In this document: positions 1 to 64,000 of the stretch, piece by piece
Position numbering within the stretch: the stretch's first letter is position 1
Layout: each line of letters opens with the position of its first letter
From: a virus
Length of the DNA stretch: 64,000 nucleotides
Strand: one strand, 5' to 3'
Virus record (IMG/VR): IMGVR_UViG_3300046373_000099
Coordinates: 2,383-66,382 of that record
Program-made: the position numbers and the translations under genes
Notes under the pieces: model-generated
The model's input: the letters and a program-made list of their open reading frames with translations, nothing else
Database searches by the model: none
Told to the model about the DNA's origin: nothing

Positions 1-340
1 ATGTCTTATGCCAAGTCAGCACCACACGCCCCTCGGCATCTGTCAGAACTGACTGAGCCTTAAGCGCTTGGCCTGCCGGCGCTTCGTACTGCTCGCCGTG
101 TTCTTTGACTTGTTTGATCCAAGCGCCGGTGGCGTCCTTGGAGGAGATCGACTTGATCGCGTAGCCCGTTACGACCGGGCTGGTTCCCAACAGTCCCCGC
201 TCCGCCGCTCTCTTCAATCTGTCTTGGAACGACGATCTGGCCAGCCCCAGCGCTTTTGCGGCAAGAACTTGCGTGCCGTGTTCGGCCAGTGCGTCAACGG
301 CTTCCTGGATCTGTTCTTTAGTCAATGGTGGTTGTGGCAA
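1..340 (-). CDS. HTH-containing phage protein, truncated by window start
   Basis: TTG start after AGGAGG; open to position 1 (LTKEQIQEAVDALAEHGTQVLAAKALGLARSSFQDRL is HTH-like); not in the ORF track. Confidence 0.6.
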   Translation of the reverse strand, partial: MPQPPLTKEQIQEAVDALAEHGTQVLAAKALGLARSSFQDRLKRAAERGLLGTSPVVTGYAIKSISSKDATGAWIKQVKEHGEQYEAPAGQALKAQSVLTDAEGRVVLTWHKT

Positions 341-698
341 TGGGTGCCTCCTGCAACTGGAATTCGGGTGGCTTGCGAACGTTGGCCGGCGCGTGCTCGA
401 ACATCGGCGCGATATCAGAAGGCTTGTATCCGGCGAGCCCGCATCCGATGGCGGTAAGGTTGAAGGTTAGGTCTGGGCGTGTCAGGGCGTAGCCAATGAA
501 GTTTTCGACGTAAGCCGCAATCCTGTCCAATGGCAGCGTTTGGATCCATTCATTCTTCGTCGGTATTGCGTAGCTACTTCCCTGCATACCGATACCCACG
601 CCGTATATCGCGCCGTGGTGCTGTCGAGCGTAGAGCGCTGCGCCCTTGCCGTGACGTCCGGCTAGGTTGCTGCCGAACACGAATATTTCTCGCGCCAT
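318..698 (-). CDS. A1S_2505-like (macro-fold-like) phage protein
   Basis: IFVFGSNLAGRHGKGAA and TAIGCGLAG motifs. Confidence 0.7.
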   Translation of the reverse strand: MAREIFVFGSNLAGRHGKGAALYARQHHGAIYGVGIGMQGSSYAIPTKNEWIQTLPLDRIAAYVENFIGYALTRPDLTFNLTAIGCGLAGYKPSDIAPMFEHAPANVRKPPEFQLQEAPIATTTID

Positions 699-701
699 CC
701 C

Positions 702-821
702 TCAATCCTCCTCTAGCGGCAGTTGCTTCAATCCGTACCAACAGCCGAGACCGAGTAGCCCGCCAAAGATGGCGATCGATGCCAGCAGCCAGTAAACTTG
801 TGTCCACATTTCGGGGGTCAT
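702..821 (-). CDS. Small single-TM membrane peptide (39 aa)
   Basis: MTPEMWTQVYWLLASIAIFGGLLGLGCWYG; ATGA-coupled to upstream ORF. Confidence 0.5.
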   Translation of the reverse strand: MTPEMWTQVYWLLASIAIFGGLLGLGCWYGLKQLPLEED

Positions 822-991
822 GTTTTGGGCTTCTGCGATAGAGACCGCGCAACTATGAGCATTTCCATCTGGAAGCGCTCCTTGGTAATCTTCTTTTCGC
901 GGTAGTCGGCGCGGATGTTGGCCTCTGCCTCCGCGATCATTTCTTCGTCCGTCATTTGCTGGTCACGGCCAGAACCTCGCATAGGAATCAT
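818..991 (-). CDS. Small hypothetical protein (57 aa)
   Basis: ATGA-coupled to both neighbours. Confidence 0.5.
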   Translation of the reverse strand: MIPMRGSGRDQQMTDEEMIAEAEANIRADYREKKITKERFQMEMLIVARSLSQKPKT

Positions 992-1419
992 AACAACGGC
1001 ACCTCCCGCCCCTGCTCTTTCACTTCCCCAGCCGCACCGCCACCTTCCTCCGCAAATCCAGGCGAACCCTCGCCATCGATGTCAGCGCCGACCGTGCCGC
1101 CAGACCCAAGTGCGGCGTCTAGCGAAGCCTGCAGAGCGTTAGCCGTGCCGGTGGTGTACGGCAGGCGGTAGAATCTTGGGCCGTCTTCGGAATCGAGAAG
1201 AACATAAATCGCAACATCGACTTCGATCTTGGCGCCCAGCACAGCGTAGTGGCCGGGTGCGGGTTGCCATGGGGCGGCGTGTCCGAGTGGGATGAATGAA
1301 GCGGGAAGTATAAGAAAAGCGAGGATGGCGAAAACCATTGCGCGCCGCGTCGTATCTCTTCGGCACACAACCGCCATCACGAGGACGAAGGCTAGCCAGA
1401 GGGTGATGGCGGGGGTCAT
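988..1419 (-). CDS. Membrane protein (2 TM plus soluble domain)
   Basis: Two hydrophobic N-terminal segments; in operon with the MotA-like pair. Confidence 0.6.
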   Translation of the reverse strand: MTPAITLWLAFVLVMAVVCRRDTTRRAMVFAILAFLILPASFIPLGHAAPWQPAPGHYAVLGAKIEVDVAIYVLLDSEDGPRFYRLPYTTGTANALQASLDAALGSGGTVGADIDGEGSPGFAEEGGGAAGEVKEQGREVPLL

Positions 1420-1649
1420 GCTGCAAGCCCTCCGAAATCCCACTCATGGACGAGAAACAGGTGGCATTCGAACTCGTCGCGAGTCATCCCCTTCAGATCC
1501 GACACCCCAGCTTTCGGAGTCCACGTCCAGTCGCGGTTGAGTTTATAGCCAGCATCCTCAAGGAACTTGATCGGCCCCGCATCGTCGATGTCGCTACCGA
1601 ATCTGGCATTCATCAGACCGCGCAGTTCGTCGCTTGCTTGTGGCATCAC
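1416..1649 (-). CDS. Hypothetical protein
   Basis: ORF coupled in operon. Confidence 0.55.
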   Translation of the reverse strand: MMPQASDELRGLMNARFGSDIDDAGPIKFLEDAGYKLNRDWTWTPKAGVSDLKGMTRDEFECHLFLVHEWDFGGLAA

Positions 1650-1657
1650 TTCCCCTC

Positions 1658-2191
1658 CTATTTCATCATCTTGAAAACATGGTTCGCACTACCGGCGACG
1701 ACCTTGCCACCAGCTATGCGGAACCGGATCGCGGTTTTCTCTTGCTTATCCAGGTCCAACTGAACCGGCCCAGACCAAACCAAACCCCCTTCAGCCAATC
1801 GAACTTCCACCCCGACAACCACCGGAACCTTGCCTGCGCAGCCAAAGCAGCGAACGTTGACGGCATACTCGCCGTCGGGGAGGCCGCGCGTGAACGCGGA
1901 CTCGTAGTTAAGCGGCGTGTCATCGTTGGCCGTGCCGAGGTCGTCACGCAGCAAGGACCACGTGCGTCCCGACTTCCGGCTGTAATCCACCGGCCCGTCG
2001 TTCGGAGCGCCGACACGGAGATCGACGTCAATGCTGCCGGCGGGCCAATTGATGGTGGCGACTAGGTTGCCGGGTGGTGAGAGGGGGGCTTCTTTTGTGG
2101 CTGGCGCCACCGAGGGCAGCACCAACATGACGATCGCGACAACGGCAAGTAGCATGGCCAGCAGCGTGTCCCATATGAGCGTCCGGATCAT
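1658..2191 (-). CDS. Single-TM protein with Asp in the TM segment and a periplasmic beta domain (ExbD/MotB-like partner, YfaP-like domain)
   Basis: WDTLLAMLLAVVAIVMLVL TM segment; IDVDLRV..DDLG..NYE..LPDGEYAVNVR. Confidence 0.55.
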   Translation of the reverse strand: MIRTLIWDTLLAMLLAVVAIVMLVLPSVAPATKEAPLSPPGNLVATINWPAGSIDVDLRVGAPNDGPVDYSRKSGRTWSLLRDDLGTANDDTPLNYESAFTRGLPDGEYAVNVRCFGCAGKVPVVVGVEVRLAEGGLVWSGPVQLDLDKQEKTAIRFRIAGGKVVAGSANHVFKMMK

Positions 2192-2658
2192 TCGGACGCC
2201 TCCATGTGGAGAACGTAGCTGTTGGTTCCCATCCAGAGCGTCGAGATCGCGCCGACCAGGGTGGAGCAGAACGCAACGCCGAGGCCGTCAATAAGGGCCA
2301 TGCCCATCTTGAGCAGGCCAGCCGCACTCGTCAGATCGCCGCCACCCATGCCCTGCAAGGCAAGAACGAAGCCAGTGAGATTCCCGATTAGACCGAGAAG
2401 CACGACCCATGTTTTGGCATGCGGCAGGATACGGGTGTGACCGAGGAAGACAGCAACCAGCGAAACGGCAAGCACGCCACTGATCACATAAGACAGGCCG
2501 CTGATGTCATGCGTAAACACAAAACCCACATAGCCCATCACAGCCGCCCACACGACCAGCGCGGCCCAGCAGACGTTGAGGACGATGAGCTTTGCGGTGA
2601 TGCCGGAGAGCGGCTTGGGGGTATGGTAGTCGAGGTGGGTTGGGAGGGTGTCGGTCAT
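2188..2658 (-). CDS. MotA/TolQ/ExbB proton-channel family protein
   Basis: LLGLIGNLTGFVLAL ... GLGVAFCSTLVG matches the ExbB/TolQ TM2-TM3 signature. Confidence 0.7.
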   Translation of the reverse strand: MTDTLPTHLDYHTPKPLSGITAKLIVLNVCWAALVVWAAVMGYVGFVFTHDISGLSYVISGVLAVSLVAVFLGHTRILPHAKTWVVLLGLIGNLTGFVLALQGMGGGDLTSAAGLLKMGMALIDGLGVAFCSTLVGAISTLWMGTNSYVLHMEASE

Positions 2659-2852
2659 TCGCCTAACTCCTGAAAAACCACAAATCGGTAACCCTCAAGC
2701 GCGCCGGAGAGAAGGACCATTATTGCTGTTGCGCCACCGAACCCAAACAGGCCGGTTACCTCGCCTACAGAAAGCAGCACCGCCAGCACTACAGAGGCAA
2801 CGGCTACCGCAAGGATAAACATGACCATGAAGTCCATCAGCTTATCCATCAC
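2655..2852 (-). CDS. Small 2-TM membrane protein
   Basis: Hydrophobic ORF, coupled. Confidence 0.55.
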   Translation of the reverse strand: MMDKLMDFMVMFILAVAVASVVLAVLLSVGEVTGLFGFGGATAIMVLLSGALEGYRFVVFQELGE

Positions 2853-3499
2853 ACACCCCTCCCCATTAATTCACAGACCGCCGAAGTCGGCACAGCCATC
2901 CCAAACCCCGTCAGCGACGGCACGTAATTCTTGCCCAGCGGCAACGGGGCCAGAGCAACGGCTGAAGTCACGCCGACCAGCTCTCCCTTGCTGTCAAAAA
3001 TGCCACCCCCAGACATCCCCATGACGGTCGTCATGTCGGTGATGTATGCCGCTTTATGCTGGCCGGTCTTTCTAGCGTCGCCAGAGATTTTTCCAGAAGA
3101 GGATACAAACTCAATGTTCAGCGGGTTGCCGTCGGCGCGGATGGCATCTCCCTGATGGAGCGTGCGGCACGACAGGTTGGCCACCGCAATGCCGACGGCC
3201 GTAGTGCGCAGCAGCGCGATATCGTATTCTTTGTTGGTCCACAGCACAGACGCGTAGCGCTGGTTGCCGTGGTCGGTCTTGATCACCACCGTCTTCTGGT
3301 CGCCGACCACATGGGCCGCCGTCACTATGTAGCCTTGGCCGATATGCGTGCCGGAGCCGTGGCCTTGACTCACGACAACCTTGACGGAATAGCCCGACGT
3401 AACGACGGGTGGTGCGCCAGCGTTGCTGGGATATGCGAAGAACGTGGCCGCGCCGATCAGGACGGCAAGAAATCCAAGCAGGTATCTTCTATGTGGCAT
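2849..3499 (-). CDS. Secreted trypsin-like serine protease
   Basis: Signal peptide; TAAHVV, DIALL and GMSGGG catalytic triad motifs; GAGGAGAC RBS. Confidence 0.9.
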   Translation of the reverse strand: MPHRRYLLGFLAVLIGAATFFAYPSNAGAPPVVTSGYSVKVVVSQGHGSGTHIGQGYIVTAAHVVGDQKTVVIKTDHGNQRYASVLWTNKEYDIALLRTTAVGIAVANLSCRTLHQGDAIRADGNPLNIEFVSSSGKISGDARKTGQHKAAYITDMTTVMGMSGGGIFDSKGELVGVTSAVALAPLPLGKNYVPSLTGFGMAVPTSAVCELMGRGV

Positions 3500-3555
3500 G
3501 TTGGTCTCCTCTGTGGTGATGGCTGGTGAGGCCGTGGTGGGAGGTACTATTTCCA

Positions 3556-3586
3556 ACAATAGTTTATATTTACAAAATTGTCAAGG
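3556..3586 (-). promoter_or_regulatory. Repeated sigma70 promoter/operator, copy 1
   Basis: TTGACA-attttgtaaatataaac-TATTGT; identical to copies at 34111 and 56516. Confidence 0.85.
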
Positions 3587-3615
3587 AAATTCCCCGACAC
3601 CAAAGACCACAAACG

Positions 3616-3650
3616 AAAAAAGCCCGCTCACCTGTTAGGGCGAGCGGGCT
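3616..3650 (-). terminator. Rho-independent terminator ending the late/lysis operon
   Basis: GCCCGCTC..GAGCGGGC stem plus U-tract on the minus strand. Confidence 0.8.
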
Positions 3651-3655
3651 GAAAT

Positions 3656-4105
3656 TTAGCGATCTGGAGAAACCCAGCGCTTGATCATGTCGTCAAATAC
3701 CGCTCGGCCCATCTCCTGGCGCATTATGCGGCCGCCATCGCGGAGAGTAAGCCGGCGGTCGGGCATGGTGTGAGCCAGCAGGGCTTCGAACGCAGCAGCG
3801 GCAGCGTAAGGGTTATTCGCCCCTGCGACCTTTACCGCCCGCGTCTCATGCGGCGCCAATTCGTCGATCGCATGAATGAACCTGTCGCCGAAGAAATTTC
3901 GCTTCACCGGCTCAGGCATCAGCATGATATCTTCTTCGCTCCCGACGTCGCAGAAGAAGGCGCGCTCTTTTCCATAAATCCAGACGTCACGCGGCTCGCC
4001 CTCGACAAGCCGACGCGCCTTTGAGCACACCTGCCATTCGCCGAGATAACAGACCAAACGATAATCGCGCTTTGCCATCTTCATGATAGAACGAAATAGG
4101 AACAT
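3656..4105 (-). CDS. Hypothetical protein
   Basis: ORF downstream of lysis genes. Confidence 0.55.
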   Translation of the reverse strand: MFLFRSIMKMAKRDYRLVCYLGEWQVCSKARRLVEGEPRDVWIYGKERAFFCDVGSEEDIMLMPEPVKRNFFGDRFIHAIDELAPHETRAVKVAGANNPYAAAAAFEALLAHTMPDRRLTLRDGGRIMRQEMGRAVFDDMIKRWVSPDR

Positions 4106-4117
4106 TGCCTGGAGTCG

Positions 4118-4465
4118 TCAAGTAGCCCGACGAGGTTGCGGCTTCACCGCCTGGTTTTCGACGACACGGTCAACGCGCAGCGCCATGTGATCCACGGCTT
4201 GTTTGACGCCTTGCAGGGCTTCCATAATCAGCTCTGTCGATTCCCGCATCCCAGCCTTGGTAATGTAGGTCTCTGCACAATGAAGGCGATGCTCCGCCAG
4301 CTCCTGCCGCGTCAGGCCAGCCAAGGCCGAGGCTGCGGCCGCAACCGTTGAAGCCTCTATCTTCGCCTTCTCGATCTTGCCATCTACATATCGCCACATG
4401 CCGAACAGCACGCCGAACACGGTGATGCCGAAGACAACCACCGCCATCAATTCGGGTCCGCTCAT
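4118..4465 (-). CDS. Lysis-region membrane protein (N-terminal TM plus coiled coil)
   Basis: One TM segment then a helical region; coupled to spanin. Confidence 0.6.
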   Translation of the reverse strand: MSGPELMAVVVFGITVFGVLFGMWRYVDGKIEKAKIEASTVAAAASALAGLTRQELAEHRLHCAETYITKAGMRESTELIMEALQGVKQAVDHMALRVDRVVENQAVKPQPRRAT

Positions 4466-4755
4466 GGATCACCTCTTAAGCCTGCGTCACGAGAGACAAC
4501 CACATCACGCAGCGCCAGATGGCGGCGATAACAGGTCAGCAACCGTTTGCGGTCGGAGATCCAGAGCTTTTCAAGCTGCACCTGCGCCAAGGCATTCGTG
4601 CCGAGATCAATGGGCAGGTCGCACTTTTGCAGCAAGGCTGAATCAATCAAGGCGATTTGCGGACGAACCGCAGGACTAACGGATCGAGTTGATACGGCGC
4701 ACCCCGGCAGCGCCAAGAGCAGCACGGCCAGCATCAGGGTCTTTGTCGGCTTCAT
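4462..4755 (-). CDS. o-spanin (Rz1-like lipoprotein)
   Basis: Lipobox LALPGC; overlaps the i-spanin 3' end. Confidence 0.75.
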   Translation of the reverse strand: MKPTKTLMLAVLLLALPGCAVSTRSVSPAVRPQIALIDSALLQKCDLPIDLGTNALAQVQLEKLWISDRKRLLTCYRRHLALRDVVVSRDAGLRGDP

Positions 4756-5047
4756 CGGCCAGCTCCTTGATTCGTGTTTCTAGTTCGGAGTTGGCGGCTT
4801 GCAGGTCGGCGATGCGGGCGGCCTCGAGAGCCTTGGCCGCATTGTTCGCAATGACCTGCCGCATGATTTCCTTGGCGCGCGCGTCGTTGTATTCGGCCAC
4901 GAGTTTGTCGTATTTGATTTGGTACTCCACAGCCGCCCGCTGGTAGCCTTGGTGGTCAATGTAGACGTAGACACCCCACAGGGCGGCGATGGCCACCAGC
5001 GCGGCCAGCAGGTAGGCGGCGGGCTTGCTAAAAATTAAAGACATCAC
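4676..5047 (-). CDS. i-spanin (Rz-like)
   Basis: N-terminal TM plus coiled coil, after holin. Confidence 0.75.
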   Translation of the reverse strand: MMSLIFSKPAAYLLAALVAIAALWGVYVYIDHQGYQRAAVEYQIKYDKLVAEYNDARAKEIMRQVIANNAAKALEAARIADLQAANSELETRIKELADEADKDPDAGRAALGAAGVRRINSIR

Positions 5048-5346
5048 TGCTCCACTGTCACGTTGGTGGTGGTGTCGGGATTATCGACGGCGGACTGAGC
5101 GACATCGGCCTTCAACTCATTCTTGCGATCCCAGACAGCGCCGAAGACATAACTGCCAAGCGTGCCGCCAAAGAGCGTCGAGAGGTTGATGAGTGCGACG
5201 TCGAGCAGCGGATTGGTAACGGCCCGCAGCATCGCCCACGCAATGATTACCGTGATGGCAATGGCCTCCCAGATCATCGACAGGATAATGATGCGCCGGC
5301 GCACCGCCCAGTCAGGCGATGCCTTGTGATCCATGAAGAACCGCAT
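5044..5346 (-). CDS. Putative holin
   Basis: Two TM segments; between endolysin and spanins. Confidence 0.6.
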   Translation of the reverse strand: MRFFMDHKASPDWAVRRRIIILSMIWEAIAITVIIAWAMLRAVTNPLLDVALINLSTLFGGTLGSYVFGAVWDRKNELKADVAQSAVDNPDTTTNVTVEQ

Positions 5347-5347
5347 T

Positions 5348-5881
5348 TTACAACAGCCTGGCCACGGCAGCCCGAAGCAAATCGCCGCACGCCTTGGCGC
5401 CCTTAACCTCCGGAGCGAATGCCAAACGGGTGAAATCCCATTTCCCGCGCTGAGTGATGCCGAGTGTCCCCTGCACTTCTGCATGGGAAAGCACGGTCTT
5501 CGGCGTGACTGGAATGCCGTAGAACCGGCATAGGTCGGCGACGACAACGGCCAGCTTATCCCACTGCGCCTTGGTCATCGGAGCCTTGCCGGGATTGAAC
5601 GGACTTTCCGTTGCCAGAGCCATGCAGCAGAGCGACACGCCAATCGATCCAGTGTTGCAGTTCAGCGTGTGGGCGGCATAGCCCTTCTTGGCGGGCGCGG
5701 CATTGAGGTCGATCGTTGGCTTGCCGCGGATTACGTCGCCATCATCCTCAATCAGAATGTGGTAGTGCGCCTTGTCATCCTCGCTCGCCTTGTGATGGCC
5801 AGCGGTCCAGTGGCAGATGACCCGCTGCATTTTCGCAGCCGGAAGCCACCCGGCAGGCAATGCCTGTAAGGTTGCGGTCAT
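5348..5881 (-). CDS. Endolysin, N-acetylmuramoyl-L-alanine amidase (Amidase_2)
   Basis: ICHWTAG, YHILI, AHT..CN..SIGVSLC, LSHAE motifs. Confidence 0.85.
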   Translation of the reverse strand: MTATLQALPAGWLPAAKMQRVICHWTAGHHKASEDDKAHYHILIEDDGDVIRGKPTIDLNAAPAKKGYAAHTLNCNTGSIGVSLCCMALATESPFNPGKAPMTKAQWDKLAVVVADLCRFYGIPVTPKTVLSHAEVQGTLGITQRGKWDFTRLAFAPEVKGAKACGDLLRAAVARLL

Positions 5882-6065
5882 TGTGATTCCTTGTGGTGAT
5901 GGTGGTGTGGTGGGAACCCCAGCGAGATGATCTCGCCCATTGGGTTCTCCTGTGATGTGGGAATGGGTTTCGGGTCTTGACGATACCCTGACAAAAAGCC
6001 AAGGAAGCAGGGTTGCGTTACCCAGATGCTAACGTTCCGGTAGTCTTACCGTTTAGAGGCGGACC

Positions 6066-6632
6066 ATGAGCAAGACATTATTGACCAAGGCGGATTTCAC
6101 TGAATATCTTTCGCCGTTTGAATTTCCGCCGAAATCTCCGTTCATTCGATCTTTGATGACGCACATCCGCTATTTGGATGATGAAATGATTGACTATTTG
6201 GCCGGGGCCATGATTGCATCTAGTCGATGGAAAGAATTCTGCATCGAGATGCTGGCCATTTCGGATGAAGCTAAAAATGTTGGTCGCATCCTCGCAATCG
6301 TCCTAGCCGAGAAAGTGCCATCCATCCCACTTCAGAAATACGTTGAAGACGCTAACGCGATTTCTCTTTTCATTTCCTCAATGATTCGAAACGACACCAC
6401 ACTTTCAATATTGGGCACTTTGCAAGCCTCAGCGAGCTTAGCTGATATCCTTTTTATCCGTTGCGATGACATTGAAGTGAGCGCTGAGATCCTGTCGGCT
6501 AAAGTAATTGTAGTTGGCAATCAGACAGAAATTGAGCTGCACAGCGAGCAATTGGGCAAATATGCGCCGGAAGATGACGCAATGGTCTGTTCGTCCTTTC
6601 TCGTCATGCGGCCAAGCCGCTTAGAGGAATAA
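6066..6632 (+). CDS. Moron hypothetical protein
   Basis: Lower GC; opposite strand to late genes; 1 nt upstream of GT61. Confidence 0.6.
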   Translation: MSKTLLTKADFTEYLSPFEFPPKSPFIRSLMTHIRYLDDEMIDYLAGAMIASSRWKEFCIEMLAISDEAKNVGRILAIVLAEKVPSIPLQKYVEDANAISLFISSMIRNDTTLSILGTLQASASLADILFIRCDDIEVSAEILSAKVIVVGNQTEIELHSEQLGKYAPEDDAMVCSSFLVMRPSRLEE

Positions 6633-6633
6633 C

Positions 6634-8658
6634 ATGGATATCGCAGGCTTTTTAAGTTCCTTCAGATATGCTGAGCCAGGCGACATGGCTCGAAAAATTA
6701 TAGCCGTAAAGCAGGCAGAGCAATGCTTTCAAAGGCAGGGTGAAGAGCCGATCGTGCTTGATCCCTCATCAACTTCTAAATACATGTTTGGCCGGCACGG
6801 CGAAGACGATTTCTACACGGCATTGCTTGCTGCTGCATTCCGAGACGACAAGCAGACGTATCTGCCAGACGCAGCGTTTTTCAACCGAACGGTTATGCAG
6901 TTGACCTATCAGGTCAGATTTCAGCTCGAAAGGATGCCGCCGGAAGCTGCCCTCATATTTTCAAACGAACGCATGTTCTGCGCCTCCATGCTTCATGCGA
7001 ATGATGTCCTAGGAGTTCGCGTCTCCCCGCCCAATGTACAGCATTCGCCAAACGCTGGATTTGAGCCAGCATGGGCAGCATTTTCCCACCTCGAACTTAA
7101 CCGCCCGAGGTTCGCCACGACAGATTGCGAAGGCATCACGTCAACCCTCGAAAAGCATCAAAGAAAAAGGATTGGGGCAATACTGATTGACCTCGATTTT
7201 TTGCAACGCCCAATCAACCTCGCGAAGGACATCCCAGACGTTTCCGAATTGATCACGGCTCAAACGATTCTTTCAGTCGTCGGGGTGGCAGAGCATGTCA
7301 CAGCAGCTGCAATTGACATTGAAGGGCGTTATCCTAAAGCTGTAGTCCACTGCCGCACCTACGAAGAAGACCGCTTAAACAGTTCATTCCCAAGGGCTAT
7401 GTTAACGGTTTGGAATTTGCTTGAGCTACCAGACGTAGACATGCGGAACCACACAGCTACAACTATAAGGTATACCGATCAACAAGATATTTCTACTGAT
7501 GGTTCAGAATTAAGAAGTCTAACATATCGCCCGCTTGAGCCAGCCTTAGTTAAAAAGCCAATTTTGTCGTACAGCAGCGCGCCGCTCATCTCGGAAATTA
7601 ATCGTCATCTCACGAAGACAAGACACTTGGTGCACTCAGTCACGACAATGAGCAATGCCAGTATGTTTGTTGATTTTTCGAACTACAATTACTTCACAAA
7701 GTCCGGTTTTTTACCATTAGATTTGGGTCTTGGGGGCGGCGAAGGGCAGACCGGCTCCCTCTACAAGTCGAGTATCGTTGATGACGATAAAAAAAGAACA
7801 AGCGTGCTCCGCACAAAATCTGTTCAGAAGGTGCGAGGGGTGGCTATGCCACTTCAGTTTCACAAAACGCTTCACCAATTCTTTTCCCATTTCCTCATCC
7901 AATGCTACCCGCGCCTGCTTCTGATCAAAGAGCTTGGGCTGCCTGACGATACGAAAATTATTGTACCATCTGACATCTTTCCGAAGCAGGTTCAGATGCT
8001 GATTGCTTTCGGCATCAAGCCCGAAAACATTGTGTACCTACACAAAGATAATCTGCTGAAAGTGGATGAACTAGTAATCCCTAGAGCTTGGTCTTTGGCA
8101 TTCTCCGAATTCACCACTTCGATTTATCCCCGATTGATGGAGAATCTGAATATATCGCCAAAGAAGTTCGATCGAAAGATTCTGATCAGTCGAGCCTATC
8201 GCAAAACATGGCGCAACCTTCTTAACGGTTTTCAGGTCGAAAGTGTTCTGCAGGACCTCGGCTTTGACGTGGTCAGACCCGAGAAACTGTCCCTTGAAGA
8301 AGAAATCAGACTGTATGCAGAGAGCCGTATCATCGCCGGCTCCGAGGGAGCTGGCCTGTATGGAGCATGTTATTCTGGACCCGGCCGAGCCGTTGTCTCT
8401 ATCAGCGACGGTGACTACGCAATGCCGATCATTGGAACCCTTGCGCAGTACACCGGGTTTGACGTTTCTCATTATTTCGGGATCAGCATGAGGGCGGAGG
8501 GCGACATGGCAAGGCGCCCAGGCCGTTTACATTGCGACTACGTCGTTGATCCCATGAAGGTTAAAGACACAGTGCAAGCGACGTCAGACCATCTGGATCG
8601 CGAATATCCGGAACAGATATCAAAGCGAACTCTTCTCTCAAAAATTTTGCGCCGTTAG
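6634..8658 (+). CDS. Glycosyltransferase family 61 (DUF563) protein with N-terminal extension
   Basis: FFSHFLIQCYPRL, KILISR...RNLLN, PEKLSLEEEIRLY..IIAGSEGAGL. Confidence 0.8.
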   Translation: MDIAGFLSSFRYAEPGDMARKIIAVKQAEQCFQRQGEEPIVLDPSSTSKYMFGRHGEDDFYTALLAAAFRDDKQTYLPDAAFFNRTVMQLTYQVRFQLERMPPEAALIFSNERMFCASMLHANDVLGVRVSPPNVQHSPNAGFEPAWAAFSHLELNRPRFATTDCEGITSTLEKHQRKRIGAILIDLDFLQRPINLAKDIPDVSELITAQTILSVVGVAEHVTAAAIDIEGRYPKAVVHCRTYEEDRLNSSFPRAMLTVWNLLELPDVDMRNHTATTIRYTDQQDISTDGSELRSLTYRPLEPALVKKPILSYSSAPLISEINRHLTKTRHLVHSVTTMSNASMFVDFSNYNYFTKSGFLPLDLGLGGGEGQTGSLYKSSIVDDDKKRTSVLRTKSVQKVRGVAMPLQFHKTLHQFFSHFLIQCYPRLLLIKELGLPDDTKIIVPSDIFPKQVQMLIAFGIKPENIVYLHKDNLLKVDELVIPRAWSLAFSEFTTSIYPRLMENLNISPKKFDRKILISRAYRKTWRNLLNGFQVESVLQDLGFDVVRPEKLSLEEEIRLYAESRIIAGSEGAGLYGACYSGPGRAVVSISDGDYAMPIIGTLAQYTGFDVSHYFGISMRAEGDMARRPGRLHCDYVVDPMKVKDTVQATSDHLDREYPEQISKRTLLSKILRR

Positions 8659-10604
8659 ACAGGTGTGATGGTGACTCCGCCGCCTACACTATACCAGGGC
8701 GAAACGTCGGTGGTTCCACGCGTCATCACCTCCCTGTTATTTGTGGATTCCCAAACCCGCTTCCCTGGACGCTTGTCGGTGGTGTTTATCGCATGAGTTT
8801 TATCAGCGAGCTGTGCCGCAGTGGCAGAAAGAACCAAATCGGTTATTTCAGACCACCCAGGCGCAGCACCACCCGATACTTTGTGATAGTTTTGATTTCC
8901 GACCGTGCCGTTTTTTCTGCGGAACGTGGACCCTACCACAGCACCTACGACACCTTCTGGTGAACCGTTACCAACAAGAGAAATTGGCTGATTGGAAAAA
9001 CCAGTTAGTACACCTGCGTCCCGGTTGGTGCCAATAGTGATTGCCAACCCAGATGCAGTTGCATCCCAAATACCATACCAACAATTATTTGAGGTAGACG
9101 GCTGGAAATTGTTACCGCCACCCCCAATGATGTTAGCATCTACATGGATTAAAGCACCACTTGCTGAAGCAACGATAGCCGCACAGAAAGAAACATTTCC
9201 GCCCGATGGCGTCACGCCCCGAGAGTTGTAGTTCGTGATTGTGTTCCCGCTGATGGAAACGCCGACACCCCCACGGAAATACAACGGAGCGGCCACATGG
9301 GCGAGAAAGTTGTTTCCCTTGATAGCGAGGCCGTAGGCCGAACCGCTGGTTGTCGTTGACTGATCCACCCAGATAGCGCGCAAGGCGTCATTCTGACCAT
9401 TAAACGTGTTGTTCGAAATGGTCATCCCGAGGGAGTAAGAACCGCCAAAGCTGTCAAGCACGTAAATTTGCGAGCAATCAAGATTGCCATTCCCGCAGTT
9501 GTCGAAGAAATTGTTTGTCACCCGGTGACCGATCAGCACAGCGTTGGCGTCAACGCCCTCAACGCGGTATAGCTGCTTTGAATATCGGCCAATGTAGTTG
9601 CCTGAGAATTCCAGGCTTTCGATTGAGTTGATCAAAACCCCATACTGAGAGCCGATGTTGGCCGTAATGCTGGCGACAACACTGTTTGTGCCGTCAGTGA
9701 ATGTGGTGCTTCTCGACGGGCCTGCCCACCCGCTGAGATAGTTATCCAGGATGTTCCCAAGCTGGCCGTGGCGGTTTGTCCCCTTCATCCAGATGGACGC
9801 AATGCCTTCCTGAAGATTGGTGACGGTCGGGTCCCAGGTTCCAGCAACCCAATTGCCCTTGATGTTTGGATTATGGCAACCGTCAGAGACAATGCCGTAG
9901 GGCATGCGGAACATCACGTTATTGGCGATTGTGGTCCGCTGACAATCGATTGTCCGAATATGCGCAGAACCATCAGTGAGCCGGAAATTCAGAGATGTAT
10001 CTCCAGAAGCATATGCGGTTCCGTGCACCATGTAGATGCCTTCGACCCAGCAATGCCCACCGGTCTGCGTGATAGTGTCTCCATAGGCGCTGTTTCTCTG
10101 GAAAATCGTTCCGAGAAGGGCAGCGCCCATCAGCCTGACTTTGGGATAGAGCGTCAAAGTCGAGGTGAGCAGATATGTGCCCTTCGGCACCCAGACTGTA
10201 CCCCCACCCAAGGAGTTGACGTGATTGATGGCCTTTTGGATTTGCACGCTGGCCGAAACACCGCCTGTCCGGTTCGCGCCGAAATCGAGAACGCTCACCG
10301 TTTCCTCAATTTTGCTTTGGAGTGTCCGTGGGACTGCATCTGTGCCTGTTGGGGTGAACGTTTGAAGAAGGACCGTCGCCAACGCTGTGGACGTGGACAG
10401 CTTCTCCGCCAGCGCAGCAGCCTGCGCCGTAGACACAGGCTTATCGACATCCGACGTGTTATCGACGTTGGAGAGGCCAACGTCAGCTTTCGCAAGCCCT
10501 CCCTTGACGATGGCCGCGATGGCGTTGACGTCTACAGCGGGAACGCCAGCTTCGAGGGCTGTAATGCGATCTGCAACTTTGACAAGCGGGTTGCTGATGT
10601 TCAT
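8655..10604 (-). CDS. Tailspike with pectate-lyase-like beta-helix (putative depolymerase)
   Basis: VSVLDFGA..IQKAIN..GGGTVWVPKGTY; Asn-rich beta-helix repeats; KADVGLSNVDNTSD anchor. Confidence 0.8.
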   Translation of the reverse strand: MNISNPLVKVADRITALEAGVPAVDVNAIAAIVKGGLAKADVGLSNVDNTSDVDKPVSTAQAAALAEKLSTSTALATVLLQTFTPTGTDAVPRTLQSKIEETVSVLDFGANRTGGVSASVQIQKAINHVNSLGGGTVWVPKGTYLLTSTLTLYPKVRLMGAALLGTIFQRNSAYGDTITQTGGHCWVEGIYMVHGTAYASGDTSLNFRLTDGSAHIRTIDCQRTTIANNVMFRMPYGIVSDGCHNPNIKGNWVAGTWDPTVTNLQEGIASIWMKGTNRHGQLGNILDNYLSGWAGPSRSTTFTDGTNSVVASITANIGSQYGVLINSIESLEFSGNYIGRYSKQLYRVEGVDANAVLIGHRVTNNFFDNCGNGNLDCSQIYVLDSFGGSYSLGMTISNNTFNGQNDALRAIWVDQSTTTSGSAYGLAIKGNNFLAHVAAPLYFRGGVGVSISGNTITNYNSRGVTPSGGNVSFCAAIVASASGALIHVDANIIGGGGNNFQPSTSNNCWYGIWDATASGLAITIGTNRDAGVLTGFSNQPISLVGNGSPEGVVGAVVGSTFRRKNGTVGNQNYHKVSGGAAPGWSEITDLVLSATAAQLADKTHAINTTDKRPGKRVWESTNNREVMTRGTTDVSPWYSVGGGVTITPV

Positions 10605-11407
10605 TAAGACCTCCCACGCGTTGCGGCCAGCGCCACGTGTGCAGTATGGAACGCGGCTATTTCGCGCTCGGTAATGGCGCGGCCTTCGCAGAACTCGAAC
10701 GCGTCCATGATTGTGGAGCCGCCGGCAAACGTGTCGTACGAGCCAATGTTGATCGCCATCGTTGACTGCTGATTACCAGAAGGACCGGTGATCGCTGCCA
10801 TGTCCCAGACGGCCGAAACCTGAGCAACCACCGTCGAGCGGCGCTGCTGAATAGAGATATTGCCGCCGCCGTGGTGGCGCATGATGACGGACTGTGGTTT
10901 GCCGTACTGAGCGGCGTGCGGCTTCGGGATGCCTGGCCACACGCTCGGCTCAACACCAGAGACTGATTGCCTCATGAAAACACCATGACCCGAATTGGTG
11001 GAAATCTCGCCCGAAACAGGGTTGTTCCACGCCATGAAACCCCGGGTCGAGTATCCAGCCGTCCAAAACCACGTCCGCCGATCAGCCGCAGTGGCGCCAG
11101 CAGGTGCCGGTTGCGTCAACCCGAACATGAGCGTCCACGGCTCCTGGATATTAATCGAAGGACCCGCGACCCAAGCAAGCCCTGATATTTGAAGTCCGCC
11201 GCCGGAAAGGGCTGTCAGGCCGCCACCGCCGCCAATCTGCGTGGGATAATCGATACTATCGACCTCCTCACGATATGGAGCTGCCTGCTTGAACAGCATG
11301 AGACGACGCATGTTGTTACGGGGGAAGCCTTCAGCCGTCTTCGGGACAAGGCGAGGACCGGCGGAGCCAGCGGGGGCGGCAATGCCGAGTTTGTAGGATA
11401 CGGTCAT
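10604..11407 (-). CDS. Tail-associated protein (possible ConA/LamG-like)
   Basis: Position between fibre genes; beta-rich sequence. Confidence 0.5.
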   Translation of the reverse strand: MTVSYKLGIAAPAGSAGPRLVPKTAEGFPRNNMRRLMLFKQAAPYREEVDSIDYPTQIGGGGGLTALSGGGLQISGLAWVAGPSINIQEPWTLMFGLTQPAPAGATAADRRTWFWTAGYSTRGFMAWNNPVSGEISTNSGHGVFMRQSVSGVEPSVWPGIPKPHAAQYGKPQSVIMRHHGGGNISIQQRRSTVVAQVSAVWDMAAITGPSGNQQSTMAINIGSYDTFAGGSTIMDAFEFCEGRAITEREIAAFHTAHVALAATRGRS

Positions 11408-11411
11408 GATG

Positions 11412-13922
11412 TCAGGTCCTCACGGTCTGATTGGAGACGAGGCAGAAGTTGTTGAGGGGGTAGAAGCGGCCTTGGCGCGTGCCGTATGCACCGGCAAACG
11501 TATAATGCGACTGCGCGTTGTCGCTATCGACCAGATTGCCGAAGTTGCGATCTCGGCGAATCTGAGCCACCTGCCCGGTTACAATGTCGCCATCGTGAAT
11601 GCGTGCTTCGCCCCTGCAGATAGTTTGTCCGCCTTCAAAACGAACATCCTGCACCAGTTGGTAAGCGCCCCCCTGGTAAAGAAAGAACGCACCCTCTACC
11701 AACATGTCGGAAAACTGCCCGCGCACGTCGCCAGCAAAGAGAATTTCGTTCGATGCTTGCCCATTCGGGTACGCAGCCCCAGACCGCACAGTCACGACGT
11801 TTCCGCTTGTTGAGCGAACGAAATTGTCATTTCCGTAAACCACATAGACCGCTTGTCCCGCCGCCACTGGTGTCGAGGCATCGAGCGTGATTTGAACGAC
11901 ATCTGGATCGAAGATTTCCACTGAACTGATGGTTCGGGCTGCGCCAGGCGCATTCGGCGTCCCAAGAAACACCTGAAATCCCTTGGTGGGATGGTCAGGA
12001 ATGCCGATATTAAAATCCGACGACCAACGAAGCGGCGGACGAGGAACGTTGAACTTGACGCGGATGGTCGTATTGTTCTCGCGCGCCGCATCTGTCGGCT
12101 CCAACGGGCGCCAGCGCTCTCCTTGGATAAGCACGCGGCGCATGACCTTGCCGATCTGCTCTCCAAGCCAACGGTACATGTCAGGCGTGTTGTGAACGGT
12201 CGCACCGCGATCCGTGTAGGTGTTATTGTCGGCCGGCGACACGTAAGACCATTCGATGTTGATCTCTGATGGCCCAAAGTACATCGGGCAAGCGACCATC
12301 AGTTCTGAGTATTCCTGCGCGACTTGACGCTGGGCTTCGCCAGTCCAGTTCGAAACTGTCTGGACGATGAACATCGGGATACGGCGGCTATGATTGTCGA
12401 TCTGCCCAGACTGCAGGCGAAATTCGACATCTGACTGAGACCAGAAATAGGCAATCTCACTTTTGTATGCGGTCAAAAGAGCGTTATACCCAAGCACCGG
12501 GCCGCCCTCGTTCATTTGGCCCGCGCTCTCTGATTCACCTTCGCAAAAGACCATCGCACCGACCGCGTAATCAAAACCAAGCGAGTTGGCCTGCTCACGG
12601 ATTCGCGTTACGTCATTCACGGATGTGGAGAAATGTCCGTAAGGACCGGCCGGACCAAGGTCCCGCAGCCAGCGAGCGCCACGGTCTGGATTGGTGAACA
12701 CAAGATGCGGAGCAGTCTGCGTTAAATCTTGCGCTGCAAAGCGACCTCCACCGCCGACTACCTTCAACTGTGCAGTCAGACCGCTGGCCCACGTCTCCCC
12801 GACCGCCAGGTTCGTTTGTTCTCTGTGGGGGATAAGTTCGAACGATCCGGTTCCACGGTTGCCGAGGAGCGGGTATGTCAACTCTTCTTCTTGCCAAGTG
12901 TGGATGCCGCGCCTTGGCATAAGAGCGCCGAATTTTTGATCAGTCGTTGTAATGACAGGCTGCGCACCCTTCGAGTTGGATTGTCCCAGAAATGGAATAT
13001 GGAAAATCGTCGGGAGTGTGGTCGATGCTTCCCAACCCCTGACATGCGAGCGCATCCCATCGCGCCGCGCGAGAATTACCGGGGTACCGTCTTTGAAGCC
13101 CAGCCCTCCAGCATAGGTGTCGTCAGACCCGATCATGTCGATGATGCCGGGGAACTCCACCAGGCCATCGGCGATGCACATCAGGATTTGACCCGAATTA
13201 TCCGTAACCGCGATCGAGTAGAGCTTTCCGTCAATTACCTGGTCGGTAAGCACCTCGCCCCGTGGGGCCACGACATCGACCAGATTGTGCCAGAAACCCT
13301 GCGAGGTCAGAGCGGCCGCATTGCCAGGGCCAAACAGCTTGTAGACGATACCCTCATAGTTTGCGGGGATAGCGCCGGAGAGACCAAGAGTTTGAAGCGC
13401 AGCGATTGCTGCGTTCAGCGCGACCTGATCGGCGATCATGACAAACGAAAGCGCCGTCGAGCCCAATGTGATCGGGCCAGGCGTATTGCACAGGAACGAC
13501 CGGCCGCCCTCGGTGCCTTCCGACACATAGAATGCCATGCCAGCGACTTCAGTGCCTGCGTCCGCATCTGTCGATCGAACTGGGGCGCCGGATGCCTGCA
13601 CGACATAAATGCCGTTCTGGCTTGCCGTGGACTGGCCCATTGCCACGATGCGATTGCCCGTGGCGACCGTTACGCCGCCAAACGACGCGCCATTGGCGAT
13701 CGTCGCAAGGTTGACGTTCGACGTCGATCCGGCGCGGACTGCGCCTTTCCACTGAACGGATAGACCGAACAGTGCGCGGAGGGCGTCAATGATCGCCTGA
13801 AGGCCGCCGCCGATTTCGTCGCGTATCCTTCCCTTGTCTGGCTGGACTGGGCTGGAGGATGGCCCGTCTGCATATACCGATTTGTAGACGTCGAGAATAT
13901 CAGTGGCCATTAGATTCCCCAT
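11412..13922 (-). CDS. Tail fibre/receptor-binding protein with SGNH (sialate O-acetylesterase-like) domain
   Basis: Fibre N-terminus QSTASQNGIYVV; GQSNS, EGESES and VH motifs. Confidence 0.7.
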   Translation of the reverse strand: MGNLMATDILDVYKSVYADGPSSSPVQPDKGRIRDEIGGGLQAIIDALRALFGLSVQWKGAVRAGSTSNVNLATIANGASFGGVTVATGNRIVAMGQSTASQNGIYVVQASGAPVRSTDADAGTEVAGMAFYVSEGTEGGRSFLCNTPGPITLGSTALSFVMIADQVALNAAIAALQTLGLSGAIPANYEGIVYKLFGPGNAAALTSQGFWHNLVDVVAPRGEVLTDQVIDGKLYSIAVTDNSGQILMCIADGLVEFPGIIDMIGSDDTYAGGLGFKDGTPVILARRDGMRSHVRGWEASTTLPTIFHIPFLGQSNSKGAQPVITTTDQKFGALMPRRGIHTWQEEELTYPLLGNRGTGSFELIPHREQTNLAVGETWASGLTAQLKVVGGGGRFAAQDLTQTAPHLVFTNPDRGARWLRDLGPAGPYGHFSTSVNDVTRIREQANSLGFDYAVGAMVFCEGESESAGQMNEGGPVLGYNALLTAYKSEIAYFWSQSDVEFRLQSGQIDNHSRRIPMFIVQTVSNWTGEAQRQVAQEYSELMVACPMYFGPSEINIEWSYVSPADNNTYTDRGATVHNTPDMYRWLGEQIGKVMRRVLIQGERWRPLEPTDAARENNTTIRVKFNVPRPPLRWSSDFNIGIPDHPTKGFQVFLGTPNAPGAARTISSVEIFDPDVVQITLDASTPVAAGQAVYVVYGNDNFVRSTSGNVVTVRSGAAYPNGQASNEILFAGDVRGQFSDMLVEGAFFLYQGGAYQLVQDVRFEGGQTICRGEARIHDGDIVTGQVAQIRRDRNFGNLVDSDNAQSHYTFAGAYGTRQGRFYPLNNFCLVSNQTVRT

Positions 13923-13980
13923 GGCAAAGCCACCCGCGCCGACAAGGTCAGCAGTGGGGGCAGAGATTTAAAATTCAGTG

Positions 13981-16206
13981 CTAGGTGACCGTGAAGGCGC
14001 CGGTAGCGACCGCCGTGCTGACGACGCCGGATGCGTTCATGCCTCGGATGAAGCCGTAACGAGTGCCCGCCGTGATGCCCGTGACCAGACGCGAGTCTGG
14101 AGCGCCAGGGGCGCCGTATTCAGGCGGAGAGACGCGCAAGGCGCCCGTTATGGTGTTCGTGGTGTTCCAGTAAAGAACGGCGCCGGCGTAGTTGGCTGCG
14201 GCTGGGGCTGTCCAATTGAACGTTGCCTGCCCTACCCCGCCGATTGCCGAAGGCCCAGTTACGGGGCCGGGAGAATCGGGGTCAATCGCAGAGCTAACTG
14301 GCGCGGTGACCGACCAGTCGGAATAATCGCCACCGGTTACCTTGAAGGCAACTTCGATTTCCAGCAATTCATCGGTGGGAACAGGGTTGGTGTTGAGGCT
14401 GATATAGCCTCCCGCCGGCGTGTAGACAGGAAACTCCTGCTCCACCCACGCGCCCGAAACACCGCCGCCCGTATCTGCGATTCTGTACCGAACGACAGGA
14501 GTCAGTGAATCGTCTTCAGGGTCAATAATGACCACCCGAATGTAAACGGACGAACCGCTCGGCTTGGCCTGCACCAGATTGATGACGGGAATGACCAGCT
14601 CGCCGCTACCGGGATCGTTTGGCACTGGCGGCTGCGCGCCTTCATCGGTGGATGGATCCCAAGCGTCGATGTTTTCCGGATGCTTGATGACATCCATCTG
14701 AAAGCCGCCGCGCATGAGTGCCAGCACGGACCTTCTGTTTTCAACAACCGCACCGTTTAATGACGGGATGCGGTTCGGAGTGGTTAGCCGGACCCATCGA
14801 GAGTAGACGGCATTGATGCCGGACAACCGGACATCAACTGAACCGCGCTTTTTCTGCTGCAAGCGACGCCAGTCCCGGATACCCAGCCGCCTTGCCTGCC
14901 GCCACTGGTGGCACCAAGCATAATCCGCCTCTTGGCGGAGGATGCGGCCATAGGCTACCTGCGCCGGGACATCTTCGAAGAAATCGGTGTCACTGGTTGT
15001 ATAGTCCGTCGCCGGGTAAGTGAATCGAGGAACAAGTTGATTGACCTCATCTTCCGGCAGTACGTCATGCTGAATCTGATGGCCGACGATGTCGGCATCG
15101 GTCAAGCTGCCGCAGCGGCTTTCTCGGAACTTTCCGACCGTGAACAGCAATGCGCCGTCGCCGCGTTCGCAAATCCAGCCATCGCAGGCTGCAAGGATCG
15201 CGTTTGTGGCGACCTTTGGACTGTTTTCTGCCGTGTCGTGCCCGTTACACTCATAACGCTTCTCGACGCCGCCGCCGTTAAGAGGAACGTTCTCGTCGCA
15301 AATGTCGGCCTCTTCCTTCCACATATCGAGAACGGGGAGGATTGCCTTGGTGTAATCGCGCCGATGGCCGAACTCGTTAAAACACTGATGCCAGCACATG
15401 ATGAGCGCGGCGTTGCGCGTCCATGTCCACGTGGAAGGATTTGTCGGGCTTTGCGCCGGGTTTCGATAGTCCCAGCACAACGCTCCATCAATTTCCGCAG
15501 AAAGAACCGGGGCTCCGTAGGGAAAGCGTTTCTGCTGATTTTGCGCGTCAACAGACTGCACAATCATGCCCAAAGAGGCCTGACCGTCGCCTCGATGGTT
15601 CGAGGTCCAGACCCCGCCAGTGGAAAGAATGTCAGTAATTGGCGTGTATGCCGTCTCGGTGGGCAGACCACGGCGCGTCATGATGCGGACGTTATTGCCG
15701 TACCGTTCGCCACTTCCGAAGTTTGTGAAGCCGTTGGCGTCTAGATCGGTAAGGTCGATCCTGTTATCGTGCAGCCAGAACCCGCGATAGGCGGAAATCC
15801 GGTGGCCGGCGACAGCTTGTACGGCGATAAGATTTCGACCCTTCGCCTCCCACAGCATGTATGATCCGCCAACGCGAACCCGCCCCACGGCCCAAGATCG
15901 GTATGGAATGGACTGCGTCTTCGGTACTTTACCGTCTTCGGGCTTTGGCGGCTTTGGCGCTCCTGGCGTCAGCAGAATGCCGAGCGCCGTGGTGGCAATG
16001 GCGGAGGCGATCGAGGCGTAGGTTATCGTGGTTGCGCCGATGGCAAAGCCACCAGAGCCAAGCACAGCCGTGAAGATTGGCGTAAAGATTGGGTCTCGGC
16101 GGGCAACTGGGTAAAGTGTGCTGGTGCGTCTGAGTGTGTATTCCCAGATTAGTCGCTGCGCTGGGTCGCTGTATGAATTGAGGTAAAATCGTTCATCGCG
16201 CAGCAT
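13981..16206 (-). CDS. Central tail hub / host-specificity J-like protein with C-terminal FN3
   Basis: WTRNAALI, RYECNG, CDGWICERGDG motifs; position in tail-tip cluster. Confidence 0.8.
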   Translation of the reverse strand: MLRDERFYLNSYSDPAQRLIWEYTLRRTSTLYPVARRDPIFTPIFTAVLGSGGFAIGATTITYASIASAIATTALGILLTPGAPKPPKPEDGKVPKTQSIPYRSWAVGRVRVGGSYMLWEAKGRNLIAVQAVAGHRISAYRGFWLHDNRIDLTDLDANGFTNFGSGERYGNNVRIMTRRGLPTETAYTPITDILSTGGVWTSNHRGDGQASLGMIVQSVDAQNQQKRFPYGAPVLSAEIDGALCWDYRNPAQSPTNPSTWTWTRNAALIMCWHQCFNEFGHRRDYTKAILPVLDMWKEEADICDENVPLNGGGVEKRYECNGHDTAENSPKVATNAILAACDGWICERGDGALLFTVGKFRESRCGSLTDADIVGHQIQHDVLPEDEVNQLVPRFTYPATDYTTSDTDFFEDVPAQVAYGRILRQEADYAWCHQWRQARRLGIRDWRRLQQKKRGSVDVRLSGINAVYSRWVRLTTPNRIPSLNGAVVENRRSVLALMRGGFQMDVIKHPENIDAWDPSTDEGAQPPVPNDPGSGELVIPVINLVQAKPSGSSVYIRVVIIDPEDDSLTPVVRYRIADTGGGVSGAWVEQEFPVYTPAGGYISLNTNPVPTDELLEIEVAFKVTGGDYSDWSVTAPVSSAIDPDSPGPVTGPSAIGGVGQATFNWTAPAAANYAGAVLYWNTTNTITGALRVSPPEYGAPGAPDSRLVTGITAGTRYGFIRGMNASGVVSTAVATGAFTVT

Positions 16207-16609
16207 GGGGAAACCTCCACGCGGCCACGAGGTCAGCCTTCTTCGCGACCACTCGGCCGGGAGAAAGCATCGCCCAGAGCGGCCCAAATTTGATTGCTGA
16301 GATTTCGGAGATGGTGGTGCCGTCGAAGGACGCGGCCCGAACTATGGCCACATCGCCATCTGTGGGCGCATCAGTGCGCTCCAGCCCAAGCGGCAACAGT
16401 GTCGGCTCAACAAGCGCGACAAGCCCACCTGCCCTCGCTATGAGGCGGTGAGCGCCAAGCTCTGTAGAATAGGTGCCGCGCAGGCCGTCGGCCGGGTCGA
16501 ACCCAGTACGCTCGCGCACCCACGAGGCACACCATGTCGTGCAGTCGTCGCCGACCACCCCACCCCACCCGAACAGGTGTGGCAAGGCGAGAAATTCTCG
16601 CAAATCCAT
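16193..16609 (-). CDS. Tail-tip NlpC/P60-like protein
   Basis: FGWG...DDCTTWCASWV...GDVAIV. Confidence 0.7.
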   Translation of the reverse strand: MDLREFLALPHLFGWGGVVGDDCTTWCASWVRERTGFDPADGLRGTYSTELGAHRLIARAGGLVALVEPTLLPLGLERTDAPTDGDVAIVRAASFDGTTISEISAIKFGPLWAMLSPGRVVAKKADLVAAWRFPHAAR

Positions 16610-16652
16610 ATGATGTCCTTGGGGTGGTGGCTTCAGTAGAACCCAGTAGCCG

Positions 16653-17255
16653 TCAGTAATTCGGCCAAACCGGAGCGACGCCGCGCGCAAGACGGGCCGT
16701 TGCATCGCAGAACTTGTCGGTCGGTCTGAGCGCTTTCTGCTGGGCAGACGACCACACGGCACGGGCCGCGCGGGAGCGGGTGTTCTCACCGGCAACAACC
16801 GACAAAGACAGCGTCATCGTAGCGCTGGATGTGCCCTGCACGGCCGAACTCGACTCGCCTATGTGGCTGGCCGATCCTGTCCAGACAGGGATGATTTTCG
16901 ACATGGGCTGGAAATAGTCGTCCAGCGTCGTGAGCCCCATCTGCACCGCGCGGCCGCGAACGGCAGGCAGGCTTTCCAGCATCTTCCCGCCGGTTGCTGG
17001 ATCCACTCCGGAAATGGTGAACTCCACCGAGTCAGAGGTGCCGTTGACCAGAACCTCGAGCGTCGGAACGCCAACCAGACGGCCGCCGCCCATGTAGACC
17101 GTGCCGTCTGGGTCGATGCTGTCAAAGCCAAGCGGCACGTCGTTGACTCCCATCCAAAGATGAAGCGCCGGCGTTGTGTCGATGCGGAGAAAGATTCCGA
17201 GCTGGTGACTGTTGCCTAAGGCGGCAATGACATTGTCGGGAACCCAACCCATCAA
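16653..17255 (-). CDS. Tail-tip protein (gpL-like)
   Basis: Position; WSSAQQK..PTDKFC. Confidence 0.7.
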   Translation of the reverse strand: MMGWVPDNVIAALGNSHQLGIFLRIDTTPALHLWMGVNDVPLGFDSIDPDGTVYMGGGRLVGVPTLEVLVNGTSDSVEFTISGVDPATGGKMLESLPAVRGRAVQMGLTTLDDYFQPMSKIIPVWTGSASHIGESSSAVQGTSSATMTLSLSVVAGENTRSRAARAVWSSAQQKALRPTDKFCDATARLARGVAPVWPNY

Positions 17256-18010
17256 AAAGCCTCCACAAACTGCATCGATTGCTGCGTCACGAAGAACGCC
17301 TCAACGACCGACGGCAGTGTAAATCCGGTCGGGAACTTGGCGACAAAGCGAGGGCGCGCGAACTCGACGCGAGTGCCGGCAGTTACCGCCTCACGAAGAG
17401 GCGGAGCCAACGCCAGCGTGTAGTCTTTGAACGCGCGCATTGCGCCGCTATCAACCTCCGAACCAGCCGCGCTCTTGGCGAGCACATCCCAGTTGCGGTA
17501 GGCCCGCCATCCCTTGGTAAGGTGATAGATCGAAAACCATTCCGTCCAGCGGATGTCTCGGCTTGCTCCGTAAAGCCTAAGCTTAAGAATACCGGAGTTT
17601 AGCCCTGCATTCTCCAGCACCTTGCCGTACACGGTGGCTTGGCTATAGCCGGATCCGTCATCGAAGTACGAGCCATCCGAATGCGGGATTCCAGAAACAA
17701 TCGGAGTCGGCAGGCCGCCAATGGTAGGAAACACGCCAAACCAGTCGGTGATGATCGGAACATTGATGTACCGGAACGAGCCGTTCAGCCTGGCGCCAAG
17801 CCAATTGATGTATTCGTACTGCTCTTTATCTTTGATCAGGCAGTTCTCATAGGAGGCGGTCACAATGCCGCCTCCCGTCATTTCCATGCTTACGGACTCG
17901 CCGTTGCCGTTTCGGCCGCCTTCAAGCCCGCTGCCCTGCACATCAAAGGTTGCCTTGACGGCGTGCAGAAAGTTGGCTTCAAGCGTCGGAACGCTAAGAT
18001 ATCCGGCCAT
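17252..18010 (-). CDS. Distal tail protein
   Basis: First gene after tape measure. Confidence 0.65.
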   Translation of the reverse strand: MAGYLSVPTLEANFLHAVKATFDVQGSGLEGGRNGNGESVSMEMTGGGIVTASYENCLIKDKEQYEYINWLGARLNGSFRYINVPIITDWFGVFPTIGGLPTPIVSGIPHSDGSYFDDGSGYSQATVYGKVLENAGLNSGILKLRLYGASRDIRWTEWFSIYHLTKGWRAYRNWDVLAKSAAGSEVDSGAMRAFKDYTLALAPPLREAVTAGTRVEFARPRFVAKFPTGFTLPSVVEAFFVTQQSMQFVEAF

Positions 18011-18098
18011 GTTGCACTTTCTGCGCGTAGAGGCGCTGATCGTTCACCCCATAGACAGACGTCGTCGCTGTATGCGAGGCTGCGGCTGAAACAAGGGG

Positions 18099-18380
18099 AT
18101 GATTGGGATGACCATAGGGCCGTGGGTCGGCGAAGGATCGCTAACTATTGAAGGCGAAACCTATTCGGTGTCGTATGACATCAGGTTTCGAGTGGAGAAC
18201 AAACGCCACGTCTTTGATGGCAAAGCTAGTGGCTTGCCGAACAAAGTGCGCGGGCTTCCATCGCCTGTACGCGACCGTTTACCGCTCACGCTTGCGGATG
18301 GCAAAGTTGTTCATGTCGCGCTAATAGATCCTCTGACAGGAGCAATTGCGGTGAATGAGCGCATGCCAGGTTTCGGTTGA
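18099..18380 (+). CDS. Moron hypothetical protein
   Basis: Opposite-strand ORF inserted after TMP, with AAGGGG RBS. Confidence 0.5.
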   Translation: MIGMTIGPWVGEGSLTIEGETYSVSYDIRFRVENKRHVFDGKASGLPNKVRGLPSPVRDRLPLTLADGKVVHVALIDPLTGAIAVNERMPGFG

Positions 18381-18650
18381 GAGCCAGAAGGACTTCGCCC
18401 TCGGCGTCAGCGATGAATACTCGTCCAGGCCTTGCTCTATAAAGTTCCGCTCCACAATCAAGAGAAAGCGGAACCATCGAAATAACTTCGACTCCATAGC
18501 CAGCGACACCGTGATCTTCGACGTATTCCCTAAAACCAGTCGGGGGGACTTGAGGGGCGTTGTCGATTCGCTGCGCCAATTCGATATCGGCGTAGCATTC
18601 TCCATCACGAGGCGGGTTTTCTACTGCCGGATTAAGTTCCGTCATATTAG

Positions 18651-21600
18651 TCAGCCCTTCTGCGCGGTATAACGCTGCTGCTGCGTTCCCCAACCGCCAC
18701 GGCGGTCGTTGTCGTTCTTTTCGGCCAGCGCCTGTGCGACGCCCTGCCGCACGAGTTCACGGACATGAGGATCGCCGGATGCGCCGTTGATGTTGACGTT
18801 CAGCGCCGTAGAACCGCCATTGTTGGCTGCGGCGGACTGGCGAGTGTTGAGGCGTGGGGCGACTGGGGTGCCGACAAAGCCGCCGTTGGCATAACCACGA
18901 AGTTTTTCCAGCGCCGGAACGCCCAGACGGCTAACCGCCTTGGCGTCGAAGACATATTCGCCCTTATGCACGATACCAGCAGGCGTCATTTTGCCGCCGG
19001 GGCCGGTGTAGCCGCCGGAGTCGAAAAGCCCGATACCGCCGGAAGCGGCAAGTTGCTTCGATCCGGAGAACGGCGTGCCAGCAAGGAACGAAAGCCATCC
19101 CCCGCCACCTCCTCCACCAATTCCGGAAGAAAGGCTGCTCGCCAGACTTCCAAGGCCCTTGGTGGTTTCGGTGGATGCGCCGGCCAACTGGTCGAGTGCC
19201 GCAGAGGCGGACTTGGCGGATGACACCTCAAAGTGCATCGCGTCTTTTTTGGAATTCCAGTCCCCGCCCCAGCTCAAACCGTTCTTGGCGGCTAGCGCGC
19301 TGATGTTGGACGGCATGTCCGTTACGAGAGCGCCGCCGCGCCCAGTGTCCGGATTCGCCATCGGGTTGATGTCGATCGCATTGCCGAACGAATGGTTGGA
19401 AAGCTTGTTCGTGCCTGCGATGTTGCGGTAGTTGTATCCACCGATCGACGCAATCTTGTAGCCCGTCGATTCCAAGTCCTTGATGAGACCTTGGAAGTTT
19501 GAGGCAAACTTTGCGTTCACATCGGCAGCCAGACCGCTCGCCGTTGATATCGATGCAAGGCCAACGCCCGTCCTCGTAGCACCAGCAGCCGGCAGGGCAG
19601 CCCGCGTCACGGCCCCAACAGGAGCCGCAAACGAACTGGCCGTGCTGGCGACGGCGCCAACTGGTGAGGCTGCCGGAGACCCCGCCTTGGAACCCAGCAA
19701 GGCCGAAGCAAAAGCATTGCCGATCTGGCCGAACAGGGAGTCCAAAGACTTCTGCATCGCATTGGCCGCAGCGTTTCGGAGGGCATCGACGAATGCCTCG
19801 CCGATATCCTTTCCGCCCGACACGATACCCGTGCTAAAATCATTCAGGAAAGACTTGGTGGCGTCCGCAATTTCTTCCTGTTGGAAGCGGTTGCGAATGG
19901 ACTTGGCATTGTCGCTGCCGAGGTCTTCGGACAGGCCGTAGCTGCGCAGCCGCTGCGTTATGGCCTGGTCCTGCTTCGACATACCCGCGAACTTCGCGTC
20001 GTCCATCAAATCTTGCTGAAGCTTAGCCTGACCAAGCGCTTCCGAGTATTTCTTGTAAAGCTCGACCTTGGCTTCAATCTCGGCGCGCTGCTTTTCGTTT
20101 AGGCTGCGTCCCTTGTCCTCGGACTGCTGAAGCATGTCCAGCCGGAAACGGGCCGCATCGGTAGCCGCGCCGTATTCGCCTAGAAGTTCCGATTCCAACC
20201 GAAGCTGGCCAATGCGGTCGTCGGCTGATTTCAGCAGGTCGCGATAGGCGTTTCTTGCTTTTTGGGCTGCGGTTTCGGCTTTTTTGGATGCCTTCTCAGC
20301 TTCCTCGCCGAGTTGGACGGGCTTTTGACCGGGAGTCGGGACGCCTACGGTAACACCCTGTGGATTGGTGACCGTAGGATTGGCGTTCTCTTCCTGCCTG
20401 CGCAACTGGTCGCGCAGTCGGTAGTCTTGAACACCATCCGAGCCGTTTGCACCTCGATTGAGGATGTCCATAACCCGCAGGGTCTCTGCGAGTTTTGCTC
20501 CCTTATCTATAAGCTTGTCAGCGCTGCCCGATGCCCTATCCAAAGCGGGGGCGAGCAGATCGATGGACTTGATAAATTCATCAATCGCCGGCGTCGAGCC
20601 GTCTTTGATCAGCTTCTTAAGGTCGTCTTGAACCTTTCGAGCCATCTCTGAATTGGCAGTTCCGTCAGCAATTGCGTCCTTAAGCGCGTCAAAATCGCGC
20701 TGCAGGTCGCCAATTCCACCCTCATCCTTGCCAAGCTGCTGGAGCTGAGAGGCTGTATCGGTCATCGCAATATTGACGTCGTCAATCTGCTTGCGAAGGT
20801 CGACCCATTGTTTATCGGCCTCGCTCGCAGAGGCGTCCTTGATATCCTGACCTTCGGCCAGCGCCTTGCGCGTGTCGTTATAAGCCTTGAGTTCTGGAAG
20901 AGCCTCGCCCCACTTCTGCGTTACCGCATCAATAAGTTCGGCTTCTTTTTTCAGAACCTCTTCGGACTTCTCACCACCCCAATCGATGGAGCTGAAATAC
21001 TGTATTGCGGCGGCGCCGGCGGCCACTATGCCGATGGTCACCAGAGACATGGGGCTGATAACAGACATGAATGCTGAACTAAGAGCCGAGCCCAGTCCAG
21101 CTCCATCACGTTTCAGGTCGTTGAAGACCGCCGAAAGCTGCGTGCCCTGCTGCAGCGCAATCTGCAAAGGACTCATGCCGCCAGCCGCGCTTACTCCGAT
21201 GTCTTGGAACTGAGCAGCAATGTTTGAGGTGTACGGGTTTGCGCCACCGCCCCGCTGCGCCGGCGTATCAGCCAGAGCCGCATTGCGACCCTTGATGGCC
21301 GCCGTGGACGCCAAAGCGGCCTGCCGCTCCTTGCTGATGGCAGACGTCATCTCATTGGCAGAAATGGCGCCTAGCGCATGAGCACGCTTGATGTCGTTGA
21401 CGGCCGTCTTGTAATTCGTGATCGTTGCAAACAGCGGGCTATAGCGAGCGCGAAGGCGCTCAAGCTCTTTGCCTTGGTCAGCGAGCGCGCCGGTCCACTC
21501 CTTGGCACCAGCGGTTCCAATCCCCACCATTTTGTCGATGCGCGTCTGCATGGCGCTAACCATCGAATTATCGATGCCGCGGCCCATCTTCTGGAATTGT

Positions 21601-21719
21601 TTTTCAATCTGCGCGCTGCCGGTGGCGATATCGCCCACGAACTTCTTGATGCCGCGTTCCGCCGCGGTCATATCCGAGCTGACGGTTAAGACCAGATTGT
21701 TGTCGTTGTCAGCAGCCAT
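18651..21719 (-). CDS. Tape measure protein with M15-type peptidoglycan peptidase domain
   Basis: Lambda-type AQFQDI..LQQGTQL; SNHSFGNAIDIN..WGGDW..DAMHFE. Confidence 0.9.
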   Translation of the reverse strand: MAADNDNNLVLTVSSDMTAAERGIKKFVGDIATGSAQIEKQFQKMGRGIDNSMVSAMQTRIDKMVGIGTAGAKEWTGALADQGKELERLRARYSPLFATITNYKTAVNDIKRAHALGAISANEMTSAISKERQAALASTAAIKGRNAALADTPAQRGGGANPYTSNIAAQFQDIGVSAAGGMSPLQIALQQGTQLSAVFNDLKRDGAGLGSALSSAFMSVISPMSLVTIGIVAAGAAAIQYFSSIDWGGEKSEEVLKKEAELIDAVTQKWGEALPELKAYNDTRKALAEGQDIKDASASEADKQWVDLRKQIDDVNIAMTDTASQLQQLGKDEGGIGDLQRDFDALKDAIADGTANSEMARKVQDDLKKLIKDGSTPAIDEFIKSIDLLAPALDRASGSADKLIDKGAKLAETLRVMDILNRGANGSDGVQDYRLRDQLRRQEENANPTVTNPQGVTVGVPTPGQKPVQLGEEAEKASKKAETAAQKARNAYRDLLKSADDRIGQLRLESELLGEYGAATDAARFRLDMLQQSEDKGRSLNEKQRAEIEAKVELYKKYSEALGQAKLQQDLMDDAKFAGMSKQDQAITQRLRSYGLSEDLGSDNAKSIRNRFQQEEIADATKSFLNDFSTGIVSGGKDIGEAFVDALRNAAANAMQKSLDSLFGQIGNAFASALLGSKAGSPAASPVGAVASTASSFAAPVGAVTRAALPAAGATRTGVGLASISTASGLAADVNAKFASNFQGLIKDLESTGYKIASIGGYNYRNIAGTNKLSNHSFGNAIDINPMANPDTGRGGALVTDMPSNISALAAKNGLSWGGDWNSKKDAMHFEVSSAKSASAALDQLAGASTETTKGLGSLASSLSSGIGGGGGGGWLSFLAGTPFSGSKQLAASGGIGLFDSGGYTGPGGKMTPAGIVHKGEYVFDAKAVSRLGVPALEKLRGYANGGFVGTPVAPRLNTRQSAAANNGGSTALNVNINGASGDPHVRELVRQGVAQALAEKNDNDRRGGWGTQQQRYTAQKG

Positions 21720-21740
21720 CAGCGGGTGTTCCTACAATGC

Positions 21741-21765
21741 AAAAAGCCCGCGCGCTGGCGGGCTT
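21741..21765 (-). terminator. Terminator-like hairpin before TMP
   Basis: AAGCCCGC..GCGGGCTTTTT on the minus strand. Confidence 0.55.
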
Positions 21766-21782
21766 CGGTTCTGGATGGTTGG

Positions 21783-22028
21783 CTAAGTGTATTTGGCCAT
21801 AAGCTTGGCCATCTCTCCTTCGGAAGGAGCCGAGTTATCCTCGCCGCCCTGCGCTTCGTTGTGACCTTCGATGCATTCGAAGAATTCAACGAGAGTCGAC
21901 GGCCAGAAATCAACTGGCCGCCAGCCGATGGCGTGCGCGGTGCGCAACCACTGCCGTATCTGCGCGTCGGTAGTTACTTCTGCTTCGCCGTCTTGGCTGG
22001 TTTTTCCTCGACGGCGGCTTCGTTTCCC
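21783..22028 (-). CDS. Tail assembly chaperone C-terminal (gpT-like) frame reached by -1 frameshift
   Basis: GWRPVDFWPSTLVEF in the -1 frame relative to the upstream TAC. Confidence 0.75.
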   Translation of the reverse strand, partial: GKRSRRRGKTSQDGEAEVTTDAQIRQWLRTAHAIGWRPVDFWPSTLVEFFECIEGHNEAQGGEDNSAPSEGEMAKLMAKYT

Positions 22029-22327
22029 TCGACGTCCAGATGAGCGGCGATCATAAGTTTGAAAGCCGTCTGGCACGCCTTGAAGTGCTTCAACTGGATC
22101 TTCTTGATAGCGGAGGCCCAGTCACCCTTGACCGTCAGGAACTCGATGGCCGCAAGAGTGGCCTCGACCTCGACGCCATCAAGGCGCTGCCACAGATCGA
22201 CGAGCGATTTGCACTGCAGCGCGCGAGAGACGGCCGACAGGCCGCCCATCGTTGCCGCAACAACCAAATCCACGTCGTCGATCTTCAGATCAACCTCACC
22301 GCGAGCGCTGTTTACTGCTTCAGCCAT
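21974..22327 (-). CDS. Tail assembly chaperone (gpG/GTA-gp10-like)
   Basis: AVNSARGEV; follows major tail gene. Confidence 0.75.
   Translation of the reverse strand: MAEAVNSARGEVDLKIDDVDLVVAATMGGLSAVSRALQCKSLVDLWQRLDGVEVEATLAAIEFLTVKGDWASAIKKIQLKHFKACQTAFKLMIAAHLDVEGNEAAVEEKPAKTAKQK
22022..22028 (-). other. -1 ribosomal slippery site G GGA AAC
   Basis: In-frame X XXY YYZ heptamer (gaG GGA AAC) near the TAC 3' end; -1 frame open to 21783. Confidence 0.75.
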
Positions 22328-22330
22328 CCG

Positions 22331-22762
22331 TTACACCTCGGCTACAAACGTTACGGCATCGCCAGGAACGAACGTGGCGCTGAATTCCATGTTGTTCTCC
22401 ATGTCGCCGGAAGCTTCGAAGTCGGTAACGAAGAACGGGCCAGAGAACGTGCCAAGGCCGGGGACGATGATCTTTGCATTGAACACTTCCGCATTAATCA
22501 CCTTCTCCATGAAGGCAGACATCGCGACGGACGAGACGAACGCGCCAGAGCCGGAGAACGTGCGGTTGACCATGCCGGGGCGCGACGTCTTGATGACTTC
22601 GTCGCCGGGGTTAGTGCACGACGGAATGGACGTGTCGATTTCATTGGCAGAAAGGCTGAAGCTGCGGGTCTTGAGGCCGCACAGATTCAGAAACGTCTCA
22701 GGGCCTGGATCTTCGCCCTGGCCGATCTGGATGATAAGCGTACGGCCGAGTTGCTGTGGCAT
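22331..22762 (-). CDS. Major tail tube protein
   Basis: CGLKTRSFSLSANEIDTS, FSGPFFVT. Confidence 0.85.
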   Translation of the reverse strand: MPQQLGRTLIIQIGQGEDPGPETFLNLCGLKTRSFSLSANEIDTSIPSCTNPGDEVIKTSRPGMVNRTFSGSGAFVSSVAMSAFMEKVINAEVFNAKIIVPGLGTFSGPFFVTDFEASGDMENNMEFSATFVPGDAVTFVAEV

Positions 22763-22838
22763 GTGTAGGTTCCTTCATGTGAAAAAACCGGCACATGGCC
22801 GGTCGTGGTGGTGTGGTGATTTTGGTGTGGTGACGCCG

Positions 22839-23255
22839 CTAAGCTGCCCGGTCGTAGCTCGCGATGAAGTCGATGACCGCGTGGCTCGTTATCCCGTCCG
22901 GATCACGAAAGGTTCGCGTCTGGCGGTGCATTATCGAAATGAAACGATGAGTCGGCATGGCCAGGGGCTTCATGTGAAGCGCCTCGACAACAGCATCAGC
23001 AATCGCGCGAACGGCTGGATAGCCAACCTTGCGAGACCAGCCGTGGAGCGTCAGGAAGACCCTCCCGCCCTCAAGACACGTCGCATCCTCGCGAAGCGTT
23101 TGTGCCTCGCCGATCGTGACATACCCTTCTTTCGGGGTGGCCCAGCACGTAGCCGGCGGCTGGTCGTACACGCCGTTAACAAGCGGCGTCAGAGTCGCGT
23201 CTGCTTTCAGGAGCGGCACGATGGCCGCCTGAAGCTCTAGTTCCGCTGAAGCCAT
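22839..23255 (-). CDS. Tail terminator (DUF3168)
   Basis: ELQAAIV..L..VYDQPP..YVTIG..DPDGITSHAV. Confidence 0.8.
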   Translation of the reverse strand: MASAELELQAAIVPLLKADATLTPLVNGVYDQPPATCWATPKEGYVTIGEAQTLREDATCLEGGRVFLTLHGWSRKVGYPAVRAIADAVVEALHMKPLAMPTHRFISIMHRQTRTFRDPDGITSHAVIDFIASYDRAA

Positions 23256-23260
23256 GGGTT

Positions 23261-23752
23261 CTACTTCCGGTTAAACTCTCGGAAGGCCTTGGAGATGGCA
23301 GCCTTCTTGATTTTGATGGCCGTAGCCCTGAAGGCGTTCCACGTCGGCCAGATATGAGGCTGGGCCGTGGTGCCGGGGTGCATGCCCGCCGGGTTGGACG
23401 CCGCAGCCGCCCTACCCGCAACAGTCCCGCCGCCCGGGGCCGTGCTGTGTGGCGCAGTTCCGTACTCGAGGAAGCGCCAGGTCCAGGGAGCGAAGAGACC
23501 GGTGGCGTCCTTATCCTTGGTGGGGTTCTTGCTGAAGTTCGTCGCGTCCGGATGGTTCTTGAGGAAATCCCCGCTGAAACCCTCCATGTATTCCAACGTG
23601 GCTCCGGTAGGTGCAACAGCACTGATCTTCTCGGCAACCTCTTGGACGACCTGCAGATTGGCTTCGGCAGCATACTTCAGCGCGTTCGGAACGAAAGCAT
23701 TGAGGTTTCTGGTAACTGCTGCCCGGCCCTGCATTTTAGCTTTCAGCGCCAT
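23261..23752 (-). CDS. HK97 gp10-like neck protein
   Basis: WRFLEYGT...HPGTTAQPHIWPT. Confidence 0.8.
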   Translation of the reverse strand: MALKAKMQGRAAVTRNLNAFVPNALKYAAEANLQVVQEVAEKISAVAPTGATLEYMEGFSGDFLKNHPDATNFSKNPTKDKDATGLFAPWTWRFLEYGTAPHSTAPGGGTVAGRAAAASNPAGMHPGTTAQPHIWPTWNAFRATAIKIKKAAISKAFREFNRK

Positions 23753-23765
23753 GCCGCCCTCCTTG

Positions 23766-24119
23766 TCAGGAGGCCCGCCCCTGCGTAACCATAATATCCA
23801 GCCAAGCATTTTTCTGGTCTTGGTTCGTCGGAGGCGCCGTGATCGCGTAGACAACCCCAGAGCGTGCATCCACAATCTGCCAATCCGGCCCTACAGCGCG
23901 CGAGGCAGTCGAACTGCGTACGCGGACGATATACGGCTGAATGCCCGTCAGGCGGGCTGCCTGCACGCCCTCTCCCCCCTTAAGGGGGATGAACTCGGCT
24001 GCGCCTGTGAAGATGGTCTGGAAATCAGCGACGGTGTTTCCGAAATCATCTTCAACTTCAACACGACGCTGAAAGTAGACCTTCTGGCGCATAGCGCCCG
24101 CGCTAGGTTTTTTCGCCAT
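23766..24119 (-). CDS. Head-tail adaptor / head closure protein
   Basis: AGAMRQKVYFQ..DDFGN. Confidence 0.8.
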   Translation of the reverse strand: MAKKPSAGAMRQKVYFQRRVEVEDDFGNTVADFQTIFTGAAEFIPLKGGEGVQAARLTGIQPYIVRVRSSTASRAVGPDWQIVDARSGVVYAITAPPTNQDQKNAWLDIMVTQGRAS

Positions 24120-24276
24120 CCGCAGTCACCTCCCGCTTGCCGGCTACCTCAGCCTTGCCAGCCGCGATAGCCTCGTCACCGCAGATCCGGCGAACGTTCT
24201 CGACCATTCCAGCCTTGAAGGCGATCGTGAACCCTGGCTGTTTCCAGTCGAAGTCGGCGGTGAATCTCACGCGCAT
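24103..24276 (-). CDS. Small virion-module protein (57 aa)
   Basis: MRVRFTADFDW...AIAAGKA fills the gap between head genes. Confidence 0.55.
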   Translation of the reverse strand: MRVRFTADFDWKQPGFTIAFKAGMVENVRRICGDEAIAAGKAEVAGKREVTADGEKT

Positions 24277-24277
24277 C

Positions 24278-24688
24278 TTAAAGCGCTACGCCGGCGGCTT
24301 GAAATTGGACGGCGAGGACGGTTGTCGACTTGGCGATGCCGACAATCTGCGGATACTCGCCAGTCCCAACGTCTGCCACGGGGCAAAGGCCACCGGGGGT
24401 ATCGGACAGATACACAGCCACGCCTGCGGTAAGCACCGCATTGACAGTCAGATCGCCCGACTTAAGGACAGACACTGGCTGATTCAGGCTAGCGGAATTC
24501 AGGGCGATGGCTGAGGCCACGCGAGCAGCAGCGGTAGCGCTGTTGCTGTCGGCAAGTTTCCACTTGGCCGATGTGGTGTCGTAATATAGCGCCTTGCCTG
24601 CGGCGATCGTCTCGCCTGCAGTGCCAACGTCTCGTACGGAATTGCTGCCCGCCACTACGGCGGTCGATGTAATTGCTAGATCGGCCAT
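24278..24688 (-). CDS. Head decoration/cement-like protein
   Basis: AGETIAAGKALY..YLSDTPGG. Confidence 0.6.
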   Translation of the reverse strand: MADLAITSTAVVAGSNSVRDVGTAGETIAAGKALYYDTTSAKWKLADSNSATAAARVASAIALNSASLNQPVSVLKSGDLTVNAVLTAGVAVYLSDTPGGLCPVADVGTGEYPQIVGIAKSTTVLAVQFQAAGVAL

Positions 24689-24697
24689 GTGCGGCTC

Positions 24698-25057
24698 CTA
24701 TTCAACGCAGGTTTCTTCAAAGGTTCGCCACACCCGCCAAGGGGCCAGCAGCCGACGGACGGTAGGCGGCAAAATAGCCTCGCCAACGTCCTTCTCAGGC
24801 GTTTGCCTGTTTTCATACAGGTCGCTCATCACAAGCAGGATGGCGGCCACGATCGGCGACGTCACAAGCATCGTGGTCGCGTCGTAACCCTCGTCGTCAG
24901 GCTCAGGCAGGGTCGCGTCAGGGGCAAGGACCGGACGATCTAGGTACTCAACGACGATGGATTCTGCTGCAGCCAGATAGAGCGCGATTTCAGCGTTCTC
25001 ATCCTCATGAAAGACGCGCAATTGCTTGCGCGCCAACTCCAGATCAACCAGTGCCAT
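24698..25057 (-). CDS. Head-tail connector (HK97 gp6-like)
   Basis: LELARKQLRV..AILLVMSDLYENR. Confidence 0.85.
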   Translation of the reverse strand: MALVDLELARKQLRVFHEDENAEIALYLAAAESIVVEYLDRPVLAPDATLPEPDDEGYDATTMLVTSPIVAAILLVMSDLYENRQTPEKDVGEAILPPTVRRLLAPWRVWRTFEETCVE

Positions 25058-25058
25058 C

Positions 25059-25400
25059 TTAGGCCGCGATTACTGCTGCCGTTGCAGCGCTGGTGACAGA
25101 GGCCGATCCGCGCACGTTCGTGCCCGTAACCGTCACAGTGATGACCTTGCCGATGTCAGCAACAATCGGGACGTACGTGGCCCCTGTGGCGCCAACAATC
25201 GCTACGCCAGCGGCTTTCCACTGACGCGTCAGCACGGGTGTTTCGTCCCATGTGCCCGTGGTCGATGTCAGCGTCTGGCCAACCCGTGCCGTTCCGGTAA
25301 TCGCCGGGGCGACTGAATTGGATGGGGCAAAACTGCCGTCAATGACGCCTGCCCCGATATAACTTGCGGCTCGCCGCTTACGAGTCTTTGTCGATAGCAT
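25059..25400 (-). CDS. Ig-like virion protein
   Basis: APAITGTARVGQTLT..QW..ATGATY..DIGKVITVTV. Confidence 0.7.
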   Translation of the reverse strand: MLSTKTRKRRAASYIGAGVIDGSFAPSNSVAPAITGTARVGQTLTSTTGTWDETPVLTRQWKAAGVAIVGATGATYVPIVADIGKVITVTVTGTNVRGSASVTSAATAAVIAA

Positions 25401-25650
25401 TGGCTTTGCCCTTCTTTTTTTGCACGGGCACAACCGCAACAACCGGCTCTTCGACGATGGCGTCCTCGTCAACCTCGGCTTCGATCTCGGCAGCCTCTAC
25501 AGCGCCCTCAATATCGACCAGGCCAAGTTCTTTCATTTCGTGCGCAACGCCGACTTCGACGTCGAATGCAGGACTGCGCTTCGTCTTCAGTTCATCGTGC
25601 CAAAACGTGCGTTTTGGCTTTACGGATACTTCCGTCATGCAATCCTCCAT
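25378..25650 (-). CDS. Hypothetical head-module protein
   Basis: ORF after capsid gene. Confidence 0.55.
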   Translation of the reverse strand: MEDCMTEVSVKPKRTFWHDELKTKRSPAFDVEVGVAHEMKELGLVDIEGAVEAAEIEAEVDEDAIVEEPVVAVVPVQKKKGKANAIDKDS

Positions 25651-25687
25651 CGGTAGGGAGAAAGGGGCGCCGAAGCGCCCCGATCAA

Positions 25688-26896
25688 TTAGGCAGGATTG
25701 ACGTCGCCTGTGACGAAGGCTTCCGGACGATACACGGCCAGACCCAGGCGCTCTTCGGCGCGGATCGTGAACATGTTCTTCTCGAAGTCATCGACGTTCT
25801 CGCTCGAGAGCAGAACTTCGATTTCCATACGGTCGAAAATCTGAGCCGCATAGGAGAAGGCGCCGGTCAGGAAGTCGCCTGCCGCCATTGCCTGCGTCGA
25901 AACAACCGGAAGGTTCCAGAGGGTCGGCGAGAGCGCGCCCTGCGGATTGCCGATGATGTAGTTGCCGCCTGCGTCCTTGGTCAGTTCGATCTTGGCCCAG
26001 TCGATCGGGTTCAGAACGAACGCGGTTGCCGGGTATTCAGCCAGGATTACCTGAAGAACAGCAAGGCGGAGGCGGTCGATGGCAGTAGCATCAGCCGGCG
26101 TGAAGGCCGGGGCGAATGCTGTGGCTTGCGGCACGAGGCCAAGGATGTTCTGGCCGGAGCCGGAGCCGTTGAGAAGCTGGTTCTCTTCGACGAACTTCAG
26201 GCCGTAGCGCGCGCGGGCGTCGATGTAGCTCTTCAGCGCCGGAGCGTCGTCGAGAATCTGGCGCGATGCCTTGAACAGGTGGGCCAGCGTACGAATCGGC
26301 GCAGTCGCCATGTCGAACGTCAGATCCGAGTACGGCTTTGCAGTCGTTTCGGCGACCGGAGCGGCCGAGTTCGTGTAGCCGGTTTCCTTGACGTATTCGA
26401 CGCTGTTTGACGAAGTCTGACCAGGCAGCAGAAGGTCGCGAATGGTAAGCTGGCGCTCCGGAAGGCCAAAGATGCCCGCGACGCGCTGGCCAGGGATCAG
26501 CGACGTGCCAACCGAACGACCCGTACCAACGGTGCCATTGGCCGAAGTAATGGCGGCTCGATCCATGGAAACCTTGATCGCAGCGCGCGATGCGCCGGTC
26601 AGGTTGCCAGCCTTGTAGGCTGCGGACTCGATGACCATGTCGCCGATCGACTTGAAGCCATCTTCTGCGGCTTCTTTTTCACGAGCAGCGCGCTTTTCCA
26701 GATCGCTCAGGCGCGTGGTAACGTCGCCAAGTTCGGAAAGCGCCTTGTCGGTCGCGGTCTTCAGTTCGGCCGATGCTTCGCCGCCAGCCTTGACCTTTGC
26801 GGTCAGGTCAGAGCCCAGATTCTGGACATGCTCCTTGATGGACGCAAGCGAAGTACCAAGCTCGCCGATCTTGTCGGCAAGTACGTTGTCAACCAT
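25688..26896 (-). CDS. Major capsid protein, HK97 fold
   Basis: VAETTAKP, IRTLAHLFKASRQILDD, DDFEKNMFTIRAEERL. Confidence 0.95.
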   Translation of the reverse strand: MVDNVLADKIGELGTSLASIKEHVQNLGSDLTAKVKAGGEASAELKTATDKALSELGDVTTRLSDLEKRAAREKEAAEDGFKSIGDMVIESAAYKAGNLTGASRAAIKVSMDRAAITSANGTVGTGRSVGTSLIPGQRVAGIFGLPERQLTIRDLLLPGQTSSNSVEYVKETGYTNSAAPVAETTAKPYSDLTFDMATAPIRTLAHLFKASRQILDDAPALKSYIDARARYGLKFVEENQLLNGSGSGQNILGLVPQATAFAPAFTPADATAIDRLRLAVLQVILAEYPATAFVLNPIDWAKIELTKDAGGNYIIGNPQGALSPTLWNLPVVSTQAMAAGDFLTGAFSYAAQIFDRMEIEVLLSSENVDDFEKNMFTIRAEERLGLAVYRPEAFVTGDVNPA

Positions 26897-26908
26897 GAGG
26901 TGACTCCT

Positions 26909-28024
26909 TTAGATTTTGATGGGTGTGTTTGCTTCGGCCAAAAGCCGGTCTAGGGCTGCCAAAGCAGCAGCATCCGTCTCGTCAGGAGCCCCCTGATCAG
27001 TCTTGAGGTAGAGCCGAGCGGCCCGCTCTGCCTCTGAGTTAGAAAGGCCAACAAGTCCCTTGAGGCCGTTTTCAAACTCACGTTTGGTAATGGGTTCACC
27101 CGTCCGCATCTTGGCGGCCAGTTCATTGGCAGCCTCAGCGCGGGAGGAATTGGAAGCGCGCAAACGGCGAACTGGCTCCGGAGCGGTGGATGCTCCAAAG
27201 CGGAAAAGCGTCTCGTCCAATGTCGCGATGCTGTCGGCCATGCCGCGATCAAGCAGCTCTTCAGCGAAGAACACGCGGCCCTTGCCGAATCCGTCGAGCA
27301 CTTTCGATTTGGAAACACCCCGACCGTCAGCCACGGCGGCAACAAATCGATCATATGACCGATTTACGCGCTCCTGAATGAACGCCTGCGCGTCTTTCGA
27401 CAGCGGTTCGGTCTCGTTGCCCTCGACCTTTTCAGGCGTGGACGAAATGTATGTGCGCGTGACGCCTTCTTCGGCCAAGGCCTTGGAAACGTCATCATGG
27501 ACAGTGTACACGCCGATGGATCCAGCCCGCCCTGAAGGCGTCACCACGACCTCGTCAGCCGAAGCCGCAATCCAGTAGGCAGCGCTTGCCGCAAGGCTGT
27601 TGACCTGCGCGATAATCGGCTTGTCACCGCCTCGTAGCCGTCGGATTTCCGCGCCAAGCTCTTCTGTGCCTGGAACCGAGCCGCCGGGGCTGTCGATATC
27701 CAGCACGATCGCCTTGATTTCGGGGTCAGCAATGGCCTGATGGAGCGACCGGGCCAGCGCCTGATAAGACGTTCCTCCGCTCATTTCGGACATCATGCCC
27801 ATTCGCTGCGAAAGGACGCCGTAAACCGGGATAACCCCTACAGCGCCTTCTTTTCGGGCGATTTCCTCGGATTTTGCCCGATCGATGACTGCGGCGACCT
27901 CTTCAGCGCTATAAACACCGCCGGCAGCCTTGAAAGCAAGAAACCGCGTCAGCGCACCCAGCTTTTCCGGCTGCATGGCCCACGGCTCGGCCGCGAAAGC
28001 CGAGAGAATGTGTGCGTATTTCAT
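26909..28024 (-). CDS. Head maturation protease, S49/SppA family
   Basis: LDIDSPGG, AASAAYWIA, GSIGV. Confidence 0.9.
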   Translation of the reverse strand: MKYAHILSAFAAEPWAMQPEKLGALTRFLAFKAAGGVYSAEEVAAVIDRAKSEEIARKEGAVGVIPVYGVLSQRMGMMSEMSGGTSYQALARSLHQAIADPEIKAIVLDIDSPGGSVPGTEELGAEIRRLRGGDKPIIAQVNSLAASAAYWIAASADEVVVTPSGRAGSIGVYTVHDDVSKALAEEGVTRTYISSTPEKVEGNETEPLSKDAQAFIQERVNRSYDRFVAAVADGRGVSKSKVLDGFGKGRVFFAEELLDRGMADSIATLDETLFRFGASTAPEPVRRLRASNSSRAEAANELAAKMRTGEPITKREFENGLKGLVGLSNSEAERAARLYLKTDQGAPDETDAAALAALDRLLAEANTPIKI

Positions 28025-28197
28025 TGGGCAACTCCCTTGGCGCTTAGGCCGTCGGAAGCATGTCCGCGTGCGGAAAGAAGGTGACCAACCCTCTTGATCG
28101 CCTCATTTTCGTCAATTGCAGCGATTTCAACAGCCATGCAGCCATGCGCCAGCGCGCCAGCGGCGAAGCCACTCACGGTCCAGATTTTCATTGTCAT
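28021..28197 (-). CDS. Small hypothetical protein (58 aa)
   Basis: Fills portal-protease gap; ATGA-coupled. Confidence 0.45.
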   Translation of the reverse strand: MTMKIWTVSGFAAGALAHGCMAVEIAAIDENEAIKRVGHLLSARGHASDGLSAKGVAQ

Positions 28198-28206
28198 GTG
28201 GTTTCC

Positions 28207-29439
28207 TTAAGCAGCGGCCTTCAATGGCGCGGCAGGGGCCGTTACTGGCTCTTCGCCAAGCTTGTCGAGCGGGGTCATCGTGCTGTTGACGATCGACTTC
28301 TCGCCGCCCGTCACCGGAGCCTTGTTTTCGTAGGCTCGACCCTCGTTGACCGTGTAAACGCCGGACTGGATCATCTTGGAGACGAAATCGGCGCGTGCGC
28401 CGCTATCTCCGCGAAGGATTCCTTCCATCGAAAATTTTACCGATGTCGTTTTCCGCGTCTTGCTGTCAAGCAGGTCGCGATAGATGGCGGACTCGATGCT
28501 TTTGACCATCGGGCCAATGCACGTCTTGATGAACTGGAGAATCAACTGCTCAATTCCGGAACCCCAAGTGGTCGTGCCGTTGGAGGCGTGGCCAATCATC
28601 ACCGGAGGGACGCCAAAGATGCGGCAAATCTGCTCGACGCTGTATTGGCGCGTCTCGAGCATCTGCGCGTCTTGAGGATTGATCGTAAGCTGTTGGTATT
28701 TTAGTCCAGCTTCAAGAACAGCGACCTTGCCGGCGCGATCTGAGCCTGCGAACTGGTTCAACGTGGCGCCAAGCTGCGCGCGCTGTTCAGCCTTAAGTAT
28801 CTGATCTGAAGTTAGCAGCCCAGAAACCTGAAAGCCGTTGGCAAACATCTTGCCAGCCACGCGCTCGCCAGCCAGCGCGTTGCCAACCGTATTACGGCAA
28901 ACTCCGATCGGAGACATGCCGCGATCGCAGCCAGGCAGGACAGCGCCACGAATGTGGAACATCTTGTTTTCCGGGATTTTCCGGATTTTCCCCGATTCAG
29001 TCACCTCGTAGGAGCGATTGTTGCTCTTGTCCCGGCAGACGTTCACGTCCAGCGGAGCCAATGGGTTAAGCGCAATCAACTTCGTGCCGTTGTACTTCTT
29101 CTCGGCGAAGAAATTGCCGTCGAGGCACAAGCACAGCGCGACCATGGCCCAGAAATCAGAGGCCGTGTCGTCCAAATTCGGCATGTCATGCAGAAGCTGA
29201 TACAGATCGGACGATTTATCGACCGTCACGCCGTCTTCCTTGTAAACAAGGCAAGGCAGCATGACGATTGCATTCCGGATTAGGTTGACGCATGCCCATA
29301 CAGCATCAAGCTGCAGCGCGGTTTCGATCGTCACAACCTCACCAGAGGTCGTTCCAAGGCCGAAAAAACCACGCCAAAACGCACCGTCGGTCAATTTGAT
29401 GGGCGTCCCACGCCATCTGTCTAGGAAGGAACCCATCAA
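28207..29439 (-). CDS. Portal protein, HK97 family
   Basis: AVWACVNLI, DAQMLETR..EQICRIFGVPP. Confidence 0.95.
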   Translation of the reverse strand: MMGSFLDRWRGTPIKLTDGAFWRGFFGLGTTSGEVVTIETALQLDAVWACVNLIRNAIVMLPCLVYKEDGVTVDKSSDLYQLLHDMPNLDDTASDFWAMVALCLCLDGNFFAEKKYNGTKLIALNPLAPLDVNVCRDKSNNRSYEVTESGKIRKIPENKMFHIRGAVLPGCDRGMSPIGVCRNTVGNALAGERVAGKMFANGFQVSGLLTSDQILKAEQRAQLGATLNQFAGSDRAGKVAVLEAGLKYQQLTINPQDAQMLETRQYSVEQICRIFGVPPVMIGHASNGTTTWGSGIEQLILQFIKTCIGPMVKSIESAIYRDLLDSKTRKTTSVKFSMEGILRGDSGARADFVSKMIQSGVYTVNEGRAYENKAPVTGGEKSIVNSTMTPLDKLGEEPVTAPAAPLKAAA

Positions 29440-31424
29440 ATCACCATCACCATATTGTCGATAAAATCGCCGATGTCGGGACCGGCAGCCGTAGCGCCAT
29501 CAGTTGCGGCACCAACGGCCATTGCCGCAGCGACAGCCGGGTCAATTCGAACCGTCGACTTCTTTTTTGAGAACCATTGATTGCCCATCAGCGGATCCGT
29601 CTCGATTGCCACACCCATTAGAGCGCCAAGCAGGACCGGAGACCGGCGAAGCCTAATGCGCTCCTCAAGGATAAGGGTTTCAAGAGCCGAGACAGAGCCT
29701 GGCATCCAGAGCCCTAGTGGGGCAGGAAGGCCGGCAGCCTTGGCCGCCTCAACCTTCTCTTCACTGGGCTTAGCGCGTCTCTTGCCGCCCTGTGGGTGGC
29801 TTACTGACGGGATATCCACGTTATAGGAGTCAAGCTCCTCTTCGAACTTGTCGAACGCGTACTTATCGAACGCAAGCAGGCCGATGCCGTGCTCAGTGTT
29901 GATACGAGAGAACAGCGCTGCGACATGGTCGTAGCGCACCCTCTTGCCCTCCGGAGCATTTATGTATGGCTGCTTTGTCAGGTTGCCGGCGGCGTCCTTG
30001 TGGAACGTCTCATTCCACAGGCGATACGGAACATGGTCGACCTTCGACCGCTCATCCATCGTGTCGCGCGGCGTGAATGCCTCGAGCCACAAGTCGTAAG
30101 TCGGAAGGTCAGCCTCACTGCCATCAGCTCGGACAACCCGCTTCGTGCCGGTCTCAATGCAGAACGTGGCGGCCGTCAAATCCTTCGCGCCGGATAGGTC
30201 GAGCCCTGCGGTCGTGATCTGCTTGCCTTTGTGCTCGACATAAGGATCGAAGTCGAACATCACCTTTTCGAGGATGGGCCGCGGGATCCAGCTCGTGTCG
30301 GATTCGGTCCAGACGCAGAAGTGAAGCCGCAAGATGCCGTTACGCTTTGAAGGAATATCCTTCGCCTGCGCAACTACGCCCTCAAGGTATTCATACTTCA
30401 GGATGACGCCGAGGAGCGGATTTGCCTTAATCCAGCAAGTCGGGTCCGTTAGCGGATCATCATCCTTGTCGAGAGCGCACACATAAGAGAACGTGTCGTC
30501 GCTACCTTCCCACGTCTCACCGACATAGGTGAAGTCGTCGTCAGGTGTTTGCGTGCCGGCCGCTACCTTGATAGCGTGCTGATGCTCCGCCCAGCAAATG
30601 CTGTTGCGGTCGGAACCAGAGTTCGTAATCATCAGTAAGAGCGGAGAGCGACGGAATTTGAAGCCACGCTCGAGCATTTCGATGACGTCGCCGTTCGGAT
30701 GCTCATGCAACTCATCGCAGAGCGCAATGTACGGACGCGGGCCAGAACTGGCCCCCTCGCGTGAGATCGGACGGAAGAACGAGCCAGTCTTCAGGTCAGC
30801 CAGGTTCCATACGGGATTGCCGCCTGATTTAGTAATTCTCCTGGCAAGAGCCGGTGATTGATCGACCATCGCGACAGCGTCGCGAAACAGGACCATGGCC
30901 TGAGCCTTGTCCTTGCCGGCCGCATAAATCTCGGCGCGCTCCTCGCTGTCGTACATCATGCCGATTAGGCCGATGCCGCCTGCAAACGGAGACTTGCCGT
31001 TGCCTTTTCCTTCTTCGCCGTAATACCGGCGGAACCTTCGGAGCCAGTCGCCTTCCGGCGTGACCTTCTCCCAGCCGAACAGCGACCCAACCTTGAACTT
31101 CTGCGAAATATGCAGGATGAACGGGCGCCCCTCGAACTGGCCGCCGTTCAGTTTCAATACATCCTCAAAGAACCCGATCTTGTCGAGCGCAGCGCTTAGA
31201 TTGAACCGAAGGCCTCGCTTGTGGCCATTCATGCGGTCATCACGGTGACGGCGGCAAGCGTTCCGAACATGCGGGCCAGCTACGATCGCGCCGATGATTA
31301 CAGCTTCGGCGTACTCGTCAACCGGGCCGGTTGGGTATTTCGGGTCAATTATGTCGCCCTTCGGGGCCGCAGCAGGCTTACCGGCCGCGGAAGTACTTTT
31401 CGGCTGGATCTTCTGTCTCGCCAT
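29436..31424 (-). CDS. terL: Terminase large subunit
   Basis: Walker A GKGNGKS, DELHE, GLDLS, RIDPAVA. Confidence 0.95.
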   Translation of the reverse strand: MARQKIQPKSTSAAGKPAAAPKGDIIDPKYPTGPVDEYAEAVIIGAIVAGPHVRNACRRHRDDRMNGHKRGLRFNLSAALDKIGFFEDVLKLNGGQFEGRPFILHISQKFKVGSLFGWEKVTPEGDWLRRFRRYYGEEGKGNGKSPFAGGIGLIGMMYDSEERAEIYAAGKDKAQAMVLFRDAVAMVDQSPALARRITKSGGNPVWNLADLKTGSFFRPISREGASSGPRPYIALCDELHEHPNGDVIEMLERGFKFRRSPLLLMITNSGSDRNSICWAEHQHAIKVAAGTQTPDDDFTYVGETWEGSDDTFSYVCALDKDDDPLTDPTCWIKANPLLGVILKYEYLEGVVAQAKDIPSKRNGILRLHFCVWTESDTSWIPRPILEKVMFDFDPYVEHKGKQITTAGLDLSGAKDLTAATFCIETGTKRVVRADGSEADLPTYDLWLEAFTPRDTMDERSKVDHVPYRLWNETFHKDAAGNLTKQPYINAPEGKRVRYDHVAALFSRINTEHGIGLLAFDKYAFDKFEEELDSYNVDIPSVSHPQGGKRRAKPSEEKVEAAKAAGLPAPLGLWMPGSVSALETLILEERIRLRRSPVLLGALMGVAIETDPLMGNQWFSKKKSTVRIDPAVAAAMAVGAATDGATAAGPDIGDFIDNMVMVI

Positions 31425-31782
31425 CTGGTCTTACCCCCGCCTTCGTGGAGTCGGCTGGCGTGGCTCCCATTTTGCCGAGGCAGACCTGATAAAGGTTCAT
31501 CCCTTGAATGCCGAGATCAGTTTCGCCATTCGATGAGTCTCCCATCATCCGTCCGCGCAACTTAGCGGCCACAGAAAGCACGCCGCGATGGCTCTTGTTG
31601 AGCCACGGGATTTCTTCTACTAGTTCTAACCAGGCCCGCTTGGCGTTATCGGAAAGCCAAGAAAAAGGCTGACCAATCTCGTCCTCAACGAGCGGTTCTA
31701 CTCGTGATTCAAACTTTGTTTTGCGTACGGACGACTGACCCGTCACCGCGGCTTTCGCCTTTGGCGTTCTTGGCCTAGCCAT
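31378..31782 (-). CDS. terS: Terminase small subunit
   Basis: MARPRTP..., MGATPAD; directly upstream of terL. Confidence 0.85.
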   Translation of the reverse strand: MARPRTPKAKAAVTGQSSVRKTKFESRVEPLVEDEIGQPFSWLSDNAKRAWLELVEEIPWLNKSHRGVLSVAAKLRGRMMGDSSNGETDLGIQGMNLYQVCLGKMGATPADSTKAGVRPDGETEDPAEKYFRGR

Positions 31783-31893
31783 GCCCGACCCTCATATTTT
31801 CAATTGGAAAAGTGTACGCGTTTGCCCAACGCCGATACCCAGGCCGGAGGTATTGAGACTTATTCGACACCCGTATCCCATTGATTTCATTGA
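31783..31893. other. Probable cos region
   Basis: Intergenic gap between HNH and terS, as in HK97-type phages; exact cut site not identifiable. Confidence 0.45.
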
Positions 31894-32190
31894 TTAATTC
31901 AATTCTATAGGATACCCATCAACACCATACGTGACGACCTTCTTGCCGCGCTCCATCATCTGCTTCGCGCTGTCATGATGGTGCTTGCACAATGACTGAA
32001 GATTGTCTGGGTCGTAGAACAACTTAAGGTCGCCCTTATGCGGCTTGCGATGGTCGACGACATCAGCCGATGTGACGTCCTCAGTGATCAAGCAGAACTC
32101 GCATAAAGGCTGAATGCTTAGCTGCGCCTGTCTAAGGCTGCGCCATCTGGCACGCTGATAAAGCTTATGCCATGCACTGTTATTGGCCAT
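31894..32190 (-). CDS. HNH endonuclease (HK97 gp74-like packaging cofactor)
   Basis: PLCEFC..VVDH..H..NLQSLCKHHHD. Confidence 0.9.
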   Translation of the reverse strand: MANNSAWHKLYQRARWRSLRQAQLSIQPLCEFCLITEDVTSADVVDHRKPHKGDLKLFYDPDNLQSLCKHHHDSAKQMMERGKKVVTYGVDGYPIELN

Positions 32191-32667
32191 GCTGTGCCTT
32201 GAAAAACAAACGCGGCCCGCTCAATCCGATCAGTTAAGATCAAGGAGAGCAGGCCGCAGGACACCCAGGCAGCGGAGGAGACCACGCCGTGGGTATGGGG
32301 TGCAGCAAGGCGACCGAATGATGCAACGAGGTGCGCTCATCTAGCGGTGAATGTCGTGCTGTATGGGGTAACAGCAAGGAACGGCCGGCGCGTTGCGCTA
32401 GTGGTGCCTATACAGGGTGTACAAAGTCCTGCCTTGCTGTGTGGGTAAACGAAGATGGCTAGGTCTTTGCCAGTAGAGCCAGCATAGTCGATGCGCATAC
32501 TGGCGTATCGCATCTAGACGAACACCCTCACTGGGTCGCGGCATCTTCGTTATAGTTACCCCGCCTTGCGGCAGGGTCGATCGCCTTGCATGGTAGCGGC
32601 GCATCGAACTTGGAAAGAGACTGGAGAAACATTCTCCGTTCCCTTCCCAATTTTTCAGCTATTCAGG

Positions 32668-33414
32668 TTATACCTTGGCAGTCACAAGGTCTCCTCGCTT
32701 CACATCGCCGATGCAATCCCGCAACGTAACAAGTGCCATATGTACGAGAGCCCGACCTGCACCCATAGCTCCAGCTCTGTTCGCAGTGCCGACCGAATTA
32801 CCGACCGCTTCTAGGGTCCGTCCATCAATGCACGCAAGCTCGAATGGTTCGCATAAATAGCCAAGAGCCGATTGCAGGCGAGATAGGTGCTGCTGCGCAT
32901 CCATCATATCATTTACTGGGCGATCGCCATTCCACGCCTTAGGAACGCGAACAGTATCGCGCTGCACATCTGTTTCCTCGTCTGCAAATGGCGGTACTTT
33001 TTTCCTTGCTGGAATGTCCACGTTTGCGGCGGTGGATTGTCGAACATGTTTCTGCACAATCCTTCCGTCTTCACGGACGTGAATATGCCGGTCTAGCGAC
33101 ATGCCATCTCGAAGGACGGCGTTTGACCCTCCCAACTTAGCCTCGCTCTTTGCTGTGTCGTATACCTTCCGGTACAACATAGCGTACTTAAGAAGTTCGG
33201 TGTTTCCCTCCTTGATGAGTGCCGTTGCCAAGGGCCAGGCAATGTTGTCATTGGCTGCCGTGCCGTCCCAGTCCTTTCCTTTCTGTGATCGCTTATGGAG
33301 TCTGACCTTTTGAGTATGAACGCCGCTTCTTTCTGATTCCGTGTAAATCATGCGAGATGGCAGGCCGGCTCCGTCGCCGGAGAGCGTTTCTTGAAGTTTG
33401 GCTCTCAATGTCAT
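32668..33414 (-). CDS. Putative late-gene regulator
   Basis: Last early gene before the late leader; C-terminal HTH-like segment (GRTLEAVG). Confidence 0.45.
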   Translation of the reverse strand: MTLRAKLQETLSGDGAGLPSRMIYTESERSGVHTQKVRLHKRSQKGKDWDGTAANDNIAWPLATALIKEGNTELLKYAMLYRKVYDTAKSEAKLGGSNAVLRDGMSLDRHIHVREDGRIVQKHVRQSTAANVDIPARKKVPPFADEETDVQRDTVRVPKAWNGDRPVNDMMDAQQHLSRLQSALGYLCEPFELACIDGRTLEAVGNSVGTANRAGAMGAGRALVHMALVTLRDCIGDVKRGDLVTAKV

Positions 33415-34073
33415 GCTGCATCCCCATAGATAAGTTCGATTGAATCCAATTCGGTCAATTTGGTGAAGATATGCTTGTGGAGTTTCCTAAGCACGCCAAC
33501 CTCCTTATTGCTGACATATGGGCGGTCGTTGCCAATCCCTCGCGAGGAAATATCTCGAACAAAACTCTCTGCGAATGGGATTATGTAATCAGGATAGGCG
33601 CGAACTAACCAATGGCAGAAATAAGACCACTGCTTATTTGAAGTACACTCATCGACTAAGCGGAACCTTTGAGCGGTTTTCTTGTCACGCCACCATGTGG
33701 GTTTAGGCTCATTGTCATTCGCGGCTTCAAGCGATTTTTCTTCATACCAACCGCAATCACCGTTATTCTTGACGACAAGATATTTTATCTCAAAGCCGGC
33801 GTTCAGTTTGTCTCGCTCACGAAGCGCCTGCCCCATTTCTCCGCCCTTCCCTTTTTCGAGGGTGAAGCCCTCCGACTTTACATCCACCCTGACGGTCTCG
33901 TCATTAATCCAGTCTATCGCGAGCAAGTCCGCCTTACCGTTGGGGGCGACGTTACGAAACACGTCAAACCCGGATGCAAGCAACCATGCTGTGGCTATGT
34001 GCTCACTGATTGCCCCCTTAACACCAGGGCTAACCTTCCTTCGCTGCCCTGACTTGGTTCTCGCAATGGCCAT
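33411..34073 (-). CDS. PD-(D/E)XK nuclease-domain protein
   Basis: GAISE..ADLLA..VRVDVKS. Confidence 0.65.
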   Translation of the reverse strand: MAIARTKSGQRRKVSPGVKGAISEHIATAWLLASGFDVFRNVAPNGKADLLAIDWINDETVRVDVKSEGFTLEKGKGGEMGQALRERDKLNAGFEIKYLVVKNNGDCGWYEEKSLEAANDNEPKPTWWRDKKTAQRFRLVDECTSNKQWSYFCHWLVRAYPDYIIPFAESFVRDISSRGIGNDRPYVSNKEVGVLRKLHKHIFTKLTELDSIELIYGDAA

Positions 34074-34110
34074 ACTAATTTCTCCTCCTCATGTGGTGTT
34101 GGTAATTTTC

Positions 34111-34141
34111 ACAATAGTTTATATTTACAAAATTGTCAAGG
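34111..34141 (-). promoter_or_regulatory. Repeated sigma70 promoter/operator, copy 2
   Basis: Identical 31-mer to 3556-3586. Confidence 0.85.
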
Positions 34142-34145
34142 TCTG

Positions 34146-34652
34146 CTATGCTGTCGCCCGCTGCTCTGCTAGCCATCCTCTTACCGTCTCTACCACCAAC
34201 CCCTCCGCCTCTTCCTCACTGGTCGCACGCAGCACCGCCTGACGCGTAAAGCCCATCCATGACAGCAATGCGTGCCGCTTCTTCTGCTCGGCGCTGACGG
34301 GCGTCTTTGCCGCCTTCATTTCGATCAGGCCCAGCTGTCCGCCTTGGATGTAGATGCGGATATCGTGCTCTCCTGGCATCAGGCCGGTTGCCTTCGCCTT
34401 CATCTGCTCCCGTGGGGATCGACGGGCCGAGTTGAAGTCGCCGGCCAACGTGAACTGGCCCTTTCCTGCCGACAGCGAATATTCCGGCATCGCACGCAAG
34501 GCTCGGATAGCGGCAGCCTGCAGAACCCATTCTTCCACGTCGGCCTCCCTCACAGTCACCTTCGTTTCGCCAGCCGCGTTGGTGGTGGTCTTGAGGATGA
34601 CGCGGGCGCCTTTGATTCTCGTCGTCTGCTGGGTTGTTCGTGTGCGGGCCAT
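34146..34652 (-). CDS. VRR-NUC nuclease
   Basis: GLMPGEHDI..LIEMKA..SAEQKK. Confidence 0.8.
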   Translation of the reverse strand: MARTRTTQQTTRIKGARVILKTTTNAAGETKVTVREADVEEWVLQAAAIRALRAMPEYSLSAGKGQFTLAGDFNSARRSPREQMKAKATGLMPGEHDIRIYIQGGQLGLIEMKAAKTPVSAEQKKRHALLSWMGFTRQAVLRATSEEEAEGLVVETVRGWLAEQRATA

Positions 34653-34659
34653 GGGGGTC

Positions 34660-34945
34660 TCCTTGGTGGTGGTTTTTGGTGGGGTGGCAGGGTGGTAAAA
34701 TTATGAGGTGGTGGTGAGGTGGCGAGGTGGTTGGGTTTTCTACCTACATCCTCCTCCTTCACACCACCCTCCCCCCTAAAGGGGAGGAGGTGGTGGTGGA
34801 GAAGGAAATTTCGCAGTCGTGGTGAAGTCTCGCCACCACCCCAAAAGTGCGTTTTGAGGTGGTGGTTTCGCCACCTCTGCCACCCCACGTTTGAGGTGGT
34901 GGCGAACCACCTCTGCCACCTAGGTGGTGAGGTGGTGGCAGACAA
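34660..34945. repeat. GAGGTGG(TGG)/CCACCTC repeat cluster, putative replication origin
   Basis: Many direct and inverted copies in non-coding DNA immediately downstream of the primase-helicase. Confidence 0.65.
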
Positions 34946-34983
34946 CGTGCGCTTCGTATTTTTAGCAATCTATGGTGGTTTGT

Positions 34984-37305
34984 TTAAGCCGCCTGAGCAG
35001 GTCGAACGTACTTTATTTTTCGACCTATGCGCTTAGGGTCGTCCTCCGGAACAACCGCAAGAATGCCGTTTCCAATCCACGATTCCAGAACCGATTTTAT
35101 CTTGCGCTTCTCTGGTGTGAGCGCCTTCGCGACGTCTATTGACGCGCCCATTGCCTCGGCGATCACGTACCCTGCCCAGTCGTCGGATTGAGCATCGAGC
35201 CTATAGTTTTGGTTTTGGAGCTTCACCAGCACATCACGCTTGGCGTCATCCGGAACGGTCTTCGCCAACTCGTCCTTGGATGGCCATTTCCATTCAGTCA
35301 CCACGCCGGCGGTGTCATGGGGGGCATCTGCAAGCATGAACTTGCTTTTAGCGCCATTGCCAAGACACACGGACTCCATCTTCCGCCAATGCTCGGTATT
35401 GTCCATCTTGGTAAGATTGACCTTGCCGTGGTGTATCCAGAAATAGCTGAATCGGTCGTCCTTCTCCATGCCGGCGCGAGTCGCCTGCTCTTCCGTCATG
35501 CGGTTTAGAACGCGAACGGAACGGGCCGCACCGATTAGGGACACGGCGCCTCGAGCGTCTTCAACCGTTGCTTCCCTGTCTGCCAGCTTGCGCAGATGGT
35601 GGACGACGTCGACGGCGCAGTTGGTATAGTCGGCAATCTGAGCCCACAGCTTCGCCACCTTGTCGATCGCGCCGTTATCGTTCTCGTTGACGCGGTGGGT
35701 AGACACGAACGGGTCGACAATCATGACATCGATGCCGAGACGTTCTATCTGTTCGACCACGGCTTCGACCACAGGCTCATTAACCTTCAGGCCGGTCTTC
35801 TTGTCCTCGTGCATGACGATAAGCTCTTGCTCTCGACCCGTGTCGAGATACAGCCTACCCTCAATATCCTCAGGCTTCAGTTTGTAGTGCACGCACGCAG
35901 CCATGATGCGCCGGTCCATTTCGTCGCGCGGGTCTTCGGCATTGAACAGCCAGACGTTCAGCCTCTCTTTCGGCTTCGTGCCGGCCAAAGGCTTGCCGGA
36001 TACCATAGCCAGAGCCTCGACAATGCTGTTGCTTGTCTTGCCTAGCCCGCCTGGTGACACGGTGACCGAGACGTACTTGCGGATGTAATGCGTGCCGAAT
36101 GCGAACTCGCGCCGCGGCAGCGTGGTCGGGTCTTTGTAGGTGAAGGGCGTGGCATGGAAGGCGCGGTTGTCATTGGCTGCCGTTGGGGACTTGCTATCCA
36201 TGATCCCGTTCGGGGTTGTTTCGGCGCTGTCAGTCACCTCGGCGGCGTTTCCGTCCCGTTCGGGAACATTTACTTCATCATTGACAGAATCTTCCTCAAC
36301 GGGAAGTTCCTTGGCCTTAGCCTTCGCAATCCCGTTGGCAATCATCCTTGATATGTCGACGAGCCGCGTATTGTCCTCGTAGTGTGTCGGCTCCGGAATA
36401 ATGCGAGGCTGCCGTTGACCGGCCGTAAGCCCGTTCCGGATTGTCCCGCAAGACTTCGGGAAGTTGCCCCACGGCTGCGCGATGGCCTGAAGCTCGCGCT
36501 CCGCCTCACTATGGGCGATGACACCCGCCCCAACGAACTGTCCGAGCGCGAAGGCTGCATCATTAAGCCGATTGTTTCGGGTGCCTTGTGGCGCGTCTGC
36601 CAGGTCAGCAAGTTCAAGTTCAATGGCGCGATTGACGTATGGCGTGTTGCCGATCGCATGCGGCTGGTACGTTGACGATGCGGTCGTGTGGGGCTTGGGG
36701 AGCAGCAATTCCAGAAGCCATTCTGGCGCGTCGGCGATCTCTGGGATCGTGGCAGAGTCTGGTGTCCACTTGTATGAGCGCCCGTCGGCCATTACGCTTC
36801 CGGCCGCCAGTACGTAACCGCCTTCAGACCTCACGTCCACGCCGCCGCCGAGCGCTCCGCGGTTGCGGGTGCCAGGAACATATTTGAAGTAGATGTGCAG
36901 CCCGTTATTTGGTGTGGTGACGCGTGCGGTCGCTGGCAGCTCCCCGTTTTCGTTCTCCATCTCTTCCAGCCACTCGAATCCGTTGGCTCCGCCTGGCTTG
37001 GCGTCGATGTCTAGCACGAACACACCCGTCTTCTCGCCCGTTGGTATGCCGACCGCACTGTTCGGATTATCCGACCACCATCGCTCCAGGATGCGCTCTG
37101 TCTTGCTGGCGCCATTAAAGCCGTTGCTCGTCCGGGGCGTCTTTTCGTTGAGAGTGATGATCTCGCCCGACGTCGGGTCGACGGTTTCTTCTGCGCCCTC
37201 TCTACATGGGAAGACTGGCCATCCGTGGGCAATGTATGATTTGGCTAGGTCGAGTGGTGTGGTGGTGGGCATGGTGTGCTGTAGTTTGAAGTTCAGTTTG
37301 GCCAT
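34984..37305 (-). CDS. Bifunctional primase-polymerase plus AAA (RepA-like) helicase
   Basis: GWPVFPC, VLDID, GLHIYF, DVRSEGGYV; Walker A SPGGLGKTS; MIVDPF. Confidence 0.9.
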   Translation of the reverse strand: MAKLNFKLQHTMPTTTPLDLAKSYIAHGWPVFPCREGAEETVDPTSGEIITLNEKTPRTSNGFNGASKTERILERWWSDNPNSAVGIPTGEKTGVFVLDIDAKPGGANGFEWLEEMENENGELPATARVTTPNNGLHIYFKYVPGTRNRGALGGGVDVRSEGGYVLAAGSVMADGRSYKWTPDSATIPEIADAPEWLLELLLPKPHTTASSTYQPHAIGNTPYVNRAIELELADLADAPQGTRNNRLNDAAFALGQFVGAGVIAHSEAERELQAIAQPWGNFPKSCGTIRNGLTAGQRQPRIIPEPTHYEDNTRLVDISRMIANGIAKAKAKELPVEEDSVNDEVNVPERDGNAAEVTDSAETTPNGIMDSKSPTAANDNRAFHATPFTYKDPTTLPRREFAFGTHYIRKYVSVTVSPGGLGKTSNSIVEALAMVSGKPLAGTKPKERLNVWLFNAEDPRDEMDRRIMAACVHYKLKPEDIEGRLYLDTGREQELIVMHEDKKTGLKVNEPVVEAVVEQIERLGIDVMIVDPFVSTHRVNENDNGAIDKVAKLWAQIADYTNCAVDVVHHLRKLADREATVEDARGAVSLIGAARSVRVLNRMTEEQATRAGMEKDDRFSYFWIHHGKVNLTKMDNTEHWRKMESVCLGNGAKSKFMLADAPHDTAGVVTEWKWPSKDELAKTVPDDAKRDVLVKLQNQNYRLDAQSDDWAGYVIAEAMGASIDVAKALTPEKRKIKSVLESWIGNGILAVVPEDDPKRIGRKIKYVRPAQAA

Positions 37306-37327
37306 TCAATTTCTCCCAAAATAACGT

Positions 37328-37356
37328 TTGACACTTAGGTCATTATGTCCTAGTTT
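37328..37356 (+). promoter_or_regulatory. Sigma70 promoter of a two-gene insert
   Basis: TTGACA-17 nt-TAGTTT. Confidence 0.65.
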
Positions 37357-37384
37357 GATCTCACCAACCAAGGAGACCACCACA

Positions 37385-37621
37385 ATGACAACCGCAGCTT
37401 TCGACACTAAAGCCTTCCTCGCCGCTCACGCCGCCAAGCGCACCGCTGCTGGCTTGCACGTTCGTGTCACGTTCAAGGATGGAGTGCGGGAACCATTCAA
37501 CTACTACGCCAAGGACATTGCCGCCCGCGACGCATACCTCGACCGCGCCAATCGCAGCATTGGCAAGCCTGACCCGACTGGCCTTGGCCATGTTGTTGCG
37601 TCGGTTGAGGTTGTTCGTTGA
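37385..37621 (+). CDS. Hypothetical protein
   Basis: AGGAGAC RBS and its own promoter. Confidence 0.65.
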   Translation: MTTAAFDTKAFLAAHAAKRTAAGLHVRVTFKDGVREPFNYYAKDIAARDAYLDRANRSIGKPDPTGLGHVVASVEVVR

Positions 37622-37812
37622 CACCCTCCGAGCTCGAAATTCGTTGCGCCGCCCTGTTCGGTCGTAACTGGCAAACGGCTTTCGCGCGCCACTCTGGAGT
37701 TGACGCGCGAACCGTTCGTCGATGGAAGGCTGGCACGACTGACGTGCCGCCGTGGGTGAATGCGCTGCTTCACGCATGGGAGACCTTGGTCGTGGCGGGG
37801 GTGGATTGGTAG
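37618..37812 (+). CDS. Small HTH protein
   Basis: WQTAFARHSGVDARTVRRWKAG. Confidence 0.7.
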   Translation: MTPSELEIRCAALFGRNWQTAFARHSGVDARTVRRWKAGTTDVPPWVNALLHAWETLVVAGVDW

Positions 37813-38996
37813 TTGTCGTTGGCCACGGCAACCAAAGCCCGCTCCACCCTCATGATGGCTCGACCGATGGCTTCCGGGATTTGCGGGCAAACGGCGTCGC
37901 CGAACGCTTCGACGATGAGGGATGCTGCAGCAGTCCCTTTTGGACCGCCGACCGCAATGCGCGACTTAGCCACCCAGCCGGATAGCCCATCATCCACCCG
38001 TAGGTGACCGGCAAGGCCGCTGTTCCAGTCAGCCCATGGCTCTGGAGGATGTGGGCAAGTGCTCGGGCTCCCGCCCATTTGTCCGACGCACGACCCGTCA
38101 TTGCACCGTCCATCACTGCATCCATCGTCGGGCTCTTGCGTCGGTCGTAGGCTGGGCTCCACCCATCCATCCGCTTGTCCCGCTTCGTTGGAGTTGGCAG
38201 GGTTTCGAGTCTCATCGCCCCATCCATTAGAGCGTCCAGTTTCGGTGACCGGCGACGGGCGTACGCTTCCGACCACGGCTCCAGTTTCCCATCGTTCTTT
38301 ACTGGCGTCGGAAGGTAGCGCGGCATCCCCGCATGCCTCGACGGGTATCCCCGCAACTGGCTCAGCACATCCCCTCGCCCACCCCTGTCCGCATCTGTCT
38401 TGCGAGGTGTGGCCAACATCACATTCCAAGGGCGGCACGATTCCCATTTTTGCATGCTTGGCGCTGCGAAATTTTCCTGCGTCGTCGGCGTGTGAAAGAT
38501 TGAACCCGATAAGCCAGCTTCGCTTGCGCTCGTGGTTGGCGCCGATGTCTCCAGCACTAACCACGAATGGCCAGCAGGTGTAGCCGATTGCCGCCAGTGC
38601 ATCGATGACCCGGTCTGCGCCTCGAGTTCTGAGATTAGCGCTATTTTCAAGAGCGAACCAACGAGGTCTGCATTCGTCAATGATGCGGACAGCTTCGAAA
38701 TAGAGGCTGGAGCGCTCCCCGTCGACGCCTTTTCCTTTTGTGTTGGCGCTGCTGATGTCCTGGCACGGCGGGCTGCCAACGACGATGTCGGGGAGTCCGT
38801 GACCGTCCCGAATAAGTCGGTCTGCTGTAAGTGTGGTGACATCGTCATAAATAGGGACTCCCGGGTTGTTCTCCGAATAGAGGGTGCGACGCCAATCTAC
38901 GACTTCGCAGGCGGCCATGGTGCGATAGCCGGCGCGGTGCATCCCAAGGGACCACCCGCCCGCCGCCGCGCTGAATAGGTCAAGGACTTTGATCAA
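37770..38996 (-). CDS. C5 cytosine DNA methyltransferase (alpha chain)
   Basis: VLDLFS..GG, GSPPCQ, LENS, HERKRSW, motif X FGDAVCPQ. Confidence 0.9.
   Translation of the reverse strand: MIKVLDLFSAAAGGWSLGMHRAGYRTMAACEVVDWRRTLYSENNPGVPIYDDVTTLTADRLIRDGHGLPDIVVGSPPCQDISSANTKGKGVDGERSSLYFEAVRIIDECRPRWFALENSANLRTRGADRVIDALAAIGYTCWPFVVSAGDIGANHERKRSWLIGFNLSHADDAGKFRSAKHAKMGIVPPLECDVGHTSQDRCGQGWARGCAEPVAGIPVEACGDAALPSDASKERWETGAVVGSVRPSPVTETGRSNGWGDETRNPANSNEAGQADGWVEPSLRPTQEPDDGCSDGRCNDGSCVGQMGGSPSTCPHPPEPWADWNSGLAGHLRVDDGLSGWVAKSRIAVGGPKGTAAASLIVEAFGDAVCPQIPEAIGRAIMRVERALVAVANDNYQSTPATTKVSHA
37850..38848 (-). CDS. Alternative-frame methyltransferase partner (motif IX/TRD-bearing beta chain); start uncertain
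   Basis: Nested ORF with (L)PTP..D repeats and WMMGYPAGW. Confidence 0.65.
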   Translation of the reverse strand: MTMSPHLQQTDLFGTVTDSPTSSLAARRARTSAAPTQKEKASTGSAPASISKLSASLTNADLVGSLLKIALISELEAQTGSSMHWRQSATPAGHSWLVLETSAPTTSASEAGLSGSIFHTPTTQENFAAPSMQKWESCRPWNVMLATPRKTDADRGGRGDVLSQLRGYPSRHAGMPRYLPTPVKNDGKLEPWSEAYARRRSPKLDALMDGAMRLETLPTPTKRDKRMDGWSPAYDRRKSPTMDAVMDGAMTGRASDKWAGARALAHILQSHGLTGTAALPVTYGWMMGYPAGWLSRALRSAVQKGLLQHPSSSKRSATPFARKSRKPSVEPS

Positions 38997-39382
38997 AACG
39001 GTGCCTCCTCTCTCAACAACCGCCGAAGCGTATCCCCAAACGCCATCACCACCCGCTTGCACAGCATGCGGGCGTCAAGCTCGTCCATCAGGGCAAGGTC
39101 GGTGAGTCCTCGCTCTTCAAGGAACTCTCCGACGGCTTCCATACATCCCTCCAGCGCCTTGACCTCGTAGACGTCGAATCGGCGCATACTGCGGACGGTC
39201 TCGACGAGGGCGCAACACTCGATGCAGAGGTAGCCAGGATCCTTGTCGCCACGGGATGTGAAGCCTACGCCGACACCGATGGCGCGCATTGAGCAGATGC
39301 GGCAGGTTGATGGGTCTCCGTGCTCGTCGGATGTTGGAGTTATTGGTAGGATTGGCTTCTTGTGGTTCGGCATCGGGGCCAT
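38993..39382 (-). CDS. Hypothetical protein with CxxC pairs
   Basis: CRIC..CIEC. Confidence 0.6.
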   Translation of the reverse strand: MAPMPNHKKPILPITPTSDEHGDPSTCRICSMRAIGVGVGFTSRGDKDPGYLCIECCALVETVRSMRRFDVYEVKALEGCMEAVGEFLEERGLTDLALMDELDARMLCKRVVMAFGDTLRRLLREEAPF

Positions 39383-40219
39383 TTATGCAGCTTCTTGGGT
39401 GTGGTGGTTGGTGGACGCACCAGCTTGCGCGGGAGCGTTATCGTTGGCCGGAGCCGCAAACATATCTGCATGCTTGACCTTGCGGCTCGGCGCCTCAGTG
39501 AACATGTCGCCCTGCGCATACGCCTTTTCGATACGCTCACAAGCCACGTCGAAATACTTTGGGTCGAGTTCAATACCGATGAACTTGCGGCCCATCTTGG
39601 CACACGCAACGCCTGTCGTCCCAGAGCCTGCGAACGGATCCAGAATGGTCTGGCCGGGATTGGTGAAGTCCTGCAGAAGTTCCCGCATCAGGGGAATCGG
39701 CTTTTCGGTGGGGTGCCTGCCGTCGCGGTCGCGCTGGTTGGTGAGATGGGTGTAGACGCCACGCTTGCCGCCTGCGTTCCATTTGGCGTGGCCGGTGCCA
39801 TTCCATGCGGTGACGAAGCACTCGGCGCCCTGCCCCGGTCCCTGCCCGTTTAACTGGGGTGTCGCATCAGGCTTCACCCACAGGCAGCCGCGTTTGTATT
39901 TCATCGGTGAAGCGTTGATGGCCTCGGCCCAGTAGGCGACGCCTTCGATAGTGCAGAACGCGATAAACCAGCCGGTGCAGACGCGGTGCGCAGCGTCAAC
40001 GACTGACTGGCGGATGGTGTCGATTGAAGCGAAATCCAAACCCTTGAGGTCCGGACCCTTATCTGCGCGGACCCGTCCGCGCAGACTGTTCTTCGACGCG
40101 TGAAGGCTTTCTTCATAAGGCGGATCCGAAATCACGTGGTCGACCGGCGCAAGGCCAGCCATGACTTCCAGGCAATCGCCGTTGTAAAGTGTAGCGTCGC
40201 CGATGCGCTCAATTCTCAT
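39383..40219 (-). CDS. N4-C/N6-A DNA methyltransferase (beta class)
   Basis: SDPPY, HPTEKP, LDPFAGSGTTG. Confidence 0.92.
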   Translation of the reverse strand: MRIERIGDATLYNGDCLEVMAGLAPVDHVISDPPYEESLHASKNSLRGRVRADKGPDLKGLDFASIDTIRQSVVDAAHRVCTGWFIAFCTIEGVAYWAEAINASPMKYKRGCLWVKPDATPQLNGQGPGQGAECFVTAWNGTGHAKWNAGGKRGVYTHLTNQRDRDGRHPTEKPIPLMRELLQDFTNPGQTILDPFAGSGTTGVACAKMGRKFIGIELDPKYFDVACERIEKAYAQGDMFTEAPSRKVKHADMFAAPANDNAPAQAGASTNHHTQEAA

Positions 40220-40300
40220 AACGTCTCCTCATGTGCGGTTTAATCAGCGATGCGCGTGGTAAGCGCACCGCTTGTAGGTGGTATGGAATGGGTGATAATG

Positions 40301-40681
40301 TTAGGCGTTGTGCCGCGGTCTGTTCTCAAACTGCACGCCAACAGACTGGACGATTTTATAGTCCGACAAATGCTTGCCGTCGCAGATGAGCGTGTATCCG
40401 TCTGCGGTCATGTCGAGGTGGCTGACCTTCAGATACGGCGTGCCGTCTCGGAAGTTGTCGTTTGCCACCACCTGCTTGTACATGAAATGGCGTTTCCGGC
40501 GCACGGCTGCCGTGAAGTGGAACACCTTGAGAACGTCGCCCACCATGATCTCACGGCCCGTCTTGTCGTGAACGGCACGCGCCCCGACCGAAGATTGACT
40601 ACAAAGTTTGGACAGTGCGGCGATATCCACCGCCTTCGTCGGGAACACGCCGTCAATCATCTGGCTGGTCAGAGACTGCAT
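40301..40681 (-). CDS. YopX-like protein
   Basis: DKTGREIMVGDVLK. Confidence 0.5.
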   Translation of the reverse strand: MQSLTSQMIDGVFPTKAVDIAALSKLCSQSSVGARAVHDKTGREIMVGDVLKVFHFTAAVRRKRHFMYKQVVANDNFRDGTPYLKVSHLDMTADGYTLICDGKHLSDYKIVQSVGVQFENRPRHNA

Positions 40682-41082
40682 CACTTCCACTCCCTCGTCC
40701 ATTCAGCCTCATGCCAGGCGCGCGAATAAGCGCCATCCTCACGAAACTGCCAAAACCGCGATGTCCGCTCATGCGGCCCCGGCAGAATGAGCGTCCAGCA
40801 ATCTCCGCTGGGCAGTGCCTCCATGCGATGAATGTGGGTGGCGGCAATATCGAAACTATCCCCCGGCTTGCGCTCGACCAGTTCACTCGTTCCGTTAGGC
40901 TGGAAGACGCGCTCAACGTAACCACCGTCCAGGACGATTGAACGGAAACCCCATGGGTGGTCGTGAGGATCGCCTCGATCGATGTCAGCGAAGTGGTGAA
41001 TGACTGGATCAAGCGGCCACGGTCCACGCAGGTGGAACTTCGTCATGGCGTCGCTCATGCGTTCGATGTCAATGGCGGTCAT
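40681..41082 (-). CDS. Cupin-like phage protein
   Basis: HDHPWGFRSIVLDGGYVE..HIHR. Confidence 0.65.
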   Translation of the reverse strand: MTAIDIERMSDAMTKFHLRGPWPLDPVIHHFADIDRGDPHDHPWGFRSIVLDGGYVERVFQPNGTSELVERKPGDSFDIAATHIHRMEALPSGDCWTLILPGPHERTSRFWQFREDGAYSRAWHEAEWTREWK

Positions 41083-41855
41083 GCTCTCGCCCTCCCTGCA
41101 GTCGCTACTTTGTCTTCCACGACCCGAAAGCCTTCAATCTTCCGCACGCCCGAATGCACGTCGGCATCTGCCAGCTTCTGGATGAACTCGTGGAACACGC
41201 CGGGGTTCTTGTCGTAGTACCAAGTCAGCGCAGCAAAGGCGTCCACCAACTCCGCTCGCCAAACTGTCCGCAGTCCCGTCCCCGTCGTCGCAGCCTTGTC
41301 AGCACGGGCCGCTTGCTTTGTTACCGACGCAGCGTGAGCCAACAACTCCTCAGCCTCAACACGCGCCGCGAGGTTGCCCGAGGACGCGCGAATGGCCTCT
41401 TGGGCTATGCGGGTGGCCTCTGCTGCCTTCTCGGCTGCTAGGGCGGCTTCTGCGGCGGCTGCCTTGGACTTGGCTGTGCGCCATACTGACAGGAGATCGG
41501 ACAGCGCGGACTTGCCGAGATCCACTTTTCCCTTCTTCGGCTGTATGAAGGGATTATAGCGCGCCTGCACGGCTGCTGCCGCGTCGTCGTGCGGCTTCTT
41601 CTCGGCTACGCGCAACTCATCGGCCCGCTTGCCAGCAGCATGCAGGCCGTCATAGAGCTTTGTGATAGCGGCTGCCGTGGCTTCGTCGGCGATAGGCTCG
41701 CCGTCTGCGAAATTCTTGGCTTCGTCGAAGAGGTCATTAATCTCGGTGAAGACTTCTGGCTCGACGTTATCGTTCGCAGGCTGGTTGTGATCCTTCGGGA
41801 ACTCGGCGGTCTCGATGGCCCGCGTTGCCATTGGGTTGAACTCGGCGGCGGTCAT
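41079..41855 (-). CDS. Coiled-coil phage protein
   Basis: Helical, Ala-rich; ends RKIEGFRV. Confidence 0.6.
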   Translation of the reverse strand: MTAAEFNPMATRAIETAEFPKDHNQPANDNVEPEVFTEINDLFDEAKNFADGEPIADEATAAAITKLYDGLHAAGKRADELRVAEKKPHDDAAAAVQARYNPFIQPKKGKVDLGKSALSDLLSVWRTAKSKAAAAEAALAAEKAAEATRIAQEAIRASSGNLAARVEAEELLAHAASVTKQAARADKAATTGTGLRTVWRAELVDAFAALTWYYDKNPGVFHEFIQKLADADVHSGVRKIEGFRVVEDKVATAGRARA

Positions 41856-42073
41856 GCTTGCACCACGCGGTAGGCGATGATGTCGTAGTCCGGGTCGCTT
41901 TCGTCAAAGACCCACTGAGTGCCTTCGTCGCCATCTGAATGCCAAAAGCCAGCCCTGCCGACTCGGGTGTCTCCGTCGCGGAACCGAAGCTCCACCTTTT
42001 CGTCCACGTCTACAGGTAGGCCCTTGCCGTCGTGATCAATCCAGTCGTCTCTTCTCTCTGCAGTCATATTCAT
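41852..42073 (-). CDS. Hypothetical protein
   Basis: WIDHDGKGLPV..DIIAYRV; RBS present. Confidence 0.6.
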   Translation of the reverse strand: MNMTAERRDDWIDHDGKGLPVDVDEKVELRFRDGDTRVGRAGFWHSDGDEGTQWVFDESDPDYDIIAYRVVQA

Positions 42074-42109
42074 CTCCTCTTGTGGTGGTGTGCGCTGGTG
42101 GGCGCGTGG

Positions 42110-42298
42110 TTACGTGTATTGGATGGGGTCAATCTTGGCGCGGCGCTGTAATTCTTTCCAGTGAGCACCCCAGTCCGTTCGCGGTTCTTCCTCCGCCCGC
42201 ACCACCTCCCACCCCGCCGCACGAAGCGCGGCTAGGATGACGGCGGCTTTGATGGGGCCGGTCTCGGTGGCGATGATTTCGTTTGGAGATGGGGTCAT
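42110..42298 (-). CDS. Hypothetical protein
   Basis: Coupled ORF. Confidence 0.5.
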   Translation of the reverse strand: MTPSPNEIIATETGPIKAAVILAALRAAGWEVVRAEEEPRTDWGAHWKELQRRAKIDPIQYT

Positions 42299-42657
42299 GG
42301 TGTTGGCGGCGTGATTAGACGCAACACGGCACGAATTGCAGCGGCCGAACGACTGCTGCTGCGCGCTGCCGACCGAGCATCATTCGAAATTCGAAGCTGA
42401 CGCATTGTAAAGTCGTCACGCGCCCCCGAGTGAAACGCGTCGACATGAGGCTTGAGCGCGACATGAAGCAGGCTTTCCGCGTAGTCAGACGCCTCAAAGC
42501 CAGAGGCTAGGATTTCCAACTCTTCGCGGTGCTCTTCCGACAGGACGAAGTCAGCCAAATCCCACGGTCCATGGTCTTCACCGGTCATTGCCGCCAGTTT
42601 TTCGCCGTCGGCGATTAACGCGCGGCGCATTTCTTCTTCATATCTTCTCTCGCTCAC
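42295..42657 (-). CDS. Hypothetical protein
   Basis: AGGAGAC RBS. Confidence 0.55.
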   Translation of the reverse strand: MSERRYEEEMRRALIADGEKLAAMTGEDHGPWDLADFVLSEEHREELEILASGFEASDYAESLLHVALKPHVDAFHSGARDDFTMRQLRISNDARSAARSSSRSAAAIRAVLRLITPPTP

Positions 42658-42860
42658 ATCAGTCTCCTTGGTGTGGTTTAATGGGTATTTAGAATTCTCA
42701 TGGCCTCGCGGCGCTCAATGGTCTCGCGCATATTGAGGACGGCTCCCTCTAATTCTAGTCGTCCAACCATTGCCATGATCTCCTTAGCCCAAGCCACCGT
42801 TCCAAGTTTATTGAAGTAAGCCATCATCAGTCTCCTCAGTGTGGTGGTGTGGTAATTATC

Positions 42861-42889
42861 ACAGTAGTTTATATTTACAAAATTGTCAA
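42861..42889 (-). promoter_or_regulatory. Repeated sigma70 promoter/operator, copy 3
   Basis: TTGACA-attttgtaaatataaac-TACTGT. Confidence 0.85.
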
Positions 42890-42891
42890 CG

Positions 42892-44688
42892 CTAGAATGG
42901 AATCTCGTCGTCCATGTCCCGCGCCCACTTGCCGTTATCGTTCGCCGGCGCTGGCTGGTTATCGTTGGCGGCTGGTGCGCGTTCGCCCAGTTTGAAGTCC
43001 TTGATTGTCGGGTACCTGTGATTCCCGCTGTAGTCTAGTTGGACCTCTGTCACCGGCATGAGTTCGTTTTGACGTTCCAAAAACTCGATGACAGTTTTAG
43101 GAAATGGTCGATTGCCCCCCATAGATATCCACCACCGGTCAGCCTTGCCTTTTGGAAAGGCGCGCTTACTTGGCTCCGGATGCTCCATGTGCTGCGGGCA
43201 AAGGAACTCATTCACAGTCTTGCGACCAACGGTATAGGTGCACCAGACAGACGGCGGGTTGCCATCTTCTTTAGGCGTCTTGTACTTAAAAGACCTGTCC
43301 TCGACTGAGAACCAAGGCTTTTCCGTCGACAGAACAGGAGCGGCCGCAGCCTCGGCCGTAATCTTCTCCTCTTCATTCGGAGGGAAGATGTAGCCGCAGC
43401 AATGGCACTTCATGAACGAGATCGGTATGGCCTCGCCGCAGCCCCAGTTGCCGTTTTCATCCTGCTTGCCACCGGGCGTCTCTTCCGTCGGGCAAACCTT
43501 CTTAGGTTGTTCGCCGTCACCGCTGCCAGGTTCTTTCGGTCGGATCTGGTCGATCGGCCCGTGGTATGCCAGATTCTTGCCGTGGTCGGCAATGAGGCAG
43601 TCATCCTTGCCGGGATAGTTGCGCGTCCCGCGCCCTAGAATCTGGACGAGCTTTCCGGCCGATTTCGTCGACAAGATGAGCGAAATAAAGTCCACAAACG
43701 GAAAGTTCGTGCCCGTCGTGATCATCGATACCGACGAAATCGCCCAGTATTTACCAGACCGGAATCCCTCGAAAATCTCCTTGGTCTGGTGCGCGTTGTC
43801 GCTGGTCAGGACTGCGCAGGTCCGCCCATGCCGACGGATCGCCTCGGCTATGTGATTGGCATTCTCCTTGCTGGTCGAGAAGAACAAGGCGGCACGGCGG
43901 CCTTCCGACATAACCATATCTTCAGCGACCGCCTCTTCTATGATCTTCTCTGCCGCTGCCGACACCTCGCCGGGGATGTATTCACCGCCGCGTGTGTGCA
44001 GGCCCTTCAGGTCAATCTTGCTGGTCGTCTTCTGGCTGGTTAGGCGCGTGAGGTAGCCCTGCTCCATCAACTCGGCGATGCCGATTTCATAGACTACGTC
44101 GTCGAACAGCTTGACGCGCTTTGGCTTGACCAGCACAGCCTTTCCGTCCTCGTCTTCAGCGACCAGTTCTTCCTCGTCTTCGCCGTCCGTCAGGCGGCCG
44201 GAATCCATGCGGTAGTCGGTGGCGGTGGTTCCCGCTACGCGACTGTCCGGATTGCGTGCGCGCACGTCAGCGAAGAACTTGCCGTACTGCGTGTCGGCGT
44301 TGCGGCTGATGGCGTGGGCCTCGTCAACCAGAATGAGGTCGATGTCGCCAAGCTGGTCAACCTTGTTCCATACCGATTGAATGCCGCAGAACAGCACCTG
44401 CGCCCTCGCATCCCGCCGATTGAGGCTGGCAGAGTAGATTCCGGCTGGTGCGAAGGGCTGAAGGCCAATGAACTCCTTGAAGTTCTGCTCGACCAGGCTT
44501 GCCGAATGCGTGACGTTGACGATCCGCATAGTCGGATAGTCAGCCAGCAGTTCCTCAATGATCTTGGCAATGACGAGCGCTTTGCCGGCGCCGGTCGGCA
44601 GGACGATAAGGCCGTTGCCTCCGCCGTTTTGCCAGTAGGTGTACAGCTCGTCGATTGCGGCTCTTTGGTAGTCGCGGAGTTCTAGCAT
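42892..44688 (-). CDS. SF2 DEAD/DEAH helicase (RadD/YejH-like)
   Basis: LRDYQ, PTGAGK, DEAH, QILGRGTR, Zn ribbon. Confidence 0.92.
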   Translation of the reverse strand: MLELRDYQRAAIDELYTYWQNGGGNGLIVLPTGAGKALVIAKIIEELLADYPTMRIVNVTHSASLVEQNFKEFIGLQPFAPAGIYSASLNRRDARAQVLFCGIQSVWNKVDQLGDIDLILVDEAHAISRNADTQYGKFFADVRARNPDSRVAGTTATDYRMDSGRLTDGEDEEELVAEDEDGKAVLVKPKRVKLFDDVVYEIGIAELMEQGYLTRLTSQKTTSKIDLKGLHTRGGEYIPGEVSAAAEKIIEEAVAEDMVMSEGRRAALFFSTSKENANHIAEAIRRHGRTCAVLTSDNAHQTKEIFEGFRSGKYWAISSVSMITTGTNFPFVDFISLILSTKSAGKLVQILGRGTRNYPGKDDCLIADHGKNLAYHGPIDQIRPKEPGSGDGEQPKKVCPTEETPGGKQDENGNWGCGEAIPISFMKCHCCGYIFPPNEEEKITAEAAAAPVLSTEKPWFSVEDRSFKYKTPKEDGNPPSVWCTYTVGRKTVNEFLCPQHMEHPEPSKRAFPKGKADRWWISMGGNRPFPKTVIEFLERQNELMPVTEVQLDYSGNHRYPTIKDFKLGERAPAANDNQPAPANDNGKWARDMDDEIPF

Positions 44689-45080
44689 GCGCTGACATCC
44701 TCAAATTCAATCCCAGCGGCAACAAGACGCGACCGCATGTCGGCGGTGCCAGTTCCGCCGGGGAAGACGAGCCCATAGTCAGGGCGCCATTCGTCGATCA
44801 TCAGTTGATTGCGGCGAGTGCCTGCGGTGACGTCATACGGCTTGCCGCTACGTGAGTAGCGCACGACGGCATCAGGATGGTCGATGTCATCCCATGGCGC
44901 AGGGCAAGGCTGGAGCGGAACGCCATTGCGGATGGCCCACACGCGAGCACGGGTATCCAGGCCAGCCGCCTCTACCTCAATGAGCAAGGTGATGGGTCGG
45001 CGTGCGTGAAGCTCGCTTAGGGCGGCGAAGATGCGCGCAGTGTCGCTGTAGTTGCGACCGCCTGTTACGACCAGCCTCAT
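44682..45080 (-). CDS. SLOG/YspA-like (DUF2493) protein
   Basis: VVTGGRNY..RRNQLM..FPGGTGTADM. Confidence 0.8.
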   Translation of the reverse strand: MRLVVTGGRNYSDTARIFAALSELHARRPITLLIEVEAAGLDTRARVWAIRNGVPLQPCPAPWDDIDHPDAVVRYSRSGKPYDVTAGTRRNQLMIDEWRPDYGLVFPGGTGTADMRSRLVAAGIEFEDVSAC

Positions 45081-45220
45081 GCCGCCACCTTCATCTCTTC
45101 ACGAGCCTCATCCCTCGCCATAGCCTGCGCCAACCGAATCGCGTCAGCCTTCACAACGATCCAGCCCGCCGCCTTCAACTTCGCCAGCACGTCTGGCCCG
45201 ACGATTGCAGCGGGGGTCAT
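45077..45220 (-). CDS. Small hypothetical protein (47 aa)
   Basis: MTPAAIVGPDVLAKLKAAGW...KVAA; ATGA-coupled on both sides. Confidence 0.55.
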   Translation of the reverse strand: MTPAAIVGPDVLAKLKAAGWIVVKADAIRLAQAMARDEAREEMKVAA

Positions 45221-45717
45221 GCTGCCACCATGCGGCGGGAAGAGCGCTTGACGACCATAGCGCGCGCTTCTTCTTCGATCTGGCGCGTTCTTTCGCGACT
45301 GATGCCCAAGTCCTCACCGATCTCGCGCAGCTTCTCGCCCATTGCTCGGCGGAGAAGGATACCGCCTTCACGGGTTGCCATCATGTCCAGAACTTGGGAA
45401 AGCTCGACATGGTCGTCTTGGGTTGCCTGAACGGCGGCCGTGTCGTAGTGAAACTCTGAATCGACAATGTGAAGCTTCTTCAGCTTGCGCTGATTGCAGA
45501 TGCGCCCGCGCATCGTCCAATACAGCCAGTTCCACATGCCGCCGTCCTCACGGAAGTTCTGCCACTTATCCAGCGCTTCAATGATGGTGTCGGTGACGAG
45601 GTCGTTGCGGATTTCTTGATTCTTCTCCAGCTTGTAGGAGAGATTTCTAAGGCCTGGCATATAGGCCATTACGCGGGCGTCAAAAGCGGCTGGCCGTTCT
45701 GCTGTGGTGGCGGTCAT
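45217..45717 (-). CDS. Sigma-70-like (ECF-size) factor
   Basis: Region 2 DLVTDTIIEAL..WLY; region 4 LREIGEDLGISRERTRQIE. Confidence 0.8.
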   Translation of the reverse strand: MTATTAERPAAFDARVMAYMPGLRNLSYKLEKNQEIRNDLVTDTIIEALDKWQNFREDGGMWNWLYWTMRGRICNQRKLKKLHIVDSEFHYDTAAVQATQDDHVELSQVLDMMATREGGILLRRAMGEKLREIGEDLGISRERTRQIEEEARAMVVKRSSRRMVAA

Positions 45718-45742
45718 ATTGGTCTCCTCATGTGGTGGTGGT

Positions 45743-46672
45743 CTAGGCGTTGGTTGCGCCGTCGATCCAGATTTCGCCTGTCTTGAGGCGGTAAGTCACG
45801 GTCTCGTCGGCCTCGGAGCAATCAATTTGCTCACCCGGCACAAGCACGGGAATCGTCAAATGGGCAGGGCAAGCGGACTTCTGTTCGTCGAAGGCGATCG
45901 GCTTGCTGAATCGTGAGCAAGACCAGTGTCCGTCTCCTCCCATTTCAGGGGTGCTATAAAGGCATGAGCGGCAGGTCACGCGCGGCCAAGCATCTTCCTT
46001 GCAGACGGCCTTGTGCTTGCAAAAAAGGCACTCGAACCAGTCCGCCTTATCCGAGATGCGCGATGGCGGCTCGTCCATATTGACGATGCGCTCAAGCCTT
46101 GCCAGCAGGCGCAGGGTCCATTCCAAATCGTATTCTATCCTCTCGGCATAGAGCGTGTCGTCGTCCTTCGACGCAACGAGATACAACGCCCGAGTCAGGC
46201 CAAAGGCGTGCATTCCCAACTGGCACTGGCCGTAATGCAATGGCTTGACGACCTTGCATCCGTCTTTAATGATCAGCTTCATGCCCTTGGCATTGCTACT
46301 TTTGAATTCCAGAAGGTGCTCTGTCTTAGGGGCTTCCGGAATGCCCATGCCCTTGCCGTCGCATTTGCCACGGACATGGCCTTGCACGAGCCGAATGCGG
46401 TCCTGCGAACCGTAGACATCAACGCCGATACGCTCCAGATCCTCGACAAGCCGCGACTCCTCCAGGTTGCCCGTCTGGAAGAGCCGCAGTTGCCGACCGG
46501 TATGTTTCTCCAAAGGAGTGCACCAGCGGAACGAATACCAAAGCTGACGATCGCAAGGCGCGTTCGCTTCGCCGACGGAGATGCCAAGGCTGTCCCAGTA
46601 TTCTGCGACGGATTCGTAGGCGGCATAGATGGCGCGAACCGTACTGGATTCTATCTTCGGAATCGGGGCCAT
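45743..46672 (-). CDS. Cas4-like PD-(D/E)XK exonuclease
   Basis: PCDRQLWY, GKCDG, LEFKS, C-terminal Cys cluster. Confidence 0.8.
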   Translation of the reverse strand: MAPIPKIESSTVRAIYAAYESVAEYWDSLGISVGEANAPCDRQLWYSFRWCTPLEKHTGRQLRLFQTGNLEESRLVEDLERIGVDVYGSQDRIRLVQGHVRGKCDGKGMGIPEAPKTEHLLEFKSSNAKGMKLIIKDGCKVVKPLHYGQCQLGMHAFGLTRALYLVASKDDDTLYAERIEYDLEWTLRLLARLERIVNMDEPPSRISDKADWFECLFCKHKAVCKEDAWPRVTCRSCLYSTPEMGGDGHWSCSRFSKPIAFDEQKSACPAHLTIPVLVPGEQIDCSEADETVTYRLKTGEIWIDGATNA

Positions 46673-46866
46673 TAGCCTGGGTTACCCCACGACGACTGAT
46701 GCGGCTGGTCCTTCAGCGCGAACGCCTCATTGCACCGATTGATAGACCACCACTTCGGGCGAGCCGTCCTTTCAAGGATCGACATGGCCGCATCTCTGTC
46801 GCCACGCTTCAATTCATCGATTGCGCGATAGACCAGTTCCTTCGTTTCTTCGTGCTTTTTTCCCAT
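46672..46866 (-). CDS. Hypothetical protein
   Basis: ORF in operon. Confidence 0.5.
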   Translation of the reverse strand: MGKKHEETKELVYRAIDELKRGDRDAAMSILERTARPKWWSINRCNEAFALKDQPHQSSWGNPG

Positions 46867-46869
46867 CGT

Positions 46870-47919
46870 CTAAATCCTCAGCGGCATAAGAGTGATATCG
46901 AGGCCCGGCGCCCCACCGATGAGAACGGCCGGCGACATGCTGTCGCGAAGCTTCAGCGTGACCTGCCCTTCCGGCATGACCTGCAGCGCTTCCTTGAAGT
47001 AGATGCTGTTGAAGCCGATTTCGGTTGGATCTCCGGTATAGTCGGTGGCCACCTCGTCGATGGCCTCGCCCACATCACCGCGAACCGTGAAGGTGATGCC
47101 GCCGGCAGCGACGGAAATCTTGACGCCATTGCCGCGTTCGTTGGCCACAGTGGAGACTCGGTCGGCCGCCTTGAGCATTTCCGACCGATCGGCGCTGACG
47201 ATGATTTCGTTCATAGTCGGAATGACGCGCTGGTATTCCGGGTAGGTTTCATCGATGAGCTTGGAAACGATGGTGATGTCTGCGCCGACGAACTGGACCT
47301 TGTTTTCAGAAACGGACACGGTGATGTTGCCCTTCGGCACTAGGCAGACCGTCTTCTGCCCGATGATGACGCCTTTGAACTCGCCGACGGATGGGCCGAC
47401 GTGCCGCGATAGACGATGCCCGTTTGTAGCGACCGCGATTGTCTCGGCTGGCGTGCCGATGAAATAGATGCCCTCGAGCATGTGTCTGTTGTCGTTCACA
47501 GCGATAGCAAAGGCCACCGGCGCAAACAGCGCGGCCAGATCGATGTCGAACGTAGCGTCGAACTTGGAATCCCCGAATGAAGGAAAGTCTTCGGAGGGCA
47601 GCGTCTGCAACGAAAACCGGCTGCGCCCTGATTTTACGATGAGCTTATCAGCCTCCAGGCTGAGCGAGATATCGCCGCTGGCCTTGGCAACAATGCTCGC
47701 GAACAGCTTGGCATCGACGCAGATGGAGCCTGGAGTGGCGGCGCAGGGAACGCTGGCCGTCGCCTCGATGTCGAGATCCGTGCCGCGTATCGTCAGCGTG
47801 TCGGTCGTTGCGGTGAGCAGGACGTTGGATAGGATGGCTATCGTGTTTCTGGCTTCGACGACCTTGCCGACGCCTGTGATTAGGCGTGACAGGTCGGATT
47901 TAGGGATGGTTAAACGCAT
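46870..47919 (-). CDS. dnaN: DNA polymerase III beta sliding clamp homolog
   Basis: RNTIAILSNVLL, GTDLDIE, ATNGHRL, SKLIDETYPEYQRVIP, LMPLRI. Confidence 0.92.
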   Translation of the reverse strand: MRLTIPKSDLSRLITGVGKVVEARNTIAILSNVLLTATTDTLTIRGTDLDIEATASVPCAATPGSICVDAKLFASIVAKASGDISLSLEADKLIVKSGRSRFSLQTLPSEDFPSFGDSKFDATFDIDLAALFAPVAFAIAVNDNRHMLEGIYFIGTPAETIAVATNGHRLSRHVGPSVGEFKGVIIGQKTVCLVPKGNITVSVSENKVQFVGADITIVSKLIDETYPEYQRVIPTMNEIIVSADRSEMLKAADRVSTVANERGNGVKISVAAGGITFTVRGDVGEAIDEVATDYTGDPTEIGFNSIYFKEALQVMPEGQVTLKLRDSMSPAVLIGGAPGLDITLMPLRI

Positions 47920-47968
47920 GGGGTCTCCTCGGTGGTGGTTGGCGGGCTGGTGAGGCCCGCCGTGTGGA

Positions 47969-48295
47969 TCAGTATTCTTCGTCGGACTCCGGCTCATTGT
48001 TGAGGTCGGTGAAGTCGGAATCGGTATCTGGGTCGTACCAATCGCCATCACGCGGGATAATCATGTTCGGCCCGCGATACCCGCGCTCCTCGCGCAGGTA
48101 GTGCATAGTGCTCTCCGCCCTGTTCATCAGGCGGAAGCCATCTGGAAGCGCAGATTTGACCTTGTCGAGGACTTCCCCCATCGTTTCGTCCGTTGGGTAG
48201 CGTCCAAATGGGAAGCCGTAGTTGACTGAGCCCACTTGCTCGCCGTCCGTGATGTAGACGTTGAGTTGGACCGCCATCGGATACTGCTTGTGCAT
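47969..48295 (-). CDS. Hypothetical protein
   Basis: GAGGAGAC RBS. Confidence 0.55.
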   Translation of the reverse strand: MHKQYPMAVQLNVYITDGEQVGSVNYGFPFGRYPTDETMGEVLDKVKSALPDGFRLMNRAESTMHYLREERGYRGPNMIIPRDGDWYDPDTDSDFTDLNNEPESDEEY

Positions 48296-48433
48296 CTTTG
48301 GTCTCCTCTATGGCGAGCGCCGAAGCGCCCGCCTTGGTTGGTGTTTAGCGCGTGCCGCAGTGGATGAAGGCGATGAGAACCGCCGCCACGCCAGCCACAG
48401 CGCTTGCTATCGCAAAGGCTTCTGGCCAGCCCA

Positions 48434-48997
48434 TCACGCCGCCTTCTTAGCCCAAGGAGACTTGCCCTTCTCGGCCGGCGCAGCAGCGGTGCGTGCGGCT
48501 GGCGCTGGTTTGTTGTCGTTGGCAGGTGCTGCACGGGCCGCGGGCTGCACGTCGTCGATCGCAGGCTCCGGAACTTCCTTGTCGTCATCAGGGAAGTAAT
48601 AAGCCTTGATCTCGGCTCGTGCGGGGTACTGGCCATCCTTCGAAGGCTTGCCGAGACCGACCTTGGCGACGAAACCACGGAAGTGGAGGTCTTCGCTGTC
48701 TTCGACGGTGGATTCGCCGATGGCGCGGCAAAGCGAGGCGAACTGCTTCTGGCCAATTTCTTGCGCCTGCGGGCTTTTGTTTTCGAGGTTGTAGCTGCCG
48801 AAAAGCTTGCGCCCCTTGAGTTCTTCCGGCTCAATGACGGCGAACGTGGTCTTCAGAATGGTGCCGTCGCCCGCCTTGGTCGGCACGACGTCCGACGCTT
48901 CGATTTCGAGTTTGTAGATTCCGTTGGGGAGTTCCGAATAGTCGGACTGTGTGGTGTCATGATCCTGCGCGTTGAATGCTGTTCCGAGTCTTGCCAT
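48434..48997 (-). CDS. DUF669 ssDNA-binding protein
   Basis: LPNGIY..FASLCRAIG..PW at C-terminus; adjacent to Sak4. Confidence 0.75.
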   Translation of the reverse strand: MARLGTAFNAQDHDTTQSDYSELPNGIYKLEIEASDVVPTKAGDGTILKTTFAVIEPEELKGRKLFGSYNLENKSPQAQEIGQKQFASLCRAIGESTVEDSEDLHFRGFVAKVGLGKPSKDGQYPARAEIKAYYFPDDDKEVPEPAIDDVQPAARAAPANDNKPAPAARTAAAPAEKGKSPWAKKAA

Positions 48998-49045
48998 GTT
49001 GGGTAGTCTCCTTGTGGTGGTTGGTGGTCTTGGTGGTGGTTGGTG

Positions 49046-49867
49046 TTATGCCGCATCCTGCTCGTCGTCTTCGTCAGGTTCGACTGCAGCCGCCGCAATG
49101 CCGTCCTGCGGAGGGAAGAAAGCGTTGAGCGTCGAAAACCCCTGCCCCATCTTGAACGGCAGGGTAGGTTTTGGGATTTCATAGCGGTTGCCAGCTACGA
49201 ATCCGGGTCGCCCCTGAACGGCGATGTTGACTTCGCCGGCGCCCTCGCCGCGCTTGCCGACCTTCTTGAAGCCTAGGTCTTCCTTGGCGATCGACACACG
49301 CTGATGGATGAAGCCGATCAGATCCGACGCGTCGCAAATGGACTCGCCATCCTTGTCGCGAAGGTTGAGCGTGTAGCGTGGGTAGCTGTCGGTTGTCACG
49401 CCGGGGACGGTCTTTGCCTTGACGTGCGAAATCAGCACGACGTAGAAGCCAGCCTTCTTGAGCTTCAGCATCTTCTTGATGAACTCAAGCCAGATACCGT
49501 GGGCCGCCTCATAGCCAGCGCCATAGCCTGGCGCCTCGATATCGGCCCACCCGTTGCGAGCGCAGGCTTCCGCATGGATTAGCACCTCGAGGCCGTCGAG
49601 CGCGTCCACGACGAACGTGCGGCGATCGTGCTCCGCTTCAAGCATAAAGTCCGCCTGGTCAATGACATCGCCGTAGCTTTCCGACACACCGAACGACTTC
49701 ATGGGTTTGCCGGAGCTTTGACGCTCACCCTCGCTGGTGCGGCAGTAGTATGGCGCGGGCCATTCCGACGCGAGTGTTGTCTTGCCGAGCTTCGCGCCGC
49801 CGTAGAGCGTCGTCAACGGCGGGTCCGTGTCGGACGTATCCTTCAGTTCTTCCCAAGATAGGGCCAT
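49046..49867 (-). CDS. Sak4-like AAA_24 recombinase/ATPase
   Basis: YGGAKLGKTTLA, VVDALD, GYGAGY, LISH. Confidence 0.85.
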   Translation of the reverse strand: MALSWEELKDTSDTDPPLTTLYGGAKLGKTTLASEWPAPYYCRTSEGERQSSGKPMKSFGVSESYGDVIDQADFMLEAEHDRRTFVVDALDGLEVLIHAEACARNGWADIEAPGYGAGYEAAHGIWLEFIKKMLKLKKAGFYVVLISHVKAKTVPGVTTDSYPRYTLNLRDKDGESICDASDLIGFIHQRVSIAKEDLGFKKVGKRGEGAGEVNIAVQGRPGFVAGNRYEIPKPTLPFKMGQGFSTLNAFFPPQDGIAAAAVEPDEDDEQDAA

Positions 49868-50012
49868 TCATGTCTCCTTATGTAGTGGCGTGGTCAGTGA
49901 GCATTGCCGAACATCGCGGCCAGTATGATGAGCGCGACGCCAAAGACCGCGACGGCCCGCACGAATCCGCGAAAGTCTGGTGGCGGTGGTGTTGCGGTAT
50001 CCACCGCGCCGC

Positions 50013-50273
50013 TCACACCGGCCACCCTGTCCTGATTGTTGCGTAGGCCAGCCAGCCGAAATAACCGACCACTGCCACACCAAGCAGCCAAGGCGTGTAG
50101 ATGGCGGTTGCGACGATGAGCGCCGCGACGAGACTGGCCTTTATGGCTCGCTTAAGACCTCGGCGCGGCTTGTAGACTTTGGCTGTAGGCGCGTAGTCCA
50201 GCGGGGTTGGTGGAATCGGTGGAGCATTGACGCCGGGGTAGCGTCTGATGGATTCGGTGATGGGGTCGGTCAT
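50013..50273 (-). CDS. Small membrane protein
   Basis: Two C-terminal TM segments. Confidence 0.5.
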   Translation of the reverse strand: MTDPITESIRRYPGVNAPPIPPTPLDYAPTAKVYKPRRGLKRAIKASLVAALIVATAIYTPWLLGVAVVGYFGWLAYATIRTGWPV

Positions 50274-50470
50274 CAGAACGCGCCGAACCAGACGCCGACG
50301 CCATGGATGACGCCAACTGGGGCGACGACACAGCCGAACAGCAGAAGCACCCACGCGCTCGCCTTGATGCAGACGATGACGTGCGTAATCCAAGCGGCAG
50401 CCGTGCCGACCGCCAGGATGATGCACAGGGTAAAACCGATTATTGACCCTATAATGGTAGCAAAATCCAT
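50273..50470 (-). CDS. Small membrane protein
   Basis: AAWITHVIVCIKASAW..PVGVIHGVGVWFG. Confidence 0.55.
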   Translation of the reverse strand: MDFATIIGSIIGFTLCIILAVGTAAAWITHVIVCIKASAWVLLLFGCVVAPVGVIHGVGVWFGAF

Positions 50471-50538
50471 TGCAAAAGCCTCCTCTACCCTCCTGCCGAG
50501 GCAGGAGGGGTTGTTGTGGTGGGGTTGGTGGTGGGGTT

Positions 50539-50591
50539 GGCGCTCCAGCGGCTCCCTTTGGGGTGTACGCGGCGTGATTGGCCGGAGCGCC
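50539..50591 (-). ncRNA. Orphan variant guide-like hairpin unit
   Basis: stem-CCA-ATCACGCCG-cGTACACCCC-AAAGGGAGC-cG-stem. Confidence 0.45.
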
Positions 50592-50600
50592 TGAGTAGGC

Positions 50601-50903
50601 TTAGGCCGCTCCCTTGGTTTCTGTGTGCGCACCGAAGTTCGCATAAATGATGTTGCTGCCATCGCCGGTTGGCACTGGAGCGCTGGCCTCTGTCGGCGGC
50701 TCGCCCATGAATTCCATGTGGCGCAATGTGACGCCGTGGAACGCCTTGATTTCCAGGGTATCGACGAGCTGGACGTTGTAGAACCGGCCGAATTCGGACT
50801 CGCCGACCACAATGCCGAATACCGAGCCGTTCAGGCGGCAGACGACCCAGTCGCCCTCGTCGAAATGCCGGCAGTCGCAGATGTCTTCATGGATTGAGGT
50901 CAT
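50601..50903 (-). CDS. Hypothetical protein
   Basis: ORF in early operon. Confidence 0.55.
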   Translation of the reverse strand: MTSIHEDICDCRHFDEGDWVVCRLNGSVFGIVVGESEFGRFYNVQLVDTLEIKAFHGVTLRHMEFMGEPPTEASAPVPTGDGSNIIYANFGAHTETKGAA

Positions 50904-51247
50904 GCCGCCACCCGCATCGCGTAGTCATTGACAGCACGGCCAGCCAGTTCGGCTTCGGCGTCCGGCGTGTTGTCGTTGGCGGCCAATCTCTTGACCGACA
51001 CAGGCATCATGCCGGACAGTGTCGAGCATCCGCCGTTGTGGGGCGACATGCGCGTGACGCGGTCGGGGTTGTTGTCGTTGGCGCTTTCCAGGCGAACCGG
51101 CATTGCGGTCAGGCTGCCACGGCGACGCAGGTGCTGGTAGACGGTCATGGTTTTCATTCCGACCGCCTCGGCGATCTTGCGGCAGGATGAGCCATCCGCT
51201 CTTCGAGCATGCAGGTCTGCGGACGCGGAATCTGTGATGATTGTCAT
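50900..51247 (-). CDS. HTH protein with two ANDN motifs and an ssrA-like C-terminus
   Basis: GSSCRKIAEAVGMKTMTVYQHL; ends AVNDYAMRVAA. Confidence 0.65.
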   Translation of the reverse strand: MTIITDSASADLHARRADGSSCRKIAEAVGMKTMTVYQHLRRRGSLTAMPVRLESANDNNPDRVTRMSPHNGGCSTLSGMMPVSVKRLAANDNTPDAEAELAGRAVNDYAMRVAA

Positions 51248-51325
51248 AGGGTCTCCTCTGGTGGTGTGGTGGTGAAAACGGCGGCTGGTGGCCGCAGCTA
51301 AAAATAACTTGCGCTATCCGAAATT

Positions 51326-51356
51326 ACAGTATATTATCTTTACAAAATTGTCAAGG
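51326..51356 (-). promoter_or_regulatory. Repeated sigma70 promoter/operator, copy 4 (divergent from second repressor)
   Basis: TTGACA-attttgtaaagataata-TACTGT. Confidence 0.8.
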
Positions 51357-51410
51357 CATTTTGGTGCCTCGGCCGCTTTTGCTTGCTGTGATCAACCGAA
51401 GGGACGACCC

Positions 51411-52031
51411 ATGAAAGAGAAAAAAGGCCTGCCGCGCCTCGCGCAAATGCTCATCCACCGACAGAAGCAACTGGAGGCAACTGACCGTGCCATCTGCGAA
51501 GAATATGGATGGCTGCAGCAAACGTATAACAATTGGAAAGGCGGGGCCGCTCCCCGTAGTCCGTGGTACGATTCCGTCGCAAGTTACCTCGGAGTTACGC
51601 CGCATGATGTGGAAGAGCTGGCTGAGGAAGCCAAGATTAGCAAGGGCAGCCGGAAGATTCCAAAACTGTCCGTCTATTCCGCCGCTCGCGAATACGGAGA
51701 AGTCAAAGACGCTTCGACCGGAGAGTATTTCTTTAACGCTTTCAACGTCGGACGTCGTCACATTCCCGAAGGCCGCTACGCGTTCATCGTTGATACGGCG
51801 GTAATGGAACCCTCCCTGCGGCAAGGCACTCGCGCCTTCGCAGATGGTTCCATATGGGCCAAGCCAGGTAATGAGGTCATGGTTCATGCCGATAATGGCG
51901 AAGCATGGCTCGGAGAACTCGTTTCCATGAAAGACGGCGGCGTCCAGATTCGCCAGTACAATCCGGACAGGACGTTCAGTCTGAAGGAAATCAATGCCGT
52001 GCATCCTGTCGTCCTTTCCGAGCGGATTTGA
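51411..52031 (+). CDS. Second repressor-like protein: HTH plus degenerate S24 domain
   Basis: LQQTYNNWKGGAAP HTH; YAFIVDTAVMEP lacks the catalytic Ser. Confidence 0.7.
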   Translation: MKEKKGLPRLAQMLIHRQKQLEATDRAICEEYGWLQQTYNNWKGGAAPRSPWYDSVASYLGVTPHDVEELAEEAKISKGSRKIPKLSVYSAAREYGEVKDASTGEYFFNAFNVGRRHIPEGRYAFIVDTAVMEPSLRQGTRAFADGSIWAKPGNEVMVHADNGEAWLGELVSMKDGGVQIRQYNPDRTFSLKEINAVHPVVLSERI

Positions 52032-52056
52032 CAAATCATTTTGCCCCTGCTAAATA
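52028..52056 (+). promoter_or_regulatory. Sigma70 promoter for putative sRNA
   Basis: TTGACA-17 nt-TAAATA. Confidence 0.65.
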
Positions 52057-52062
52057 CCCGCT

Positions 52063-52232
52063 GCCTGCTGTGGTGGCGGGAAGGAAATTTGGTGGGTCTC
52101 CTCGCCAAGCAGTACGAGCCTAGTTTCGACCGTTAAATGGTGGTTCTGCCTTCGGGTCGGTCGAGATGGTGGTGGGTTAATAGATTAGAGTTTGTGGAGC
52201 TTCGGCATGTAATTGCCGGAGTGTTTATTTTT
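52063..52232 (+). ncRNA. Putative multi-hairpin antisense sRNA
   Basis: Promoter; loops UGUGGUG, GGUCUCCU and UGGUGGUU; terminal hairpin CTTCGGCA..TGCCGGAG plus U-rich tail. Confidence 0.6.
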
Positions 52233-52284
52233 GCCTGCCGCCTTCCCTGTGTGCGTTTTAAACTCTTGGCAGCAGGCAAATAAG

Positions 52285-52333
52285 TGGGGCGGATTTTGAA
52301 TTTTGGTTTTCGTCGTTCAAATGGCCGCCCCCA
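52285..52333 (-). ncRNA. TIGR-like guide unit downstream of tas gene
   Basis: GGGGCGG-CCA-TTTGAACGA-cGAAAACCA-AAATTCAAA-aT-CCGCCCC. Confidence 0.75.
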
Positions 52334-52337
52334 GACA

Positions 52338-53408
52338 TCAGGCAACAGCCCGACGCCATTCAATCCAAAGGTTCCGCAGCAGACGCTTTTCAACGTACCG
52401 GTGCGCCCTCATGGAAACATGCTTTTTGTAGGATTCCTTGCCGGTTGCGGCCTCAGTCACAGGCATGTCGAGCTTGACAGCCTCTGTGCGTGCGCGGTCG
52501 GCAAAGACCTGTTGGTAATATGACAGATCTTCATTGGCCCACACGTCCTCGCCCATGACTGGACGCCACTTCCCCATTCCGCCGATGACGTGCTCGCGGG
52601 CAACGTAGGAGACGGAGCGGCGCTTCTTGTTATATCCTTCTGCAATCCAGTCTTCAGCAGGAGCGCCAGCGCCTGGGTTGCCTTGACGGTGGCCGTTGAT
52701 AACGGCGAGGCCGAGACGCTTCCATACCGCGCTAACCGATTTATACGAGCCGATATCGCCGCATTCGCCAACGATCGTTGCGAAGCTGGTGTCGCCGAAT
52801 CCCTTGACCGACTTGACCCACGAATAGATTGGAAGCTGCTTGACCAGTTTGACCAGCGACTTCTCGTAGGCGTCACGGCAAGCGGTGAGCGGGTCCATTG
52901 CGAGCAAATACGGCTGGATGCTGGCGTAGAGCGGGTGGTCAGAATCGGCGCAGACGGTGCGGTAGAGTGATTCGGTGCGCTTCCGCGCTTTAGCCTTGGC
53001 TTCGTCATCGGCGAAGTCATCGTCGGACTGCAGCGTGAGACGCAGAACGGCCTGCCCTTGCAGGGCCAGCTTCGTTTGGGCTCTGATCATTCCTTGCCGC
53101 AGGCGGTGAAGGTTGATGATCTTGTCGATGGTGTCGGTTGTTTGATCTGCGGCGACATAGGGTGCGAGGGTGATGTGGCCGGAGGCCCAAGCAGGCGGCT
53201 CGGCGGTACTGGGTTGCGCTGGGGTGATGGCCGTCTGCTTGGGATGGGTGTCCTGATGCGACGAAGCAACATTGGGCTTCTTGGCAGTTTTGGTCGCATC
53301 AGGAATGAATGTGCCAGCAGCTTGTGACGCGTGGGCTTCAACACCTTTATGGCTGCTGGCAGTTTCGAGCGCCGCGCACAAGGCTGCAGGCGAATTATCT
53401 AGGAACAT
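52338..53408 (-). CDS. Nop/IS110 C-terminal-domain protein lacking RuvC (TasA-like RNA-guided DNA-binding protein)
   Basis: Coiled coil LHRLRQGMIRAQTKL; SVKGFGDTSFATIVGECGDIGSYKSVSAVWKRLGL (IS116/IS110-type motif); no DEDD domain; AGAGGAGAC RBS. Confidence 0.8.
   Translation of the reverse strand: MFLDNSPAALCAALETASSHKGVEAHASQAAGTFIPDATKTAKKPNVASSHQDTHPKQTAITPAQPSTAEPPAWASGHITLAPYVAADQTTDTIDKIINLHRLRQGMIRAQTKLALQGQAVLRLTLQSDDDFADDEAKAKARKRTESLYRTVCADSDHPLYASIQPYLLAMDPLTACRDAYEKSLVKLVKQLPIYSWVKSVKGFGDTSFATIVGECGDIGSYKSVSAVWKRLGLAVINGHRQGNPGAGAPAEDWIAEGYNKKRRSVSYVAREHVIGGMGKWRPVMGEDVWANEDLSYYQQVFADRARTEAVKLDMPVTEAATGKESYKKHVSMRAHRYVEKRLLRNLWIEWRRAVA
53141..53361 (-). ncRNA. TIGR-like guide units embedded in the tas coding sequence (3 clear, 1 degenerate)
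   Basis: Hairpins 53186-53243, 53251-53304 and 53312-53361 (plus 53141-53183) with CCA-N9-nG(A/C)A(G/A)CCCA-N9-nG. Confidence 0.75.
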
Positions 53409-53431
53409 GGTGGTCTCCTCTGGGTTGGTGG

Positions 53432-53805
53432 TGCAGGTCTGGCGACGGCAACTTGGGTTTCGTACTACTTATGGCCAGACCTGTATGCAATTTAGTATCA
53501 ACCGGCAGGGCGCTAACCTCCTGCATCTCTTCACGCGGCTCCTCAAGAAAGGAAAAGGGCGCGCTAGTAACCTTCGGTTCATCAGGCCCAAGGTGCGACG
53601 GGAAGCCGTTCCGTCCTCGGTCGATTGCGGTGCGGCGGCGCAAACGTCATGGGTTTCTAACTAGCAGTGGCCGCCGCAATTCTTTGAATGGGTATGCAGA
53701 TCGCGGCGGTCGGCTACCGGGTTCCGCACTCTCCGCGGCCGCAATCTGCAATTTTTGGGGTGGCTAGCGCTGCCATGGTTTTCGCGTCAACACTGGCCAC
53801 CCCGA
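53432..53805 (-). ncRNA. TIGR-like stem-loop array (4 units)
   Basis: Units 53432-53485, 53631-53678, 53695-53750, 53755-53805. Confidence 0.85.
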
Positions 53806-53808
53806 CCG

Positions 53809-54363
53809 TCACACGGTCATGCCTTCGGCTTCCGCCTTAATCTTTGCCAAGTCCGCAGCCGTCAGTGCGGCGCGCATTGTCTTGGAGCCTGCCCGCTCGC
53901 CGGCACTGATAAGCCAGCGGCCCTTGCGAACCATATCGACGCCTTGTCCGAGAAAGCCGTTGCCGATCTCGACGACCTGCGTTCCGGAGAGGTCGCCAAG
54001 CTTGGTGTCGACGCCTTGCCATTTGAAAGGCATGTCGAACAACGTCTCGGTGACAATCAAACCCTGGCGCTGAGCACGGCGTTGTGCGGCGTGAACAGCG
54101 GGGGACATAGTGTGGGGAGTTTTGGTGCCGCAACTTTGTGCGGTCTCGATGCGCTTGCGCTCTTTTTGACCTACCTCATTGAGGAGGGAGCGCGCGCCGA
54201 TGCGGACGAATTCGTCGGCAATCGTGGGGAAGTTAGCAACGTAGTTGGAGATTTTCTCGACGGCGGCGTTCAAGTCGCCCTTCGCTTCGTCATACATGCG
54301 TTCAGTCACGCTTCTGGCTGTAAGGCTGGTTGCGCCGGTAACTCTTCTGGCTGCTACGTTCAT
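53809..54363 (-). CDS. Uncharacterised Tas-associated protein (184 aa)
   Basis: GAGGAGAC RBS; sandwiched between guide arrays. Confidence 0.7.
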   Translation of the reverse strand: MNVAARRVTGATSLTARSVTERMYDEAKGDLNAAVEKISNYVANFPTIADEFVRIGARSLLNEVGQKERKRIETAQSCGTKTPHTMSPAVHAAQRRAQRQGLIVTETLFDMPFKWQGVDTKLGDLSGTQVVEIGNGFLGQGVDMVRKGRWLISAGERAGSKTMRAALTAADLAKIKAEAEGMTV

Positions 54364-54388
54364 GTTGGTCTCCTCGTGGTTCTGGTGG

Positions 54389-54558
54389 GCAGAGTGGCGA
54401 CACCTCTTTGGGTTTCGCTCGCATGGTGGCCGCTCTGCTTTATGGTTCCTGCCGGTGGCTCGGGGACGTAGGTTTTCGAGGTCTTGTCGGCCGTCGGCAG
54501 GTAAGGGTTGTGGGTTGCTATTGCAGATTGGTTTTCGTGAAAATATTGGCTCCTCACA
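54389..54558 (-). ncRNA. TIGR-like stem-loop array (3 units)
   Basis: Units 54389-54438, 54448-54501, 54509-54558. Confidence 0.85.
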
Positions 54559-54700
54559 CCAAGCCGCCATCCGCTTGGTCTAAGGAACTCGCCGGCTGCA
54601 TCTCAGCAGCCAGCGTCCCGTTTATTGATCTTCTTGGTGGACCGTGGCCTTTCAGTAAGGCTCTTCTTCTGCGTCGAGACGCTTTCTTTGATTTCCGCAT
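54554..54700 (-). CDS. Arg-rich small protein (48 aa)
   Basis: GAGGAGAC RBS; MRKSKKASRRRRRALLK. Confidence 0.5.
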   Translation of the reverse strand: MRKSKKASRRRRRALLKGHGPPRRSINGTLAAEMQPASSLDQADGGLV

Positions 54701-54717
54701 GTCAGTCTCCTCGTGAG

Positions 54718-54858
54718 TTAGCCCCTCAGGGCGGTATTTTGTTTTTCGTAGAACCGGGCTGGTGGCCCGCGCTCCTTGGCATCTGGTATTCTGGTGGCCT
54801 CCTTTGCGGAAACTCTTCTTCTTATGGGGTCGTCTTGAGAGTTGTTAATCGTTTTCAT
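54718..54858 (-). CDS. Small basic protein (46 aa), first gene of the lytic transcript
   Basis: GGAGGAC RBS; MKTINNSQDDPIRRRVSAK. Confidence 0.45.
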   Translation of the reverse strand: MKTINNSQDDPIRRRVSAKEATRIPDAKERGPPARFYEKQNTALRG

Positions 54859-54928
54859 CAAATTGTCCTCCGGTTGGTGCCCCCAACGTTCGGCGCTTGG
54901 TAGTGTTTTTGTTGTTGAAATATCTCTA

Positions 54929-63480: not shown

Positions 63481-63779
63481 GATATCAGGAGTTCCGTCTC
63501 GCCTCGAAAGGTATCGCGAGCAGCATCTGTCTCATGGACTTTTCGGATATCTACGTGCATTCCGTCGGCAATGATTATGCCGAGAAATGAATGTCCGGAG
63601 CCGTGACCGCAGCAGTGCGTTCGGGTTGCGATGCCAGCGTCGTTTAGCGCCCGTAACAGCGGCAACATTTCCTTGTCGGCAACGAAAGCTCCCCTCCCAA
63701 GATCAACCATCTCTTGATCGTCAGATATGACGTGGTGATGGTTGCAGTTGTACATGTCATCATCCTTTCCGTTGCTCAC
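63465..63779 (-). CDS. Hypothetical protein
   Basis: LLRALNDAGIATRTHCCGH. Confidence 0.55.
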   Translation of the reverse strand: MSNGKDDDMYNCNHHHVISDDQEMVDLGRGAFVADKEMLPLLRALNDAGIATRTHCCGHGSGHSFLGIIIADGMHVDIRKVHETDAARDTFRGETELLISWSRT

Positions 63780-64000
63780 GCTGCCATCCTCCACTCGCCC
63801 ACGCTCAATTCCTCCGGCGATAAATACAGGATCGGCTTCTTCGCAACGAGGAACGTTGCGATTTCATAGTTTAGACCGACCGACTCCTGCCAACCGTCCA
63901 TGGTGAGCACGATCAGCGCGGCCGCCGCATCAATCATCGGGTCGCACTGGCGTTTCCAGAAATCCCAGTCCTTCGGCAAGTCGCCGGCTAGCGTGATGGA
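63776..64000 (-). CDS. DUF1937-like protein, 5' part outside window
   Basis: FWKRQCDPMI..LIVL.MDGWQESVGLNYEI. Confidence 0.65.
   Translation of the reverse strand, partial: SITLAGDLPKDWDFWKRQCDPMIDAAAALIVLTMDGWQESVGLNYEIATFLVAKKPILYLSPEELSVGEWRMAA

Follow-up and report, generated by a model that had tools for sequence, protein, structure and literature searches.

The stretch of DNA analysed here (the window, 64,000 nt) comes from a rhizobial phage and carries, beside repressor genes, a gene of ~170 nt for a small RNA (sRNA) at 52062-52232 (+). The features of the locus are as follows.

51411-52031, + strand: CI-like repressor gene encoding 206 aa, counted from the ATG; matches PHROG phrog_4 (transcriptional repressor) with E = 5.3e-13
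52028-52056, + strand: promoter-like box read from the sequence, -35 TTGACA (52028-33), 17-nt spacer, -10 TAAATA (52051-56); putative promoter
52064-52080, + strand: stem-loop 1 (SL1), 5-bp stem CCUGC/GCGGG (52064-68/52076-80) with the 7-nt loop UGUGGUG (52069-75), which complements CACCACA
52088-52109, + strand: stem-loop 2 (SL2), 7-bp stem (52088-94/52103-09) with the loop GGUCUCCU (52095-102)
52110-52118, + strand: conserved single-stranded linker (C)AGUACGAG, in which AGTA.G is kept in alignments A2, A4, and A6
52123-52167, + strand: stem-loop 3 (SL3), outer stem 52123/52127-32 with 52158-67, enclosing UGGUGGUU (52138-45)
52167-52176, + strand: fourth GGUGG tract, UGGUGGUGGG, predicted from sequence and fold to be single-stranded
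52199-52232, + strand: intrinsic terminator called by a terminator scan, 9-bp stem, 6-nt loop, then GUUUAUUUUU

The sRNA gene lies within the repressor (lysogeny) module and is co-oriented with both repressor genes. The CI-like gene is its usual left neighbour, and the stop codon of that gene falls within the -35 box of the sRNA. Genes 54363 and 53408, both on the - strand of the window, run towards the sRNA gene; the Pr and OR sites annotated in phage 16-3 are directed at it, leading away from the c repressor via p069 (immX is not named in the annotation of the 16-3 record between 20000 and 40556). Rhizobium, Sinorhizobium, and Agrobacterium contain homologues of the CI-like protein (40-53% identity). 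The protein alone gave no matches to viral contigs, and the relatives were found with an alignment of its homologues. The resulting set of 52 loci was chosen solely by the CI-like protein. The sRNA gene is present in all 51 untruncated relatives carrying the CI-like gene, the 52nd (L019) being truncated, and also in phage 16-3. In one lineage (L002, L004, and L005), the sRNA gene has no CI-like neighbour and is directly divergent from a leader-bearing gene; sRNA copies of the L002 type have no co-directional gene upstream. Relatives retrieved via the neighbouring 356-aa gene showed no DNA similarity to the intergenic region and have co-directional genes there instead; three relatives found via this gene carry a variant sRNA elsewhere.

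A TTGAC sequence is found -4 to +44 nt past the stop codon of the CI-like gene in 52/52 relatives. The spacing between the TTGACA box and SL1 is constant across relatives, whereas the distance to the stop codon varies. A promoter scan of the window did not call the TTGACA-N17-TAAATA box, since it accepts only -10 elements whose sixth base is T. At the other end, the stem found by the terminator scan occupies 52199-52222 and is followed by GTTTATTTTT up to 52232, and the sRNA genes of relatives finish with an equivalent G+C hairpin and U tract. Of the signals of its own that the gene would use, the TTGACA box and the terminator are thus conserved, while the -10 element is weak, being poor in every lineage. 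No conserved reading frame was found across relatives of the sRNA region: open reading frames differ in frame and start, and indels in the sRNA alignment, which are of many lengths and fall in SL2, are not multiples of three. An earlier reading of the locus from its letters alone (the sequence-only reading) had described the promoter-like box, the loops, and the terminator, all of which are present where it had placed them, and had seen no convincing open reading frame, which agrees with the variable frames and starts and the indel lengths among relatives.

A covariance model of the sRNA built from 17 sequences matches 51/52 of the CI-like loci; the window has a single strong match (76.3 bits, E = 3.5e-19). 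Phage 16-3 and RHph_TM3_3_14B are matched as well, with E = 1.6e-23 and E = 2e-33, respectively. In a MAFFT alignment (A4), 93.0% of cells at paired positions were paired, vs. 31-53% when the partners were slid, and double changes were seen in 20/26 pairs, a value reached by 0/500 shuffles. In a model-fitted alignment (A6; 49 sequences, 44 distinct), 94.6% of cells were paired vs. 35-47% in slid controls, and 24/26 pairs had changed on both sides. The strand could be assigned from the same structure: G.U cells numbered 128 and A.C cells 5, and paired cells amounted to 94.6% for the + strand RNA vs. 83.5% for the opposite strand. These results support a real, conserved, structured RNA gene at 52062-52232 on the + strand. 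A cmscan with Rfam 15, which includes phage C4 antisense RNA and alpha-proteobacterial sRNA families, returned 0 matches for window positions 51000-53500 at E up to 10, and 0 matches for eight related loci at E up to 1. A family-wide search with stricter filters detected the sRNA in 4/151 sampled genomes at E up to 1e-5. Word searches of the open-access literature found no published description of the sRNA, which is no proof of absence.

The structure was set by hand and then tested, and the window coordinates were mapped from the comparative structure. SL1 has compensatory changes in 5/5 pairs, with 100% paired cells; the GUGGU of its loop is invariant among the 44 distinct sequences. In SL2, compensatory changes affect 7/7 pairs and 96.7% of cells are paired. 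The SL2 loop, GGUCUCCU, is an anti-Shine-Dalgarno (anti-SD) seed, the complement of AGGAGACC, and its GUCUCCU is conserved at 90% or more. The outer stem of SL3, with compensatory changes in 8/8 pairs, comprises 10 bp and encloses, besides the third motif UGGUGGUU, a small hairpin GCC-UUCG-GGU (52148-57). In relatives, the inner element of SL3 is CGG-GUGGUG-CCG (with the variants CAG/CUG and CGA/UCG), i.e., a GUGGUG loop closed by 3 bp; the corresponding 3-bp inner stem of the window is degenerate. The tract UGGUGGUGGG is conserved only partly in Rhizobium-type relatives. A single-sequence fold of the window's sRNA partly buries loops 1 and 2 (z = -2.0), and RNAalifold, run on a mixed alignment and over-short sequences, recovered the structure only partly. 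The comparative structure places the SL1 and SL2 motifs in loops, as the sequence-only reading had proposed. The loops are conserved more strongly than the stems. The CGGGUGGUGCCGG motif is invariant even in lineages with different leaders, which hints at a further, invariant partner.

The leader in question is a bipartite sequence, CACCAC(A)-N0-6-GAGGAGAC(C), located directly before start codons of non-structural genes. The window contains 13 matches to CACCAC-N0-20-GGAGA, vs. 0.62 expected (maximum 3 in 100 shuffles), which bears out the earlier statement that such a motif precedes many phage genes. GAGGAGAC is present in 16 copies (1.62 expected) and CACCACA in 25 (6.94 expected). Twelve of 39 [AG]AGGAGA sites have CACCAC within 25 nt upstream together with a downstream start codon and ORF, and all 12 of these bipartite-leader sites are in non-structural regions; the signature is missing from the window's structural genes. 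The start regions of both repressor genes also lack a leader, and the CI-like gene is without CACCAC..GAGGAGAC. The leader occurs in one orientation, the sole reverse-oriented copy in the window being the sRNA gene itself (52103, - strand). In three host genomes (5.3-7.6 Mb), 10/14, 13/17, and 8/12 matches to CCAC-N1-8-GAGGAGAC lie near the sRNA gene, i.e., on the same contig within about 56 kb, most within 26 kb. The signature is therefore almost confined to the prophage and rare in the host. Two leaders exemplify the putative targets.

51248-51274, - strand: leader CACCACCACACCACCAGAGGAGACCCU-AUG, preceding the HTH protein gene 50900-51247 that opens the divergent early operon
53409-53433, - strand: leader CACCACCAACCCAGAGGAGACCACC-AUG of the 356-aa gene, named tas in the sequence-only reading

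A leader equivalent to CACCACCACACCACCAGAGGAGACCCU is found at the same place in nearly all related loci. Leaders are also found on genes of the lysogeny-side arm (56580, 57192). The A/C-rich leader could, by itself, act as an unstructured translation enhancer.

The unpaired motifs of the sRNA are complements of both leader parts, so that the reverse complementarity noticed earlier is confirmed by the sequence. The complementarity to CACCACA..GAGGAGACC stands, but the 5'-3' order of loop 1 and the anti-SD loop does not match that of the leader. Since loop 1 lies 5' of the seed while its complement lies 5' of the SD in the leaders, the two cannot form a single continuous duplex; only the anti-SD loop and the downstream GUGGUG element are colinear with the leader. 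For the leader CACCACCACACCACCAGAGGAGACCCU, the predicted duplexes have energies of -22.0 (SL2) and -18.6 kcal/mol (loop). When pairing at two sites was required (SL2 at -18 kcal/mol or lower and the GUGGUG segment at -16 kcal/mol or lower), 8/79 translation-initiation regions passed, vs. a mean of 0.09 and a maximum of 2 in 300 letter-shuffles. Lax cut-offs (-13 and -9 kcal/mol) did no better than shuffles (27 observed, 22.4 expected), and leader genes could not be told apart from other G+C-rich start regions by the duplex energy of the whole RNA.

The seed of the sRNA and the leader differ between lineages, with the seed/leader pairs GUCUCCUC/GAGGAGAC, CUCCUCGUGU/ACACGAGGAG, and GUCUCUCC/GGAGAGAC. 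In reciprocal counts of 8-10-mers, which in each case include the reverse complement contributed by the sRNA gene itself, GAGGAGAC has 16, 10, and 7 copies and ACACGAGGAG none in records with seed GUCUCCUC, while records with seed CUCCUCGUGU contain 11, 12, and 10 copies of ACACGAGGAG and 1, 1, and 3 of GAGGAGAC. A lineage with seed GUCUCUCCG has 11 GGAGAGAC in 40 kb, vs. 0-3 in other lineages, and 9/11 of them precede a start codon and ORF. Where the seed is GUAGCUCCUC, the leaders are GAGGAGCUAC. The GAGGAGCU lineage has only three sites besides the sRNA gene. In L063, the seed is GACUCCUCU and the leaders are [AC]GAGGAG[ACU]; the sole GAGGAGTC in 40 kb is the sRNA gene. Seed and leader change together clearly in three lineages, weakly in a fourth, and ambiguously in a fifth, and this co-variation is the strongest evidence of the analysis.

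Relatives of the sRNA are also represented in RNA libraries: the Agrobacterium-type sRNA is present in eight library rows, and contigs from four studies cover it. These contigs concern relatives only, they reveal neither strand nor ends nor level, and DNA may be present in an RNA library. A size-fractionated library (X12) yielded a closed 172-nt contig with a depth of 98.7 and 0 mismatches; it is the sole cover on a 2-kb stretch, and it begins inside loop 1 rather than at the predicted start. The contigs of X1, X9, and X11 reach 14-26 nt upstream of the -35 box, and those of X9 and X11 extend beyond the U tract; the contigs therefore do not delimit a small RNA. In ordinary RNA-seq libraries of cultured organisms, both relatives of the sRNA and the CI-like gene are present. 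Contigs cover the divergent early gene little or not at all in those libraries; low or absent cover is not evidence, and because contig depth cannot rank genes, it is a weak hint only.

We consider it probable that the sRNA acts in trans against ribosome-binding sites (RBSs), silencing early genes, and serves in the lysogen as a second lock and as a means of immunity. The sRNA would be made from its own promoter and ended at its own terminator. Its three stem-loops would display the anti-SD seed GGUCUCCU and two to three GUGGUG elements, which would base-pair with the bipartite leaders of about a dozen or more non-structural genes. By covering the RBS, the pairing would repress translation of the early gene set together, and host mRNAs, structural genes, and the two repressor genes, all without the signature, would be spared. 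In a lysogen, the sRNA would form a second, post-transcriptional lock and would confer immunity to incoming phages sharing its leader code. The use of the promoter, pairing in vivo, repression, and the role in immunity are what we infer. The location in the lysogeny module and the relatives in RNA libraries of cultured bacteria make it most likely that the sRNA acts in the lysogen. The sequence-only reading had arrived at a similar system of immunity or timing; the conserved RNA, the complementarity, the co-variation, and the library relatives favour it, whereas its restriction to lytic genes is too narrow, since leaders are also carried by the lysogeny-side arm.

The same pairing might instead serve as a timing device of the lytic cycle, with early translation shut off as the sRNA builds up; the sRNA would then be the RNA analogue of translational repressors such as T4 RegA. 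Such a role, which we regard as rather unlikely, would suit a leader that is found on non-structural genes of both arms and is missing from structural genes. It would also suit the cluster K mycobacteriophage Adephagia, where a conserved hairpin between genes 92 and 93 bears the sole reverse-oriented copy of the start-site motif SAS (start-associated sequence) in its apical loop, in a gap where, in the cited part of one study, late transcription appears to initiate (PMC11373665). The position of the sRNA gene in the repressor module and the orientation it shares with the two repressor genes argue for the lysogen, and the relatives found with the CI-like gene in ordinary RNA-seq libraries are a weak hint in the same direction. 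Action in cis, on a read-through early transcript or by polymerase collision, is improbable. The sRNA gene does face the early transcript from the divergent promoter of the main repressor (Pr/OR in 16-3), and in the window it is approached by genes 54363 and 53408; yet in L002, L004, and L005, it is divergent from a leader-bearing gene and lacks the CI-like neighbour, and neither invariant loop motifs nor a seed that tracks the genome-wide leader consensus would be needed for cis action. Lambda OOP and P22 sar are RNAs that act on overlapping partners. Modes in cis and in trans could coexist, and a read-through early transcript could be a perfect sponge for the sRNA.

CsrB/RsmZ-type RNAs display GGA in hairpins, and by analogy the GUGGUG hairpins might titrate a phage or host RNA-binding protein, the complementarity to leaders being secondary. 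The recurrence of GUGGU in loops and the invariance of CGGGUGGUGCCGG across lineages with differing leaders would be expected of such a decoy. A decoy should, however, carry the same motif as the mRNAs that compete with it, and the sRNA loops carry the complement instead: CACCA has 0 occurrences in 50 full-length downstream regions, where TGGTG occurs 2-5 times. The co-variation of the anti-SD seed with the leaders would also be left unexplained, and we give a decoy little credence. Finally, there might be no independent gene at all, the structure being a 3' UTR and terminator that stabilises the mRNA of the CI-like repressor. The sRNA follows the CI-like gene in the window, in 52/52 loci, in phage 16-3, and in RHph_TM3_3_14B, and RNA contigs begin upstream of the -35 box. 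Against this, the spacing from TTGACA to SL1 is fixed while the stop codon lies at -4 to +44 nt, L002-type copies have no co-directional upstream gene, and a stabiliser has no need for loops more conserved than stems, all of which makes a mere stabiliser very improbable. A 3'-UTR-derived sRNA with the same function in trans is possible.

The choice between lysis and lysogeny is usually presented as the work of repressor proteins, and each of the few known immunity RNAs guards one operon only. Here, one sRNA appears to be matched to the RBSs of a whole early gene set. Co-evolution has preserved this match in several phage lineages, and because the classic rhizobiophage 16-3, a laboratory system in Sinorhizobium meliloti Rm41, is among them, bench testing is easy. 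If true, trans-acting repression by the sRNA would add a post-transcriptional layer of immunity or timing, account for the extended start-site motifs that phages attach to early genes, offer a candidate reader for the SAS of cluster K, described in 2011, and supply compact orthogonal RBS/anti-RBS pairs of potential use in rhizobia and agrobacteria.

P1/P7 c4 (immI region) and P4 CI RNA are small structured phage RNAs in the immunity region, whose loops pair at two sites by the RBS or in nascent early transcripts, so that lytic functions are kept off. The sRNA resembles them as a phage-encoded structured RNA of the repressor module with exposed loops that are predicted to pair. Each of the known RNAs controls one operon of the phage that encodes it and is excised from a longer transcript, whereas the sRNA would address about a dozen or more unlinked leaders, carries an anti-SD seed, and has a conserved promoter box of its own. 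The sequence-only reading had drawn this comparison; its logic holds, while a relationship of sequence or structure is lacking by the Rfam search. T4 RegA is a protein that represses translation of many early mRNAs at their initiation regions. The sRNA would share with it the principle of one phage factor acting on many early mRNAs, the factor here being proposed to be an RNA that works by base pairing.

AbcR1/2 and NfeR1 (alpha-r14) are, in the cited parts of two reports, chromosomal alpha-proteobacterial sRNAs of host metabolism (PMC8844928, PMC10746234). As far as those parts describe them, they share with the phage sRNA the host group, action in trans, C/U-rich anti-SD motifs unpaired in several hairpins, and repression of many mRNAs at the RBS, the action in trans and the repression being presumed for the phage sRNA. 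The latter differs in being phage-borne, in its extra GUGGUG elements, in lacking an Rfam match, and in its putative targets, which are the phage's own genes with a dedicated leader almost absent from the host genome.

The closest parallel to the leader is the SAS of cluster K mycobacteriophages. In the cited sections of Pope et al. 2011 (PMC3203893), the motif is conserved and asymmetric, with an SD core and an extension that 16S pairing does not explain; it is confined to non-structural genes, lies a few nt ahead of the start codon, keeps one orientation, and is rare in the host. Its reader was left as "either RNA or protein". The cited section of a 2024 paper still calls the role of SAS unknown (PMC11373665). 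Our leader likewise belongs to non-structural genes, lies near start codons, and is rare in the host, and it too has a single orientation. Phage DarthP has a different hairpin loop (CCCUCCUUCCCC) but an unchanged SAS, GGGATAGGAGCCC in 13 copies, so that loop and motif do not co-vary there. One may tentatively imagine, though we find it doubtful, a private "ribosome-binding code" of temperate phages, in which a lineage-specific SD extension marks all early genes and is read by a master anti-RBS RNA with a seed that evolves alongside it, with new immunity groups arising from it and SAS included. Phages with the same code would then be mutually immune at the RNA level, independently of repressor specificity, a change of code and seed would create a new immunity group, and the same logic might explain SAS. 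The two systems are alike in the leader half and differ in sequence and host, and a matching RNA has been identified for the leader of the rhizobial phage.

The putative small RNA gene lies in the gap directly 3′ of a CI-like repressor gene. Its promoter box, loops, and terminator, first described in a sequence-only reading, were all confirmed at the stated positions by inspection of the sequence:

52028-33, + strand, −35 element TTGACA (sequence)
17-nt spacer between TTGACA and TAAATA
52051-56, + strand, −10 element TAAATA (sequence)
52069-75, + strand, UGUGGUG, loop 1 (sequence)
52095-102, + strand, GGUCUCCU (sequence)
52138-45, + strand, UGGUGGUU (sequence)
52167-76, + strand, UGGUGGUGGG (sequence)
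52199-52222, + strand, terminator-like hairpin, then U-rich tail (terminator scan)

Folded as a single sequence, the region was moderately below shuffles (z = −2.0), with parts of loops 1 and 2 hidden in stems. The TTGACA-17-TAAATA box was not called in a promoter scan of the window, because its −10 element ends in A. Word searches of a paper library found no published description of the RNA. From the window alone, the case for an RNA gene is no more than suggestive.

The window covers nearly all of a virus record that is 66,382 bp long and has direct terminal repeats. Since homologues of the CI-like protein (40-53% identical) are found in Rhizobium, Sinorhizobium, and Agrobacterium, the phage is taken to have a host within the Rhizobiaceae. 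The gene neighbourhood is as follows:

up to 51247, − strand, early genes
51411-52031, + strand, CI-like repressor gene (PHROG phrog_4)
306-bp gap directly 3′ of the CI-like gene, containing the RNA gene
53408 down to 52338, − strand, 356-aa gene
54363 or 54570 down to 53809, − strand, second − strand gene past the gap
54990-55685, + strand, second repressor (HTH and Peptidase_S24 matches)
59447-60646, integrase

In S24 peptidases, the catalytic Ser lies within S-M-x-P; in the CI-like protein and 11 homologues of it, an invariant V-M-E-P stands in that position. A Pfam search with the CI-like protein gave no S24 match, and it may be a repressor incapable of self-cleavage. The 356-aa protein (52338-53408, − strand), called 'tas' in the sequence-only reading, has no Pfam match; its PHROG matches carry the label transposase (phrog_4285, E = 1.4e-14), and its gene belongs to the early operon in related phages. 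Two more strong hairpins (52232-52283 and 52290-52332), possibly − strand terminators, are located between the RNA terminator and the end of this convergent gene, and the whole gap folded as the − strand gave z = −3.4. Elsewhere, dense direct and inverted repeats at 34700-34940 (GCCACCACCTCA / GAGGTGGTGGC-like units), just upstream of a large gene (34984-37305), resemble an iteron-type origin.

Relatives were gathered from an alignment of CI-like homologues (5 loci in named genomes and 47 in IMG/VR); phages related via the 356-aa neighbour do not have the 306-bp gap in common with the window. TTGAC was present at −4 to +44 nt past the CI-like stop codon in 52/52 loci, and TGTGGTG in 51/52, the sole exception (L019) being a sequence that ends 39 nt past the stop codon. 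In the 50 loci whose downstream sequence reached the full 360 nt, TGGTG was present in 2-5 copies and CACCA in 0. The architecture common to the relatives, as revealed by alignments, consists of the promoter box, stem-loop SL1 with a UGUGGUG loop, an A(U/A)(G/C)GAA linker, SL2 with GUCUCCUC on its 3′ side or in the loop, an AGUA(C/G)G linker, SL3 containing CGG-GUGGUG-CCG, and a terminator 3′ of SL3. Rhizobium-type copies and the window have a small hairpin, GCC-UUCG-GGU, inside SL3. Overlapping ORFs differ among relatives and none is conserved, in agreement with the earlier view that the region holds no convincing ORF.

A 26-pair structure was written on a MAFFT alignment of 17 Rhizobium-type sequences and the window. 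In this alignment, 93.0% of cells were paired, versus 30.7-53.1% when 3′ partners were slid by 1-3 columns; double-sided changes were present in 20/26 pairs, and 0/500 shuffles reached the observed values in four of five measures. The comparative structure also agrees with the assignment of UGUGGUG and GGUCUCCU as hairpin loops in the window copy. The covariance model derived from this structure matched 51/52 loci; its one strong match in the window, at 52059-52174, scored 76.3 bits (E = 3.5e-19). A model-fitted alignment of 49 sequences (44 distinct) had 94.6% of cells paired, versus 35.5-47.0% with slid partners, and double changes in 24/26 pairs; it is biased towards the model, and so the MAFFT figures take precedence. 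G.U cells outnumbered A.C cells (128 versus 5), and the opposite strand read as RNA was 83.5% paired versus 94.6% on the + strand, which identifies the + strand as that of the predicted RNA.

The model also matched two named phages. In Rhizobium phage 16-3 (E = 1.6e-23), the match falls between p069 and p070 (the latter an HTH protein homologous to the CI-like one) and is adjacent to the annotated OR/Pr sites and c repressor; in RHph_TM3_3_14B (E = 2e-33), it is flanked by an 'S24 peptidase/repressor' gene and by 'repressor protein C'. No RNA is annotated at the match site in either record. Matches at E up to 1e-5 were found in 4/151 sampled host-family genomes; such scattered occurrence is what a prophage gene would be expected to show.

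A palindrome, ACAAATTTGT, overlaps the RNA promoter box in relatives (L010 and other Agrobacterium-type loci; 16-3, L059:3500-3520); it is lengthened to CTACAAATTTGTGTAG in Agrobacterium types and degenerate in the window (ACAAATCATTTTG). Its half-sites match those of the annotated 16-3 C-repressor operators (ACAA..TTGT; spacer of 2 bp versus 6 bp), and it may be an operator governing the RNA. Relatives also contain a small − strand ORF starting ATGAGAAAG, with SD GGGGAGAC, convergent on the RNA 3′ end; it lies between the RNA gene and the promoter of the main repressor (L010:3737-3943 and equivalents; L059:3834-4001, 16-3 p069). This ORF is missing from the window, where two larger genes occupy its place.

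A bipartite leader motif had been proposed to precede many phage genes, and its enrichment in the window bears this out: CACCAC-N0-20-GGAGA was observed 13 times (0.62 expected), GAGGAGAC 16 times (1.62 expected), and CACCACA 25 times (6.94 expected). A start codon at SD distance and an ORF of at least 48 aa follow 26/39 [AG]AGGAGA sites, 12 of these 26 having CACCAC 25 nt or less upstream. The 12 CACCAC-bearing leaders are located at 3.5 kb, 34-57 kb, and 62 kb, in non-structural regions; starts in the structural block have ordinary SD sequences. The AC(C) after GGAG is not known to match the 16S 3′ end, and ribosome pairing therefore would not explain it. Almost every related locus has this leader too, notably ahead of the first gene that diverges from the CI-like one. 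In three host genomes (5.3-7.6 Mb), CCAC-N1-8-GAGGAGAC matches are concentrated around the RNA gene, with 10/14, 13/17, and 8/12 on its contig within about 56 kb, most within 26 kb.

The loops are, as had been claimed, reverse complements of both leader parts, UGUGGUG matching CACCACA and GGUCUCCU matching AGGAGACC exactly. Unpaired RNA segments were compared with 79 heuristically called start regions, using cut-offs of at or below −18 kcal/mol for SL2 and at or below −16 kcal/mol for the GUGGUG segment. Both were passed by 8/79 regions, while 300 letter-shuffles gave a mean of 0.09 and a maximum of 2. Looser cut-offs and whole-RNA measures gave no discrimination.

The strongest evidence for the predicted interaction is co-variation of seed (the anti-SD loop of SL2) and leader between the two molecules. 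Weak covariance-model matches at L002, L004, and L005 correspond to a variant RNA with the SL1 loop GUGGUA, the seed CCCUCCUCGUGU, and the same CGGGUGGUGCCGG element; leaders of these phages read (C)ACACGAGGAG, without AC after GGAG. Leader-word counts follow the seed.

Leader words counted over whole records, grouped by RNA seed; here and in the further lineages below, the reverse complement of the RNA gene itself contributes one site to each count.
L002-type record, first (seed CUCCUCGUGU): ACACGAGGAG 11, GAGGAGAC 1
L002-type record, second (seed CUCCUCGUGU): ACACGAGGAG 12, GAGGAGAC 1
L002-type record, third (seed CUCCUCGUGU): ACACGAGGAG 10, GAGGAGAC 3
Window (seed GUCUCCUC): ACACGAGGAG 0, GAGGAGAC 16
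Record of L012 (seed GUCUCCUC): ACACGAGGAG 0, GAGGAGAC 10
Record of L030 (seed GUCUCCUC): ACACGAGGAG 0, GAGGAGAC 7

Three further seed lineages were taken from the family search. The lineage with seed GUCUCUCCG has 11 GGAGAGAC in 40 kb (0-3 in other lineages), 9 of which precede a start codon and ORF and are CCAC-rich upstream. The lineage with seed GUAGCUCCUC has GAGGAGCUAC leaders; 4 GAGGAGCT were counted in 40 kb, of which 2 precede ORFs, along with 4 ACGAGGAG. In the lineage with seed GACUCCUCU, leaders are heterogeneous and the result is ambiguous. CGGGUGGUGCCGG is invariant across all lineages, including those with differing leaders, and may have a partner besides the leaders.

Expression was assessed with the Agrobacterium-type RNA, nearly identical in about 30 loci, as the query for a run search, and the result therefore applies to the family, not to this phage. 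Part of this RNA was present in 20/22 entries listed (8 recorded as RNA; 11 studies). Contigs from four RNA libraries of four studies were compared with 2 kb of the related locus L030; such contigs give neither strand, ends, nor level, and DNA may be present in RNA libraries. Contig depth over the RNA was 48.1 in X9, 33.5 in X11, and 28.4 in X1, a separate contig over the CI-like gene having depths of 12.9, 11.7, and 17.7, respectively; contigs in these libraries extend past the predicted RNA ends. In X12, a size-fractionated library, the sole contig on the 2 kb (202 letters, depth 98.7, 0 mismatches) closes on itself (3821, T, 3651; 30-letter overlap; L030:3651-3821) and describes a ~172-nt species that extends from within loop 1 as far as the foot of a second hairpin. 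Such closure points to circular or concatenated copies of a processed RNA that starts inside loop 1. Thus, the Agrobacterium-type RNA occurs in RNA libraries, with a hint of a discrete species.

We conclude that the gene encodes a predicted trans-acting anti-RBS RNA directed at early genes of the phage itself. Its anti-SD seed and the downstream GUGGUG element would pair colinearly with a leader; loop 1, which is not colinear, would have to bind a second CCACCAC repeat, present in many leaders, or another molecule. Readings of the region as a cis-antisense element, a protein decoy, or a mere 3′ UTR fit less well, each accounting more poorly for the co-variation and for positional variability.

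For a trans-acting RNA, a role in the lysogen is favoured, because the gene sits in the repressor module, both repressor genes are without the leader, and RNA of this family is seen in ordinary culture RNA-seq. The main alternative is a timing device of lytic growth. In 16-3, the annotated Pr is directed through p069 into the RNA gene, so that a derepressed early transcript would bear the perfect complement of the RNA and could neutralise it.

The start-associated sequence (SAS) of cluster K mycobacteriophages resembles the leader half of the system. A 2011 paper left its reader open, 'either RNA or protein' (PMC3203893), and a 2024 paper still describes its role as not known (PMC11373665). 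In phage Adephagia, the sole reverse-oriented SAS (12/13 letters) is found in the intergenic region of 432 bp that separates genes 92 and 93, where, according to the 2024 paper, late transcription appears to initiate (PMC11373665). The SAS lies within the apical loop, CCUCCUAUCC, at the tip of a long hairpin (L071:34600-34730, record positions 58599-58729; fold z = −5.25, 241 nt). Conservation of the region extends to 131 Mycobacterium phage records, and the hairpin is kept in 7/7 aligned sequences with few compensatory changes. It is possible that this hairpin is an anti-SAS RNA; the DarthP copy, whose loop differs while the SAS is unchanged, counts against this.

Among sRNAs of the host group, AbcR and NfeR1 have a seed chemistry resembling that of the phage RNA. 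Rfam searches of window positions 51000-53500 (E up to 10) and of eight related loci (E up to 1) gave 0 matches to any family, and thus no homology to P1 c4 or P4 CI RNA. The logic is alike; the scope differs, P1 c4 and P4 CI each controlling one operon, whereas the phage RNA is predicted to act on a regulon.

What the first reader, a model, noticed from the sequence alone, without database searches (positions are those of the whole stretch)
53141..53408. Guide RNAs encoded inside the Tas protein's own N-terminal coding sequence
Seen in sequence: the tas ORF has a strong AGAGGAGAC RBS before the ATG at 53408. Its first ~90 codons (low-complexity) contain three clear guide hairpins (53312-53361, 53251-53304, 53186-53243) and one decayed unit (53141-53183), all stop-free in frame. 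Their loop repeats diverge (GAAGCCCA, GCAACCCA). Inference: this DNA is dual-coding. Processing guides out of the mRNA would destroy tas mRNA, giving negative autoregulation. Alternatively, array expansion was absorbed into the ORF.
Basis: partly seen in the sequence, partly recalled or inferred. Interest (0 to 1): 0.8.

Follow-up and report, generated by a model that had tools for sequence, protein, structure and literature searches.

The report
Guide RNAs inside phage tasA gene
Three hairpin guide-RNA units of a phage's RNA-guided DNA-binding system (TIGR-TasA) lie in frame inside the floppy front part of the gene for the protein that uses them. The arrangement is real, but a 2026 preprint already described it for this family.

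Summary
The three hairpins at 53312-53361, 53251-53304 and 53186-53243 (minus strand) are real stem-loop tigRNA units: stem, CCA, 9 nt, 9-nt loop ending CCA, 9 nt, xG, stem. A covariance model built only from other phages' intergenic units finds them (E 1e-4 to 4e-3).

The 356-aa ORF is a nuclease-less TasA. Its best fold matches are TasR and TasH.

Translation very probably starts at 53408. The phage-wide RBS precedes that ATG. In 28 of 28 relatives where a conserved N-terminal peptide was found, the peptide is in frame with the core and stop-free, across 27-140 codons. No usable start lies between the units and the core.

The units encode a disordered linker (aa 18-77). In relatives, intragenic units come and go unit by unit. 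Their spacers are scrambled (27% identity) while the scaffolds are kept (89%).

The "decayed unit" at 53141-53183 is not a unit. It is a conserved peptide motif.

Autoregulation by processing is untested, because no RNA data were available.

Xu et al. (bioRxiv, Sept 2026) already report tigRNAs inside tas at the 5' end, in disordered regions. This scan also found the arrangement before on other DNA. Verdict: a new member of a known kind.

The parts
52338..53408 (-). tasA: 356-aa nuclease-less Tas protein with a Nop-type fold. The core begins at about aa 88.
   Evidence: One search gives the translation; a profile of 37 homologues hits chain 9mty_A (which titles TIGR-TasR) at E 9.2e-8. AF2 model, mean pLDDT 78.6; the ten best Foldseek PDB matches are all TasR (9mty) or TasH (9vzx, 9w02, 9w03, 9w04, 21kl); the only Pfam hit is a weak Transposase_20 match, and no nuclease domain is found.
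53406..53420 (-). Ribosome-binding site GAGGAGAC, a 4-nt spacer, then the ATG start of tasA
   Evidence: The pattern GAGGAGA-N3-8-ATG occurs 15 times in the window against 0.6 expected.
53367..53393 (-). Conserved N-terminal peptide (aa 6-14, SPAALCAAL), predicted as a helix at low confidence. It lies upstream of the embedded units.
   Evidence: alignment; helix 7-17; 25 loci, with entropy at codon positions 1/2/3 of 1.00/0.76/1.69; in frame with the core in 28 of 28 loci.
53312..53361 (-). Intragenic tigRNA unit 1: 10-bp stem, 30-nt interior, loop 9-mer TGAAGCCCA. Read as aa 16-33.
   Evidence: 21.6 bits, E 4e-3..
53251..53304 (-). Intragenic tigRNA unit 2: 12-bp stem, loop 9-mer AGAAGCCCA. 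Read as aa 35-53.
   Evidence: 23.5 bits, E 1.3e-3..
53186..53243 (-). Intragenic tigRNA unit 3: 13 pairs with one mismatch, loop 9-mer CGCAACCCA. Read as aa 56-74.
   Evidence: 27.5 bits, E 1.2e-4..
53157..53189 (-). Conserved peptide motif W-A-S-G-H-I-T-L-A-P-Y (aa 74-84).
   Evidence: 9.0 bits, E 6.8; entropy by codon position 0.30/0.21/1.24 in 10 loci; the motif is present in homologues that have no intragenic unit.
53432..53805 (-). Upstream intergenic sub-array: four units, at 53432-53485, 53631-53678, 53695-53750 and 53755-53805
   Evidence: 38.1, 39.6, 20.9 and 35.6 bits.
54389..54438 (-). Unit upstream of the 184-aa partner gene. One or two degenerate units lie 5' of it, seen by eye only.
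   Evidence: 36.2 bits, E 6.9e-7.
52286..52331 (-). Unit immediately downstream of the tasA stop codon
   Evidence: 21.9 bits, E 3.2e-3.
53809..54363 (-). 184-aa gene of unknown function between two sub-arrays. It is a conserved neighbour of tasA in this clade.
   Evidence: sequence; same RBS type; no PHROG match; tblastn finds homologues in 22 of the 80 other loci.

Best explanation
The window is a complete phage genome, probably temperate (66.4 kb with terminal repeats). Its relatives sit in Rhizobiales genomes. Next to a CI-like repressor gene it carries a stem-loop TIGR-Tas system: a nuclease-less TasA and at least 10 same-strand hairpin units. Each unit holds two 9-nt spacers framed by box C (CCA) and box D (xG).

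Three units lie inside tasA itself. They sit between a conserved N-terminal peptide (aa 5-17) and a conserved W-x-S-G-H-x-x-L-A-P-Y motif just before the Nop-domain coiled coil.

Shown by sequence and comparison:
- Translation starts at 53408.
- It reads the three units as a disordered linker (aa 18-77).
- In this protein family the linker grows and shrinks by whole units, always in frame.
- The embedded units keep their stems and boxes, while their spacers are replaced far faster than silent sites change. Intergenic units behave the same way.

Inferred:
- The units are still used as guides, cut from the tasA transcript or a sub-transcript.
- TasA with these guides binds DNA and represses transcription, as shown for other TasA proteins.
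- A transcript whose embedded units are excised can no longer make TasA, because no start codon lies between the units and the core. Guide making and TasA making would then compete on each RNA molecule.
For: Identity of the system:
- Profile hit to chain 9mty_A at E 9.2e-8. titles this entry TIGR-TasR.
- The ten best fold matches are all TasR or TasH, followed by IS621 and Nop5/Nop56/58.
- Unit geometry is as published for stem-loop arrays (Faure 2025, PMC12045711, passages read).
- All CM hits lie on the tas strand: 10 of 10 in the window and 316 of 316 in 36 related loci, one of which (L083) duplicates L019.

Translation through the units:
- The phage-wide RBS precedes 53408.
- An N-terminal peptide motif plus SD was searched in all three frames of 34 close loci. 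It was found in 28. In 28 of 28 it is in frame with the core, with no stop, and the N-termini have 17 different lengths from 27 to 140 codons.
- Third-codon-position variation dominates in that peptide and in the W..GH..LAPY motif.
- The only in-frame starts after codon 10 begin at codon 107, inside the conserved helix and after invariant R104.
- aa 18-73 and 75-77 have pLDDT below 50.

Unit-wise change:
- By CM, 14 of 33 classified loci hold 30 units between the start codon and the core.
- All 18 loci without such a unit, other than L007, have N-termini of 47 codons or fewer.
- Thirteen of the 14 loci with an N-terminus of 74 codons or more hold at least one unit. L007 is the exception.
- L030 holds one unit in only 42 codons.
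- L027 and L028 differ by one 66-nt unit.

Guide-like evolution inside the CDS:
- In 9 orthologous intragenic unit pairs, spacers are 43/162 identical and scaffolds 224/252.
- Third-codon identity in the first 300 nt of the core is 82% for L017-L024 and 68% for L027-L028.
- Intergenic units of L017-L024 show the same pattern: spacers 69/180, scaffolds 254/280.
- Against its closest relative P0002, this protein is 15/17 identical in the N-terminal peptide, 35/61 in the linker and 256/279 in the core.
Against: - There are no RNA or protein data for this phage, so neither translation nor processing is observed directly.
- The three embedded units score lower (21.6-27.5 bits) than the four best intergenic units of the window (35.6-39.6 bits). 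Three other intergenic units score 20.1-21.9.
- Four of the units' six box D positions read TG or AG instead of the commonest CG; the two CG are the loop box D of unit 3 and the 3' box D of unit 2.
- The published CUU processing motif is not enriched at stem bases in this family: 17/94 at the 5' base and 20/94 at the 3' base, against 22/94 and 50/94 for a control trinucleotide.
- No target of any spacer was found in the phage genome or in the held loci.
- Stop-freeness of this one ORF is unremarkable by itself.
- The related loci are not independent, and some are near-duplicates.
- The 100% pairing in A2 comes from how I selected the units, so it is not a test.
Confidence: 0.75

Rival explanations
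1. Translate-or-process feedback. TasA binds the hairpins in its own mRNA. Their excision, or the bound protein itself, shuts off TasA synthesis. TasA level would then be set by negative autoregulation and coupled to guide output.
For: - Geometry allows it. The nearest upstream unit ends 26 nt before the ATG and the first embedded unit starts 47 nt after it.
- After excision no start codon remains for the core.
- In 15 of 25 loci a unit ends 19-38 nt upstream of the ATG.
- Xu et al. (bioRxiv 10.64898/2026.09.09.750476, sections 5 and 11) suggest a link between tigRNA maturation and Tas translation.
- Recalled, from no call: Drosha-DGCR8 cleaving hairpins in DGCR8 mRNA, and RNase III cleaving its own leader, work this way.
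Against: - Nothing here measures RNA ends or protein levels.
- 19 of 33 related loci have no embedded unit by CM, so the feedback cannot be essential to the system.
- Xu et al. (section 13) note that intragenic tigRNAs could instead come from internal promoters.
Confidence: 0.3
2. The embedded units are translated relics. They entered the ORF by array expansion and are tolerated as a disordered linker, but they are no longer processed or loaded as guides.
For: - Their CM scores are lower than those of the best intergenic units, and their box D letters are off-consensus.
- L007 has a 94-codon N-terminus with only remnants of units and no CM hit. In L017 one unit has decayed relative to L024. 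Decay inside the ORF therefore does happen.
Against: - The stems are intact at 10-13 pairs, and the fold is far better than shuffles.
- In relatives, embedded units keep their scaffolds at 89% identity while spacers fall to 27%. A neutral linker should sit near the silent-site identity of 68-82% throughout.
Confidence: 0.15
3. The N-terminal 90 codons are not translated. The real start lies downstream, and the hairpins are an ordinary 5' leader array.
For: Stop-free frames through units are common by chance in this GC-rich array. The upstream gene shows such a spurious extension.
Against: - The only downstream in-frame start, codon 107, has no SD and would remove 19 residues of the conserved helix, including invariant R104.
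- The SD, the ATG and the N-terminal peptide are conserved and always in frame with the core: 28 of 28.
- The peptide shows protein-level selection.
Confidence: 0.04

Closest known systems
Intragenic stem-loop tigRNAs in tas genes: the TIGRFinder survey and Bifidobacterium longum BlTasA (Xu et al., bioRxiv 10.64898/2026.09.09.750476; sections 5, 6, 11 and 13 read)
   Same: Stem-loop units lie inside the tas coding sequence, including at the 5' end. They do not break the frame and they map to disordered protein segments. The effector is a nuclease-less TasA. The authors also suggest a coupling of guide maturation and Tas translation.
   Different: - In BlTasA the embedded segment maps to the wedge loop. 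Here it is the N-terminal linker, between two conserved peptide motifs.
- The CUU motif reported at stem bases is not enriched here.
- BlTasA has small-RNA data; this locus has none.
- I could not see the preprint's supplementary tables or TIGRSafari, so this very contig may already be listed there.
Stem-loop TIGR-TasA of a Peromyscus leucopus gut contig, PlTasA (Faure et al. 2025, PMC12045711, passages read; Guan et al., bioRxiv 10.64898/2026.08.11.744272, passages read)
   Same: Variable palindromic stems replace edge repeats. There are two short spacers framed by box C and box D. The array is split into sub-arrays around a TasA gene. The N-terminal part of TasA is unresolved or flexible.
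   Different: Those passages do not describe units inside the PlTasA gene. Here the loop between the spacers is a conserved 9-mer, the 'intermediate' type in Faure's wording.
IS110-family recombinases with bridge RNA
   Same: Related Nop-like RNA-binding fold (IS621 is among the fold matches; weak Transposase_20 hit). The guide is bipartite and pairs with both DNA strands.
   Different: There is no DEDD/RuvC-type domain hit. There are many tandem small units instead of one bridge RNA. No transposon ends were examined or seen.
CRISPR arrays
   Same: A tandem array of guide units with hypervariable spacers next to the effector gene.
   Different: There is no long direct repeat. Only 10 of 46 columns are invariant in A2. 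Each unit has its own stem and two 9-nt spacers. No adaptation genes are known for TIGR systems (Xu et al., section 13).

Membership tests
TIGR-Tas, stem-loop class with TasA | Effector with a Nop-type RNA-binding fold related to TasR/TasH | tested here: met
   9mty_A at E 9.2e-8; ranks 1-10 are all TasR or TasH, at E 9e-5 to 4e-3 and probability 1.00.
TIGR-Tas, stem-loop class with TasA | No HNH or RuvC nuclease domain (this defines TasA) | tested here: met
   the only Pfam hit is a weak Transposase_20 match; residues 1-87 hold one short low-confidence helix and are otherwise disordered.
TIGR-Tas, stem-loop class with TasA | Tandem units with two 8-12-nt spacers, each flanked by box C (CCA) and box D (xG) | tested here: met
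   Two 9-nt spacers per unit. The CCA and G columns are invariant in A2, though that set was selected for these motifs. R1 gives 10 hits at E<0.01 in the window.
TIGR-Tas, stem-loop class with TasA | Variable palindromic stems in place of edge repeats | tested here: met
   Stems of 7-14 pairs, each with a different sequence.
TIGR-Tas, stem-loop class with TasA | Units adjacent to tas and on its strand | tested here: met
   10 of 10 in the window and 316 of 316 in relatives lie on the tas strand.
TIGR-Tas, stem-loop class with TasA | Units transcribed, processed to tigRNAs and bound by Tas | not testable with these tools
   No RNA data were available to test this.
TIGR-Tas, stem-loop class with TasA | Conserved CUU at the stem base, the processing boundary reported by Xu et al. 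| tested here: not met
   CTT occurs near 17/94 of 5' stem bases and 20/94 of 3' stem bases. A control trinucleotide occurs at 22/94 and 50/94.
Intragenic tigRNAs (Xu et al. 2026) | Unit inside the tas CDS without breaking the frame | tested here: met
   All three units are read in frame with no stop.
Intragenic tigRNAs (Xu et al. 2026) | Embedded segment corresponds to a disordered protein region | tested here: met
   pLDDT is below 50 for aa 18-73 and 75-77. The units span aa 16-74.
IS110 transposase with bridge RNA | N-terminal DEDD (RuvC-like) catalytic domain | tested here: not met
   no DEDD_Tnp_IS110 hit at E up to 1. The N-terminus is disordered.

The most novel reading that the evidence does not exclude
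Part of the TasA protein sequence is a passive read-out of its own guide repertoire. An unknown process overwrites individual 9-nt spacers inside the open reading frame much faster than silent sites drift. Spacers A and B can be replaced separately. The frame survives because spacers are three codons long and units sit only in the two codon phases that leave fewer free codons. Embedding guides in the mRNA would also create a translate-or-process switch that ties TasA dosage to guide output.
Probability: 0.3. Interest if true: 0.6.

Novelty: new member of a known kind. Interest (0 to 1): 0.3.

Why it matters
The case itself is ordinary for the family since the September 2026 preprint. It is still a clean example: a complete phage genome, a start codon marked by a phage-wide RBS, and many relatives with 0 to 4 embedded units between the same two peptide landmarks.

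This set shows something the papers I read leave open. Embedded guides evolve like free guides, with scrambled spacers and kept scaffolds. That argues they are in use, and that whatever renews TIGR spacers also acts inside a coding sequence.

The locus would be a convenient system for testing whether guide excision and Tas translation compete.

Tried and rejected
Scans of genome contigs and metagenome contigs with P0001 gave only 2 loci and 1 locus, none closer than 58%. blastn against phage records gave one 119-nt match. Nucleotide-level comparison therefore used pairs among other relatives, not this phage.
- Expression. No RNA holder was listed for the locus. Two DNA runs were listed.
- Spacer targets in the phage's own genome. 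I tested both possible strand arrangements, gaps of 0-5 and up to 3 mismatches. This gave 8 hits, all at 3 mismatches, four of them within the array region itself. No self-target was found.
- Spacer targets in held sequence. All 329 regex-found units were searched against all held loci and the genome, requiring one exact spacer and at most 1 mismatch in the other. This gave 4 hits, against 2-14 (mean about 8) in 20 re-paired controls. Nothing was found.
- Collection-wide target scans were not run. They would have needed typed, joined patterns, and by my own rough estimate about one chance match per fixed-gap 18-nt pattern is expected in a collection that large.
- Promoter and terminator scan of 51200-55200. 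One promoter-like site was found upstream of the whole array, against 1.6 expected. No internal promoter was seen. This is uninformative.
- The pairing count on A2 is 100% by construction. I chose units with 8 or more pairs, so I do not use it as evidence.
- The third-position identity for L031-L032 (0.34) came from an out-of-register gapless comparison and is dropped.
- The regular expression for the N-terminal peptide missed 6 of 34 loci (L016, L020, L021, L022, L023, L026). I placed their starts by eye. For L022 an alternative ATG 67 codons upstream of the core start would put one more unit inside the ORF.
- L083 duplicates L019 and was dropped. L014 and L025 are near-copies of L013 and were left out of the CM searches. 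L035, L036 and L038 were searched but not classified.
- The hit lists were classified against start and core coordinates by hand.
- Supplementary files of the papers were not opened. They may list this contig.

Full report
**What is in the sequence**

On the minus strand, ORF 52338..53408 encodes 356 aa. Its ATG follows GAGGAGAC and four bases.

My motif and stem scans, and later a covariance model, show that all share one design:
- a stem of 7-14 pairs, unique to each unit;
- CCA, then 9 variable bases;
- a 9-base loop of the form xG...CCA;
- 9 variable bases, then xG and the closing arm.

RNA 53130-53500 folds into exactly these stems. The MFE is -119.7 kcal/mol, z -5.5, and 0 of 100 shuffles fold as well.

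**What the system is**

The window is 64 kb of a 66,382-bp virus record with direct terminal repeats, rated complete.

The protein has only a weak Transposase_20 Pfam hit. A profile of 37 homologues hits chain 9mty_A at E 9.2e-8. The AlphaFold model (mean pLDDT 78.6) has TasR and TasH structures as its ten best PDB matches, 9mty (TIGR-TasR) first among them. IS621 and the Nop5/56/58 proteins come next.

There is no nuclease domain, so this is a TasA.

The unit design is that of stem-loop TIGR arrays (Faure et al. 2025, PMC12045711, passages read).

A CI-like repressor gene lies divergently at 54990-55685. Homologues occur in Mesorhizobium, Rhizobium, Brucella and other Rhizobiales genomes, and in Rhizobium phage RHph_X2_25. 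The phage is therefore probably temperate.

**An independent detector**

I aligned 77 distinct intergenic units from 24 other phage loci, none from this window (A2), and built covariance model R1 from them.

With filters off, R1 finds 10 hits at E<0.01 in the window, all on the tas strand:
- four strong intergenic units, at 35.6-39.6 bits;
- the three embedded units, at 27.5, 23.5 and 21.6 bits;
- three weaker intergenic units, at 20.1-21.9 bits, one of them a solitary unit at 50542-50588.

In 36 related loci, all 316 hits at E<0.01 lie on the tas strand.

**Is the N-terminus translated?**

Being stop-free is weak evidence here. Of the intergenic unit-frames, 170 of 231 are open. Of same-length windows in this phage's upstream array, 186 of 1004 are open. 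The longest ORF of the upstream gene also runs through two units.

Better evidence comes from four observations:
1. The RBS at 53408 is the phage's standard one. GAGGAGA-N3-8-ATG occurs 15 times against 0.6 expected.
2. The alignment of 37 homologues shows a conserved N-terminal peptide, then a segment of very variable length, then a conserved W-x-S-G-H-x-x-L-A-P-Y motif and the core.
3. I searched all three frames upstream of the core in 34 close loci for the peptide motif with an SD and a start codon. It was found in 28 loci. It was always in frame with the core, with no stop, and the N-termini have 17 different lengths from 27 to 140 codons.
4. Both conserved peptides vary mostly at third codon positions. 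Entropy at positions 1/2/3 is 1.00/0.76/1.69 for the first and 0.30/0.21/1.24 for the second.

In this ORF there is no in-frame ATG, GTG or TTG between codon 10 and codon 107. Codon 107 lies inside the conserved helix, after invariant R104.

I conclude that translation starts at 53408 and reads through the units. They form the disordered stretch aa 18-77.

The 'decayed unit' is the W..GH..LAPY motif. It also occurs in homologues that have no embedded unit, so it is a protein feature.

**Does the N-terminus change in unit-sized steps?**

Yes. I classified the CM hits by hand against the start and core coordinates of 33 loci.
- 14 loci hold 30 units between start and core.
- 18 of the 19 loci without such a unit have N-termini of 3-47 codons.
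- 13 of the 14 loci with 74 codons or more hold at least one unit.
- L007 is the exception: 94 codons with only remnants.
- L030 has one unit in 42 codons.

L027 and L028 differ by a single 66-nt unit, in frame.

**Are the embedded units still guides?**

There are no RNA data, so I compared orthologous embedded units between related phages.

In 9 pairs, spacers are 43/162 identical (27%, the chance level) and scaffolds are 224/252 identical (89%). Third-codon identity in the first 300 nt of the core is 82% (L017-L024) and 68% (L027-L028).

Intergenic units of L017-L024 behave alike: 69/180 against 254/280. In one pair, spacer B is identical while spacer A is not.

The closest protein relative of this TasA is 88% identical in the N-terminal peptide, 57% in the linker and 92% in the core.

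A neutral linker would not keep its stems and boxes while losing its spacers. This favours units that are in use and share the array's unknown spacer-renewal process.

Evidence against:
- The three units here score in the lower half of this window's units.
- Four of their six box D positions are off-consensus.
- The CUU motif of Xu et al. is not enriched.
- No target was found.

**Mechanism**

Shown: dual use of the DNA at the level of sequence constraint.

Inferred: TasA with these guides binds DNA and represses transcription, as Xu et al. showed for other TasA proteins (section 12 heading and section 13 read).

Also inferred: excision of an embedded unit separates the start codon from the core, so one transcript yields either protein or these guides. 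Whether this gives feedback is untested.

**Comparison with what is known**

Xu et al. (bioRxiv 10.64898/2026.09.09.750476; sections 5, 6, 11 and 13 read) state the following:
- Stem-loop arrays can lie within tas at the 5' end, the 3' end or internally, without disrupting the frame, typically in disordered regions.
- BlTasA yields an intragenic tigRNA in small-RNA-seq.
- The arrangement may link maturation and translation.

Their text contains no occurrence of 'rhizob' or 'autoregul'. I could not open the supplements.

Earlier agents of this scan reached the same verdict on other phage DNA. One noted guides changing faster than scaffolds in a different clade.

This finding is therefore a new member of a known kind.

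Noticed in passing
window 50542-50588 (-): A solitary tigRNA-like unit (R1 20.1 bits, E 0.009) lies about 1.7 kb downstream of tasA. It sits between a stop codon at about 50602 and the next gene's start at about 50469. A GC-rich hairpin follows it.
   Followed up: partly
window 53809-54363 (-): The 184-aa gene between two sub-arrays has no PHROG match but is a conserved neighbour of tasA. tblastn finds homologues in 22 of the 80 other loci. They lie upstream of tas in most loci and downstream in L031. No unit lies inside it at E<0.01.
   Followed up: partly
window 54563-54700 (-): A small ORF is the first gene of the leftward operon. It carries the phage-type RBS and encodes an arginine-rich 46-aa peptide. 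It has no homologue in the held loci. Its position and composition recall lambda N-type antiterminators, which is my recollection and was not tested.
   Followed up: no
whole window: GAGGAGA-N3-8-ATG occurs 15 times against 0.6 expected. Fourteen of the 15 are on the minus strand, and two of those overlap at one ATG. It marks many early-gene starts and serves as a phage-wide strong RBS signature.
   Followed up: partly
30 embedded units in 14 loci (OWN, L005, L008, L009, L015, L017, L021, L024, L027, L028, L030, L031, L032, L082): Embedded units use only two of the three codon phases. The script gives 17, 12 and 1. The single odd case is a 47-nt match whose box C sits one base later by eye, which makes the count 18, 12 and 0. 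The unused phase would read each spacer as three free codons instead of two. Shared ancestry of units may also explain the bias.
   Followed up: partly
L017:4154-4199 vs L024:4155-4200: In orthologous units of two close phages, spacer B is 9/9 identical while spacer A is 4/9. The two spacers of a unit can therefore be renewed separately.
   Followed up: partly
window 53809-54570 (-): The longest ORF of the partner gene begins 69 codons upstream of its RBS-marked ATG and runs stop-free through two units. This shows that open frames across units arise by chance in this GC-rich array.
   Followed up: yes
window 51288-52031 (+): A plus-strand ORF lies between the tasA downstream units and the next leftward genes. 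A near-consensus -35/-10 pair is seen by eye on the minus strand at about 51320-51352. It may be a second regulatory node. It was not analysed.
   Followed up: no
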